Origin: Vitrella brassicaformis CCMP3155
Lineage: Eukaryota; Protista; Chromerida
Direction of reading: 5' to 3'
Length of the DNA: 64,000 bases
Assembly (NCBI GenBank): GCA_001179505.1
Contig: CDMY01000938.1
Span: 62,001 to 126,000 of the forward strand
Shown: piece after piece, positions 1 through 64,000 of the stretch
Position numbering within the stretch: the stretch's first letter is position 1
Layout of the letters: every line of letters begins with the position of its first letter
Position numbers and translations under genes: made by a program
The notes under the pieces: generated by a model
Told to the model about the DNA's origin: nothing
Databases searched by the model: none
What the model saw: only the letters and a program-made list of their open reading frames with translations

Positions 1-2313
1 AGTGCCATCCCTTCACAGACACAGGCAGGAACACTACATCTTCATCCCAGTCGTGGTCGCTCGGCCTGACGCTCGGCCGCTGCCACTGCCGCCACTCGTC
101 GGGCTGATTCTCCTCCAGCATGTGACCCTGGCACCGTTTCATGCTCTCGTCGCTGGCTTCTGCTGGCGCGCCGATCTGCTGAGCGGTCGGACGGACGCCA
201 AAGCTGAAGGATGCGACCCAGAGGAGGGCTGTCAGCTCAGAGTCGGGCAATGAGTAATCCATGAGCTCGGTGACTCTCTCCTGCACACACATACACGGAT
301 GGACAGGAGACAATCACCATGACTGCCTGAATGACTCATTCAGATGAGTACCCACCTGTGTGCCCGCGATGGTCATCTGGTCGCTGCAGCCGATGAAGCC
401 CACGTGTGGGTGGCTGTCTGTCCCCCGCAGCTTGAAGGCGTGTGTTTCCGTGCCGGTGTCGCTAATGGCCGCCCCGGTGACCTCGATGGGCCCCTCGATG
501 ATCATGGCGAAGAGCTCATTGCTGTCGGCCACTTTGGAGATGAGCACCAGGGGGGAGTGGCCCCTGACGGCATCGAAGAAATCCAACCACCTCCAACCAT
601 CCACAGTTGCCCTGACATCACGCACACAAATCAAGACACATCGGCAGGATGCTCGGAGCTGTCTGGCCTGCCCTTCTCACTTGTATATGCGGTGGACCGG
701 CTCGCCAACACACGGAGGGATCGGCGGGGCGTCCTCGTCTCCCTCACACCACTGCCGCATCTTGTGCAGGTGGTCAGTGGTCAGCAGCCCGTCGATGGGC
801 CCCAAATAGCGATCGCTATCCAAACCGTACCTGCCGCCAGGCACAGACAGAAGGCCAAGGTTGCATCTTCTCTCTCTCTCGGTGGTGACCTCTCTCCTTA
901 CATGTCGAGCACGGAGCGATAATCGGTCTCGTCGATCTCGCCGCCTTTGGCCTCATGGACGTCTTGGGCCGAGATGGCGGTGCCCTTCATGTGCGCTCGA
1001 GCCACGATGTCGACGATACGGTGCACATGCTCCACATCAAAGCCAGCGGCACGTCCATCGTGCCTGACACGCCAAAAGGGAGAGGCCAGTGGGTTGACCG
1101 CTTTGCGCGGGTGTTCTGGGTGGTGGCTCACTTAAGGAATATGTTTGCGAAGGTCGAGTCGTCGCCCAGCGAAGTGGCTACGCCCTTGGTCACCGTCACG
1201 GTGGCGCCCGACACGTCAATCGACACCAACTGACATCGCAGGGCACGAAAGGCATACACATTACAAGGGACACACACATGAGCAATGACTCCTTTCCTTT
1301 CTCCCCTTTCATCGTCGGCTTACCGAATCCTCATCCGTGTTGCCAGTCTTCAGCAGCGGTCTGATGGCCTCGAGGCGCTCCAGCTGGGCGTCCCTGGCAT
1401 CCTTGGCCCTCCTGATCATACTGACCAGCTCGACAGAGAGGGCCTCAGCATCTGCTTGCGGCTGCTGCTGCCCTCCGTCCCCCTGCTGCTGCTGCTGCTG
1501 CTGGTGGCCTTGTGTGAGTGGGGGAATCTGCACACGGTTCGCGCGCCGCTTGGTAGGGTAGCCGGGGTCCGACATCAGCAACTCAACCCAGTACCTGAAC
1601 GATACCAAACACACCACACCACACCATGGGATCCACGGCAGCACAGGCAGCCTGCCGAGTGTCAGTTGGTGTGGCCCACTCACTTGAATGGCGTATCGTT
1701 TTGCCTGGACGGTGGTATGACGATGCTGTCGGTCTGCTCGGCCACATACATATCTAACTTCCCCACCAACCTGACACACAGGATGGACACGAGCAAAGCA
1801 CACTACATCCTGAGCGTGATGGATTTTCACTTTGGCTTCTCACCACTTGAATGCGCGCGGGAACACTTGGAGTAAGATGCGATTGTTCTGATCTCGGATG
1901 AATGCTTGGTCGAAAGCGCCGCAGAAGAGCAGCGCTATGACAGACCCCTTGACCCCACACAGGGTGGACCGCCGGGCACGAAAATACTCTCCGCTGAGGC
2001 TGAACTCCAATACCTCGCGCATGCACTCCGCCTGGCACAACACAATGCAAATCGACACATGCAACACAGTCACCATACCCTCTTGAGTCCTCGAGATCCA
2101 TACCGAAGGCTCCGTCAAATCGCCAGTGCCGCCCATCGCTCGCTCTTTTGCAATCAGCTCATTCTTGATCTCCTGCAGCTTCGCCTTCACCACATCAAAC
2201 TGCTCCATGCTCACATCCAGATGGCCGCCGCGGTCGCCATGGCCGTCAGGCGGCTGTTTACGCTTGCCGCCTTGGCTGCCTGCGGCAGCCGCCGCGGCAG
2301 CACTCGAGCTCAT
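1..2313 (-). CDS. Multi-exon coiled-coil/BTB(KCTD-like)-coil-BTB-like-TLDc protein, 3' end runs off the window
   Basis: Spliced exons give MSSSAAAA..., BTB-like LEFSLSGEYFRARRSTLCGVKGSVIALLFCGAFDQAFIRDQNNRILLQVFPRAFKW, a second BTB-like start LVSIDVSGATVTVTKGVATSLGDDSTFANIF, and TLDc-like LLTTDHLHKMRQW...HRIYK|ATVDGWRWLDFFDAVRGHSPLVLISKVADSNELFAMIIEG. GT-AG junctions keep the frame. Domain names come from motif recall. Confidence 0.75.
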
Positions 2314-2428
2314 CGCGCCAGCTTCGGTCGTCTTTCGTCTTGTTTCACAGACCTTCAGCCACTCGAGGTGCTGGCAAGGAAACGTATCAATCACACGCCG
2401 TGGTTGTCCTGTCCTGCGTGTGTGTCAG

Positions 2429-4674
2429 GAGGGTCAGTCGTTGCCCACACTGCCCGAGTCATGCTTCAGCGGCCACATCAGCCCCTTCCTCGGCACACAG
2501 ACCATCATCACCAGGCTGGCGCTCACTGCCCCGTCCCTCAGCGTCCTCTCCCGCAAGCCGACCATGCACACCACGCTGCGCCTCGGCAAGGACTTTGGCG
2601 ACGAGATCGAGATGACCAAGCAGCAGGTCCGTGTGTGGGGTGCAGCATTTCGCAAGACCAAGCACGCGACGATGGTGTGTGCGCCGACCACTGGTGTGGT
2701 CAAGCTGCTCGAGCATGCGTGCGGCACACTGGAGGAGCTGCACGCGTGGTCGCGTACCACTGGGTGCCTGTACAATGACGGCCCGCTCGACCTGGAGGTG
2801 CGGAAGGAGCCCATCTTCTCGTTCTCGTGGGAGCCACGGGGACGTTACGAGAGCACCTTTCCCAAGCTGCGGTGCGTATGGGTAGCCGAGTGGTGGCTGT
2901 CCGTCGCCAACAAACGCAACTGGAAGCTACCGTAAGCGACTCAGTGAGGGAGGGATTGGTCGCTCGGATGTCAGGGATGTGCGTGCATCATGTCAGGGCG
3001 CTGGTTGACGTGCACCTACGCGATCGAGAGGCCTGCTACCCCATCGCGCAGATCTGCGAGATAGACTACGGGATGTGTTCCGGCGACAACGGCTGGCGGT
3101 GCACCAAGTGGCTGTCAGGCCCAGGGCCGCACACCCTGACGCTCGAGACGGACACGTCAAGGGGGTGGGAGCTCACCAACCTCTGCGACATGTTGGTGCC
3201 ATCCATCAAGTGAGGGGCAGCGAATATGGGTGCGTGTACGTGTGTGTGGATGTGGATGTGTCGCGTGTGCGCTACGCAGGCGGCTCAAGGGCGTGAGGTG
3301 GTTTTTGCTATGCCGTGACACCCACACGGCCGTGAAGATCGACATGAAGATCGCCGAGATGGCCGAGAGGGGGCTGCAGCTGGAGGAGCTCGACGTCATC
3401 CTCACTCCGATCCATTCCACAACGCTGCAGGTGTGTACATGAGATGAGCTAGCGCAAAGCAAAGAGAGGACCTCACCTGATGCCATGTCCTCCGTGTGCG
3501 TATGTCTGCCATCCGTCAGGATTTCGGCAGGCTCGACAAGTTTCTGTCCACCTGTGTGGCGCCCAACGGCAGCATCAACATCACGTGCACACCGGACATG
3601 ATCTTCCGTACGACTGAGCACCTGGAGCTGCTAGCAGACCACCCGTCGTGGGCTGGCATGCTCACACAATTCGCCTCTGCCGCCAAGGGTGTCAAGCTTC
3701 CTTCTGGGGTGGCTCAGGGGGAGGCAGTGCCGACTGTTGTGCTGTATCGGCTGCCTCAGATAGTGTTTTCGAATGCTGAGACCCTGTACCTGGGGGCTGG
3801 CTCCGAGCCGCCCCCTGCGGCGCTTTTGTCGCACATATCCGATCGCTCTTTCCCTCATGTGACCACACTCGATCTGGGGCAGGCAGCAGCGGGGGTGAGA
3901 GAGGACGCAGTCAGGCGGGCCACCGACCTCAGATCGCTGCGGCAGGTGGGTTTTGAGATCGTTGCGCCGCTGCCGGCTGTGCCGTTTTTGTTCCCGCTGT
4001 GCCTCGGTGCGTGCAGCCAGACAGGCCACCTGCTGCACGTGAAAGCCGAGTGCCGGTACACCGATGTGAGCCTCGACCGTGTGTGGTCGCTGTGGGGGGC
4101 TGGGGGAGGGGGCGGGGGCGGGGCAGGGGGTCAGAGAGGCATTGAGAAGCGAGTCCAAGAGATCAGTATAGAGGTATACATGTCGAGCCCTGGAGTGTCA
4201 GGCATCTTATCGGTGTGTCTGGAGGCCATCGACAAGTGCCCTTTTCTCGACGCCATCGCTCTCCGCCACTCAATCCTCTGCTCAGTCAATCGGCTAGAAA
4301 GCGACCTTGACGCAGTCAGAGGCAGGCTGCTGGTGCGTGGCTTCGTAGCTGGGCAGGTCGACCTCGATTCTCACAGTCGGTCCTGTAGGAGTGCCGAGCT
4401 GTGTCGCGTCTTTGGCTGCCTCTTCCCTCGTTGTCTGCGCGACCACATGTCGATGGCATCTCTAGAGGGGGCGTGCACGTCGCGTTTCTCTATGGATGAC
4501 ACCGTGTCGCTGCCGGAGGCCATTTTGGCCCATGATCTCGGCCTGCGTTTCCCCCGGTGTGTTTCTCGCCAAATGCACAAGGAGTGGGAGGAAGTCATGA
4601 CACAGGGGATACGCTCGGAGTGGCCTCAGCTGCGCAGCGAAGCTAGGCGCAAGAGAGGCCTGCCTGTCAAGTGA
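2429..4674 (+). CDS. Hypothetical protein with N-terminal F-box-like motif and LRR-like segments (start codon uncertain)
   Basis: Exons from ORFs 2126..2935, 2827..3213, 3230..3442 and 3496..4674 join in frame via GT-AG introns. N-terminal LPTLPESCFSGHISPFL resembles an F-box start; later FPKLRCV, LPALVDVHL and FPHVTTLDL are LRR-like. Confidence 0.55.
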
Positions 4675-4899
4675 TGGCCATACCTAGCTGGCTGAAGTCT
4701 GGCTGTCTCGTTTTTGATTTCGAGAGCGACCACGGTGGGTGGATGGGTGCATCTGTGCACGGCCGAGCCAGCGACATACATGCAAATGCATTTGCACGTA
4801 TGTATGTCGTTGAATCGGCCGTCACAGTTTGGTCGTGTGTTTGCTGACGGAAGGAGTGGCCCCATATGTGTATGCGTAGAGGCAGGTACAGTAGGGATA

Positions 4900-5205
4900 C
4901 GCGTGATCGACTGGCTATGTATGCAGCAGAGAGTGATTGGATGGATGGATGGATGGATTACTTGTCGCCGGACCGGACCGGACCGGACAGGGGGGCGTCA
5001 GTCAGTCAGTTTGTCGCAGATCGAGGGAAGGACCACAGCGTGGCGTGCGGTGGTGGCGCGGCTGCACGCGTTGTGTACAGATACATACATACATGGTACC
5101 TACGTGTACATGATATATACATATATATACACACACACACACCACACTGTCTGTCTGCCTGCCTGCCTGCCTGGGTGTCTGGGTGTGTGAGTGAGTGAGT
5201 GAGTG
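4900..5205. repeat. Compound microsatellite block: (GGAT)n, (GGACC)n, (CAGT)n, (TA)n/(CA)n, (GCCT)n, (GAGT)n
   Basis: Directly visible simple repeats in the intergenic region downstream of the 4674 stop. Confidence 0.9.
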
Positions 5206-6067
5206 GTTTCATTGCATGGTGTCGACATGAACGGATCTCTCGCAACTCAATGTCGTTCGGAACTGAATGAGTGTGGTGGAACACAGTTCATTGTCGTGTC
5301 TACATGCGCCATCTCCGGTACCAATGCACGCTGTTGTGTCCCGGATACGTACGTATGTCGGGCGGCTTTTGAGCATACACATAGCGAGAGAGCCCACTCA
5401 CTGCATTCGGCTGCCTGAGTGCGCGTTGTCTCTGCTGCTGAGGCACACATATCTTGGCCGTGTGCACTCGCACTTGTGTATATATCCATCTGTCTATCTG
5501 CAAACCACTGACTGACGGCGTGTTGGGGAATCTCTGGTTGGCTGCATGCATACCATGCATATCTCTCTGCGTCCGCCATTTGATGTATGACTTGAGAGGA
5601 GGCCTGTGACAGTCGGCCGCTGAGAGGCCGTGTGTGTCTCGTTCACGTGCGTGTGAGGGTTCTCATGTACACGCTGCCTGCGATAATGCGTGTGTGCGTG
5701 AGTGCGCGGTGAGCGATTGACTGATGAGTGCTGGCCCTGACCGATTGACCGTGAGATGCCACGTTGTTGACCATGCGACGAGTCCGTCAGCATACGACAC
5801 ACAGAATTGTGAGTGCAGGAGCTCTGCAATGCCACTCTACCGTCACTCATGCAGCCATGAGTAACTCATGTCCTGTTTTGTCTTGCGTCTTGTTTCACAG
5901 CAAACCCAAATCATTGAGCTCGCGCGTGTGCTTGGAGAGGCTCTCTGGGCAGCTGGACCTGTTCATGAGCTATTGATGTAGATATCTCTTTCAGGAGCTC
6001 AAGAGAGAAAGCAAAACCGGGGCCTCTCTCGTGGCCTGTTCGGGCTGCACATCTGTGTGTGTCCGCC

Positions 6068-9000
6068 ATGCCCTTTGCTTTCATCCTTTCCCTGCTGGTT
6101 CTCATCTGCCTGTTCCTTCTGCTGCTTCCCTACTTCATCCCGACCTTCCTGAGCGCCGCGCTCGCCCGGCTGCCTTTCATCGACAAGGCTCAAATTAAAG
6201 GGGCGGGGTTCTGGGCCTTCGCGGACATTGTCATCTCGCTGAGGCTGCCCACTCTGACAAATTCGCATCTCGTTATCGCCGTGCAATCGATTCGAGTCCG
6301 CGTGCTGAGGGATTCATGGCGGCTGAATATCGCTATCGGGTCGGCGGAGGTAGTCTGCCGGTTCACGTCACCCTTGCTGCTCGTTGCCAAGACGGCTGAG
6401 GTGGCAGCCGACGGCAAGCCAGCCAAGAAGATCGGGGCCTCGTCGATGGTGCTGTCTTGGCTGGCATCTCTGTTCTCATCCGTGGCTGTCGTCATCGGCC
6501 TGCACACCCTCTGCCGCTGGGTGGCATGCTGCATCGAAGAGGCCTGCGTCCGCTTCGAGCTCGACTGTCCGCCGCCAGCCGCACAGCCGTCCCTGCCCCT
6601 GGATGCCGCCCTGCAGGACGTCCAGATGACCTCCCTCGATCAGCGGCTGCATCCGCGCATCCATGTAGAGTCCCTTGAAGTCGCGCCTGCAGCCAAGGGC
6701 CACCGTCTGTACGCCGCTGTGTCGATGGCGACGCTGGAGGTGTGGGTGGACTTTGCCGGCGACTCGGTCAAGAGGGTGGCGCACGCACCCAAGTCGGCCT
6801 TGCACGCTGCGGGGAAGCGGCCGGTCGCCCGGTTCCCTTCGTCGATTCGTGGGGTGGCCAAGGGCAGGTGTGGCTTGTGGTGGCGGCAGGGGCGGGGTTG
6901 GCGGCCGCTGGATTTGGTCTTCGACGAGATGGAGGTGCTGTCACACACGCTGCAGGTCACCGTGGTGGCCAACGAGATGTGCGAGATTTTCGAGATTGCA
7001 TGGCGGCTGCTGCGGGAGAGCGTCGTCGCCAGGCAGAGCGACCTCATCCAACGGGCCAGGAAGCAGCAGCAACTCAACAACGAGATGAAAGATGCGGCTG
7101 CCAAGAAGGAGAACGCCTCGTTCCTCGCCCCCCGTGCCAGCCGCGCCTCTGCTTTCGCGTTCGCCTACAAGGGTTCCTCTCTCGTCACGGAGGCAGGCCC
7201 CTGCCTCCCCCCATCAGCCGCCGAGGCGTCCACCCCCCCACAGCCCCCAACCCCGCCCACATGGGCCTTCCTGCCGCTGCGCGTGACGCTTCTCAAAGTG
7301 GAGGGCCACTTCTTCGAGGCCTCCCACCCCTCGTGCCTGGCCATCGATGTCGATAACGTCACGGGCACATTCCGCTTCGACGTCATGGCCGGCACCGGCG
7401 CCGTCGAGCTGAAGATAGAGGGAGAGACGGCCAATGCCGTGTCGGAGAGCAGGAGCGAGGAAACCGAGGAGAAGGTGCGCAAGCCGATCGCCACGATGCC
7501 TGGTTTGGAGTTCAGCGGTCGCATCGAAAAGCACCCGGAGCAGCATCAGCACCTGCAGCTGATCATCCCGCGGGCAGGGGGCGTGTGGATGGGCGACGGG
7601 CTGATGTACTGGATCTTCGTGCTGGTGCAGATCGAAAAGACGTGGAAGGTCAACAAGCAGCGGCGGCTGCAACTCGAGGCCCTACTGGTCAAAGCCAAGA
7701 AGGAGCAACACTCTGTGGGCGAAGAGAGGGAGGGAGCCGGAGCGGGTGGCGGCAAACAGGCTGGAAAGCCGACCATTCCACTCACCGCAGCCGCCAAAGA
7801 CGGTCAGAGACCAGATATCCATCCATGCATGGGTCAGGGACGCATCCATGCCTCTGTGTTTGTGCGTCTGTCTGTCTGCAGCCAGTGCTCGTCGCTCCTC
7901 CGAGCCTGATGTGCCGCGCGCAGCGGCCCTCATCCTAAAGAAGGCCTCAGAGATCGCCATGGGCACCCACCCGCAGCCTTCTCCCTCACTCCACAGCGAG
8001 GCCACCATCCACAGCACCACCAAAGGCGAACGAGCCGGCAGAAGGACGTCGGGCGCCGTCAGCGAGCATGATGTTGCCTTCCAGGTTGACGAGGCCGACG
8101 TGACGAGCCGTGAGTCGTTCCGTCTGGAGGTGGGGGAGGTGGTGCTGCGGTCGAAGCTCCTCAACGACCGGCACGTCATTCTCACCGGCGACCACTTCGT
8201 CATGCACATGTCCACCGCCGCGCAGGCGGTCACCATCGCTGCCGCCCCCATACGCGCCTTCGAGTGTGCCGCCGAGTCGCTCGAGCAGTTCCCACACACA
8301 TCCCCTGGGCTTTTGCTGCCGCCACCCCAAGCCACGGCCACAAGGAGACCCAAGTCACCTGACCGTTCTGGTGTCCGCAAGGGCGATTGGCCGCAGACTG
8401 GGCGGACGGCTCCGAGGTTCTGGGAGTTCATCATGGCGACTGACGGGGCGTCGGTGCGGCTGCCGTCTCACGGCAAGAATGTGTCCTTGAGGCTGGGTGA
8501 GGTGCGGGGGCAGTGGCGATGGATCGTGCTGCCGACCTACTGGTACATCACTGAGGCGGCTTATGTGGACTACTATGGCAACGCGGAGTCGCGGCTGTTG
8601 TCAGTGTACCGCACACCGGCACCGCCCGAGCCACAAGTGAGCGTGGAGGTCTACAGTGTTGTGGTCAACTTCTCGCCGAAGCTTCAGGTGAGTCGAAGAA
8701 CAGATGCAGACATTGTGACCACTAACGTGGCTGCTGTTCTGCGTCGGTCGTTTGTCAGATTCACACGTCAGGATTTGTGTTTTCTCTGAAGAGCGCGGCG
8801 TCCATGACAATCAGCTTCCTCGAGCCGGTCATGTACCTCACCCCTCCCACCGACTGGGTCCTCCCACACCCGCCCGTGCTGCTCTCCAGCCGCATCGCAC
8901 TCACCATCACCTCATTGGGGCCGAGGAGGGCCAAGCGACGGCCGCCTGACGCACCCCCGCTGCCCCCTGCGCCATCCGTGTCTTCGCTGAAAGAGGGAGA

Positions 9001-12000
9001 GATTGGCAAGAAACTCACCGTGGAAATACTCGACTTGGAGGTCATCTGCACTGAGGTACGTATACGTATGCACGAGGGAGGGAAGGACTGCAATCACAGG
9101 CGGGAGGAGTTTGGGGGGGTGGTGTGTTCAGGTGACGGATGCGGTGTATCTGCTTGAGAACGTGGAGCCCTTCATGAGTCACCTTCTGCGGGACGCGCCC
9201 ACACCGGAGCGGCTGGACCCCTTCCTATACCCCAACGCCAAAACAGCCGACGAAAAGTGAGCAAAACAAGCGGACACAATCGATTAACACCCCCCGACGG
9301 CTATCTCCACCCTCCCTTCGTTCATCAGGCTGAGGGCGGCAGCGGCATCAGCTGTGAGTGCCGTGGAGCTGCGCATCGTCAACCTCTTCCTCGTGGCCAT
9401 GCGGTGCATGCAAGACACCTCCGCCCTCCCCTCCCCCGCACCCAGCCCCAGGCGCCCCCAGTCACCCACATCCCTCCTGCTTAGCCCCGATTCGCCCACC
9501 CACGCCACGGCCATGGTGACACAGCTCTCCAAGGACGACAGCTGGATCGACGAGGGGCTGAGAGACCGACATGGTGGTCTGGATGATCGGCCGTGCGAGT
9601 CGAGCGACTCCCTCAGGAGGAGGGTGCCCCTGCTGGGGCCGGGCACGCGGAATCGGTGGAATCACCAGGTGTCGAATGCCCTGGTGTCGCGGATACAGCG
9701 GCTGGCATCCCATCCAGAGGTCGAGGAGACGCTGAGCTACCGCCTCCGTGATGAACAACACCAACACGACCGGCTCCCGCTGCCGAGACTCGACTCAGCA
9801 CGGCGGCTGATGTTCGCCCGCCAGCACTCAAGACGCGACCTGCCGACCTTTGACTTTGGGGGATCGAACAGCGGGCGTCCGGTGGCCACGGGCAACCGCC
9901 TATATGACGTGTCTGATCGCAGCCCTTCGTCCATCTCGCAAACCATCTCTCGACAAGTATCGAGGCAGCCCTCGCAGCTGGAGGGAGGGGGGGCCGATCG
10001 CAGGTCGTCGGGCGAGTCGTCCACGTTCGCAAAGGCGCTTACGCGTGACTTCGGTGATGAGGAGGGGCTGATTCCGAGGGCGGAGGAGAGCCCTCTGGCG
10101 ACGCGACGGGCGTCAGACAGCGCGCAGATGCTGCAGCGGATGCTGACGCGCATCCAGGAGCGGCCGGAGCACATGCGGCGGCGATCGTGCATCAACTTCT
10201 GGTCGCGGATCTACTCGCCCCTGGTGTGCCTGCACATCGGCGGACTCGAGAGCACCATCTCCCTCAATCCACTCGACGAGCACCAGCTGCCCATGCGGTT
10301 CACCGGCGCCCTCCATGACAACGAGGTCCAGACCTACAGGTGCAAGACCGTCCTGGGTGACTGCATCCAGGCTGACGAGATGCTCGGTTTGCGGCTGGAG
10401 CACCTCACCTTCGAGGGCAAGTGCGGCGTCAAGACCTCTCGACGCGAGCATCCGTCCGAGACCACCACCGACGGACCCGCTGCCTCTCCACAAGACGAAT
10501 TGAGGCGCCTGCAAGACCGAGTCGCCACGGCAGGTGCGTCGGCCTCGCCCACCCCCGGCCGCTTGGACTGCCACGTGACGGTCAACAGTGACGGCGAGGT
10601 GGGTCTGGGCATCAGTAACTCGGTGGGTGAGGCCGTCACGTCACTCACCGAGCTGACCCAGTGGGTGGAGGACTTTGCCATCCTGTCGCCCAACGCCATG
10701 GCCGTCATAGGGCGGGTCTACCAGGTGCTGCCCGCCCCGGAGGTGCGGGCGCCTCCCGCACCTCTCCCTGGCCGCGTGCGATGCCGCGTCGATTGTCAGC
10801 TACCGGGCGGCATCCGCCTGAGTGCTGGGCTGAGAGGGATGGAGGCTCTTGAGATGCTCATTCCGGCGTTGCAGCTGTTCGCTCTGCTGGACGCGTGTTT
10901 GCCGCCGCCGACGAGAGAGGACAGGACCCTCTCGCCGCACAGAGAGACCGGCGACCTGCCTTACGTGGCCATACTGTCCACCCGTCTGGACAACGGCCTC
11001 GTGGTGCAGTACGCTAGAACGCAGCTGGCGTCCGTCGGCTCTTATTCCGGCTACTCCTACCCCCTCGTCAGCATCCCGGAGATCGCCGGACGGGTGCGTC
11101 TCGACAACGTGCCTCGAGAAGACCACCATGACGACTCAGGCATCTTCCCCAGCCCCACCAACCTTTTCCTCGAGGTCTTCTTGCGCGGACTGCTGCGGGG
11201 CGACACGGTCACGAGCACCAGCCAGCCGCCCCGCCGGCTGGGGACGGCCGAGCCCTACCCCACACTCGAGCGGCGGCACTCTCAGAGACGCAGGAGCGAG
11301 ACTCTGCAGCCCCCCATCTTCGCCCTGGTGGAGCCGGCCCAGTGCCTGACCATCAATGTGTCCCCCGAGCACTTGCACCTCATTCTGCAGCTCCTGGGCA
11401 CTCCCCAGATGGACCGAGCCATACGGGCGTCGACCGGCAAGGCGCCTGAGGCGCACACGACGAGGGGCATTGCCCGGCGGCACTCGTCGATATGGCTCAC
11501 CAAGGCGACTGCGGGCGGAGAGGGGGGCGGCCGCGGTGCCAAAAAGGGGGATGGCGCGCAGGATGTGGGTGTGGTTGCGAGCAGGAGGGGCAGCGGCCTG
11601 GCGAAATTCGTCCCGAGGTCGCGGCAGCTGTCCCGGAGCTACACGCCAGACGGAGGGACACGCCTTGACGTTCATGTGCAGGTAGGTCAGTGAGCGGGGG
11701 CACAGGGGACGAAATCCAGACAGACAAACAAACAGACCACACTCCATGCCATGTGTACTTGCCATTCATTGTCAGGCGGCTGAGTGTCACGTCAAGTTCG
11801 GCGCGGTGCGTTTCGCCTTCGGTGCCCTGGAGGTGCGGTCGACCTATGGCCGCGAATCCACCCGCCCCCACCGCACCGCCAGCGACCCGACGGCAGAGGC
11901 AGTAGGGGCAGATGCGGGCGGGCAGGGCCGGCCGGATGGCCTGGCCACGGCAGCCACGGACCACTGGGAGGTGGGCAGCTCGGTGTCGTCTGCCAGCCAC

Positions 12001-15000
12001 CAGAGCGACGGGCCGCGGGGGATCCAGCGAGAGTGGGGGGCCAAGGCACGGGGCATCCCGGACGCGCTGTACCTGAGGCTACACGAGATGCGCATCGGAA
12101 TGGTTAGCTTGACACACAGACAGGAAAAACCAATGTACGCGTGTGTCATGTGTGGTGGGTATGTTGGGTGTTTTGCTGGCTGTCAGGAGTACGTGCCGGC
12201 GATGGGCATGGCCCTCTCAGATGCCACCTCTCCGCACTCCATGAACATCGGCCTCTCCCCCTACTCCATCCCCACACCCACGCCCCCATCCCTCCACTCG
12301 CCGCAAAACCCGCCCCTCCCGCCCCAAAGCAGCCAAACACTGCGCCCTCGCGGGCCACGGCGGCCCCCAGCAGCCCCGCCCCCCTCTAGGAACGCCACAG
12401 CGCTCCCAACGCTGGATGAGAGGCCGGCATTGGGGGAGCGGCTGTGTCCGCCGCAGATGACGCTGCTGCTGCATGGCGTGTTCATGCCGTACCCCCCGCA
12501 GCGGCCCGCAGATGACGTGCTGCCTTTCATACGGGTGCCGCGGATATCGGCCAAAACCGAGGATGGCGTGTCGGTCTTCTGCCGGTGAGTGAGTCAGGGG
12601 AATGGATGGATGGATGGATGGATGGACTGCAAGGCCGATATATCTATCTGCCGTTGCTGTTGATTTTTCTTTTAGAGTGTCATCTCCTCGTGGGCATTTC
12701 TCTCCAGCGATGCAGCGGTACCTCCTGCACACAATGAAGGTCATCGAGGTTACCTCATCAACCGTGGCTGCATACATCGAAGGTCTCCAGGGCGGCCCCG
12801 CGCCCCCCGTCACCATTCCGTCGGTATCATCGCATCACGGCAAGCGCGGCGGCCGCAGCCCCACCAAGGACGTCTGCAAGCCGCCGCCCTTCCTCAAGGT
12901 CAAATTCACGCTGCAGTGCAAAGACGCCCAGGTCAACCTCCACTTTGTCGAGGCCGTCGAGGGCGCCGCTGGGCCGCCTCCACTCGCCAGCCTGGCGCGC
13001 TCGACCAGCCCCCATGTGACGCCCTTCCCTCCACCTGATAAACAGGCGGCAGTATACTCCGCCAGGAGCCACGCAGCAGCTGCAAAGGCCGCTGCCAGGG
13101 GGAGGGTTGGTGGTGCTGGTGGCGCTGGCGTGACAGTGAGGGGGGCGGGGTCATCGCGGCTGAGCAACGACACGCTGTCGCTGGTGTGCGACGACCAGCT
13201 GGCGTCTGTGTTTGCCGACCACCTCATGGGGATCCCCCCGCCCCCTCTCTACCCCTCATCCCCCGTCATGCCCAAGGACTGGGAATTGGCGCCGCTGCTG
13301 TGGAGATACGAAGAGGTAGGTACCTTACCTGCGGTGTCCTGTCCGCGCGTCCCTCTTGACGAGGAATCCCTCTGCCTGTCATGGTGTTCTGTCAATAGGT
13401 CGTCCAGGAGCTCGCCGGGATAACTCCTGACGGCGGGGATATGGAGGCAGCAGATGCTGGTGGTGACTTGGCGGCAACCTTCGCCTCACAGCAGTCGACA
13501 GCAACCGCCGCTCGAGGCCTGTTGTCGGTCCAGAGGGGCGCGGGTGGCGGTCCCGGGCTGGCGGGCACCTTCATGCAGAAGGTGGCGCCGCCCCACCCCG
13601 GCCACAGGGGCCTGCAGATGCTCATGGTGACCACCGAGGCGATCGTCAGCGCCGACCTGAGATCCTCCCTCGAGCACAGAGGGTCGACCGACGACCTGGG
13701 CGGCGGTGGAGGGCATCGGAGCATGCCCGTCTCGCCTCACGGCAGCAAGTCCCAGAAACCAGACAAGGTGGCCTACAGCCACATGCTCAAGGGCCGACCC
13801 TGCCCCCTGCTCGACGTCAAGGTCATCCTGCAAGTCCAGCCGGCTTACGCCTTCGTCGGGCCGGTGGCCCCCACGGGCATCCACTGGCACGATTCCAAGG
13901 AAGACGTGGACGCCTTCTTCGTGTCGCATATCGCCGAGGACTCGACCGTCGAGGGCCGGGTGGTGGGGCGCGACAAGCTGACGGGCCTGGGGTCCATCAT
14001 GCGCACGTCCGCTGTATCGATCGCCCTCGAGAGCCGGCTGCCATCTCTGGACACGACCATCCGCTCGCACGCCCGCAACGCTCTGCTCATTGCCGACGCC
14101 GAGACGATGGAGCTCTTCGCTCAGGTGGTGCAGAAGGTGCTGATGAACCGAGAGGCTCACGGCGCCGACGCCTCTCCAGGTGGTGGTGGCGGAGGTGTGG
14201 GTGGCCACAGCCCCACCCCGCAGCCCGTCGGCAAAGGGCCACGGCCGGGGCCGCCACAGCCGTCCGCCACGGCAGCCACGATCCTATTGCAGGAGAGCGA
14301 CGACGATGAAGACGGTGCGGACGTGGAGCCCGCCATGGGTCTGGGAGGGATCCGTCATGAGAGGGTGCGTCGCCGTCTGATCGAAGTGCTGGAGCGGCAG
14401 CAGCTGTCGGTTGTGGGGGCCGCCAGCAGGAGCCCCTCGACGCATTGGGCAATTGCGGGGTCGGCACCCACATCGCCCAGGCGGCTGTTTGAGGAGGGGC
14501 GGCAGGCGCAGCCTGACAAGATACACCTCGAGTACATTCTCGACCAGGTACCAGTGCCGCGTCGGTGGATGGATGGATGGATTGCGTGTCTGTGTGTGGT
14601 GCGTGTGCAGGTGTCTGTGTCATTGATACGTCAGTCGGGTATCTTTTGCCGCGCGTCGATGAGCGGCATCAACGGCATGATGGAGTTCCTGCTCGACGTC
14701 AAGCGGTCCAGCACCTTCGAGCTAGACATCGGGTCCATCAACATCGAAGACGTGCAGGAAGACGGAAACAGCTCCTTCGTAAGCACAACACCAACGGCCG
14801 CTGCCAGCCATAGACACACAGACAGGCAGGCGGAAAGGCATGCTGTGTGTGCATATGTGGATCCGTCAGGCCCTGACGCCTTTGGCTGCCGAGGGTGTGG
14901 ATCTCGAGGGCCAGTCGCAGCTGCTCTCCATCAGGGGGGCCGACAGATTCGTCAAGCTATTCGGCAAATCGTGGCAGGTCAGACAGACAGGCCACCCACA

Positions 15001-15900
15001 CACAACGAGAAAGAGACATACATCCATCGACAGTGGGTGAGTTGCGCCCGTCTGTTTCTCTGTCTTTGTCTGTCTGCAGGTGTTTGATTCGGTGCAGATC
15101 CAGGCGGCCCCTCTGCGTGTGGACCTCACGCAGGACCTCGTCCGGGCCCTCTACGACTTCGTCTTCCCCCCAACCAAATATGGCGACGACAAGGACAAGG
15201 ACGCCGCCCAACAACCCTCCCCACGGCCCGCTGAAAAGGACAAGAACGTGCCACCGCCCCCACAACGGTAAATCAGTGAGACACGACACACAGCCCAGGG
15301 ATGAGCCTGTTCCACTTATGTGTGTGTGTGTGTGTATGTGTGTATGTGTGTGTGTGTGTGTGCAGGGGCAGGAAGGAGGGGAGGCATGGCGCGGCAGGTG
15401 TCCCTGCGGTGCCGGCCGTGCCGACGCTCCCGACGTACATTTTCTTCAAGTACCTGCGGGTCTCGCCCATCGTGGCGGAGATCAACTTCAAGGGCACCGT
15501 AAACCTTAACGTAAGCGACCTCCCAACTTACTCAGCTGAACAGACAGCTGGGATGGATGTAAGGGTGTCCTGTTGGCTGATGCATGACATGACATCAGGA
15601 CATCGCGCTGGAGCTGACGGCGTTTGTGCAGCAGCGGAAGCTGAAGCCGTGGAAGGGCATGTGCGACAAATACATGTGGCACCTCGCCAAACAGGTCGGC
15701 ACAACCAACCCACCCGCCCCCCACAGCAGTGCACACAGACGCCCATCCCTCTTTCTCTCTGCGTGTGTGTGTAGGGGGCGGGGAAGGTGGCGGTGCACAA
15801 GCTGAAGGACCTCTTGCCCAGGGGCCCTAAGGCCAACACAGAGCAGGTGCTCGCCGCCAGAGACGCCGACAAGAAACAGATTCTCTTCGGCAAAATGTGA
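6068..15900 (+). CDS. BLTP2: Bridge-like lipid transfer protein, BLTP2/KIAA0100/Hobbit/Fmp27/SABRE family (very large, multi-exon)
   Basis: N-terminal membrane anchor MPFAFILSLLVLICLFLLLLPYFIP, about 10 kb of exons with beta-rich segments, and C-terminal Apt1-like motifs IQAAPLRVDLTQDLVRALYDFVFP, YIFFKYLRVSPIVAEINFKG and terminal KKQILFGKM. These match recalled human BLTP2 motifs (VVPLTIQLT..FFP, FFIYIKIPQVPLCVSYKG, KKSIFGRRK). Confidence 0.8.
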
Positions 15901-17603
15901 CAGACAGACAGACAGATGGGGGCAGGGGAGGTACACTCGTTCTTTCATATCAACCAGTGGTTTGTTGAATGAAGCCGAGCCGCGGATGGACGGACGGACG
16001 GACGGATGGACAGAGGTCAGGTCTGTCGGTGTTTCTTCGTGTGTCGATTATAGCATGATGAGGGCGGGTTTTTGGGTCAACGAAGGCAAAGGAATGTGTG
16101 TGTCCTCCCCCTTTCCCTCCCCCGATTTCTCCTCTTTCTCGGTCTGGTGTACATTGGTCCGGGGCATACATCACATGTGTCGCGTGTGTGTGTGAGTCGG
16201 CCTGTGTCGTGTGTGCACCATGTGTGTGTGTGTGTGCCTGTGTGTGTGTAGCGTACATAGCTGGTGAGAATGAGACAGATGGATTGATGGATGTGACTCT
16301 CTCTCGGTTATTTGTCATCTCATCCTTCTTCACCGAACCATACTAATGCTGGTTGACCGACAAGACGCGTAAACAAGGTTGTTCCCGAGATACGCCACGC
16401 ACGGAATGCATGCAGCCATCCAGCCGTACAAACAGGTCGTTGGTTCAATGAATCGGGTCCCTAGACAGACAGACAGCCGGCCAGCCAATTGGTGTGCTCT
16501 CCTGGCTGTGTTGGCCAGGCCTTCTACACAGACAGACATACAGAAAAGATGTATGGTAACGGCGAGCGGATCATGGGTCTTTCATGGCAAAAAGGTGTAA
16601 AACCCTACGCACCGCACACAAACCAGGGCGACCAAAACCAACAGTCAGTAGTCCTTCCTTGCTGCACTGCGCTACTCGTTTCCTGCTTCCTTCCTTGCTG
16701 CTATCGCTGCCTCCTCCCTCCCTCTTGGCTACGAGCCTCCTGAGCACAGCACAAAGGAGGCGGAAAATCGGAGGCGGGTCCCTCTCGTCCTTCCCCTCTC
16801 TCTCTCTCTCTCTCGTCATTGAACAAAACGGCCACGACATGCACACAGACAGACACGAACACTCATTGAATGATGGACACGCACAAAAGAAAGAAGGCGC
16901 GAAAACCGATATCACTGTTGTGTGAAGTGAGAAGGCGAAGATCGTGCGCCAGACATGGACAAAAAGATGGGTGGCCTGCTGCCATTGTTAAAACACTCTC
17001 TGCTGCTGACTGACTGGCCATGCCGTGGTCGTATCGCGTTGGTGCAGGAGCTGGAGGAGTCCTGGAAGGAGCAGAACAGTGTCAAAGCTGCAGTGACAGC
17101 CTGAACGCTGTTCAACCCTCCCCAAGGATACCCACAGCTCCGCAACAAGCACGACACAATCTCGGCTGAAGCACACGCCCAACAACATTCACCCACTCGC
17201 TCAGACACACAGTCAGACAACGAACACTCTCTGCTCTCTCTCTCTTATGCTTGAGGCTGGCTATGCCACGCTTGTGCCGTGTCCCTCGAGAAGCGCCAGA
17301 TCCAGTGGGAGAAGTAGCAGCGACAAGACTGCATCCACAGCCTGGCCACTGTACCCAACCTCCCGCATCTGAGGCTTCCCAAAGAACGCAAGCGCAATCA
17401 CACGCCCCTCTCTCATCTCATTTCACACACGTCACGCCATCTCACAAACATGCATTGCATCATCACGCTCACAGACAAGCAGGAGCTCTCTCTCTCTGGT
17501 CACCGCAGCCCCGCCCGCCCAGCCAGCCACCGGCGACCGTGGAGGCCACCGACAGCCGACATGGACGCACGGCCGCAGCTGGAGGTGTTGGTGTTGGTGT
17601 GGT

Positions 17604-18663
17604 TTAAGCGATCTGTCCGCAGTCGGCGACGACGACAGGCTGTGCGGTGCGGCCGCCCTGGCTGCCCTGGGCCTCCATCGCCTTGACCACATTGGCGCCA
17701 TCCAGCACCTGACGACCACACAAACAGAACAGACACTCAAAACGGAAATTAGATAAGAGTGTGGCTGGCTGCAACTGTGTCTGTCACGGGGTGGATACCC
17801 ACCTTGCCGAAGACGACGTGCTTGCCATCGAGCCAGGGAGTGGTCACCGTCGTGATGAAGAACTGGCTCCCGTTCGTGTTGGGACCTGCACACATCACAT
17901 GCAACACACCACACCACACGGCGGGGGTCGGTCGACTCACGTGTGTCTCGGTTGATGTGGGGCACGTGTGTATGCCGGGCACCTACCGGCGTTGGCCATG
18001 GAGAGGAGGTTGGGCTCGGTGTGCTTGAGTGCGAAGTTCTCGTCGGCAAACTTCTCGCCGTAGATGCTCTCGCCGCCCGTGCCGTTGCCGGCAGTGAAGT
18101 CACCACCTGAACACACACATATACACACACACACCCCACACACGCACCCCAACAGCGTATGGCACCCGCCTCTGCGCACATGCGCACATCGATCAGCGCT
18201 ACGTACCTTGGCACATGAACTGGGGGATGATGCGGTGGAACGTGCAGCCCCTGCACACACACATAGATCCACACACACCACAGCACATGACAGGCATGTC
18301 CGCATCTCCCTCCCCTCTGCTGCATGTATTCTTTCCCTCGTCTCACTTGTAGTGGAGGGGCTTGCCGGTCCTGCCGGTGCCCTTCTCGCCGGTGCACAGC
18401 GCACGGAAGTTCTCGGCAGTCTTGGGCACCTTGTCAGCAAACAACTGAACACACACACACGCAGACACGTCAGGCGACAACACAGCACACACGTGCCCAA
18501 CCCCCTCAACGCGTCACAGCGTCCAGCGTCCCCGGCTCCCTCTCTGCCGCCCCGTACACTCCCACATGCGCCACTCCCTCCCTCCCTGCCTGACCTCGAA
18601 GGTGATCCGGCCTGCGGGCGCGCCGCCGATGGAGATGTCGAAGAAGACCTGAGGGTTCGGCAT
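17604..18663 (-). CDS. PPIA: Cyclophilin-type peptidyl-prolyl isomerase, cytosolic CypA-like, divergent-loop class
   Basis: Six exons: [23 protein letters not shown]|[33 protein letters not shown]|[14 protein letters not shown]|[25 protein letters not shown]...LLSMANAG|[27 protein letters not shown]|VLDG...ADCGQIA*. Carries the GRTGKPLH loop insertion. Confidence 0.97.
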
Positions 18664-18802
18664 GGCTGATGACAAATGGCAAATGGACGCTTCGGGGAGG
18701 AAGGGGAGAAAAGGGATGTCTCGGCGTCTCACTTGACGTAAAACAGAGAAACCCTTCTGCCGCTCTAACTCATTCCCTCCCCGCGGGCAACCCAGACAGA
18801 CG
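18664..18802. promoter_or_regulatory. Probable compact bidirectional promoter (cyclophilin / OTU)
   Basis: Only 139 bp separate the two divergent ATGs. Function is inferred from geometry. Confidence 0.55.
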
Positions 18803-20762
18803 ATGGGCAAGCTGGACGACATATTCAAGAAGAAAAAGGCCGTCAAAGCGGTGAGTGCAGGACAAACGCAAAACGACCCGCCGAACATGGATTGCGTCCA
18901 TGGATCTTGCCTCCCTTGTGTTGTGGTGCTGACCAGACCAACTTGAGCCAACAGCTGCTGCCCGAGAACCAGCCTGCACCCAGTGCATCCGAGGCCAAGG
19001 GATCTGCGCCTGCGTCCGCGTCCGCGTCCGCGTCAGCATCTGCAGGCGGCAACGGTGATGGCGAGGACGGTGCACCCGTGTGGCACAAGGAGTTCCAGCA
19101 CCTCAGCAGACACCTGCAGCAAAAAGGTGAATACACAGACAGACAGACAGACAGACAGACAGACCGACAGACCGACCAGACAAAGCAGATAGATCCTCAC
19201 ATCACTTGCCTGTGTGTGTTATTCATTTAATTGCAGGTTTCTGGATCAAGCCGGTGCAGGCGGACGGCAACTGCCTCTTCAGGGTAGGGAGGGAGGGCGA
19301 ACCTCGATGGATGCACACGAACGTCACGTCATTCACTCTGGTGCTGCATGTATTGATCGCATGAGTCAGTCGCGTGTGGTGATCTGATCTGTGTGTGTCT
19401 GCAGGTGTTTGGTGACCAGTTGCGGGGCGACCCGACGGCCCATCCAGAGTTCAGGGAGGCATGTGTGAGTGACGTGACCGACACGACAAACACACCCAAG
19501 ACAGACATATGGGGAAGGGAGGGCGAGGGTTATACATATGGGTGCATCGCATCGCATCGGTGGGTGCGGTGCGGTGCGGTGCAGGTCAACTACATGACGG
19601 AGCACAGGGGCGAGTTCGAGCCATTCATCGAGGTAAGAGCACAGATACCGATCAGATCAGATCACCTGTCGTGTCGCATCATCGTGATGTTTGTGGTACG
19701 GCCGGTTCTCTCGCAGGACAACGAACCATTCGAGATATACGCAGGCAGGTCAGCGCAACACAGCACAGCACAGCACACCACACCACACCACACCGCAGGC
19801 AGCATCACACGACGAATTCTGTGTGTCTGTCATTGTTCAGGATGCGTCTGGACAGCGTGTGGGCGGGCCAGCTTGAGGTGCAGGTCATGAGCCTCATGCA
19901 CCGCGTCAACGTCGTCATCCACCAGTGCAGCCTCCCGCCCAGCAGCAATGCACTCGAGGCCGTCGCGGGCAAGGCCGCCAACCCCAACGCACCGCCAGAG
20001 TTCAGAGTGACCGAGGTTCGTGAGAGACCAAGAGAGGCGGGCGGTGGACACATATGATTGGATGTGTGTGTGGACTCGTGTGTGTGTGTGTGTGTCAGAT
20101 GGTCAACTTTCCCGAGAGCGATCAGTGTGTGATGCTGTCTTATCACTCTGGGGTGGGCCACAAGGCACACACAGATGCTATCAGCGCATACCACCTCTCC
20201 CTCCTCCCTCTGTGTGTGTCGTGTGCAGGAGCACTACAACTCAGTGCGGCTGATGGACACCGACGAAGACCTACCCCCACCACCACCACCAGCAGCCCCA
20301 GCCCCACACCCAACAGACCAAGAGCGGCCGTCCGACGCACAATCCCAACAGCAGCAGCAGAACGGCCTCCCCTCCCCCCAGTCATCCCAAGGCCCCGATG
20401 CGTCGACAAGCAGCAAGGACGAGCCGGCCACAGACACCACCTCCTCCATGTCGATGAAGAGCCTCTCGGCCGCCTTGCTGCCGGCGGCGAAGGCGCAAGA
20501 CGACTCTGCTGCATTGTCGTCGAGTGTGGGGTTGGGCAAGGCGCCTCCGACGGTGAGGATGCACGGGAGCGTGACGGTGGTGCTGCCGAGCAAGGTGCAT
20601 GACGTCAAGGGCAGGCCGCCGCCACTGGTGTCCATCGAAGATGTCAGGTCAGCAGGGGGCGGCCGTGTTGATGATGTGCGTTGTGTTGCGGTGTGTCATT
20701 CATGTGTTGTGTGTGATTGCCATCCATGCTTGGTGCTCTCTGTGCAGGTTGAAACTCAGTGA
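18803..20762 (+). CDS. OTU-domain deubiquitinase (OTUD3-like)
   Basis: Spliced: GFWIKPVQADGNCLFR|VFGDQLRGDP...|...WAGQLEVQVMSLMHRVNVVIHQ...|LSYHSG|EHYNSVR. The catalytic Cys (DGNC) and His-x-Asn (HYN) are intact; the C-terminus is low complexity. Confidence 0.9.
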
Positions 20763-21264
20763 GGCTGAGTCGGGTTGATGAGAGAGACATGACATGTGTC
20801 GACAAGGAGGGCGGGGAAGGCGTGACTGATCGATGAGACACATACAATTCAGAGATTGAATGGATGAATGGTGTAGAGAGATGAAGGAGGAGGAGGGTCT
20901 GTGTAGGTAGTAGTTCTCCAGAGGGCAGACAAGACAAGCCACCCCACGCTTGCCTACAGCATGCCCTCCATGGCCTGTCTGTCTGCGTCACTGACTGTCT
21001 GACTGACTGACTGACTCCACACCCACCCTCTCTGACAAACCGGAGCTTCACCAAAAGAATTAAGGCATCCAATTCATGGATGTAACTAACACACGGATAA
21101 ATCAATTTACTGCACGGTGCTCCACATGAAAGACACAATACATGGCCGCCACGTCACATCACACAAACACACGCGCACAAACGGTCGGTACGAAGCTACA
21201 TACATCCGTGAAGATTTAAGGATGTGGGCGTGTACCAGCACTTAAGTCGAAGACTCAGTCGGGC

Positions 21265-23426
21265 TCACGCAGCCTTCTGTTTTGACACGGCGGCTGATCT
21301 GCGCGAGCAGCAGAGGCGCCTCAAACAGGCGCCAAACAGCACCACCTTCACAGACACCTGCAGATGCACACACACACACCATGTGCCCTGCCCAGATTTA
21401 TCTGCAACGAATCTGCAACGCCTGCATACAATAAATACACGGAAGGTCACGCAGCTAGCTGACCAGGAAGCATGCAGCAGCGATGAGATCCAGACCTAGC
21501 GCCCGATAGAAGGGCAGCCGCTCGGCCGGCGTCTCCCAGTGGCTGAGGTCGCCGCCCATAGAATACACGTACTCCACCAAATCTATGGGACACGGCACAA
21601 CACAACACAGCACAGCACAGCACACACCAACACACCAACACACACAATGACTGACGAGCAGAGAGAGGGTGGCATGGCCTCCCCCCTTACGAACACAAAC
21701 GCACCAGCGGCTCTCTCCACCCCTCCATAGAGCTTCATTGTCGCCTGCAGGTGTGCCGTCCTCTCAGCAAAGGAGGCGTTGGACATCACCTCAGCAATGG
21801 CGTGCCGCACGTCGGCTGCCGTCATGGTGTGCCGGTCGAGCATCAGTCCGACGCCCGCCCGTTTCAGGCGCAGCCCCACGTCGAGCTGGTCGCCAAAATG
21901 CGGAATCCCGACAATGGGTGTGCCCGCGTAGATGGCCTCATGGACGCCATTTGCACCACAGTGCGATAGGAACACCTTCACCTTTTCATGGGCCAAAGCA
22001 GCGGGGGTGGCCACCCAGGTCGCCAGGTGGAAGACATCCTCCGACGGCCACTGGTCTCTCGGGGGCAACTCGGCCCACTGTTTCTCGCCCAGCGCCCACA
22101 GCACCCGATAAGGCCGTGGGGACGGTCCACTGAAGGCTTCCATCAGTGTATGGCCCATGCGCTCCTCAATGTGCAGAAGGGAACCGAAACTGACATAGAC
22201 GACCGGGAGAGACGAGGCGTCGAGCCATTTGCGCACAGAGGGGTCGAGTCGGTCTGGCGAGAGGCTCTCTGGCCGCAGCAGGGCGCCGGTATACTGCAAA
22301 AGTGGCGGCGTGTGGAAGGGATAATCGAGGCCAGGGAAGGAGTGCACCATCTTCAGGACAGACTTCGCCCGCCTGCATCCAAACACCCACCACACGCCTC
22401 CATCCATCCATCCATCCAGCCATGGATCCATGGATCATCTCTCTGACTGAGATCGCATCGCTCATCACCTGCTCATGAGGTAAGTGAAAGGAAACTCTAG
22501 CCGCTCGCCCACCATACTCACCACCGCAAAGTACACCATCTTCGCCACCCGCTGCAGCACCGTCGGCTCATCATACGAGAAGCCCGTCATAAAGGGCGGC
22601 AGATACGGCCATGGCGGCGAGAGCATCGGCACCAAGCTCACAGTAGGGTGTGAGTAGACGGCAGGGATTTCGCGTTCGAACGCGAAATCGAACGCGGCCG
22701 ATGCCCCTATGCCCGCCAGCACCAGGTCGGGCAGATGCGTCGCGTGCGACCCGTTGAGTGGGAAGTGCTTCTCCAGACCTTTCTCCAGCGCTTTGTTCAG
22801 GTTTCTGAACACTGTGATGATGTCCAAGAAGCTCCGCAGGCCAACCTGAATGAACAAGACAACAGACACGCCGTGAGGGCCGGCATGGCATGTGCTCTGG
22901 TGGGCGAGCGACCATGAGCGACCATCCCATCTACTGCCTGTCTGTCTGCCTTTCTCACGCGGTTTGGGTCGGCCCCCCCTGTCATGTCCTCCTGGGTTAG
23001 CACGCCAAGCGAAACGAAAGTAAGTCCTGCGGCACACACGCGCACACACACGACGCACACAGAGGGAGAGGGTCACTCACATCTGGAAGGCAAGCGATCA
23101 TGGATCGTGGAGGCGGATGCACCTGTTCTCCACTTTGCTTCTGCCGAGCGGCTCAGATGTGGCAACTCGGACCTGGAGCAGAGAGAGAAGAAAGACAGAG
23201 AGAATAGGCATCCAGCTTATATGTAGTCTTAGTTTGTTTCCTTCCTTTCATTGATTACAGTGTGTCCACGCCTCTGCAGCTCTGCACCGATGTCAAGCGG
23301 CGCGTGAAGATGGCTGAATGGACTGCTGATCGCCAACACATCGAACGCTCCCGCGCCTCGAGAATGAATGAGTGCACTCATTTTGAGTGCACACCAAAGG
23401 CCTTGCAACATCGTCAGGCACCCCAT
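21265..23426 (-). CDS. UDP-glycosyltransferase (GT1/UDPGT family), membrane-anchored
   Basis: N-terminal DVLAISSPFSHLHAPLDIGAELQRRGHTV, UGT signature WVATPAALAHEKVKVFLSHCGANGVHEAIYAGTPIVGIPHFGDQ, a C-terminal hydrophobic helix (LGLDLIAAACFLVS) and tail SKQKAA*. Confidence 0.93.
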
Positions 23427-23684
23427 CAGCGCCAGATCTGCCTGCGAAAAAGACCAATTTCTTCAGTCGCTTTCCTTCCAAGCGCGCATCAGCGATCCCA
23501 TCGGGAAGGAAGCGCATTGCGTGTGAGTGTGCTGATGACGCCGAAGTGAGCCTCACCGTCAAATCCTCCTGTGGTCATTTCTCGTCGAGAACTTCGGGTG
23601 GGCGAGATTCTCTTCATCGCGAAACGACTGACTCCAGTTGATTCTCTGTCTGACGGTGTTTTGTGTTATGCTGCAGGTGATGTG

Positions 23685-26600
23685 ATGGACCCTTCGATGA
23701 TGAGCTCTCTTCAACATGACATCGCAGGCGCCTCAGCGACGCAGCAGCAGCAGCCACTCAACCGGCGAGAGGCCAACGCGTCGAGGCAGCTTGCCAGGCC
23801 CGCATTCGATACCGCTCCCAAGGACACTCTCGAGAGGAGTATGCGGCAGGGCGCCGACCGCACCCTCATCCGGCAGGCCTTCGCGGCACTCGTCGAGTCC
23901 GACGCCACGGCCAAGGACATCCGCGAGGAGGTCCTCAAGTACGCCCGTGAGGAGGGCCGCGAGCCGAAGCGATTTCTCATCTTCTCCGAGCCGCAGAGCG
24001 GCTTCCGCACCGGCGGCGACACGTACAAGAAGTACATCCCCATCTCGGTGCGGCACGTGGTCATCAACAACTCCCATGTGATCGTTGAGGGGGCCAGTGC
24101 GAGGATCATGGTGCACAAGACCGTCAAGGACGCGGACAAGGCCTATGGGGGGCGGGTGGCGGACAAGCAGACGGCGGGGGAGCCGTGGGAGGACCCCAGT
24201 GTGGTGGTGCTCAAGGTGCGGTACGTCGACGCTTCCCACCCTGACAGGGCTCAGGTCGCTGCGGCCGAGTGAGTTAAGGGTGGAGGGAGGGAGGGAGGGA
24301 GGGAGGGAGCGGGCACAGTCAATACACGAGATGGACACGGACGAGTGGGGGTGTTGTGTTGTGTTGTGTTGTGCGATTGGCTATGGTCAGGGCGTCGGGT
24401 CAGCAGGTGGCTTGGTGCAACAGCACCAGGCTGGCGGCGGCCCTCTTCGAGGACGTCACCCAGCCGTTCGCCGACCGATACCGCCGATCTGCTGCCAAGA
24501 AAGAAGACGTAAGCAAAGCAACCCGTCCGTCCTCACATCCACACACGCACGAACCACACTGATGCGACGCACAGCACATTCTCTGGTTGACCACACTGAT
24601 GCGACGCACAGCACATTCTCTGGTTTAATGTCAGGCCTCTGCTGCGCAAGACCAGCCTTCCATGCCCGCCGACCCCTCCCCCGTCCGTATCCCTCTCACC
24701 CACACCGGCGGACTAGACGCAGCCAACGCACCCAGTTCAGCGGCGGCGGCAGCTGCGTCATCCAGCCAGGAGCCTCACCCGCCCCTCCACCTCATCCCCC
24801 ACCAGCAGCAACGCAAGCGGCTGCCAATGGCCGGCGTGCGTCCCCAGCTGCTGCCCAAGCGCCAGGTGAAGGGCCGCGGCCGCCACAGCGTTGCGATGGC
24901 CCAGGTGGAGGCCGAGCCGTTCTCGCAGCGTGTGGGGCCCAAGGTGATGACAGCCGGGCTCATCCAGCGGCTCCACGACGGGTACCTCAAGAAGCGCATG
25001 ACCGAGGAGGTGGAGGCGAGCCTGGCGCAGGAGTATGGGGTGGAGGTGTCGATGGTGAAGCAGGTGCTGCGGCATTCGCTGGAGGGCTGCAAGGAGGACT
25101 TGGGGGCCTTCTGGCAGGTGGATCGCATGTTGGAAGGGGGGGCCAAGGGCAAGGCCACCTTCGACCAGGAGAGGGCCGCTTGCGAGAAACATGTATGCAA
25201 CAAACCAACGAAACACAAGCGTTAAGGGAAGTGACGCATTCATTATCCTGTTTGTGGCTGCCCGTGTGCTCAGATGGCGGCACTGCAGCTGCAGCTGCAG
25301 CAGCAGCAGCAGCCTGACCCATACGCCAACCTCTACTTCACTGATGTGAGTGTTCCCTCCCACACAGAGAGAGAGGCGCGCGCACAGCCACAGCCACAGA
25401 GATGTGTGTGTGTGTGTGTGTGTGTAGGATGCCCATTCCGAGGAGCATCATCTGCGTGTGGCCATCCAGCAGCTGTGCGAGCGTGTGCCTGGCGTCTACG
25501 GCCTCGTCCCCGACTGCGTGGCGCCTGTGCGCGAGGACTTCCGTGTGGCCATCCATACCTGCCTCCACCACTGGTCGCGACACGTGCTCGTCGAGACACA
25601 TGAAGCTGCCATGGTCAGACAGACAGACAGACAGACAGGCAGGCAGGTGACACACACATGATGTGACAGCCAGGTGCACGTGTGTGTGTTTGGGTATGTT
25701 GACTCACTTCAGAAGGCGATAAGTTTTCTGCATGAGCAGCAGGTGGTGTTGCCCGTGTTGACGTTCGTGAGGGTGACCGACCAGGTCGGCGACCCCGACA
25801 TCGACTCCAAACGCTTGTATGTAAAGACAGACAGACAAAAAGAAGAGAAGAGGCCGTGCCGTGCCGTCTCTTGCTTGCAAGGATGATATGATCAATCCAT
25901 CCATCAGGTTGCCGCGGCCCACTGGTGACGGCGTGTGGCCGGCCGTGCAGGTGTGCCAGTTCCACACACCGCACATCAGCATGTTCTTCGAGGTACACAG
26001 ATACCGAGCACAGCACGCTCAGGCAGCAAGACGGCCACCCAACATGGGTCTCTCTGTGTGTGTGTCGCTTGCCCTGCAGCGTCTGCTGTTCAATTTGATC
26101 ATCTGCGAGACCGTCGATCTGTGCCACCAGCTGGCAAAGTGAGCAAGCAGGAGACAGACAGACACGTACCGAAGAACAGACGACACGCACACGGACAACG
26201 CAATGTGCTCCCCTCCCCTCTCCTTGTCCGCAGGTCGCCCGTGTACGGGAGCGGCGGGTGGCTGTACGTGTCCAAGGACGGCCATATGGTGCAGAACTCC
26301 TATGCTGCGGCCCACCCCATGCAGCAACAGCTGCACCCCCATGGCCATCATGACCACCCCCCGCCACACGCATCTCCACAGCACGTCGGTGCCCCTCGCG
26401 CAGATCTGCACCAGCCGGACCCACACGCGCATGCCATCCCCCCAATGTCGCAGGGGACCCACCCTGACCCTGTGGCTGCTCATTCTGGCGCCGCTGCAGC
26501 TGCTGCGGCGCATCCGGGACATGCACATGTGGCACACCACCATGGTGCTGCTGCTGCTGCTGCTGCTGGGGTCAGTCCGATGGTAAGGATGCGCGCAGAC

Positions 26601-26736
26601 ATCGTCTGTCCGATCTGAGCGAGTGGGCACACGAGCGTGCGCATGTATGTGTGTCTGTGTGTTGTGTGTGCAGGGGGTGGGGCACGCTGCGGCCATGTTG
26701 CAGAAGGCCGACCTGGTGCCGCTGCCGCACGGCTGA
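23685..26736 (+). CDS. Uncharacterised ~730-aa protein containing a stand-alone SMC hinge domain
   Basis: Ten exons join in frame. Exons 25428-26300 encode VYGLVPDCVAPVREDFRVAIHTCLHHWSRHVLVETHEAAMKAISFLHEQQ..LTFVRV...AVQVCQFHTPHISMFFERLLFNLIICETVDLCHQLAK..YVSKDGHMVQ, collinear with the recalled SMC1 hinge. No Walker A/B motif or long coiled coil was seen. Confidence 0.7.
24553..24625. repeat. Perfect tandem duplication (37-bp period) inside an intron
   Basis: accacactgatgcgacgcacagcacattctctggtt occurs at 24553 and 24590. Confidence 0.95.
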
Positions 26737-27196
26737 TGCATTCATTCTGTGTAAAGGCTAGTGACCGAATCCGTGCATGGGGAATGGGATGCACGCAGAG
26801 CAGCAGCTAGCTCCGGCAGACATACTGCTCTCGTCTGTGAGCCGAGCAGAGTGGACGGACTGACTGAGTGAATTGCACAGCACATGAAGGGGACCATTGA
26901 TCGCAGTAAGTCCAGGCATCGCCAGTTCACGAGTCGAACTTCATTGCACAAACCACATAGGCCGGCACACATGCATGAACGTTGCACCGCATTGCACCAG
27001 CTGGGGGGGAAGCTGCAATCATGCCGTCAGATCAGATCAGTCATTCTCCATTCATTGACCGATCGATCACTTCTCGCATCGGTTGCTCTCAGGCAGCCGT
27101 CGCTTGCCCCAGAACTCGCAGCCAAAGATGCCTGCAGGAGTCGCAATGTAATCGAGAAGAGCTTTTGGAGCTTTTGTGACGTGTTTCCACAGTGGA

Positions 27197-28347
27197 TCAT
27201 CCATTTGACCGACCGTAGTAGTCTTTCTCAGGGTTGAAATCTGAGCAATGCATACGAAACAGATCGCATCCATGCGGCATCTCTCACAGATATATGTGAT
27301 GTGATGTGATGTGATGCGATGTGGTGACCCCCCCACCTGGGGGCACGGGGATGGGTGGGATGGTGTACTTGGCTGAGGCCAGGGTGAGGAACTCGTTGAG
27401 CGTCTCGCCCACCTCCTCAACCTCCTCTAATTGACGCTCGGGACGCTGCAACACACACACACACACACACACCTGCAGGCTATGACGACTCCCTTGCGCA
27501 GCGGTAAGGCCTTCACTGACTTGTGAGATGACGGCTTCTCGCAGCTCCGCGAGATGGCCTTTGAGCAGCAGAGGCAGCAGGCGGAGCCGCTCTGTCTTGG
27601 TCGTGTCCTCGAGGTCAATCTTGGCAGACAAGGTCTCCATTTTCTGTGTTAACACACACACACACACACGCACACATCAAGGAGAACTAATTTCCCTGCC
27701 TCCCGTCCCGTCGGTACCTCTTGCATGGGCCTTTAGTACACACACACAGACAGACAGACAGCCAGACAGACAACAGAGCGAGAGCAGAGTGAGGCTTGTC
27801 CACCAACCCACACTGACATGTCAGACATCCACTAGGTACCAACCTGACCTGTAGTAGATGCCTAAGAAGTTGGCCACCGTGCCGCTGTCGTACGTCCCGC
27901 CCTTGAGCTTGCCTGTCTTGAGCTTGTCCAGGATCTTGAGCACATACGGACGGTAGTCGGCGATCTCACCCACCGCCCTCTCGATTTTCTGCTCCTCGCT
28001 CTCGAAGAAGGGCAAACTGATGGCCGATGAAGGGCTCGGAGAGGCCAGCAGGGAAGGGGCGACAAGTGAGCCGAGAGCGATAGAGAGCATCCGCCTGCGT
28101 GGGAGAGTGGACGACTCATCGGCCGTCATCTTGAGCAGTGACGATGATGGCGCGCGGCGGAGAGCGTGACGGAGGCCCATGTGAGAGGCTGAAGGGCTGA
28201 TGAAGGCCTGCAGCAACGCACACTCGCAACATAACAACATGACATGAGATAGATGAGTCAGCCAACTGCGTCCATCACGAGCCTTCATACGTCATGCGAT
28301 GATACTGCGCCGATGGCGCAAAGCATAACAAAGACACCTCTCAGCAT
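27197..28347 (-). CDS. Plastid thylakoid-lumen protein, PsbQ/CyanoQ-like four-helix bundle
   Basis: Signal peptide MLRGVFVMLCAIGAVSSHD|AF, transit peptide, and Tat signal PRRRMLSIALGSLVAPSLLASPSPSSA. Mature helices include KGHLAELREAVISQ|RPERQLEEVEEVGETLNEFLTLA, compared with recalled CyanoQ FGHLERLDAAAKDRN..FDSFLNL. Confidence 0.65.
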
Positions 28348-28534
28348 CTTCACCTTTCGGCCGCACGCGAAGGTGTAGATCTTGCTTTGACGTGCTTCAC
28401 AGCGGCTCACACGTCGATTAAGTCGAATCAAATTGCACGTATGGGTCTCGCCTACAGGCGGTACACGGGTGCACTAAGGCAATGTCGAGTGTTTACGGGG
28501 GACGAGGCAAGAGATGTTGTCAGGTTTTTCGGCG
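28348..28534. promoter_or_regulatory. Probable compact bidirectional promoter (PsbQ-like / acid phosphatase)
   Basis: 187 bp between divergent ATGs. Confidence 0.5.
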
Positions 28535-31500
28535 ATGAATGCAGCGGCTGTGCTCATCGTCGTCCTCGTTCTACCTTGGCAATGCCAAGCGAGGCGCATA
28601 CAGGACGGCAGCCGCCTGGTGTTCGCCGGTACGCACTGCACCGATGCACTGTCGACCACTCATCCACATGAGAAGTGGCTGCACTCCCAGATACACATGG
28701 ATGCATTTCTGTCATGCGATGCAGATGGCACAACGGATAACTTTGATGCGTCCATCACCAACATATCGTCAATCCACGGCGGCATCAGGCTCATCCACCA
28801 CGACACACGGCCCATCGCCAGCACACATGAGGGCCCATCCCTCTGGTCTTTCGGGCGAGATGCGGAGGAGTGCGAGAGGCAGAGCTGTGAAGACGCATCC
28901 TGTCCGCTGACGGGCGACGAGTGGGGGTCCTCGTTCGTCCAGCAGCCGAAAGGGGAGGAAACGTCCAAAAAGATCATCCTGGCAATCGAGCTGTGCCGAC
29001 ACGTACGTATGAGTGGATGGATGGAGTCCGTCATTCGTATGTCTGTGTTGGCTGTGTGGTTTTCGTTGCCTGTCCATGCCTCATATCCACTCAGGGAGCC
29101 CGCGCGCCTTACACGTTTGCCACTCACTCTTTGAAGGATGCTGAGAAGGACTGGATCGGCGGTCGGCAATACCTCAGCGAACTGGGTCAGATCCAGCACT
29201 ACATCCTTGGGAGAATCGTCAGGGAAAAGTACACAGCCCTGTAAGTGGGGGTGTGTATGCCAGGAAGATCGCCAACACGAATGGGAAACAGATACCAGGA
29301 GAATGAAGCAATGAATGGTTGTGTGTTGTTCGTCCATTCAGGGGTCTTCTGAGTCCATCTTACGAGCCTGGAGAGGTGTTCGTCCGAGCCAGCAGCACAT
29401 GGCGGTCCATGATGAGCGCCAATGCACAGATGAGTGGCCTCTACCCAACAGGCTTCTATGTCTTTGGTCCCATGCACACAGCCTGCACTTACTCCTTTAC
29501 GTGCCATCCATGTCTCGTTTCTCTCCCTGCCGGTGTGTCTATTGTCGTCACTCACTTCAGGCAAAGGCAAGCGACTCAACCCTCTCCAGAAAGAGACGCT
29601 TCACACGGTGTACAGGACAGGAACTTCCCCAACCGGCAAGCGCATCCGTGACGTGGTTGGCGCCGGACGCCACCGTGTGAGAGAGCTGCTGACCCCGCAC
29701 TACCTGCGGAAGTTTGCCGAAGACACTGGCCTGGACCTGGAGGACGTCTTAAGCACCGAGGTCTTGCACCTGAACGTCGGCCAGGTACTATGTCAAGCCG
29801 ACGTTCATGGTGTCTTGTGGAGATGACTTGCTCCGCCCGAACACTGTCAGGGCGGATCCGAGAATGTGCCGGTGTTCTCTGCCGACAAGCTCAATGACCA
29901 CCTGATCCTCGCGGTGGAACGTAAGCAGTAAGACCTCCGTCGTTCGTGTTTGCCTTTTATAAGCCTCGGCTGGCCGTATGTGCAGCATTCGGTTGTGACG
30001 GCTATGAGCAAGTGTGGCGGCAGCAGCACGGGTTTCCGATGTTGTACAAGCCGAGTCCAGCTGCGCAGTTCTGTGAGTCGCATTGAAAACGGAGTGAACA
30101 CAATGCCGATCGGCTTACTTGCTGCTGTCTGATGTCCGTCTGTGCCTTTCGATGTGTGGACGAGAAGTCATGGACGTCTATGCTGGCAAGATACGACGCA
30201 CGAAAAAGTTTCTACCTCACCTCTTCAACAAGGCAAGCAAGGCACGGTCCTGCCTATGGCGCATCCACATAGATGCACTCTTCCATCAGACCTTTACCGA
30301 GGTGAGCAACGAGCACCTTGCCGAGTCCAGGTCGCTGGAAGAACACTTCGGCCCCCCCACGGTAACTGACTGACTGACTTACCCTCAAACTGCCCTCACC
30401 AGTCAGTAGTTGTGTGTCCCTTTGTCCAGGTCATACAGGAGTACTGTACATTCGTCACGCCCTATCTGCGGCTTTCCGACGTGGGCGACATCTACGTAGC
30501 CTACAAGGCTGACGGCCGCAACCCTCCCTTCAAGATAGAACCGGAGCTCATCGAGTACGTGAATGAGTGGCACAGGCCGACTGCACCGCACCCCACTGCT
30601 TACCCATCTTTCTGTGTGCATTCAGCGAATGTCTGAACGCGATCGACACGAAGGTGATGGATGGATGGGTGGACAGAGGGGACGGTGCTTTGACGTGTCT
30701 CATTTTGTGTGTGTCCTTGTTGTCCTTCCTTGGGCAGTTCACCTTCGCTTGGGATGATGAGGTCTGTCCACTCACTCATTTCTGACATCCGTCGAGCTGG
30801 GGAGAGACACCGGCCTATGCGTCTCTCCATTGTGTGTAGTTTTTCCCTCGTGTTGCGAGCAGCTTGCTCTTCGAGTTCATCGTCGGCATCTTTCGCGCAC
30901 GAGCATACACCCGCTGCGCGTCGTCCACCCGCTTAATGGGAGATCTTAAAGAATTTCTTCACAGCCGGGTAATAGAGAAGAACGAAAAGAACGAGAAGCA
31001 GCCTTTTCGACTAGAGGGATAGGCACCCATCGCATCACCAAATGCAGTGCACGCTTGTTGTGTGACGTGATGTGTTCCTTTGCAGAGCGCCGCCCTCTCA
31101 GAGATGGACCCGTAGGTCGTTTGGAGTGGCTTGGCTTACCCACATCAATACGACCGGCCTTCGCTGTGTGTGTATATGTCTGTGTGCTCTTTGTGTGTGG
31201 TCGGTCGGTGGTGTCTGTCAGCAACAAGGTGAAGTTCATTCTTCTGTCTGGTCATGATGGCAACGTACTCTCGGCGCTCAGCGTCATGGATTTGGCCCGG
31301 GGGGAAGCTCCTCGCTGTGAGCGAAATGGCTGCCCCCGTCTGCCCTCACATGTCTCTCCCTCCCTCCCTGCCCCCATCTCTGTTTCAGTTGCGGCAAGCC
31401 TCTTCTGGGAGCTCTGGGAGGTCAAGAGAGGCCAGGCCATCCAACACGTCATCAAGGTAGGTCTGACTGGCTCGGCTGTTTCGCCCAGCCGAGATTAATC

Positions 31501-31803
31501 GCCGGTCGTGTGGATGGACAGTCGCGCTTCCTTGTCCTCTCTTCTTCTTCTGTCTTGCATTTAAATCTACCTGAATGGTGAGAAGGTGTCGATGTGCGGC
31601 AACCGCGACTGCACCCTGAAGGAATTCGCCACCAAAATAGAGTACGTCAGTGAGGCAGGCCACGTCAACTTCACTCATTCCTACACGAACGAGTACATGT
31701 GATGTGGCTACACCTGTCTGTCTGTGTGTCTCCGCACAGGAACAAGATGCGAATTTGGCTTGACGGGGAGCAGCCGGCTCATTTGATGTACAACTGGTGG
31801 TGA
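28535..31803 (+). CDS. Secreted or lysosomal histidine acid phosphatase (branch 2)
   Basis: Signal peptide MNAAAVLIVVLVLPWQCQA, RH|GARAP motif split by an intron at 29003, VFVRASSTWRSMMSANAQMSGLYP, the HD motif in FILLSGHDGNV, and C-terminal CGNRDCTLKEF. The final exon is tentative. Confidence 0.85.
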
Positions 31804-32272
31804 GAAGAGAATGTCATTCAGACCACACCACACGATTGCACATCCATGCACGCAATCACCTCGACGCCTTGTCGCCATGCCGCCAATCCCGTGTGAGCGT
31901 GCGGGTGTCTATCCAAGGATACTAAGGGACCTATCGCCGGGGGGGACGAGGCGACCTACAAGATGCGCGAGAACCTGCGAAGGGAACCGCGGAGCTCGAA
32001 AGCCACGTTGTCAGATTTCTCCTACTGCAAAGCTTAGGATTGGGGGGGAGGTTGGGTGCTTTGGGATGGGGGTGTAGGGTGGTAGGGCTACTCTTGGATT
32101 TTTCCCCATCATTTTTTTATGATGGCTTCCGGCTTCATGCACGCAGCCTGCATGCACATATTGACACTTCTGAGGTATGATGTGAAGGGAAGGAATCCGC
32201 ATGGAATTGTGAATAAAGTCCGCAATATGACATCCACGTACCCATCCACGCGCCAACACACGCACCCACACG

Positions 32273-35200
32273 TCATATCTCATCTGGTCGATATAGATTT
32301 TTCGCGAGTGATGTGGCTCTTGGCGCTATGTCAGCTGGCCTCGGCGGCAGCACACGCACCTCCTGCACCCGACCATGCACCCATCCACGCCCACGATTAG
32401 TCAGTTCACGATCAGTCAGTTGACGATCGTGTCTGAACACATACCGGAATGGATGGTGGCTTCGTTTCCATCTTTGGCAGCATCTTGGGCAACCGCACCG
32501 GCATTGGAGCGGGGGCAGATGGCGGCCCCCGCTCGACGGACACAGCTGAACACACGACCGAGAGTGGAGAACAATGTCTCCCCCGTTAGTCCTATGATGA
32601 ACCTTACTTACGTGCAGTGGTGGTGAATCTCTCCTTCTCCTGGCTTGACCTTCGCCTCGCACTAGCCCTGACCTCAATCGCCACAGGTGGCGAGGAAGCC
32701 AGCTTCAGCAAGGGCACTTTCTCCGTAAGCGTGCTCGAAAAGAGAGGCCGCTCCCGTCTCCCCCCAGGCGGCTTGAGCAGGCGGGCCGACGGTTGCGACG
32801 GCTTCTCGAGCACGGGTGGCTTGTCGTCCGCCAACATGGCTGCGGATAATCGTTTTCGATGTTCAAGCGGACTCAAGTGAAACATGTGTGGCTGCCAACT
32901 CACTCTCTGAACCTGCACACCTGAGCTGCCATCCTCCACCAGGGACAGCCGGGAGCCCTCCTGGCCACCGCCAGGGACCAACGCCGCCTCCAGCGTGGCC
33001 TGCTCGGTCTTCTCAATCGAGTCTGCCCGGGAGGGGCGCAGGAGTGTCGGCCGCCTGAAGGCAGGACTGTCAGTGCCCTTTCTGTCTCCATCAGGCTGGT
33101 CACGCGCTGTGGCGGGTGATGGGGGCAGGTCGGCCTCTGCGGTCCTCATATCGGTAGAGAGGCGCGCCGTGAGGAGGGGGGAGGGGAGGCTGGGCTCACG
33201 GGCTGGCACGAGAGTCGAGAATCGGCTCTTGACTGCACCACAAAGCAGACACCGTATATGTACCTATAGTGCCAGTGGTGGCTGTCCTCTTGCGTGCCTT
33301 TTCTTTTCCTCCTGGACCAGAGGTACGGCTCAGCAAGCACCTGAGTAAAGTGATGCACACGAGATGCATGTGACTGATGCCATGTAGAGCAGCACTGACA
33401 TTCATTTCCATGTCGAGGTTTTGCTTACTTGGCTCTCCATGATGAGGTCCATGTGGCAGTGCTGCCTGGCCTCCTTCTCGCCCAGCAGAGAGGCGAACGA
33501 GAAGTAAAGGAGGCCGTCAGCACCGACCTGGCCCATCCATCCATCCATCCATCCATCACACAAGTGAATGACGCAGTACTGTACACGCACAGCTGTCGGT
33601 GTGCTGAGATGCATGGTGCGTGCCTTGTAGTGGAGAGCGATATAGTCATTGTCGGAAAGGAAGAGCATGGCCTTCATGTCGTCCTTCTCGATACGCTCAA
33701 ACACCTTACGAGATGCCGCTCCAGCCTGTTGCTGCACACATCACACACAGACACACAAACGGATTGTGCCTGCACGTGTATCAGAAGCCCCCAGTAAGTG
33801 TACCTCGACAGCCGGCTGGAAGAGCGTCTTGCGCGCCGATCTCTCACAGCTGAGACCCTGACCGACAAACATGCAGCAAGCAGATGGGTGGTGGGCTCGG
33901 TGTCCGTCTGGCGGTGGCTCGGTCACCTCCCATCCCTCATATGTCGCGCATCGCCAGAAAATCGGCAGGCTGCTCTGGGTCATCAAATAGCTGTTGAAAA
34001 GGCATGCGCAGAGACATGATGCAACAACACACCAAGAAGGGTGGGGAGGTGGGAGGTCTCTCATTCTTACTTACCGATTCGAGCGATAAGCAAGCGAAGT
34101 CACGCTGTCATACCTACAGGCAGACATGAGCACAGCACACGGGAAGGCAAGGTACACATCCGTAAGTGCGTGTCTCTCCCTCCGCTCGTGTGAGTGAGTG
34201 CGTACGGACTTGACAGATCTGAGCAAAACGTTGAACACGCCGGGAGGGTACACAAACTGCTGCAGCACGCTGCGCAGGAGAGACCGGAGGATGCAGAGAA
34301 GCGAAGCAGGTCAGGCAGGCAGACCATTAGCGTGGGTGGAATGAATGCAGCAGACCGTCTGTTGTCCTTCCTACCCAGAGAAACGCTCATTCAGCTTGCC
34401 ATGCACAAATCGCCTGCACAAAGAACACAAGGACATGTCTCTCGCCCGCCCGCCCGCCGGCCCTCTGCTAAGGTTGCGCACTCACTTGACACTATCAGAC
34501 GAGAGGAAATCGGCGGTCCTGATGGGACACCGGTCCTCGGGAAACTGCCTGCACAGAACACGCCCGCCCCGTGTCTGTCTTTACATACCGCCCACCCATC
34601 GTGCGTGTCGTTTTGTTGTGTCTCCTTCCTTACGATGCCCCCGGCAGCCAGACAGCGGCCACGTCCGCCCGCCCTGGTGGAGTTCTGTCGTAGCACAGGG
34701 CGGTCAACACCGCATCAAAATTCAGACTCTCCGGTCTTTTGCGCAGTATCGACCCTGCAGGCGCAAAGAAACACCATCGACAGACATGATTCGACCGTGA
34801 TTGAGGAACGAACGCGTGTTTGGTGTCACTCACTCACCGCACTCACTCACCGTCTCTGGCTGAGGAGAAGTACCATGCGTAGAGCTTTCCCCGGATGATA
34901 ACGATTGTGTGTGGGAGGCGGAAGCCGAAGCGGCGGTAGAAGTGGCCGAACCCTCGGATGGAGTTGCTCAGCCGCCACAGCAGCTCATACATCTGGCAGG
35001 AGTGGGAATGGGTGGGTGTGGCATGCAGTGCGGTGGCCATCTATCTGTCTGCAATGATCGAATGGCATGCACTGCACTGCGCTGCGTGTGCCCGTACCTC
35101 AATGATGCACTCACAGGAATTCGCTGCACACACACACACACAGGCAGACAGACAGACAGACGCATAGACAGACAGGCGGACGCCAACCAAACAACAGAGA

Positions 35201-35455
35201 GAACGATGAGGAAGAGGAGACGGCATGGCAATTACGTACAGGCCCACCCATCTCGGTCGATTTGATCTTCTGGTAGTACATGGGCGTCTTGTCGTGCAGA
35301 GGCGACAGGTTCTGGCTCTCGCTCTTGGTGGGCGTCCTCTTCATGCGATACGACAGCGTCGACTGACGCTTGTACCTGTGCCTTACAGGCACTGTCTTGG
35401 CACACACAGGCGCCGCTTCGCTGCCAGACGACGCATCCATTCCGCGTTCGACCAC
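32273..35455 (-). CDS. Conserved uncharacterised protein, possible ATP-grasp-like fold, with low-complexity C-terminal region
   Basis: In-frame spliced exons: FRLPHTIVIIRGKLYAWYFSSARD|GSILRKRPESLNFDAVL..|LQQFVYPPGVFNVLLRS|YDSVTSLAYRSN|..LPIFWRCATYEG..|IALHYKAR|VGADGLLYFSFASLL. The 3' exons run on to RPDEI* at 32273. Confidence 0.6.
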
Positions 35456-35792
35456 GGCAACTTAGTATACTAGCGTCGGCACGGCTGGAGAAACCGGGCC
35501 ACCAACCACTGGGAAGACGACTCGGCGGATCATTCTGTGGGGGCCTGTGGGGGCAAGGACGCGCCCCTTCCACCGTTCCTCTACCGCCCTCGTCACGCCA
35601 GCCTGCTGCCGTGGCAGGGCTGAGCTGCCCTGATGCCTTGCACTGCTTCTCTGCAGTGCTCATCAGCGGTGGGGGGCTCTGAGACGGCATTCCGGTGCGT
35701 TATTGACCGATTCTCTGCCGCTCCCGGCGCGTCACATGATTGCCCTGGCAGGGCTGCACTGCTGGAGTGTGCTGCCTGGCTGTGCTGGGCTA

Positions 35793-36972
35793 TCATTGGT
35801 ATAAAAAGCGTAAAACGACGACACGACCCAGGACACGACTCCCATTGCACGACTCCATCTGAATGTTACGTCTGGGCATGATGATGAATTGTCCGTACAC
35901 ACCTGCACACATATCACACCACGCACATCACATCCACCAACCTTCCATGGATGAGTCAATACACACATCAATCAGCCCTCATCCATCCATTCTATCACCA
36001 TCCGCACCGGTCTCCCATCCCCATCACTACCCCACCCTCCCCCCCAGCAGCAACAGCGGTGTGTGTCTCGGTATGTATGCGGATGCGCTTGGCCTCGTGC
36101 TCAAAAGTCGCTCGCGTGCCACGCCGTGTGGCCAATGTGGTGGTCGTGGTCGTGAGGCGCATCGATTGGCATGACGGGGCGGGCAGGGGGGCGTAGAAGG
36201 GCGACCTGTGTGTGTGTGCACATTGAAACGTGACACGTGTGTCGAAGCTGTATGTGGGTGCAGACCTGCGTACCTCATTTGCCCTCTCCTGGTGGACGGA
36301 CGGCTTCTGCTCAGGCGTGCTGCGCTGCTGAGAATGGTCGCCATTCTGCACACACACGCATCCACGACAATGGCACATCCCCGTGTGACGTGCCTCTGCA
36401 CGTCGCATGCTCACGTCCTGCCACGTCCGGCTATTGCTGTGTTGTTGCCCTTGCCGGCTCGCTAATGTCGCCATCCTGCTCGTTCTTGCGTCGCTTTCTG
36501 AACTCGTCGTCAGTGTGCATCATCGTTGGGTCTCCCCCGTGTGACTGATGGGAGGAAGCAGCCTCGGGGGACCCCCCCGCCGAGGGAGGGACAGTCTCAC
36601 CAGCGCCCGCACCGAAATCCCCCGAGGCCAGACTGAAACCACCGCAACACAACACAAGACACAACGCATGGATGGGATGGTGTCAGTCACTCCCTCTCAC
36701 GCCCAAGTGTCAGTCACCTACCTCGCGATGTAGGCCTTGTAATCCTCCCCTTTCCTCGCCTTCAGTCGAATCTGTTCGAGCTGATGGTGTGCCTCCAGGT
36801 AGTGCAGGAACGTGCGCGTGTCCTTGACCGAGCCGTCAGGATCGAGGCAAGTGTCAAGCAGCAGGAGAGAATCGTAGGACAGCTCCGACAGGTTAGGGGG
36901 GTGGACCTCCAGTTCCCTCACAGCGGTTTCAACTCGAGAAACAAGAGTGGCGCGAGATTGGCCGGCCCCCAT
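35793..36972 (-). CDS. Hypothetical protein with N-myristoylation motif (3' exons uncertain)
   Basis: First coding exon MGAGQSRATLVSRVETAVRELEVHPPNLSELSYDSLLLLDTCLD...KARKGEDYKAYIAR ends at a gtagg donor. The MGxxxS motif is present; downstream exons are only loosely assignable. Confidence 0.45.
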
Positions 36973-37513
36973 CCCTGTTGTGCGGCTGCTTTTCACGACC
37001 CCCCCAAAAGCACCCAGCTGGGGGGAGTGCTCCAGGCTACTTTTTTTCCGCCCGTTCGTTCGTCGGATCGGTTCTTCCGGGGTTGCCAATCGACCGACGG
37101 CAAAAAGTCTGCCAAACGCACACGGAAAACTTGAAGACGCCAGGAAAGCGCATGCAGCCCCCACCCCCTTCAAATCAGTCCCAGTGTGAAGGCCCCTCAC
37201 GCACAACGGCGAACAGAGCTCGGGTGAAAAACACACAGCATGGCGATACAAGCAGACTTACCTCGTCATTCTTCTCATGGATGTGTGCCAGATCAATAGC
37301 CAGAGAGCGTTGGAGGTGAGAGGACAGTCAGCCTCTTGAGTAGGCACAGCAGCGTCAGGTGAGAGGATGATCACCCAGGTCTTCCCTGTGACCGTTACGG
37401 TTACTGTTTTCTGTCAGCTATGAGTCTGCTGACAGCAGTAAAGTGCTTGGATGGCGTAGCTTTCGTACGGACGGTCAGTCGGTCACTGCCCAAGGTGCGA
37501 GACGGTGTGTTTC

Positions 37514-37918
37514 ATGGCCAATCGGCGTGCATATGAGACAGACGTTCCAAGAAACATTCACGGCCGAGAAGAGAACGACAGAGGACCCAGACGGGCATGT
37601 GGAAGAGAACACAGGCAAAACCATGACAAACGCGGCTCCCTATACGATATCGAGCAAGGTATCACCTGCACACAAACGCCACGCACACACATCCACACAT
37701 ACCTCCCACACAGCGACGCCCCTCTCTTTCTCTCTTCTCTGTGTGCAGAGTTCAGCGACGCCATCGATGCAAACGACAAGGACGCCGTCCAGCTGTGGGC
37801 GGCTCTCGCCAAGGCTGATGACCAGTCGGCTCTGGGCAAGCTCCTCAAGAGCGTGGCCCCCAACAAACTCGACATCGAGAAGGCCAAGGAGATCAAGAAG
37901 AAGCTGGACAAGAAGTGA
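37514..37918 (+). CDS. Small helical hypothetical protein (2+ exons, start uncertain)
   Basis: Phase-1 intron joins SLYDIEQ to EFSDAIDANDKDAVQLWAALAKADDQSALGKLLKSVAPNKLDIEKAKEIKKKLDKK*; codon usage is strongly coding-like. Confidence 0.4.
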   Translation: MANRRAYETDVPRNIHGREENDRGPRRACGREHRQNHDKRGSLYDIEQGITCTQTPRTHIHTYLPHSDAPLFLSSLCAEFSDAIDANDKDAVQLWAALAKADDQSALGKLLKSVAPNKLDIEKAKEIKKKLDKK

Positions 37919-38478
37919 TTCCACACACACACACACACACATATCTCCTCATCGGTCATTTTGCGTTCACTCCCTGACCTGCCATCGTTTTAGTCTGCAC
38001 CTCCCGGCCACACCACACCTGCTCTGCCTCTTCATGCTTGCTCGTGCTGCGCTGTGCTGTGCTGTGTTGTGCTGTGCTGTCTGCTCGTCCTCGTGCCTGT
38101 TTCATGCTGCGTGCGTTGTCTGCCTGGGTTCTGCCTGTTCATGCTCGTGCCTGCTTCATGCTGCGTGTTGGTCACCCGACACCACACACACACACACAGA
38201 CACACACACACCTGCATGACCTGTGATGTCCCGTGCCTTTTCTTTATTCAAGCCACTCACTCACCTTCATGCTGTTCCATGATGGGATGCTTCATGTATG
38301 TGGACACACCTCCCCATTCTCCTTCAACAGCGCTGTCACCTGTGGGGGTCGTGCATCGCGCTCAGCTCGCTCGGCGCCTTACTTGTCGATTCTGTTTGTC
38401 CACTGGCAGCGGTTTCAGGGAGCACCCTAGGCGGCCCTTGGGGGGCAAGAGAACCGACTCGGACGACGGCGCGCAAAG

Positions 38479-38918
38479 ATGGAGCCGCAGGCCGCTGGGA
38501 GTATGGACGCCGATACCAGCAAGAAGGAGACCGGCAGCAAGGCCGAGACCGGGACCAACGTTCCTCCGAACCCCATGGTCCAGCCGAGCATTCAGCAGGG
38601 CAACGCGCCCGGGTCAGGACTGATTGTCGAAAACCATGAGCTCAGAACCGGTCGGTGAGCGAGGGTGAAACGGTGACTCATGCGGAGAGGGGGGAAACAC
38701 GGAAACAGGTCTTTTCATCCACTCATTGTCTGTCACATCGATCAGCTGCCAGTGGGGGAGCCCCAGGCGAGAAGATCCTCCGTTACATCGACGACCCTGA
38801 GCGCCCATACGACTATGGCAAGGCGGACAGGGCCCGGAACTACTGGATGTGCCACGACTTCAATGTGTGCTGTGGGTGCGTCCCCCGAGTGCGGAGGGAC
38901 TCGCAATTTGTGATCTGA
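38479..38918 (+). CDS. Small two-exon protein with C-terminal cysteine cluster
   Basis: MEPQAAGSMDADTSKKETG...ENHELRT|AASGGAPGEKILRYIDDPERPYDYGKADRARNYWMCHDFNVCCGCVPRVRRDSQFVI*, joined by an in-frame phase-1 GT-AG intron. Confidence 0.55.
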
Positions 38919-39229
38919 ACGAAAGGGTCGGCTAGGCTTGCTTGGTTCCTTGAGATACTTACTGGGTTGATGTGGGTTGGTTGCTTGGGTGTGTGGCTCT
39001 GGGGAATTAAGGGGCGCTGGCTGGTTGGGGTGGGGGGTGGGGGATGAATGAATGGTCTCAGACTGACTGAATTAGTATCATTTTTCACTCACACATGGAC
39101 ATGGATGCACTCACTGTAATGTGCGCGTACGTCTGTACGGACACCACACGACCACATCACATCATGGATGGCATGGAGACATACACAGACTCAGGCAACA
39201 AGCAACCAGGGGATCTGATCCAAGTCAAA

Positions 39230-40620
39230 GTACGTCAGTCAGTCAGTCAGTGAGCGAGCGAGCGAGTGAGTCAGTGGTGAGTGGAGTGGAGGCTTGCAGG
39301 AGGAAGGAAGGCACATCCATCAACATCATCGAGAAGGGTACGTACACATTATTGAAGCACATAATGGAACACACACACACACACACACACAGAGTGCTGA
39401 CAAAAACCACCCGGACGGACGGACGGATGCAGCCATGCATGTTGCAGTATGTAGGAGTAGCTTACGAACATTCTCACACAGACACAAACAAGCACGAAAG
39501 AAACAAACATATCGACGTCCGCTTGTGAGGATGGAAAACCACACACGCATAGAAAGCCGCTGCACGTGAGCCCCCCGCCTGTCTGTCTGTCTCTCTCTCT
39601 CGGGTGGCATCTAAAGACTAGCCAGGCAGGCAGGCAGGCAGGCAGGCAAGCAGAGAAGCGCCGGCCAGCCGGATGGATGGATGGATGGATGGATGGGCCA
39701 GGCATGGGATGGATGACAAATAGCCGTGAGGAGGGAGGAAGAAAACATCTTGATTGATGGATAGATAGAAGCGCCGAGAAAACAAAGCGGCCACCGCACC
39801 GCCCCCGACGCGACGCGCGCAAGGGGGTGGGGGAGTGCGTCCATGTATGTTTCTGTCAAAATCTGCACAAGCAACTGATGAGCGAGGAGCGAGCCCCTCT
39901 GGTGTGGTGTGTGGCGCGTCAGACCCCTGGCAGAAGCGCAGAGAGAAAGGAGGTAAGGAGAGAGTGGTACGGGACGGTCCAGGCAGGCAGACGATGGACT
40001 TAAAGCGTGTGTGTGTGTATGTGTGTGTGTGTGTGTGTGTGCCCGGTGGGCATCCATGCCATGCAGGCAATCAGTTGACTGACTGACTGGCTCCCTGGCT
40101 GACCCCCTCCTACACACGCGGGCGTGGCGACCAGAACAAGACAGACAGATGGACTACCTGCTGAGCTGACTGAGCCCTCTCCCTCCCTCCCCCACCCTCC
40201 TCCTCCCTCCCCCCCGCTTCGTTCGTTGATGGGATAATAGGTGCTTTGTACACACACACACACACACATATAGCAGCCAGCCAGCCAGCCAGCCAGCCCC
40301 AGCAAGGGGAGAAAGAAACAAAGAAGGCTCACGTATTGGCACTCGGTCATGCATGCTAAGTGAGGGCTGGAAGGAAGGTGGGCTGTGTGCGCGTGTGTGT
40401 GAGTGAGTAACACAGACAGACAGACAGACAGACAGAGGGGGAGAGGGAAAGGGAGAGGGAGAGGGAGAGACCAGACCTGCACACGTGTAGTCGAAGCGCA
40501 GGCCAGAGATAGGGGAGGGGAGAGAAGGGGAGAGATGGGGAGGGACAGGAAGGAGGGCCAACCCATGGCAGCCCGTCACGCTGCACACATCACATCAGCC
40601 AGAGAGAGATACGGGAGGGA
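39230..40620. repeat. Microsatellite-dense convergent intergenic region: (AGTC)n, (AC)n, (GGAC)n, (AGGC)n, (GGAT)n, (GT)n, (AGCC)n, (ACAG)n, (GGGAGA)n
   Basis: Directly visible. The ORFs here translate as simple-repeat peptides. Confidence 0.9.
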
Positions 40621-40629
40621 CACGGTCAT

Positions 40630-43600
40630 TCATTGCCTGTCCGCTGCTGTGCTTTGCTGTGCTGTGCGTCCCCCCTGTGTGTGTGAGGTGGATGGATGGA
40701 TGGATGGGCACCTTTGTTGCACTTCTTGAGGGCTTGGTTGGCGAAGTACTGCACATCGATGTCCGTGTCGCTCGTCAGCTCCTCCAACGCACTGAACTCA
40801 CACAGGGAGGCAGGAAGGCACGACGCCATGAGCATGGTTGCTCTCCCCCTCCCTGTGGGTGTGTGTGTTTAGTGCTATCTTACGGCCTGATGTCGTTGTT
40901 GACGATGGCCGGTGTGAGGAGGTCCTGCTCCACCAAATAGGCACAGGTCTTGGCCGCCGCAAACCGAATATTCGGCACGATGTCCTGCAGTGCACACCAC
41001 ACCACACGAACACAGCACTTCGGGGTGGAGTCACGTGTGTCGTGTCGCCATTGCTCACCTTGAGCGCCTTCTTGAGGAGGGGTACGATGGACTGGTTGAT
41101 CTGCTCGGGCGTCATGACGGCCGACAATTGCTGCACACAGACACACGCGCCACACAAAAAGGTCCAAATGTGTCTGCCTGGCTGTGGCTGTGGGGCTTGT
41201 GAGCTGGCCTGCCTGAGTACCCACCGGTATTGCGTGCAGAGTGGCCATTCTGTAGGTGTACCCTGTGGCCTTGTTGTACTGGTCCAGAATCTTGGGCAGC
41301 AGGTGCTCCACAGTCCACTGCGGCTCAAACGTCTCGGCTATCAGCTGAAACACACACACACACACACACACAGATGGAGAGACATGCAGACACTGTTTGT
41401 ATGTGTGTGTGTGTGTCTGTGTCTGTGTGGCGCACCCTGATGTTGTTTATGGTAGCTTCCCTGACGGCGAATACGCTGTCGTTGAGCGACTGGATGAACA
41501 GCGCCTCCAACTTGGACTGAAACATGTCGGCACCCTGCACAGACAGACAGACACACACCAGACACACACACATACGGCTTCCTGCCTCCCTCCTGCCGTC
41601 CGTCTGTGTGTTGGTTGCCCTGGCTGTTGCTCACGAATTGTTTGGCCAGGGTAGGGATCTGGTTGACGACCGACAGCCGAATCCGCCACTGCACGGCACA
41701 CAGCCGCCGGTGGATGGATGGATGGAGAGCTCTGTGTGTGTGTGTGTGTGTGATGAGATGTACCTGTGAGTCGTTCATGAGGTCCTTGATGGTGTTGAGG
41801 AGCGAGTGCGCCAGCGTGTCCACACCCAACACCTCGCAAATCTGGCCCGCGTGCTTCACAACACTATCGATCGCAACACACACACACACACACACAGACC
41901 AGACACACAATCCAATCGCCGGACATACCACCTGTGGTGTGCGCATCCTCGAGCTCACTTGAGCCTGACGTCGTGGAACTCGTCTCTCATCAGCTCGAGG
42001 ATGAGGCTCAGCAGGTGCTTCTGCGTCGGCTCGCGACCCAACGCCTGAGCCACCGGACCGATCACCGTCGCCAACGCAGCTACACACACACACACACACG
42101 GGGGAGAAACATCCACCCCATTTGTTTGTGTGTGTGGTTTTGTGCGTCTAGACTAGAGTAGACCTTACCCCTGACGGACTGCGCTGCGTCCATGCCTAGG
42201 TTGGCGAAGCAGGGCACGATGAAGTTCTGGATGTGGTCAGGCGAGATGTACTCGGCACACTTCTCTGATATTTATATGGTTGAATGAACGGACACCAGCA
42301 CCACACCACATGAAGGGTGTGTGAGAAAGCGGCCAGATGGCTGGCGTCTGTGCCTACTCACCGATAATGAGGACGGCGGCGGTGCGGACTTCCTGCTCGA
42401 AGTCTCTCAGCAGCAGGATGAAGGGCGGCAGCAGAAACGAAGACGTGATGTCAGGACCAAACGCAGCGCACAACTAACACAAACCCATACACACAACCAC
42501 ACAACCACATGCACCCACCACGGTGCGGGCAGCCCACCCCCACTTCTGTCTGTCTGTCTGTCTGTGTGTCTGTGTGTCTGTGGCCGTTCATAGCGTCCCT
42601 CCTACTGACTTGATCGAATTGTTTGGCCAGCGATAGCCTGACTCGCCAGGAGCGGTCCTCCGCGGCCGCCTTGACCACAATGAGGGTGTGCGTCTTGTTC
42701 TCGTCACCGTTCAGCACCTTGGCCAGCTCCAGCGCAGCGTTCAGACACGACACACGGATGCTGTCTTGCTGCAGGCACACACACAGAGAGAGAGGGAGAG
42801 AGGGAGAGGGTCGAGAGTTGGTAGCTTGGGTGGTTGATGCGGCGGACCGTGTCGTCTTGCGCCAGTGTCTTGAAGGTGTTGATGAGGTCCTTCAGGATCA
42901 AAGGCTTCTCAGTGACTTGGAAAAAATCCTGTGTGACGGACGGACGGGCAGACAGACGGACGCGACGCACTCGACATGGCTCATGGGGTTGGGGTGGTGT
43001 GGTGTGCTGGTGTGGGTGCATTCTGTCTAACCTTCATTTTGCTGGCCGCTGCCCTCCTGACCATCGGTGTGTCGTCAGCACATAGCTTGTTGAAAATCCT
43101 AACACACACATGACATGGGCACACAACCACACACACACACACGGAATACACCGCTGGTCTGTTTGTTCGTGCCTGCCTGTCTGTCTGTCTGTCTGTCTGG
43201 TGTGTGGTCAGGTCACTTTCTGAGTTCTTCCTTCTGGTGCGGTTCGCAGAACTTGTATGTGGTGGCCAGGAGGCCGCAGGCAGACACGCGAGAGGTGAAC
43301 CGCTCACCTACACACACAACACACACACGGCAGATGAGATAGATGGACCACCCACACACACAGACACACACACACAGACACACAGCATGATTTGATTGCA
43401 TGTCTTTGCAGGCCCCACGAGCTGAGCTCACCGACACCGACTTTACTTACCTTCGCTGAGTGACTGGACGAGTCCGAAGACGACCTTCTGCGTGAGCTGC
43501 ACCCTGGTCTTGTCACTGGCCTTCATCACTATGGCACATATCGACTCAACAGCCTGACAACACACACACGCACACACACACACCGATGCACCAATGTGTC

Positions 43601-44496
43601 CATGACGGTCTCGCCATCCGCGTGTGTGTGTGGGGGGGGGGGGGGGGCTCNNNNNNNNNNNNNNNNNNNNNNNNNNNNNNNNNNNNNNNNNNNNNNNNNN
43701 NNNNNNNNNNNNNNNNNNNNNNNNNNNNNNNNNNNNNNNNNNNNNNNNNNNNNNNNNNNNNNNNNNNNNNNNNNNNNNNNNNNNNNNNNNNNNNNNNNNN
43801 NNNNNNNNNNNNNNNNNNNNNNNNNNNNNNNNNNNNNNNNNNNNNNNNNNNNNNNNNNNNNNNNNNNNNNNNNNNNNNNNNNNNNNNNNNNNNNNNNNNN
43901 NNNNNNNNNNNNNNNNNNNNNNNNNNNNNNNNNNNNNNNNNNNNNNNNNNGGGGGGGGGGGGGGGGCTCTCCCTCCCTCCCTCCCTCCCTCCCTCCCTGG
44001 CTTAGCTTACTTTGTCCCGGACGACTGTCTCCTCCTGTGTGGCTAGGTGTGCGAGGGGGTGGAGGAGGGCCTCGAAGTTGCTCTCGTCGCCCACGTAGTC
44101 GGCCAGTGTGTAGTACTCCTCCGCCAGCGCATGCATAAACTCGTCGTCTACCTCACCCGGCAAACCCTTCTGGCTCTCTGTTTGTTGACACACACACACA
44201 CACACATGCACCCCTGTGTGGCTGCGCTGCGCTGCGTGTGGATGTGGGAGGGGTGTAGGGTATTTAGGGTGTGTTGGCTATGTTAGCTAGCTACCTACCG
44301 TGTAGGAAGGGGATGATGTCGTTGACGGTCTTGTGCGGCCCGATGGTGCCGGCGATCCACTTGACCTTGTGCACATCCTCCACACGCCGCGGCAGATCGT
44401 CCCCCTTGATCTCACTCTTGAAAAAGTCTATCGCCTCCTGGATGGCTGGTGGTCAACAGCACACACACACACACACACTCGCTGAGGGCCCCTTTC

Positions 44497-44527
<31 letters not shown>

Positions 44528-44552
44528 GGTCATGGTTACTGTCGACAGCCAT
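40630..44552 (-). CDS. PPP2R1: Protein phosphatase 2A scaffold (A/PR65) subunit, HEAT repeats
   Basis: DDEFMHALAEEY..LLHPLAHLATQEETVVRDK|AVESI, WFTSRVSACGLL, DDTPMVRRAAASKM, QDSIRVSCL, AEDRSWRVR, WRIRLSV, LNDSVFAVREA, YTYRMATLHAI, VPNIRFAAAK, DTDIDVQYFANQAL. Confidence 0.93.
43651..43950. other. Assembly gap (300 N) inside a PP2A-A intron
   Basis: Run of N. The flanking exons EETVVRDK and AVESICAIV are contiguous relative to the PP2A-A consensus, so no coding sequence appears to be lost. Confidence 1.
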
Positions 44553-44978
44553 GCTGCTGCAATAGTTGCTGCTGTAGGCAACTCCACCCTTGAGTATGTG
44601 TGTGTCGGTGTGTCGTGTCTGTCTATGCAGTGGTCGCCCCCTCCCAGAGGACCCTAATCAACCGATATCGTCTCACAGCAGGCCGACAGTGCCGATGAAC
44701 CAACCCCTCAACCATCCCCAGAGCCGCTCGAGCCCCTCTGCGCTGTGCACTCCCTCTCTCACAGCACACACACCCTCCACAGGCTCTCCACTCGCCTCGG
44801 CCCTTCGCTCACACGCAGATGGTGCTGCTGGTGGGAGAGTTCGGCTGAGGGACAGAAGGCTATGGCTATGGCTGTGGCTCTGTGGTGCGTTGAGATGATT
44901 TCGCCATCAAAACTGGGGAGAGAGTTTCTCACAGCTCGCACCTGAAACTTTGCTGATCTCGCATCGCTTCATATTTCG

Positions 44979-45557
44979 ATGAGTGGGAGTGCGCCGACAG
45001 AAGCGCAGCAGATTCAGCAGCTACAGGCAGTGCAGGCGGTAGGCGCCAAACGTTGATTGAACAAAGACAGACAGCTGATCTTCACGTCCATGTCTGTCGG
45101 AAGCATGTGTCTGTCGTGTGGTGTGGGTGCGTGTGTGCAGATTGTCGAGAGCCAGAAGACGATAGCGAAGCTGACCGGCCACTGCTTCGAAAGATGCGTC
45201 GGCACACCAGGTCAGTCACAGCCATGAGTGCCTTGGTTATCGTACTGTGGTGTTCCGTTGCGTTGTCCCCTCTCATCCTTGACCTGTGTGCAGGCCGGCT
45301 CCTATCTTCAGGACAGCAGACGTGCATATGGAACTGCGCACAGAGGTGCGAGTGGATGATGGCTTGTCTGCCTGCCTGCCTGTCTGCCTGTCTGTCTGTC
45401 TGTCCTCATGTGCTCTGTTCATACGCGTGTGTGTGTGTGTGTCAGGTACATCGAGACGAATCACTTCATCAAGCTGCGGACGGCCGAGATGATCAAGGCC
45501 ACGCAGGAGGGGGGCGGGGGAGTGCGAGGGGGGGCAGACGCGCTGTCCGGCACTTGA
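44979..45557 (+). CDS. TIM8: Mitochondrial intermembrane-space small Tim chaperone (Tim8/DDP-like)
   Basis: MSGSAPTEAQQIQQLQAVQA|IVESQKTIAKLTGHCFERCVGTP|GRLLSSGQQTCIWNCAQR|YIETNHFIKLR...; twin CX3C motifs are present. Confidence 0.85.
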
Positions 45558-46098
45558 GGAGATGACATACATGTCTGTCTGTATGTCTGTCTGTCTGTCT
45601 GTATGTCCCTCCCTGTTCTACCTATGAGTACTTGTCGGCCTGGTAGGTAGAGTGTGCATGCGCCGTGTGTTGTACAGCGAGCAAGTGAGCCTTCCTTCCC
45701 GTGCTGTCCAACCTGACTGACTGAGCCTGCCTGTTTCTGTCTGTCGCATTCATTGTGCGCGCCCTGCGTGTGGACTGGCTACCTGAGACGATGCATGTCG
45801 GCCAATCCGCTTGTTAGACTGGATAACGGACTTACTTGCAGCATCACGTTCGTACAAACGTGCCAGAGTGGCGTCAGACATCCATAAGAAGTGTGCCAGT
45901 TATGAAAGCTCAAAGCAATGATGAGTGAGTGTACAGGGGTCAGTCAAAAGGGCAGCTCGTGTTATGGATGCCATGAGGACAGAAACACCGCCGCACTGCA
46001 CTCATTTGAGTTGACGGCCATGCACTGCACGGCCCTAGCGCTCGGATCGTCTCAGTCACACACTCGCCCGAACCGCCCAGCGCACCAAACAACATCCT

Positions 46099-48506
46099 TC
46101 ACTCACTCACGCCCCTCCCATCGATTCTCGCCCGAACCATGTCCTCAAGCAACGCACCGCCACCATCTTCAGCAGCAGCGGCGGGCCTCTCGAGTGCCGC
46201 CATGAGCTCGTCGGGCGCCTCGATGACGCCCTGGAAGCTGCCCGACAGCAGTTGTCTGACGGCCGATTTGTTGACGGCATTGGTGTGGCATGCGTTCCGG
46301 ATGGCGAATATGGACGACTCCTTCATGAGGGGGTCCTTCTCGTCAGACAGGGTGTGGTTCAGCAGCACACGAAGACCTGTGGGACAACGCACCGAGGAGA
46401 CAGAGTGGGTGTCTCTCTCCCTCTGTGTGTGTGTGTGGAAGCGTGTGGCTGACCGACCGTCGATCTCTCTGCATGTGTCCTGCATCCGGTGGTCGTCGTG
46501 CAGAAGGTTGGCCACCACACGAATGAGGTCGCGGCAGGACACCTCCTCACTGACCTCGTCCCACACCCTCTCTACCACATCTCTATCGTCACCCTCAGCC
46601 CCACCCCCCTCCCTCTCCCTCTCCCTCTTGCGCCTGTCCTTCCGCGACACCATCGCCCGCAGCCGCAACGAGTGGTGGCAGTCGAGAAATGAGACGATCG
46701 ACCGAATGAGGCCATCGGCAACTGAGTGCCGGTGGTGGTGGTGGTCGCCGTCGTCAGCTGATGCCAGCCACGCGTGTGAGGATGTGAGGAGGATGGCTGT
46801 GCGGGCAAGGGGGCGCAGGCAGCCGGAGAGGCTGCAGGCATCCTCCTCAGCTGCCGGTGCTGCTGGAGGGCTGGTGTCGGTGTCGGGAGGGAAGGGGAGG
46901 AAAGGGCGGCGATGGGCTGGCCGGCAGACGTCTGTGAGGGCTCTGGCGATGAGGCTGAACAGAAACGCCATAAGCGATCCGTCGGCCACCATGGTCTGAC
47001 AATGCATCCAACACACACACATACATTCACTTGCGGCATCTCTCCCTGCCCCATGAGCACAGGTACCTACCTGCAGCAGGGTCGTCCCGCCACCGCCGTC
47101 GTCATTTCTCTCCCGCCATTCCTCCTCGACGAAAGCTTCGAGCATCGCCAGCAGGTATGCCGCCATGTCCCTCTGTGAGGCGATGAGGTGCTTGAGCCGC
47201 TCCATGATCCACCGGGCACGCACAGGGTGGCTGCGGAAGCGATCCATCGACGAGCTCGTGCCGCCGCTGCTGTTGGGAGTGTGGGGCTGGGGAGAGAGTG
47301 GCGGTGGGTCCAGCTGCCGCAGGACGATCAGCTGCAACTCGTCGTCGTCTAATCTGCAAGCCAAAAGTGACAGAGTCCATCCATCCATCATGCCAGCAAG
47401 GGCGTGCTTTGTGTCTGCCAGCATCACAGCCTACCTACCTCATGACGCATCGAAACAAGCTCTCAAAAGCCCCAGGCTGCCGCCACCACGCGTGGCTGAA
47501 TATCGACACCCACTCATCGCTGCCCCCCTGCCCCTGCCCCTCCTCGGCAGCCGCATGGTGCACGGCGGCCGAGTACATCAGGTAGAGCACCTGGGTGCCC
47601 TCCTCCGCCGCCAGAGCCGCCCGCCGCTCGGCACTCTGGCAGCTGATGTTGTGGAGCAGCATGAACATGTGAGACGGACTGCCGGCGATGAGGGCGAGCT
47701 TGACCGATCGCCATGGGTACACCAGCTTCCACAGATGGCTCTGAAGCATTTTTGATTGGTCAGGGTGTGTGTGTGTGTGTCAGTGTGTGCCTGTGTGCCT
47801 GCCTCCCTCCCTCCCTGCCGCCGTTTCTCTCTCACCTGATTGATGTCATTTGCAGTGACCAAGTTGATGAAGAAGGTGATCAGAGAGCGCTGCACCTTTG
47901 GCATCAGACTGTCGTCCGACCTCCCCGCTTGGACATGTTGCCAGAATGCGAGTACGGCCACCAGCGTGTCGAGGCTGTCCACCAGCATCTCAGCCAAACC
48001 CGCCTCACGCAGGCACCTCTGCCGACAAGACACACCGACCGACACAAAGGGAACACACACACACACATTCATTTCTTGCCTTCCTGAACGCTCATGCCCT
48101 TACCTGTGACTCAGGGCGTCCCGCACAAAGGCTCCTTCCCACCCGCAGCACTCCGTCGATGACGCCCACGTGAGTGACCAGTGACTGCCGGACCTCCGTC
48201 AACAGCTCATCTGACGGCGGCTGCTGCTGCTCAAGCCGCGATTCGTCGGCAACATGCGCCGCCTCCCGAATGTGCGTGTGAAAGAGCCTGCAGAGGGCGC
48301 CTGCATCCTCAGCGGACAGATCTCTGACGTCATCGGCGCGCGCTGGCGATAGTCTCTGCACATGGACACACACATCAACACAAGGAAGGGACAGAGGTGT
48401 TACTCCGCCGCGCCGTTCTCACTTTTATGAAGCCATTGAGGCGGATGAGGGTCTGGGAGCCTCCAGCATCCTCGAGGGAATCGAACAAGACGGCAAGATC
48501 TGCCAT
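46099..48506 (-). CDS. ATXN10: Ataxin-10 / Ctr86 homolog (ARM repeats); last exon uncertain
   Basis: C-terminal DLIRVVANLLHDDHRMQDTCREIDG|LRVLLNHTLSDEKDPLMKESSIFAIRNACHTNAVN matches the recalled ataxin-10 domain. Start is MADLAVLFDSLEDAGG. Confidence 0.8.
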
Positions 48507-48664
48507 CTTCCCTCGCCCGCAGCAGCGGTTTCATGCAGCTCCCTAGCCGGACGGCTCAGCTCGCCATTCAGTCGTCCCTTTCCAGGAGATTCGTTAAACC
48601 ACCAGGTGTGATCGGAGGTCCGCATCTGCGCATCTGATCTGTTTGACCACCGTCTTTCTTTAAG
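48507..48664. promoter_or_regulatory. Probable compact bidirectional promoter (ATXN10 / dapB), possibly containing a dapB 5'UTR intron
   Basis: 158 bp between divergent ATGs. A cag|gtgtga donor and tttctttaag|ATG acceptor-like sequence lie within it. Confidence 0.5.
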
Positions 48665-50066
48665 ATGGCGATAAAGGTGCTGATCAACGGTGCTGCGGGG
48701 CGCATGGGGCGGCGTCTGTGCTGCCTTGCCGCCGAGGACGAGCACATGCAGCTCGTGGGCGGGCTGGAGAGGGTAGAGAGCCCGTCCATCGGTGACTGAG
48801 GAAATGGATCCAGTGCACGCCTGCCTGATGCGTTGTTTGTGTGTGTGTGTGTGTGTGCAGGCAAGTCGCTGAAAGAGTTGGAGCCCCTGCTGCAGTGTGG
48901 GGATGACATCCGGCTTCACTCGAACCTGAGCGACGTGTCGCCTCAGCCGGACGTCATTGTCGACTTCTCGGCACCAGCCGGTGAGCTGAGCCACACACCT
49001 CTCCTGAAAGGCCCACAGACAGACATGTGTGTGGTGTGTTCTGCATGTCTGTCAGCGTCGATGAAGTTGGCCGAGGAGGCTGCGTCAAAGGGCATTGCCT
49101 TGGTGATTGGCACCACGGGCCTGACGGAGGAGGAGGACAAAAAGCTGCACAGCCACAGCGCCAAAGTGCCGGTGTGTGAAGAGCAAATGACCGACCGAGT
49201 GAATGACCACGAGCGGAGCCCGCTTGTCTTGTCTCCTCCCTCCTTGCTGTCTGTCTGACATGCTATGCTGCACTGACTGCAGATGATCCACGCCATGAAC
49301 TACTCGTTGGGCGTGAATTTGGTGTTTCGTCTGTCGGCCGACATTGCCAAGGCCCTCGGGGACGACTTCAACATCGAGATCGTCGAAGGACACCACAACC
49401 GAAAGGTGGGTGAAGGCACCACACACAACACGACGCCAGTGGCACACGCAACGCACACACACACCTGTCTGTCTGTCTGTCTGCACGTGTGTGTGTGTTG
49501 TGGTGGGGTGGGGTGCGTCCAGGTGGATTCCCCCTCTGGGACTGCCTTCGGGATTGCCGACGCCGTGTGCGCCGCAACGGGGCGTACGCGGGCCGACCTC
49601 GTGCATGGCCGATCTGGACAGGTGAGGTGGTCTAGGACGGGCGGTGGTGGGGAGGCGGCACACACATCTCATTCACACACGCAGAGAGTGCGGCCATGCC
49701 ATGAGGGTGTGTGTGGTGTGTGTGTGTGTGTTAAATAAGGTGGGCAAGCGCACCCGCCGCGAGATCGGCATGCACGCTATCCGTCTTGGCAGCATAGTGG
49801 GCGACCACACCATACACTTTGGGTCGGACTTTGAGCGAATCGAACTCACACACAAGGCCCAGGCAAGCCAACACAGCACAGATACAATCACGTGACGGAT
49901 GTGTGTGTGTGAGCCATCGGTTGGTGTCTTGTCTTCTCTGTGTGTGGCGTGCGTGTGTCAGGATCGCGATGTGTTTGCTGCGGGCGCGCTGCGGGCCGCC
50001 AAGTGGCTGGCCGGCAAGCCCCCGGCGCTCTATGACATGCAAGACGTGCTGTTTGGCGGCAAATGA
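48665..50066 (+). CDS. dapB: 4-hydroxy-tetrahydrodipicolinate reductase (dihydrodipicolinate reductase)
   Basis: [50 protein letters not shown]|[28 protein letters not shown]|[16 protein letters not shown]...LYDMQDVL. Confidence 0.96.
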
Positions 50067-50848
50067 AGGAAAGGAAGGCTGTATTTAATCGCCCGTTCGC
50101 CAAATGAATGAATGAACAGAACAGTCGAAACAGACACACAGACAGACAGACAGACAGGTTTAGTCTCCGTGTTTCGTCAAGTGGGCCGACTGCATGGACG
50201 GACGAATGGATGCTCTTGACAGTTTTCGGTGCATTGTGTTGCATTGTGGTGCTCCACACTAATGTGTTCGTACAACGGCCGAGCAGGGACGGCTGGATGG
50301 ATGGATGGATCGGTGAGTGAAGGCACGCTGTTCGCCCGCCCGGCAGGTTGGCTCAAGCTGCCTGCCTGCCTGCCTGTACAAAGCGGTTGAGTCAGCCACT
50401 CACGCAAAGCACTCACTCACTCACTCAGTCCATAAGTCAGTCACGCCGTGGATGAAATGAACCAGGCAGGCAGCCAGGCAGACAGACAGACGCCACATAC
50501 CACACCACACACACACGCAGTGATGGTCCCCCTCCCTCCCTCCCTCCCACGCCCACCCACACACACCCCCGCGGACGGATCGGACGCATCGTTTGTCTGA
50601 AACGAATGCGTCCGGCCGGCCGGGCAGGTGTATGCGTGTCCGGGAAACCACTGTCTTAGGAGCCAGCTGATCCGATCCCTTAGCTATACACTGTCTGGAT
50701 GTCTGTGGTTGTTTGCGTCAGACATGCAGACACACATCTCATCTCATGTGTGTCCGTTCACCCTCACACCCTCTCGCTATTTCGGCTGGCTGCTTAGCTA
50801 GCTTGTGCACTCTACTCCCACCCCGGTTGGCCGTGCCGGGCCTTATGG

Positions 50849-52355
50849 CTAGGACGAGGTGGCAGCGATGAAGAGACAGGCGGCGGCTGCCGACGACCCC
50901 ACCATGCGGGTTCGGGCAACTAGATCTACTATGCGCTGCACATAGTCCACCGGCACACCCACGTTCGATGGATCGTACCTGACGAGACGACACCACACGA
51001 CAAACACGACACACACATCTCCTTAATAATTGTGGGTTGGTTGGGACGAGATCGTATCGTATACTGCCCACTTGAAGAATCCATTGGCCCAAGACAAGTC
51101 GTCCCCCATCGACATGGCCACGCCCTTGGTGACCGTCACAGTGGCACCAGACACCTCAATCGCCATCAGCTGACGGCAGGACAGGACAGGAGAGGACAGG
51201 CACACGATGAGGAAACACGAAACAGAGTTTCATCGGCTCGCTCCCTTGACTCTTGCCGTCCCTGGTCGCCTCACTCACTCACCGTATCGTCCTTGGCGTC
51301 GCCTGTCTTGAGCAGTGGCTTGATGGCGTCGAGCCGCGCCTCCTGCAGAGCCTTGTCAGCCTTGGCCCTCCTGATCATACTGGTGAGCTCCACAGAGAGG
51401 GCCTCAGGGTCTCTCTGCTGGTGGGAAAGCTGGGGGGCGGGTGGCGGTGGGTGGGGGTGGCCCTGTGTCTGTGTGGGGGGAGGCGGTCCGATGGGCCCGG
51501 GATACCAGTTGGTGGCCGGATCCCACAGCAACAGCCGTGCCCAATACCTGACACACAGGTCGAGTCGAGTCGATGCACCCAGCACAGCACAACACAACAC
51601 AAGGCGACACAGAGAGAGGAGCCGTTGTCGTTGGGTTCTGTGTGGTGCATTGCATTCGCTCTCACCAATATGGAGCGTCGTTCTCTCTGGACGGAGGCAG
51701 CGCCACCTTGTCGGTCTGCTCGGCCACGTAGAGCCCCAGCTGGCCATCTAGCCTGACAGATAGATAAAAGATATATACATCCAGGCGGCACGATCACCAT
51801 TAGACACACAGCCAGAGCCAAAGCCGCAGTGTTCCTCCTCCCTCTCCTCTCACCATTTGAACACTGGGGGATATATTTGGAGGAAAATCCTCCCGTGTTG
51901 ATCCCGGAGAAAGGCCTGGTCAAATCGGCCAGAAAAGAGCAGCGCCATGACAGACCCCTTGGCCGCGCAGAGGGTGGACCGCCGGGCCCGGAAAAACTCT
52001 CCGCTGAGGCTGAACTCCAATATCTCCCTCATGCACTCCGCCTGGCACAACACAACACATGAAGTGAAGATGGACCCAAAGGTTCCCTTGCCCTGTTCTG
52101 CCTTCCTGTGTGAGCCCGTCGCCATACCGAAGGCTCCGTCAAATCGCCAGTGCCGCCCATCGCTTGCTCTTTCGCAATCAGCTCATCCTTGATCTCCCGC
52201 AGCCTCTCCTTCACCACATCGCACTGCTCCATGCTCACATCGAGATGGTCACCACGCTCACCACTGGCAGGACAGTCACTGACAGGCGGCTGCTTGGGCG
52301 TGCCGCCTTCGTTGGCTGCATCACCAGGAGGAGGACCACTCGAGCTGGAGCTCAT
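50849..52355 (-). pseudogene. Truncated paralog of the BTB-TLDc gene at 1-2313 (stops inside the second BTB-like domain, no TLDc)
   Basis: Near-identical peptides with the same intron positions checked (HLDVSMEQ..AMGGTGDLTEPS|AECMRE.LEFSLSGE.FRARRSTLC; EALSVEL.SMIRRAK; VSGATVTVTKGVA). The last exon YDPSNVGVPVDYVQRIVDLVARTRMVG diverges and hits TAG at 50849. Confidence 0.55.
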
Positions 52356-52960
52356 GGCGCAACCCCTCCTACCTCCTTCGACCTTCATGAGGGTCCCCGG
52401 CTGGTTTCTGCCTTCATCGCAGCTTTTGCGAGTTTGGTGCAGTCGCATTTTGTTTTACAGCAAACCCGAGGGAAGAGTCATACGTTTCGCAAACCCTGGA
52501 CCCTGAATCAGTTCTTGCAAATTACCTAATTCATCATGCGATTGGGCCTTTGTGACCTGACCTCACGACAGCAGATGAATGAATGCAATATCATCAACCA
52601 GCCAGATCGAGTCAACCAGAGATGTTCTCACACGCACTGCACTGCCACACATGCATGATGGGATGGATGCCATTTCAGGCCAGGCAGTGAGTGACGGTAT
52701 TCACATCATCTACACAGGAGCCTCCCTCCCTCCCTCCTGCCACAGCAAAGGGGGCTACTTGTAATACGTGCCGCTCGGCACCGGTGGTGGGCGTCATGCA
52801 TGAGGGGAGGGCACCCATGGCCGGTCGGGCGGCCGGCCACTCAATTCAATCGCTATCGAGACAGAGCAAAGAAACAAACGACACAGCTGTGAGCAGCAAG
52901 CGGGGTTGGTTGTCTAGTAGGCATCATGATGTCCTTTCGCGTACCTGTCGGTTTATCTGA

Positions 52961-55168
52961 TTAGACGGGCGGATTGAGATTGCTGCTGCTGTGCTCCTCA
53001 TCCATATCACCGGCGGCCCTGTCAGACACACAGACAGACAAGCAAACAGACAGACAGACAGACAGACAGACACGTGTGTACTCGCAGAGTGCCCCCATCC
53101 ATCCCTCCCCCCTCAACTCACTGGTCGTCCTCCATGTGTTGATGCTCGTCATCGTCTTCGATCATATCGCCATCATGCTCCTCCTCCCCCCAGTCGCCGT
53201 CCATGCCATCCTCGGCCACGGAACCCTTCACACATACGCAGACCACACACATTGATAAGTGGGCATGGATGACATGGCATGTGTGTGCGCGTGTGCCTCC
53301 TTCCACCTCGTCTAGATCGTCGCCGTCCCCGGCGTCCTCCAGGCCGTCCGCATCCATACCGTCCTGCACACACACAACAGTGAATCATCACATGCATGTG
53401 ACTGTCTGCCCCTCCCTCCTGACCTCATCATCGATGTCACTCTCCTCGTCTAGGTCGTCGCCATCCGAGCTATCATCATCTGATGACTCGTAGTCGCCCC
53501 ACACGGCACCGGGCGGCCCCCTCTGGTCCATCCCCTCCCACCCATCTATCGTCTGCACCACACACTGACCTCCCCCCGCCCCGCCCACCACCACACGCCC
53601 ATCGAACGAGCACTCGAATGGCTTGCCCTTGCCGAATCCCCTGTCGATGTCAGGCAGCCTGTAGTGGAGCGCCTCCTCACACCAAATCAGGTGGATCACG
53701 TCACGGAGGCCATACACGATGCCCTCGTCTACCTGCCCGCCCTCTCTCCCCCCCTGGCTGTCTGATGTGTCGGCGTGTGTGGTGTGTGGCGTGACGAAGG
53801 CAGTGTGGCGAAACAAACGGCGCCGCACAGAGGGGCTGGCCACATTGCAGACACGCGAGACGAAGAACGACAGTGCCGCATTGAGCCGCCGCCCGAGTGG
53901 CGTGCGGGCTGAGAAGGGCAGAGGGGGCGGCTCTATGTAAGAGGCAATGTGACTGCACAGCACACCCACACGAAACACGCGATGAGAAGCCGACAAGGCA
54001 GACAGAGTGCGCAGAGGAGTGAGGGATGCGTTGATGAAGCGCATGGCGTGTGTGGGAACAGAGCGTTTGAGATAGTCTTGATACACCGACAAAACACGGC
54101 GCTTCTCTCTGGCTGTCGTGGCAATGGGGGCAGGTGCTCTGTCTACGGATGCCCCCAGGTGGATCAGATGGTCGGCAGCAGTGTGGTAGCCTCCCTCCAC
54201 CAACGCGACAAGGGGTGGCCGTCACCCCTACCATCATCTATATCAGCTCCTGCCTCATGCACCAGGAATGAAATGACATCCACATCCCAGTGAGCAAGGA
54301 TGAGTGTGCTACGCACAGCCTTCACCCCCTGCTGCCTCACTAGCCAATACACCACAGCCCTGTTCCGCGCCCGTGTGGCTTCATTCAACGCACAAGTACC
54401 CCCGTCCCCCTCCACCACCTCCCGCCCCATCCCCTCGACCAGCTTCTCGAGGATTGCGATGTGGGGGTCCGCGTGGCCGTCATGCGCCGCATCCCCCTCC
54501 TGCTGCTGTCGCTGCTGCTGCTGCTCATCCGATTGCTTGTCCTCGTCCTCTGCAAAGCGGCACGCACATGCCTGCTCGAGAGTCCAGTATCCGTAGAGGC
54601 TTAGAAGCGTGGGTGCCGCTGCTGCGGCAGCGGTCAGCCGAGTGACGATCTTCAGGCACTCCTTCGCCGTAATGCGCTGGGGGCCGCGGGTGGCGCCACT
54701 GGTGAATACCGACGACAGCGCACCATCAAAGTAGCACCTGGCGCCGTGCCTCAGGAGGGTCTCGATCATGGGCAGCAGGGCCGACAGCTGAGTGGGGTCT
54801 GCATGGCGCAGGCGGGCTAGCACGGCGTCAAGTGGTATCCGGGCTGGACTGGTGCAGTTGACATTCGCTCCCGCGTCGATGAGGGACTCCAGGATCGCGA
54901 CACCGTCCTCTCCGACGCATTCCTCAGCGGCCAGATACACCAGGGAATGCCACTGCTGAGAGCTCGTGTTGTAGTACCGCCCGTTGGGGTCGGCCCTCTG
55001 CTGCGCCAGCAGCTGGGCCGCTGCTTCAGGTGAGAGTGACCCGTCACGGATGCCGTAGGCCAACTCTTTGGTGGCCGAGAGGGAAAAGGCTGGCGCTCCA
55101 CCGCGTGAGAGGCTGATGGGGAACGGCTCGCCGGGCTGCGGCTGTGGCTCAGAGTCAGACCCAGACAT
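52961..55168 (-). CDS. Ankyrin-repeat protein with acidic D/E-rich tail, interrupted by an apparent 1-nt frameshift near 54205
   Basis: ILESLIDAGANVN, IETLLRHGA and ISFLVHEAGADID repeats in ORF 54164..55168. ORF 53388..54203 continues in another frame, followed by acidic exons. Confidence 0.7.
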
Positions 55169-55813
55169 CGCCAGCTATCACCAGTCGGTGCGGTCGCGAC
55201 GGCCGGAAGCCATTAAGTGGAAGCAAGGCTGCTGCAAACACCACACACACAGACACACACACACAGGGAAGAAGCGGGGTGACGCAATGGGAATCATCAT
55301 ATCGCGGTCCTGGACTGCCTCCTCCTCACTTTATTGTATGCGTACCACAGGCCCTCCAGCAACAGAGTGCCAGCAAATTGCAGAGCAGGCAGTGCCACGC
55401 GTCGCCACCTGAAACACCACCAAAAGCGCCAAGGAGATGCCAGGTCCAAGGCTGGCGGCGAGCAGCAACGAGGCGCCAGCGGATGAGATGAGGAAATGCA
55501 CCCCCCAAACGACCGTCCTCAGTCAACAACCGTCAAGGCCAGCGAAGCCAAAACCGTCCTAAGGCTTGGAATCATCCGACAGGGCTGCAACGATACGAGG
55601 GCGTCATGTTGTGCTGCCTGCAGCATCCCTCAGACTACGGCATCTGCGCAGTCACCTCTCCTCGGCTTGCGCGCTTTCGCGGTTTGACGCGATCGCAAAG
55701 CATTCTAATCACTGCTGCAGTCCACCCTCAGGCATGAACTAGGCTCTTTGACTGACCCACCTGCGGAGCCCAGCCACAAAGCCTGAAGGATTCATTAAGA
55801 TGAGCACAGCGCC

Positions 55814-58007
55814 ATGTGGAGAGGCCCACATCTCATCAACTCACTTCATCCAACAAGGATCTTCGCTCGGAGAGGCTTCTCGGCACTTCGACTGGCGAAG
55901 GGCAAGGGCGGCAAAATCGAGATCACGCCGGCGGCAGTCGTGTCGGCATCGGCGGCAGCAAGGAAGGGCAAGGTGGGCGTGACGGTGCGGCCGTCGCCAG
56001 GCACCCCTCTGTATGTGATGAAGGCCCGGCCTGAGGCGACTATCGTGGAGCTCAAGCCGCACGTGGACGCCAACCTCATGCCGGTGCTAACGTGTCGTCT
56101 GGCATTGAATGCATTGACACACACACACACAGTTGCACATGCATATGCAGGACAGACAGACAGACAGACAGACAGATGGATGGATGGATGGATGGATGGA
56201 TGGATGGCATTCATCCCTCGTGTGTCTGTTGTGTTGTGTTGTGTGCGTGTGTGCAGCCCGACCCGCATGTGCGAGCACACAGTCTGGCGTGCACCATTGA
56301 TCTGCGCAGGGTGGCGGCGAGCATCCGCGAGCAGAGGAGGCGGGACAGCGACAATGCCTTCTGGGGAGACTTCGTCTTTAGAGGTGTGCCGGCGTACAAA
56401 GGTCTGTCGGTGCGGCAGCGTCCCTTTCTCTCGCACCCCTTTCTCTGTGGCTGGCTGGGTGGCTGGCTATTGTTGGTTGTGTGCAGAGCTGGAGCATTTC
56501 CTGATGGCTGAGACCGGCCCTGGCTTCTCTCAACAGGCATGCACTGCAGTCTTCTTCAAGGTGGGTGACAGACGCCATGCGTCAGTCAGCGTGGATGGAT
56601 GGATGGATGGATGCGCGTATGTGTTTGTGTGGGGGTGGGTGTAGAGCGGTTGTGTGGTGTTTTGGGGCATGACCGAGGACAACGAGTACCGCTGTGTGGC
56701 CACCACCGCCGCACCATTCATGAGAATGTAATCTTCACACACACACACTCACACACACGCACACAACGGCGGCACAGACGAGACCATCACTGTGCCATCC
56801 ATCATTAATGACGGTCAGGCCTGTTGCCGCGACTTTGGACGAGCTGTGGGCCGCGAGGGAGACCGAGACAATGGATGTCACCGACACAGAGGGGTGGGTG
56901 GGGTGGGCAAGAAACGAACACTCTGTGCTGTGCACCACACGGTTTTATAGGTCTCTCTCCGTGTGTGTGCACTGCAGCGACAGCCACATAGAGAACGATG
57001 TCATCTACCTCCGCACACACGACCGCACTAGACCCAGCGACAAGGTCACACACACACACACACACAGACACACACAGAGACCAGCCAGCAGCATGACAAC
57101 CGTGCCATATGTGTCTTCTCTTTGCGACGGTGGATGGTCAGCTGTCGATGTCGTTTGCCATGATGACGGCCGCCCGCCTCAGTGCCCTCGAAAACAAGAT
57201 CGAACGAGTCCTGGCGGTAAGTAAGTGAGTGAATCGGTGGAGATGGGAGGAACAAGCCTTGCTGAAGCATTCATCCGCCCGTCCCTTTCCTTTGTCCGTG
57301 TGTGTGTGGTGTGGTGGTCAGTTTGAGAAGCGGTCTGCCGATCGGATGAAGAAGCTCATCAGGCCTTGGCGAGTGGTGCGCACGCAGGAAGACAGAGAGA
57401 GAGGGAGAGAGAGAGAGAGAGAGAGAAGCCATCCATCCGCATGTGCATGTGCATGTCGTGTGTGTCATGTCAGAGTGCGTTGGGTGAGGGGGTGTTCGAC
57501 TCGCTGATCAACCTGCACAACCTGCGATACGAGCTCAACATCGAGCAGGGGCTGACGGATGTGCCCGACGTTATGTGGGACTATGAGGGGCAGACGCGCC
57601 TCTTTGAGAAGCTCCAGAGGCACCACGACATCAAGCAGAGACTCGACCTCCTCAACGCACGGTGGGTAAAGGTGGTGGAGAGGGAATTTTCTGTATGTGT
57701 GTGTGTGTGTGGGGTGTGGGTGTTTTAAGGCTGGACTGGACGTTTCACTTTCTGGGGACGTTCTCCGAGCACCTCCAGCGGCTCCACTCGGCAAACCTGG
57801 AGAAGGCAAGCACAGCGAGCGACAGACACGAACACCCCACCCACCGGATGGATGCCCACATCGTTGTGTGTGCTCTGTTTGTTTGTGTGTCAGATTATCA
57901 TAGGTCTGATAGCGTTGGAGCTGCTGATAGGCATATCCGACTTTGTGGGCTTCCACCCCGCCTTGCTCAAGACCTACATCCTCGACAAGCTGACGGGCCA
58001 CCGATAG
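55814..58007 (+). CDS. RMND1: RMND1 / Sif2-Sif3 / DUF155 family protein, probably mitochondrial
   Basis: Presequence-like MWRGPHLINSLHPTRIFARRGFSALRL. DUF155 motifs: LSMSFAMMTAARLSALENKIE, LHNLRYELNIEQGLTDVPDVMWDYE, HDIKQRLDLLNAR|LDW..HSANLEK|IIIGLIALELL. Confidence 0.85.
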
Positions 58008-58593
58008 GCCGGGCGCTAGGCTGCGCCTCTGTAGAGAGAGTGGGGTGTGTAAAGGGAGGGACGAGTGAGCGGTGGTGGAGGTGCACCTACTGTACCACCT
58101 ACTGTACCAGTAGTCGATTGCTGTGCTGCTTGCTTGGCATATCTCTTTTTGACCGTCATTGCTGCCGTGTCGACGGCCTGTGTGCTGCCATCTCAGTGGC
58201 ACCCAGTCCATTACACAGCTGGGATGATGATCAAGGGGTGCCGGCGGGCGGCAGCAGTAGGAAGGCATGCAGCCTTCAGCGAATGTACAGCTAGGTTGGT
58301 TGGTCGGTAGGTAGGTAGGGCGAGATGTCGTGTCGTTTTGTCGCATGTGCCTGCCAGTGTGTGTTACTATTTATCGACTTGAGCGCGCGCACACCCCGCG
58401 ACACCTGATATGGTATAATTCCATGTGTCTAGCACTGTCTAAGTCATTCTTCGGCAAACACGGCCAGCCTTCACAGCACGCACGGATGAGCGGCCTTCCT
58501 CCCTCCATATGTGTCCCTGTCCAGCTGTCGGTCTGTCTTGTCTATCTGCCTGTCTGTCTGTGTGTCTGTGTGTCTGTGTGTCTGTGTGTCTGT

Positions 58594-60760
58594 CTAGCTG
58601 CCGCCCCTCGCCCGCCACAGCCCAGGATGGCTGGCAAGCTTCCTCAACACATCTGCATAAGCACTCCTGCTCATCACGCCACCCTCACCACCACCAGCCG
58701 CAGCAGCACCCCTCTTCACCTCTCGCTGACCCTCCCTCTCCCTCTCCCTGCCCTTCGGCGGCGTGCGGCTTCTCACTGGTGTGCGGGGCCTTTCCCGCTC
58801 CCTCGCACCATACCTGCTGATACACCCATTGCTGCCCTTGGTATGCTGCTGCTGCTGCTGCTGCTGCTGCGTCACGGCCGTGTTGCCTTTTGTGACATAG
58901 GGTGACTTGTTGCGGCTGTTGTTGTGTGGTGGGCTTTGTCGGGGCCTTTCGGGTGAGGGCGACACGGGGAATTGGGGCGTATGGGATATGGGTGGTGGGG
59001 CGGGGGAGAGTGTGCGGCTCTTGCTGCTGCTGAGTGGCTGGGGCGGTGGGGGTGTGGGGCATGGCGAGGAGGAAGAGAGTTTGAGGGGAGCGCTCTGCAG
59101 CAGGCTGGTGAGCGTGGCATTCTGGTCGATGAGGGACTCGTATGCACACCAGAACGACTGCATGCATTGATCACACATGACATGAGAGAGAGATGGACGA
59201 GTCTGAGAGAGAGAGACACGAGCCCGTGCTGACCGACCGACCTGCAGGTGGTAGCGGATGTGTGTGGTCTCTGCCAGCAGCCGTGGCTGCGATGTCAATC
59301 CCCTCTCGAGACGCTCCAGAGCTATCATGCACCCCTTCTTCTGCACACAGGCAGCCAACCAGACACACAAACGAATCAACGCCCGCTGAGCGGCTTCATT
59401 TCGTGTAATGTGGCCGGCCCACGTCGAGTCTTCTGGGGTTGGAAGGGTGCAGAAATTTGGTCAGCAACGATCTGCGACGGCTGTCCTCCTCACGGACCAA
59501 ACCCTCATGAGCCGACAGGGCGCTCTTCACACCTGGACACAGGGGGAATACACAGACAGAGACACAGAGGGAGAGACACGTGCACCCATGGGGGTGGCAT
59601 TTTCGTACTGCGCAATTCCCTCTCCATGATGCTCATTTCCCTCAGTTTGTCGGCGTGCACGTCAGTCAGACAGTGAAGCTTCATGAGCGCCTGACACACG
59701 GCAGCTTCCCATGTAGGCGCGATACAAATCGTCCCTGATTGCTGACCTCTTCCTTATGCCGTTTCTCGGCCTTCAGTGCCCTCCCGATTCCCTCGCCCCT
59801 CCTCTCACACTCGTCCAGCCGCCTCAGCGCCAAATACAGCAGCCGGCGTTCGTCCGTCTCGCCCCTGCTGCATTGTGTCCCCTTATCAGCCACCACCTTT
59901 ATTTCCGCCTCCTCGTGTAGTGGCGGGTGTGGCATCGGTCGGATCGCGTTGAGAATGGCGTCGAGCGCTTGTTCGTGGGAGATGGTCGTGAAGTCAGGGA
60001 GATGTGTGTCTGGCTTTGGTAAAGACGGCGAGGGGGCGAAGGAGGGCGGCTCGTTCTGGAGGCTCGTGCACGAGTTGAGGGCCGTGGAAGGCTTGCCGTC
60101 GCAGTGAAGGGCTGCGGGCGTTTCGGTCCTTTGCTTGGTCTCTTCTTTGATCACGTTGCCGAAACTAGCCTCGCTGTCTGTGTCTTCGTAGCCGTAATAG
60201 AGGGAGCCATCGCTGCTTGCCGATACTCTCTCGGCCTGTCGGCGTGTCAGGCTGGCAGGTGGAAGCCCTTTCTGCTCTCTCAGTGTGTCGGACGCTCCAC
60301 ACATGAATGGAAGGAGACACACATGTTTGAGGGAAGATAGAGACGTCTGGAGTACCAAGCGAGTCGGCGCGCCACGTTGACAGAGGCAGCGCCGTGCTGT
60401 CACTGGTCCGCTGGGTGACAGGGGGCACCATGGTCGTCTTCGTTGCTCCTCCCTTCTGTGTCCGCCGTCTGACAACCGCTTGGCGAACGAGACCAGGTCC
60501 TTCGCGTGTGACCTTCCCCGCCGGCATGACCGCCACTGCTTTGGCGAAGACGGCCATCTGCGGGCTGCCGACGCCAAAGACGCGCTTGATCTCCTCCTGA
60601 AGGTCTTGCAATGCAGCGTACTGCTGCGGAGACGGCAGAGAGGACGGACTGCTCTCCACACCTGCAATGGCATACGGACACCGGAGATACACTTTGCAAT
60701 CATTATGTCGCCCTTCTGTTTTGCTGTACCATCTGTGTGGCCATTCCCATGACACAACGA
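58594..60760 (-). CDS. Hypothetical coiled-coil / low-complexity protein (5' structure uncertain)
   Basis: Long exonic ORFs 59681..60766 and 58594..59379 (LLYLALRRLDECERRGEGIGRALKAEKRHKEE; poly-Q; RERERE) are linked by GT-AG introns. Confidence 0.5.
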
Positions 60761-60834
60761 CGCCATTTCGAGACGGCTGCGGGCCAGCCCCCAGTCTCGT
60801 GCTGGGGGGAGGGAGGAGATCCCGTGATCCCGTC

Positions 60835-63511
60835 ATGTCCGAGGGTTTCATTTGTCCTTTCTCACCCGGGGGGAAGCAATTTCAATGTCATGGTGACCGC
60901 GAGGCAGATCTCGATGTGGTCAGCATCTTACCCAATCCGCACACGACTGACCGAATCGACGAAGGCGAGATGGCTGCCGACTGGCCCATAGTGACAGTCC
61001 CCCAGAACAACCAATGGCATCAGGACGATACCGACACAGAAGAAGGAGGCAACACCAGAGGGGCTCAGCCTGTGAGACCGCCGCAATCACCTGGAGATGC
61101 CAACCAGCCAACCGCCGTCTCGACAGTGTCGCTTACTCTCTCGCCTTCAGTCAGCCTGTAAACCGAGGAGAGAAACACAACAGCAGCCGGAGCAGGTAAC
61201 AACGTCCTCACGACCACAGCTGACGAGTATAGACGAGTGTCGGTCACCTCGACCACGTCACAAAGTGGGACAGCAAGTAAGACAAGCGTCACAGCCGGCA
61301 GCAAGCGACGCACGGAGGAAGATGCCGAAGCAAAGGGTTCAGGCATGCGTCCTGAGGAGCAGGCGTTGGCTGCGTTGGTCCATGAGTTCAGGTGCCACTA
61401 AAGTCATCCCCATCTGTGCAAATGGACGCCCCTCACTTTGGCGTGTTCTTCAGGGAGGCGGCGGGCTGTGAAGCCGCCTACGAAGAGTGGCCCACAACAC
61501 TCGATTACAAGACGATCCATCGGTCGGATGGCACAAAAAAAGAGGTGCTTGTCGGCGTGAGCTTTCAGCTCGAGCCTCTATGGACAACAGTCAAAAGAGT
61601 TTATATGGGCCTTCTTGAGCACCTAGCAGGAGCTCTTTTTATTGCCATCCTCCTCATCGTCTTTGGTCTAATTTATGCATACTCGTGTCGCTCAAGCCTC
61701 TTTGGTGGGCCTAATCTTTGTGTATTTGCCATGGATAGACCTCATTCTTGTGGTGATTCTCATGTTAGGCCCACTATTTGACGTCATCCGTCGAGTCGCA
61801 ATCGTTGGATCGTGGATATTGACGCACGCTCTGGTGACGGGCGGATGCCGATTTCCTAGCATTATGTCTCGGCGGAAGAAAGAGTGCCACTGGGTCGTCT
61901 TTATACCGGCGGTTGCGCTCTCTCTCGTTATTTCTATCAGCCACCAGCTCCATTTCGATGGTCAATGGAGAAAAAATGTCGTCGGACCCATCTTGTGGAG
62001 CTCATATCTAGTGAGCACATATGTTTACTTCCGTCGCGCTGCTGGGTCACGTGGATATGCGGTGAAAGCCACGGTGGTTTTTGCGATGACACTAGCTATG
62101 AAAATCGTGTGGGTCAACGTCCTTTCGCCTCGATTTTACGCTGATGATTTGAATATTCGTGACCTTCGGCGATTTCAGATGGCCCTCATATACCTGGCCA
62201 CCTTCTTCCCTGCTGTTCTCCTAGGTACTCATGCGTCAGAGCTACTTGATGCTACAGTGTGTGGCACTTTTGATTGCACATTTGTTTTTCATTAGTCAAT
62301 AAGCTTGTGCGCTCAATCAAAGTAAAGTCCACAGCCAATGACAAACACTCGAGTTCTTCGTTATGATCCAATGTGTATTCAGGAGGGAGATCCCACGTGT
62401 AATTCGCTGCTTATTGGAGTACCAGCGACGGTCTACATACTCTACCCACGCATGCTGCAAGCGGAGGTCGTCGGACTTAACAAGAAGCTCGTCTTCTCAG
62501 TTGCAATTGCCATGTAAAAGCGGCACGAAGCTCTAGCTGCTTGTCCACATCGTTCGTGCCTGCCGTTTTTCAGATTTGATCTAGTCACGGACGTCTCGCC
62601 GCCTTATTGTATCTGCGTGGATCAGCATTTGCGTCTCCCTCAATCTCATGCTTGTCTCCTTCTGTGTGTATGTATATTATCAGTTATCCTGCTATACCTG
62701 TCCGCCAAAAGAGGTTTCTCATGGCTCGCTACAAGAAGAAAAGGACGTTCACTGAGAACTTGACGGACATCAGGGTGCCTACAGCGAGAGAGGGGACAGC
62801 TGATCGATCACTCGGACAGACGGACAGCGATGCCACAGAGAGTCAGCACCAGAAGAGAAGGAAGAGCCAGATGCTGAGAGGCCAAAGCTCAATCATAACG
62901 GCAGCCATCTCGACTGCAGAACTGTCTCTTACCAGTAAACGGCTATGTCCCGAACCTGCAGGAGGGCTTCAGTCGGCCTTGGCCTCTCTTCAGGTGTCTC
63001 CACGGTAATTGCGGTGATGGTGTACCGGCGCTACGGGAATATAAAAATGTGACGTGTTTCTATAGGTCTCTTCGCGGCCTGGGGGATCAAATCATCATGT
63101 GGTCGGGCGCCGAGTTGGTCGCTCCGCTATTCACAAACTTGAGCGTACTGGTTGCCCAAGCCTTGAAAGGAGTATCATGGGAGGTACTGATAGGAGAATC
63201 GGCAGGGCTCGTGGTGCTGGTGCTCATTGAACTTGTACAACCGACCACACACAACATGACTATACCAATACCACACGCAGTATACGCAAGACTTTCTTTT
63301 ATGTATGTCTGATGAATGCGACATGCAGGTGTTCGAGCTGTGTGTGGCGTGTTTGATGATGAGGTGGAACAACATACCAATCCTGTCCGGGCGTGAAAGA
63401 GGAGTCGTTCGCTGCAGGATACTGACCTCTTTCTTGGCTGCTTTCTGCTGGTTAGCCATACCTTTCTTTCGCATGAATGACCGACAAACAAACAATTACG
63501 TATTCCCCCTA

Positions 63512-63546
<35 letters not shown>

Positions 63547-63747
63547 TTGTAGCGTTTTCACATGGCTGCCATACTACCTCCTGTCCCTACGTCGTGCGGT
63601 GCCCGGGGATTGGCAAGCTATTCCCTGTCCCTATTTTTCCTCTGTCATCTAGAACAAAGCGGATGGAAGCCGCACATAGGCTGTGAGGTAGGTTTGTTGG
63701 TGGCTGCTTGTCTCATGGGGTTTCGTGCTTGGTCAAGCATACGCTGA
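60835..63747 (+). pseudogene. Multi-pass membrane protein gene with apparent in-frame stop and frameshifts
   Basis: Many hydrophobic helices spread over several frames. Canonical in-frame introns at 61392-61452 and 62225-62295, but an in-frame TAA at 61159 and frame changes near 61673 and 62600 that I could not explain by splicing. Confidence 0.5.
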
Positions 63748-64000
63748 TTCCTGTGTGGTAAGACTTGAGGTTTGAAGGCCGGGGTAGCTATTTTGTGAGG
63801 ACTGGTCCATTCAATCAGTGCATACGAGTGAGTATTCAGTCAATGACCAACCAACCCATGCATCCCGGGTGGGTGACCCAAGCCGACCGCAGGCAGCACA
63901 CAGCACACCCCACCCAGCGTCTCTTTCTTCTCGTCTTGCCAATTTTGTGCAAAAAGTCACGCGCACACACCACACCACACACCCAGCCAGCCGTGCATTG

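Follow-up and report, generated by a model that had tools for sequence, protein, structure and literature searches.

A self-contained gene without SMC heads in Vitrella brassicaformis encodes a strongly diverged, probably SMC-hinge-like domain

SMC hinges nearly always belong to large ATP-driven chromosome-folding motors. To our knowledge, the few proteins that contain a hinge and no SMC head (SMCHD1, GMI1 and DMS3) have all proved to be chromatin silencing factors. A locus of Vitrella brassicaformis CCMP3155, at positions 23685-26736 of a 64,000-nucleotide stretch of contig CDMY01000938.1 (the window, to which all coordinates refer), had been described in a first-pass annotation as encoding a stand-alone hinge protein lacking ATPase heads. 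This raises the question of whether the gene is complete without heads and arms, and whether its product contains a hinge at all. Hinge proteins without SMC heads are already known, and what is new in this case is the architecture, in which a hinge-like domain is joined to a possible DNA-binding helix-turn-helix (HTH), and the lineage, a free-living relative of the apicomplexan parasites. Another independently built hinge-only protein would mark the hinge as a reusable module and would open a way to study how chromatin is organised in a lineage whose factors of that kind are poorly known, a value limited for now by the fold being a presumed one and by no ortholog having been found in the libraries searched.

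Gene structure and neighbouring genes

Reading of the three frames of positions 23500-26900, combined with a splice-site search, has revealed one continuous frame over ten coding exons of the + strand (23685-26736), with the ATG at 23685, the stop codon TGA at 26734-26736 and nine coding introns, all of them GT-AG and frame-keeping. No in-frame ATG was found upstream of 23685 in the upstream UTR exon after its last stop. When public runs were compared with positions 22800-28400, the contigs of runs X6 and X1, which belong to two different studies, were found to be spliced, and the gene is expressed as spliced RNA; the contigs of run X2 were unspliced genomic. Record 12 of X6 (6646 nt) aligned in the pieces 23257-23596, 23676-24268, 24635-25192, 25434-25608, 26234-26532 and 26673-27130, whose lengths agree with the model at every exon, and the letters between pieces (118, 78, 253 and 49) have the exact lengths of the intervening exons. 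Explicit GT..AG joints were found from 23596 to 23676, from 25816 to 25908, from 25990 to 26078 and from 26138 to 26234, the last three being common to X1 and X6. The boundary between exons 6 and 7 of the naive model (25820/25882) was ruled out by the RNA junctions, which place it at 25816/25908 with ten codons fewer, and the RNA-corrected CDS consists of 2178 nt that encode 725 aa. The single spliced ORF proposed at 23685-26736 was therefore confirmed by the nine in-frame introns and by spliced contigs from two studies, with its length, first given as about 730 aa, being corrected to 725 aa after the RNA junctions had moved this boundary; both peptides quoted from it, EASLAQEYGVEVSMVKQVLRH and KDGHMVQNSY, occur in the product, as does the tail rich in His, Pro and Ala.

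Genes of the opposite strand adjoin the locus on both sides, and the X6 contig enters them through CT..AC joints, corresponding to minus-strand introns. The upstream neighbour is a UDP-glycosyltransferase-like gene of the minus strand (Pfam UDPGT, E=2e-26), whose first coding ORF starts at 23426 and whose start codon is located head-to-head only 259 nt from the ATG at 23685. The 5'UTR exon of the gene under study ends at 23597, overlaps the 5' end of this divergent glycosyltransferase gene and is followed by a GT..AG 5'UTR intron of 79 nt (23598..23676, + strand; joint 23596 to 23676, with the cut at +1, in X6 record 12). Downstream, a convergent gene has its transcript end near 26867 (X8 record 13), and the 3'UTR extends past 26867, overlapping this gene. 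No splice junction leaving the locus was found in the public-run contigs on 22800-28400. The opposite-strand genes flank the locus so closely that exons for SMC heads or arms would not fit.

A motif search has shown that Walker A, Walker B and ABC signature (LSGG-type) motifs are absent from every exon, and neither Walker A nor the ABC signature was found in any frame of positions 23000-27200. No Pfam match to SMC_N or AAA was obtained with exons 1, 2, 3, 5, 6, 7 and 9 (exons 4, 8 and 10 being too short), and the bacterial SMCs used as positive control gave SMC_N at E<1e-48. The longest stretch free of Pro and Gly in any exon has 34 aa and therefore a long coiled coil is excluded, the arm of an SMC being a much longer and mostly uninterrupted helix; in addition, the region after the hinge-like domain is rich in His, Pro and Ala. 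The lack of Walker A/B motifs and ABC signature and the lack of a long coiled coil, both noticed in the first-pass annotation, were thus borne out, and neither the ABC ATPase head halves nor the two antiparallel coiled-coil arms of an SMC protein are present at the locus. The data support a single self-contained transcription unit that lacks both ATPase heads and long arms. That the model is wrong, the exons being part of a full-length SMC gene whose head and arm exons are located elsewhere, or belonging to two genes read as one, is highly improbable: one assembled contig across the locus does not prove one molecule, which is a general caveat, but in the assembled spliced contigs a + strand chain of GT..AG junctions joins all exons from the 5'UTR to exon 10, the contigs join beyond the locus only the opposite-strand neighbours with their CT..AC introns, the ATG of the upstream gene is 259 nt away and a P-loop occurs in no frame of 23000-27200. 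Since SMC5 and SMC6 have both been reported in Vitrella brassicaformis (PMC8665677), the gene is also unlikely to be a canonical SMC.

Similarity to SMC hinges in exons 5 to 9

The hinge-like domain comprises approximately aa 458-612, and its length of about 155 aa is that expected for a hinge. On the + strand, exon 5 (25428..25613, aa 445-506) encodes a short entry helix followed by the first part of the domain (VPGVYG...AIHTCL...), and exon 6 (25713..25816, aa 507-541) the expected remainder of the first hinge half (AISFLHEQQ..LPVLTF). The second half would begin in exon 7 (25908..25992, aa 541-569) with GDGVWPAVQVCQF and continue in exon 8 (26080..26138, aa 570-589), where RLLFNLIICETVD matches the hinge motif sLLG.vvVvddld. 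The junction between exons 6 and 7 and those of exons 7 and 8 were found in both X1 and X6. The domain ends in the first part of exon 9 (named 9a; 26234..26303, aa 589-612), in which VSKDGHMVQNSY replaces VTLDG....G...GG.

The spliced model was searched exon by exon, and the hinge scores refer to single exons and not to the whole domain. Among 24,736 Pfam families, the only match of exon 5 (62 aa) was SMC_hinge (PF06470), the family to be expected from the first-pass annotation, with E=0.0058 and 17.5 bits over profile positions 2-42 of 116, although this score is lower than the curated gathering cut-off of 22.5 bits. Against 177,635 PDB sequences, exon 5 gave four matches at E<=10 and all four were SMC hinges, belonging to mouse and human SMC4, a bacterial Smc and yeast Smc1 (SMC4 hinge 3l51_B, E=0.018; 4u4p_B, 0.039; Smc 5h69, 0.29; Smc1 7ogt, 0.39). 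Exons 6, 7 and 9 searched singly had no meaningful match in Pfam, NCBIfam or PDB, and NCBIfam had no match for the hinge exons. The stop-free frame that includes exons 7 and 8 had no match in PDB or in a word search. The PDB matches obtained with exons 6, 7 and 9a singly were designed repeat proteins and were discarded as chance. Two metagenome loci, L121 and L122, matching exon 5 over 24 and 17 aa, were also rejected as chance because these short matches are located in a transporter-like ORF and in another bacterial-looking ORF.

A hinge HMM was built from a 40-sequence alignment of bacterial SMCs, whose loci were found by a Walker A DNA pattern and three of which were checked with Pfam. By hmmsearch, the exons are colinear on this profile, with exon 5 at positions 51-97, exon 7 at 137-148, exon 8 at 157-169 and exon 9a at 185-195, an order that is the canonical one of the hinge, the individual later exons being weak. 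Exon 5 reached 8.0 bits, a score obtained by none of 2000 shuffles. The other alignments were GVWPAVQVCQF to Gagvasdlvsa (exon 7), RLLFNLIICETVD to sLLgrvvvvddld (exon 8) and VSKDGHMVQNS to VTldGdvlnpg (exon 9). Fisher combination of the shuffle p-values of the exons gave 4e-6, or 4e-4 without exon 5, values whose significance is overstated by the shuffles. Windows of real peptides revealed that the shuffle p-values are optimistic and that several exons are indistinguishable from background; for this reason, conditional tests with sub-profiles and a test of the colinear chain were used instead.

When the expected sub-profile was tested conditionally, with real peptides of bacteria and of the gene itself as controls, p was 0.008-0.04 for exon 7 and ~0.007 for exon 8, and exons 6 and 9a were not significant alone. 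With hhalign, P-values of 0.0011, 0.011 and 0.052 were obtained for exons 5, 8 and 9a, respectively, exons 6 and 7 were not significant, and the control exons 1 and 3 gave 0.3-0.5. The score of the colinear chain had p ~0.001 when real non-SMC proteins served as controls, 6000 of their segments being divided into pieces that match the exons in length; 11 truncated SMC ORFs had been removed from these controls beforehand. Taken as sequence similarity, these results allow the region of exons 5-9a to be considered, with fair confidence, as hinge-derived or hinge-like and strongly diverged, and the whole domain may have a hinge fold.

In common with canonical SMC proteins, the domain itself has PGV.G...AI..L in the first hinge segment and LL...+V..+D and V(T/S).DG in the second half, in the same order and spacing over about 155 aa. 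The rest of the protein is different from a canonical SMC: ABC ATPase head halves and 300-aa coiled-coil arms are missing, and an orphan N-terminal domain, an HTH-like segment and a His/Pro/Ala tail are present.

Within the domain, the consensus ALG, GRATFLP and the terminal glycines have been replaced. When VSKDGHMVQNSYAAAH was aligned to VTldGdvlnpggsitgG, only the first Gly was kept, in agreement with the previous observation, made on the letters of the DNA, that the terminal G..GG is replaced by KDGHMVQNSY. According to mutational work on bacterial SMC, the terminal glycines of the hinge matter for dimerisation, and a classical hinge dimer is doubtful because ALG, GRATFLP and these glycines are replaced. 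The designation of the domain as SMC1-like found no support: SMC4 scores best, differences among paralogues are not meaningful, and a similarity of this level singles out no paralogue, SMC1 or other.

Regions flanking the hinge-like domain

Exon 1 (23677..24268, + strand; CDS from 23685, aa 1-194 plus 2 nt) encodes about 44 disordered residues followed by a predicted alpha/beta segment, and this is an orphan region. It had no match in Pfam or NCBIfam, no match in the ESM Atlas, none in a metagenome scan and 0 matches among 1.84 billion representatives searched with HMMER, a set that does not contain the query protein itself and that says little on close lineages. A single-sequence AF2 model of exon 1 had a pLDDT of 37.7 and was unusable. 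Exon 2 (24391..24508, + strand, aa 195-234), which was defined by its GT-AG sites and frame and whose 118 nt coincide with a gap of X6 record 12, encodes an Ala/Arg-rich linker. Pfam contained nothing at E<=1 for exons 1 and 3 and nothing at E<=10 for exon 2.

Exon 3 (24635..25192, + strand, aa 235-420) encodes a low-complexity A/S/P/Q linker and then a helical domain. A bipartite NLS-like motif, KRLPMAGVRPQLLPKRQVK, matched by regular expression and of presumed function, is located in this linker (24815..24871, + strand, aa 295-313). In the C-terminal 100 aa of the exon, short helices were predicted with a mean pLDDT of 63 (70-83 in the core), and a putative three-helix HTH-like core (24953..25084, + strand, aa 341-384) includes EASLAQEYGVEVSMVKQVLRH, the peptide that had been pointed out as helix-turn-helix-like and that the predicted HTH (EEVEASLAQEY-GVE-VSMVKQVLRH) indeed covers. 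The top structural matches of this core were homeodomains and Tc3 or resolvase HTHs, and its likeness to HTHs of the homeodomain-like or transposase type consists of the predicted three-helix core with a helix-turn-helix. The C-terminal part of exon 3 gave CENP-B_N at E=0.21 as its sole Pfam match (E<=10); NCBIfam returned only weak matches for the HTH region (ribosomal protein S25e, a phosphorylase and sigma-54), and no usable match was found for it in the ESM Atlas. As far as the models go, the HTH-like segment and the bipartite NLS-like motif are compatible with a protein that binds nucleic acids in the nucleus.

Exon 4 (25274..25345, + strand, aa 421-444) encodes a Gln/Leu-rich linker that precedes the hinge-like domain. 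After this domain, the remainder of exon 9 (26304..26582, + strand, aa 613-705) encodes a His/Pro/Ala-rich low-complexity tail, and exon 10 (26674..26736, + strand) contributes aa 706-725 and the stop codon. The tail after the hinge has 18 His in 89 aa, and the composition of the whole exon 9 is 22% A, 17% H and 14% P.

Possible role and alternative explanations

With a probability of about 0.5, the gene encodes a lineage-restricted nuclear protein in which a divergent SMC-hinge-like module has been kept self-standing as an ATP-independent adaptor. The hinge-like domain would serve as a platform for dimerisation and/or nucleic-acid binding, by analogy with SMC proteins, SMCHD1 and DMS3, the HTH-like segment and the basic NLS-like patch would bring the protein to nuclear DNA, and recruitment of partners would fall to the orphan domain at the N-terminus and to the His/Pro/Ala-rich tail. 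Such a combination of platform, HTH/NLS and partner-recruiting ends would result in an ATP-independent adaptor or bridging factor, and not in a loop-extruding motor. We infer dimerisation, DNA binding, the nuclear location and any chromatin role from this arrangement.

It is conceivable, although unlikely, that the hinge stretch is a decayed relic: part of a duplicated SMC gene would have been captured into a lineage-specific and largely disordered protein, in which it would neither fold nor act as a hinge any more and any function would be located elsewhere. The clear hinge likeness comprises only about 45 aa (exon 5), the terminal glycines have been lost, as have key residues conserved in hinges, and much of the protein is low-complexity sequence, with no relatives for the remainder in the exon 1 and HTH-region searches. 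However, the later exons still have the expected motifs in the right order, at about 155 aa the domain is as long as a hinge should be, and the frame has been kept over five short exons in a gene that is spliced and expressed.

An unrelated fold, in which the likeness of exon 5 would be due to chance or to a convergent helix-strand motif, is quite improbable. All individual scores are below threshold (17.5 versus 22.5 bits; best PDB E of 0.018), and several exons equal the background of real-peptide controls, but two independent libraries, Pfam and PDB, gave the same family with no competing match, and the colinear chain (p ~0.001), together with the admittedly optimistic Fisher values (4e-6, or 4e-4 without exon 5), argues for a hinge.

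A probability similarly low, if not lower, was assigned to a modulator of SMC complexes, whose hinge-like domain would not form a homodimer but would pair with a canonical SMC hinge, that of cohesin, condensin or SMC5/6, and cap it or compete at the hinge interface, thereby regulating DNA entry or the assembly of the complex. SMC hinges heterodimerise naturally, and SMC5 and SMC6 of Vitrella brassicaformis would be available as canonical partners (PMC8665677); asymmetric pairs might form preferentially where one of the two partners has lost the glycine motif. Nevertheless, the partner paralogue cannot be named at so low a similarity.

The self-standing adaptor proposed above may also be compared with the known hinge proteins that lack SMC heads. 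In SMCHD1 of animals and GMI1 of plants, an SMC-type hinge works outside the context of an SMC ATPase in dimerisation and chromatin binding (PMC5651269, PMC4628070). These proteins differ from the V. brassicaformis protein by their N-terminal GHKL ATPase and their size of about 2000 aa, and a GHKL (HATPase_c-type) ATPase was undetected by Pfam in exons 1-3. In the literature, no paper was found on a hinge-only protein in chromerids or on a hinge partner of the apicomplexan MORC. It is very doubtful that the protein is an alveolate counterpart of plant DMS3 that would form dimers and pass DNA or RNA on to a distinct ATPase, of the GHKL/MORC type or other, in a silencing pathway; if this were true, a split design with the hinge in trans would have arisen independently outside plants. 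DMS3 is plant-specific, is much smaller and carries a coiled coil before its hinge. As a component of the DDR complex of RNA-directed DNA methylation, it is a hinge protein without ATPase motif that is thought to be an adaptor for ATPase partners (PMC5651269), and the V. brassicaformis protein is alike in architecture, with a hinge-like domain and no ATPase, and has different flanking parts.

Upstream and downstream neighbours of the hinge gene

A UDP-glycosyltransferase-like gene (21583-23426, minus strand; Pfam UDPGT, E=2e-26) is arranged head-to-head with the ten-exon SMC-hinge-like gene (ATG at 23685, plus strand; hereafter the hinge gene), and 259 nt separate the start codons of the two genes. 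Their 5'UTRs overlap sufficiently to merge the RNA contigs, and this overlap, together with the start-codon spacing, suggests a bidirectional promoter region common to both genes. A minimal upstream ORF (ATG TGA, 23680-23685), which shares one base with the main start codon, was also found in the spliced 5'UTR of the hinge gene.

The 3'UTR of the hinge gene is overlapped by the 3' end of a convergent minus-strand gene (26867-28400) that includes three CT..AC introns (27130-27213, 27240-27337 and 28206-28290). A Pfam search carried out with this convergent gene gave no match. Its N-terminal ORF contains a twin-arginine-like signal, RRRMLSIALG, and this motif suggests that the product is a plastid-lumen protein and the host phototrophic.

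Intron features of the hinge gene

Simple repeats show a polarised pattern in the hinge-gene introns, with (GT)n on the acceptor side, immediately 5' of the intron 4 acceptor (25403-25425), and CAGA/ACAG on the donor side, immediately 3' of the donors of introns 5 and 6 (25614-25640 and 25821-25840). Intron 7 (25993-26079, 87 nt) is stop-free and in frame; if retained, it would separate the motifs of the second hinge half by 29 additional aa and leave the ORF intact.

Repeat-like k-mer depth

In all four public sequencing runs placed on the locus, k-mer depth peaked at up to 3,700-29,000 at 27662-27848, versus about 20-140 elsewhere, and a lesser spike was present at hinge-gene intron 1 (24296-24482). 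Both segments look like short dispersed repeats common to many other loci. Loose ends were numerous and grouped at 24351-24373 and 27738-27772.
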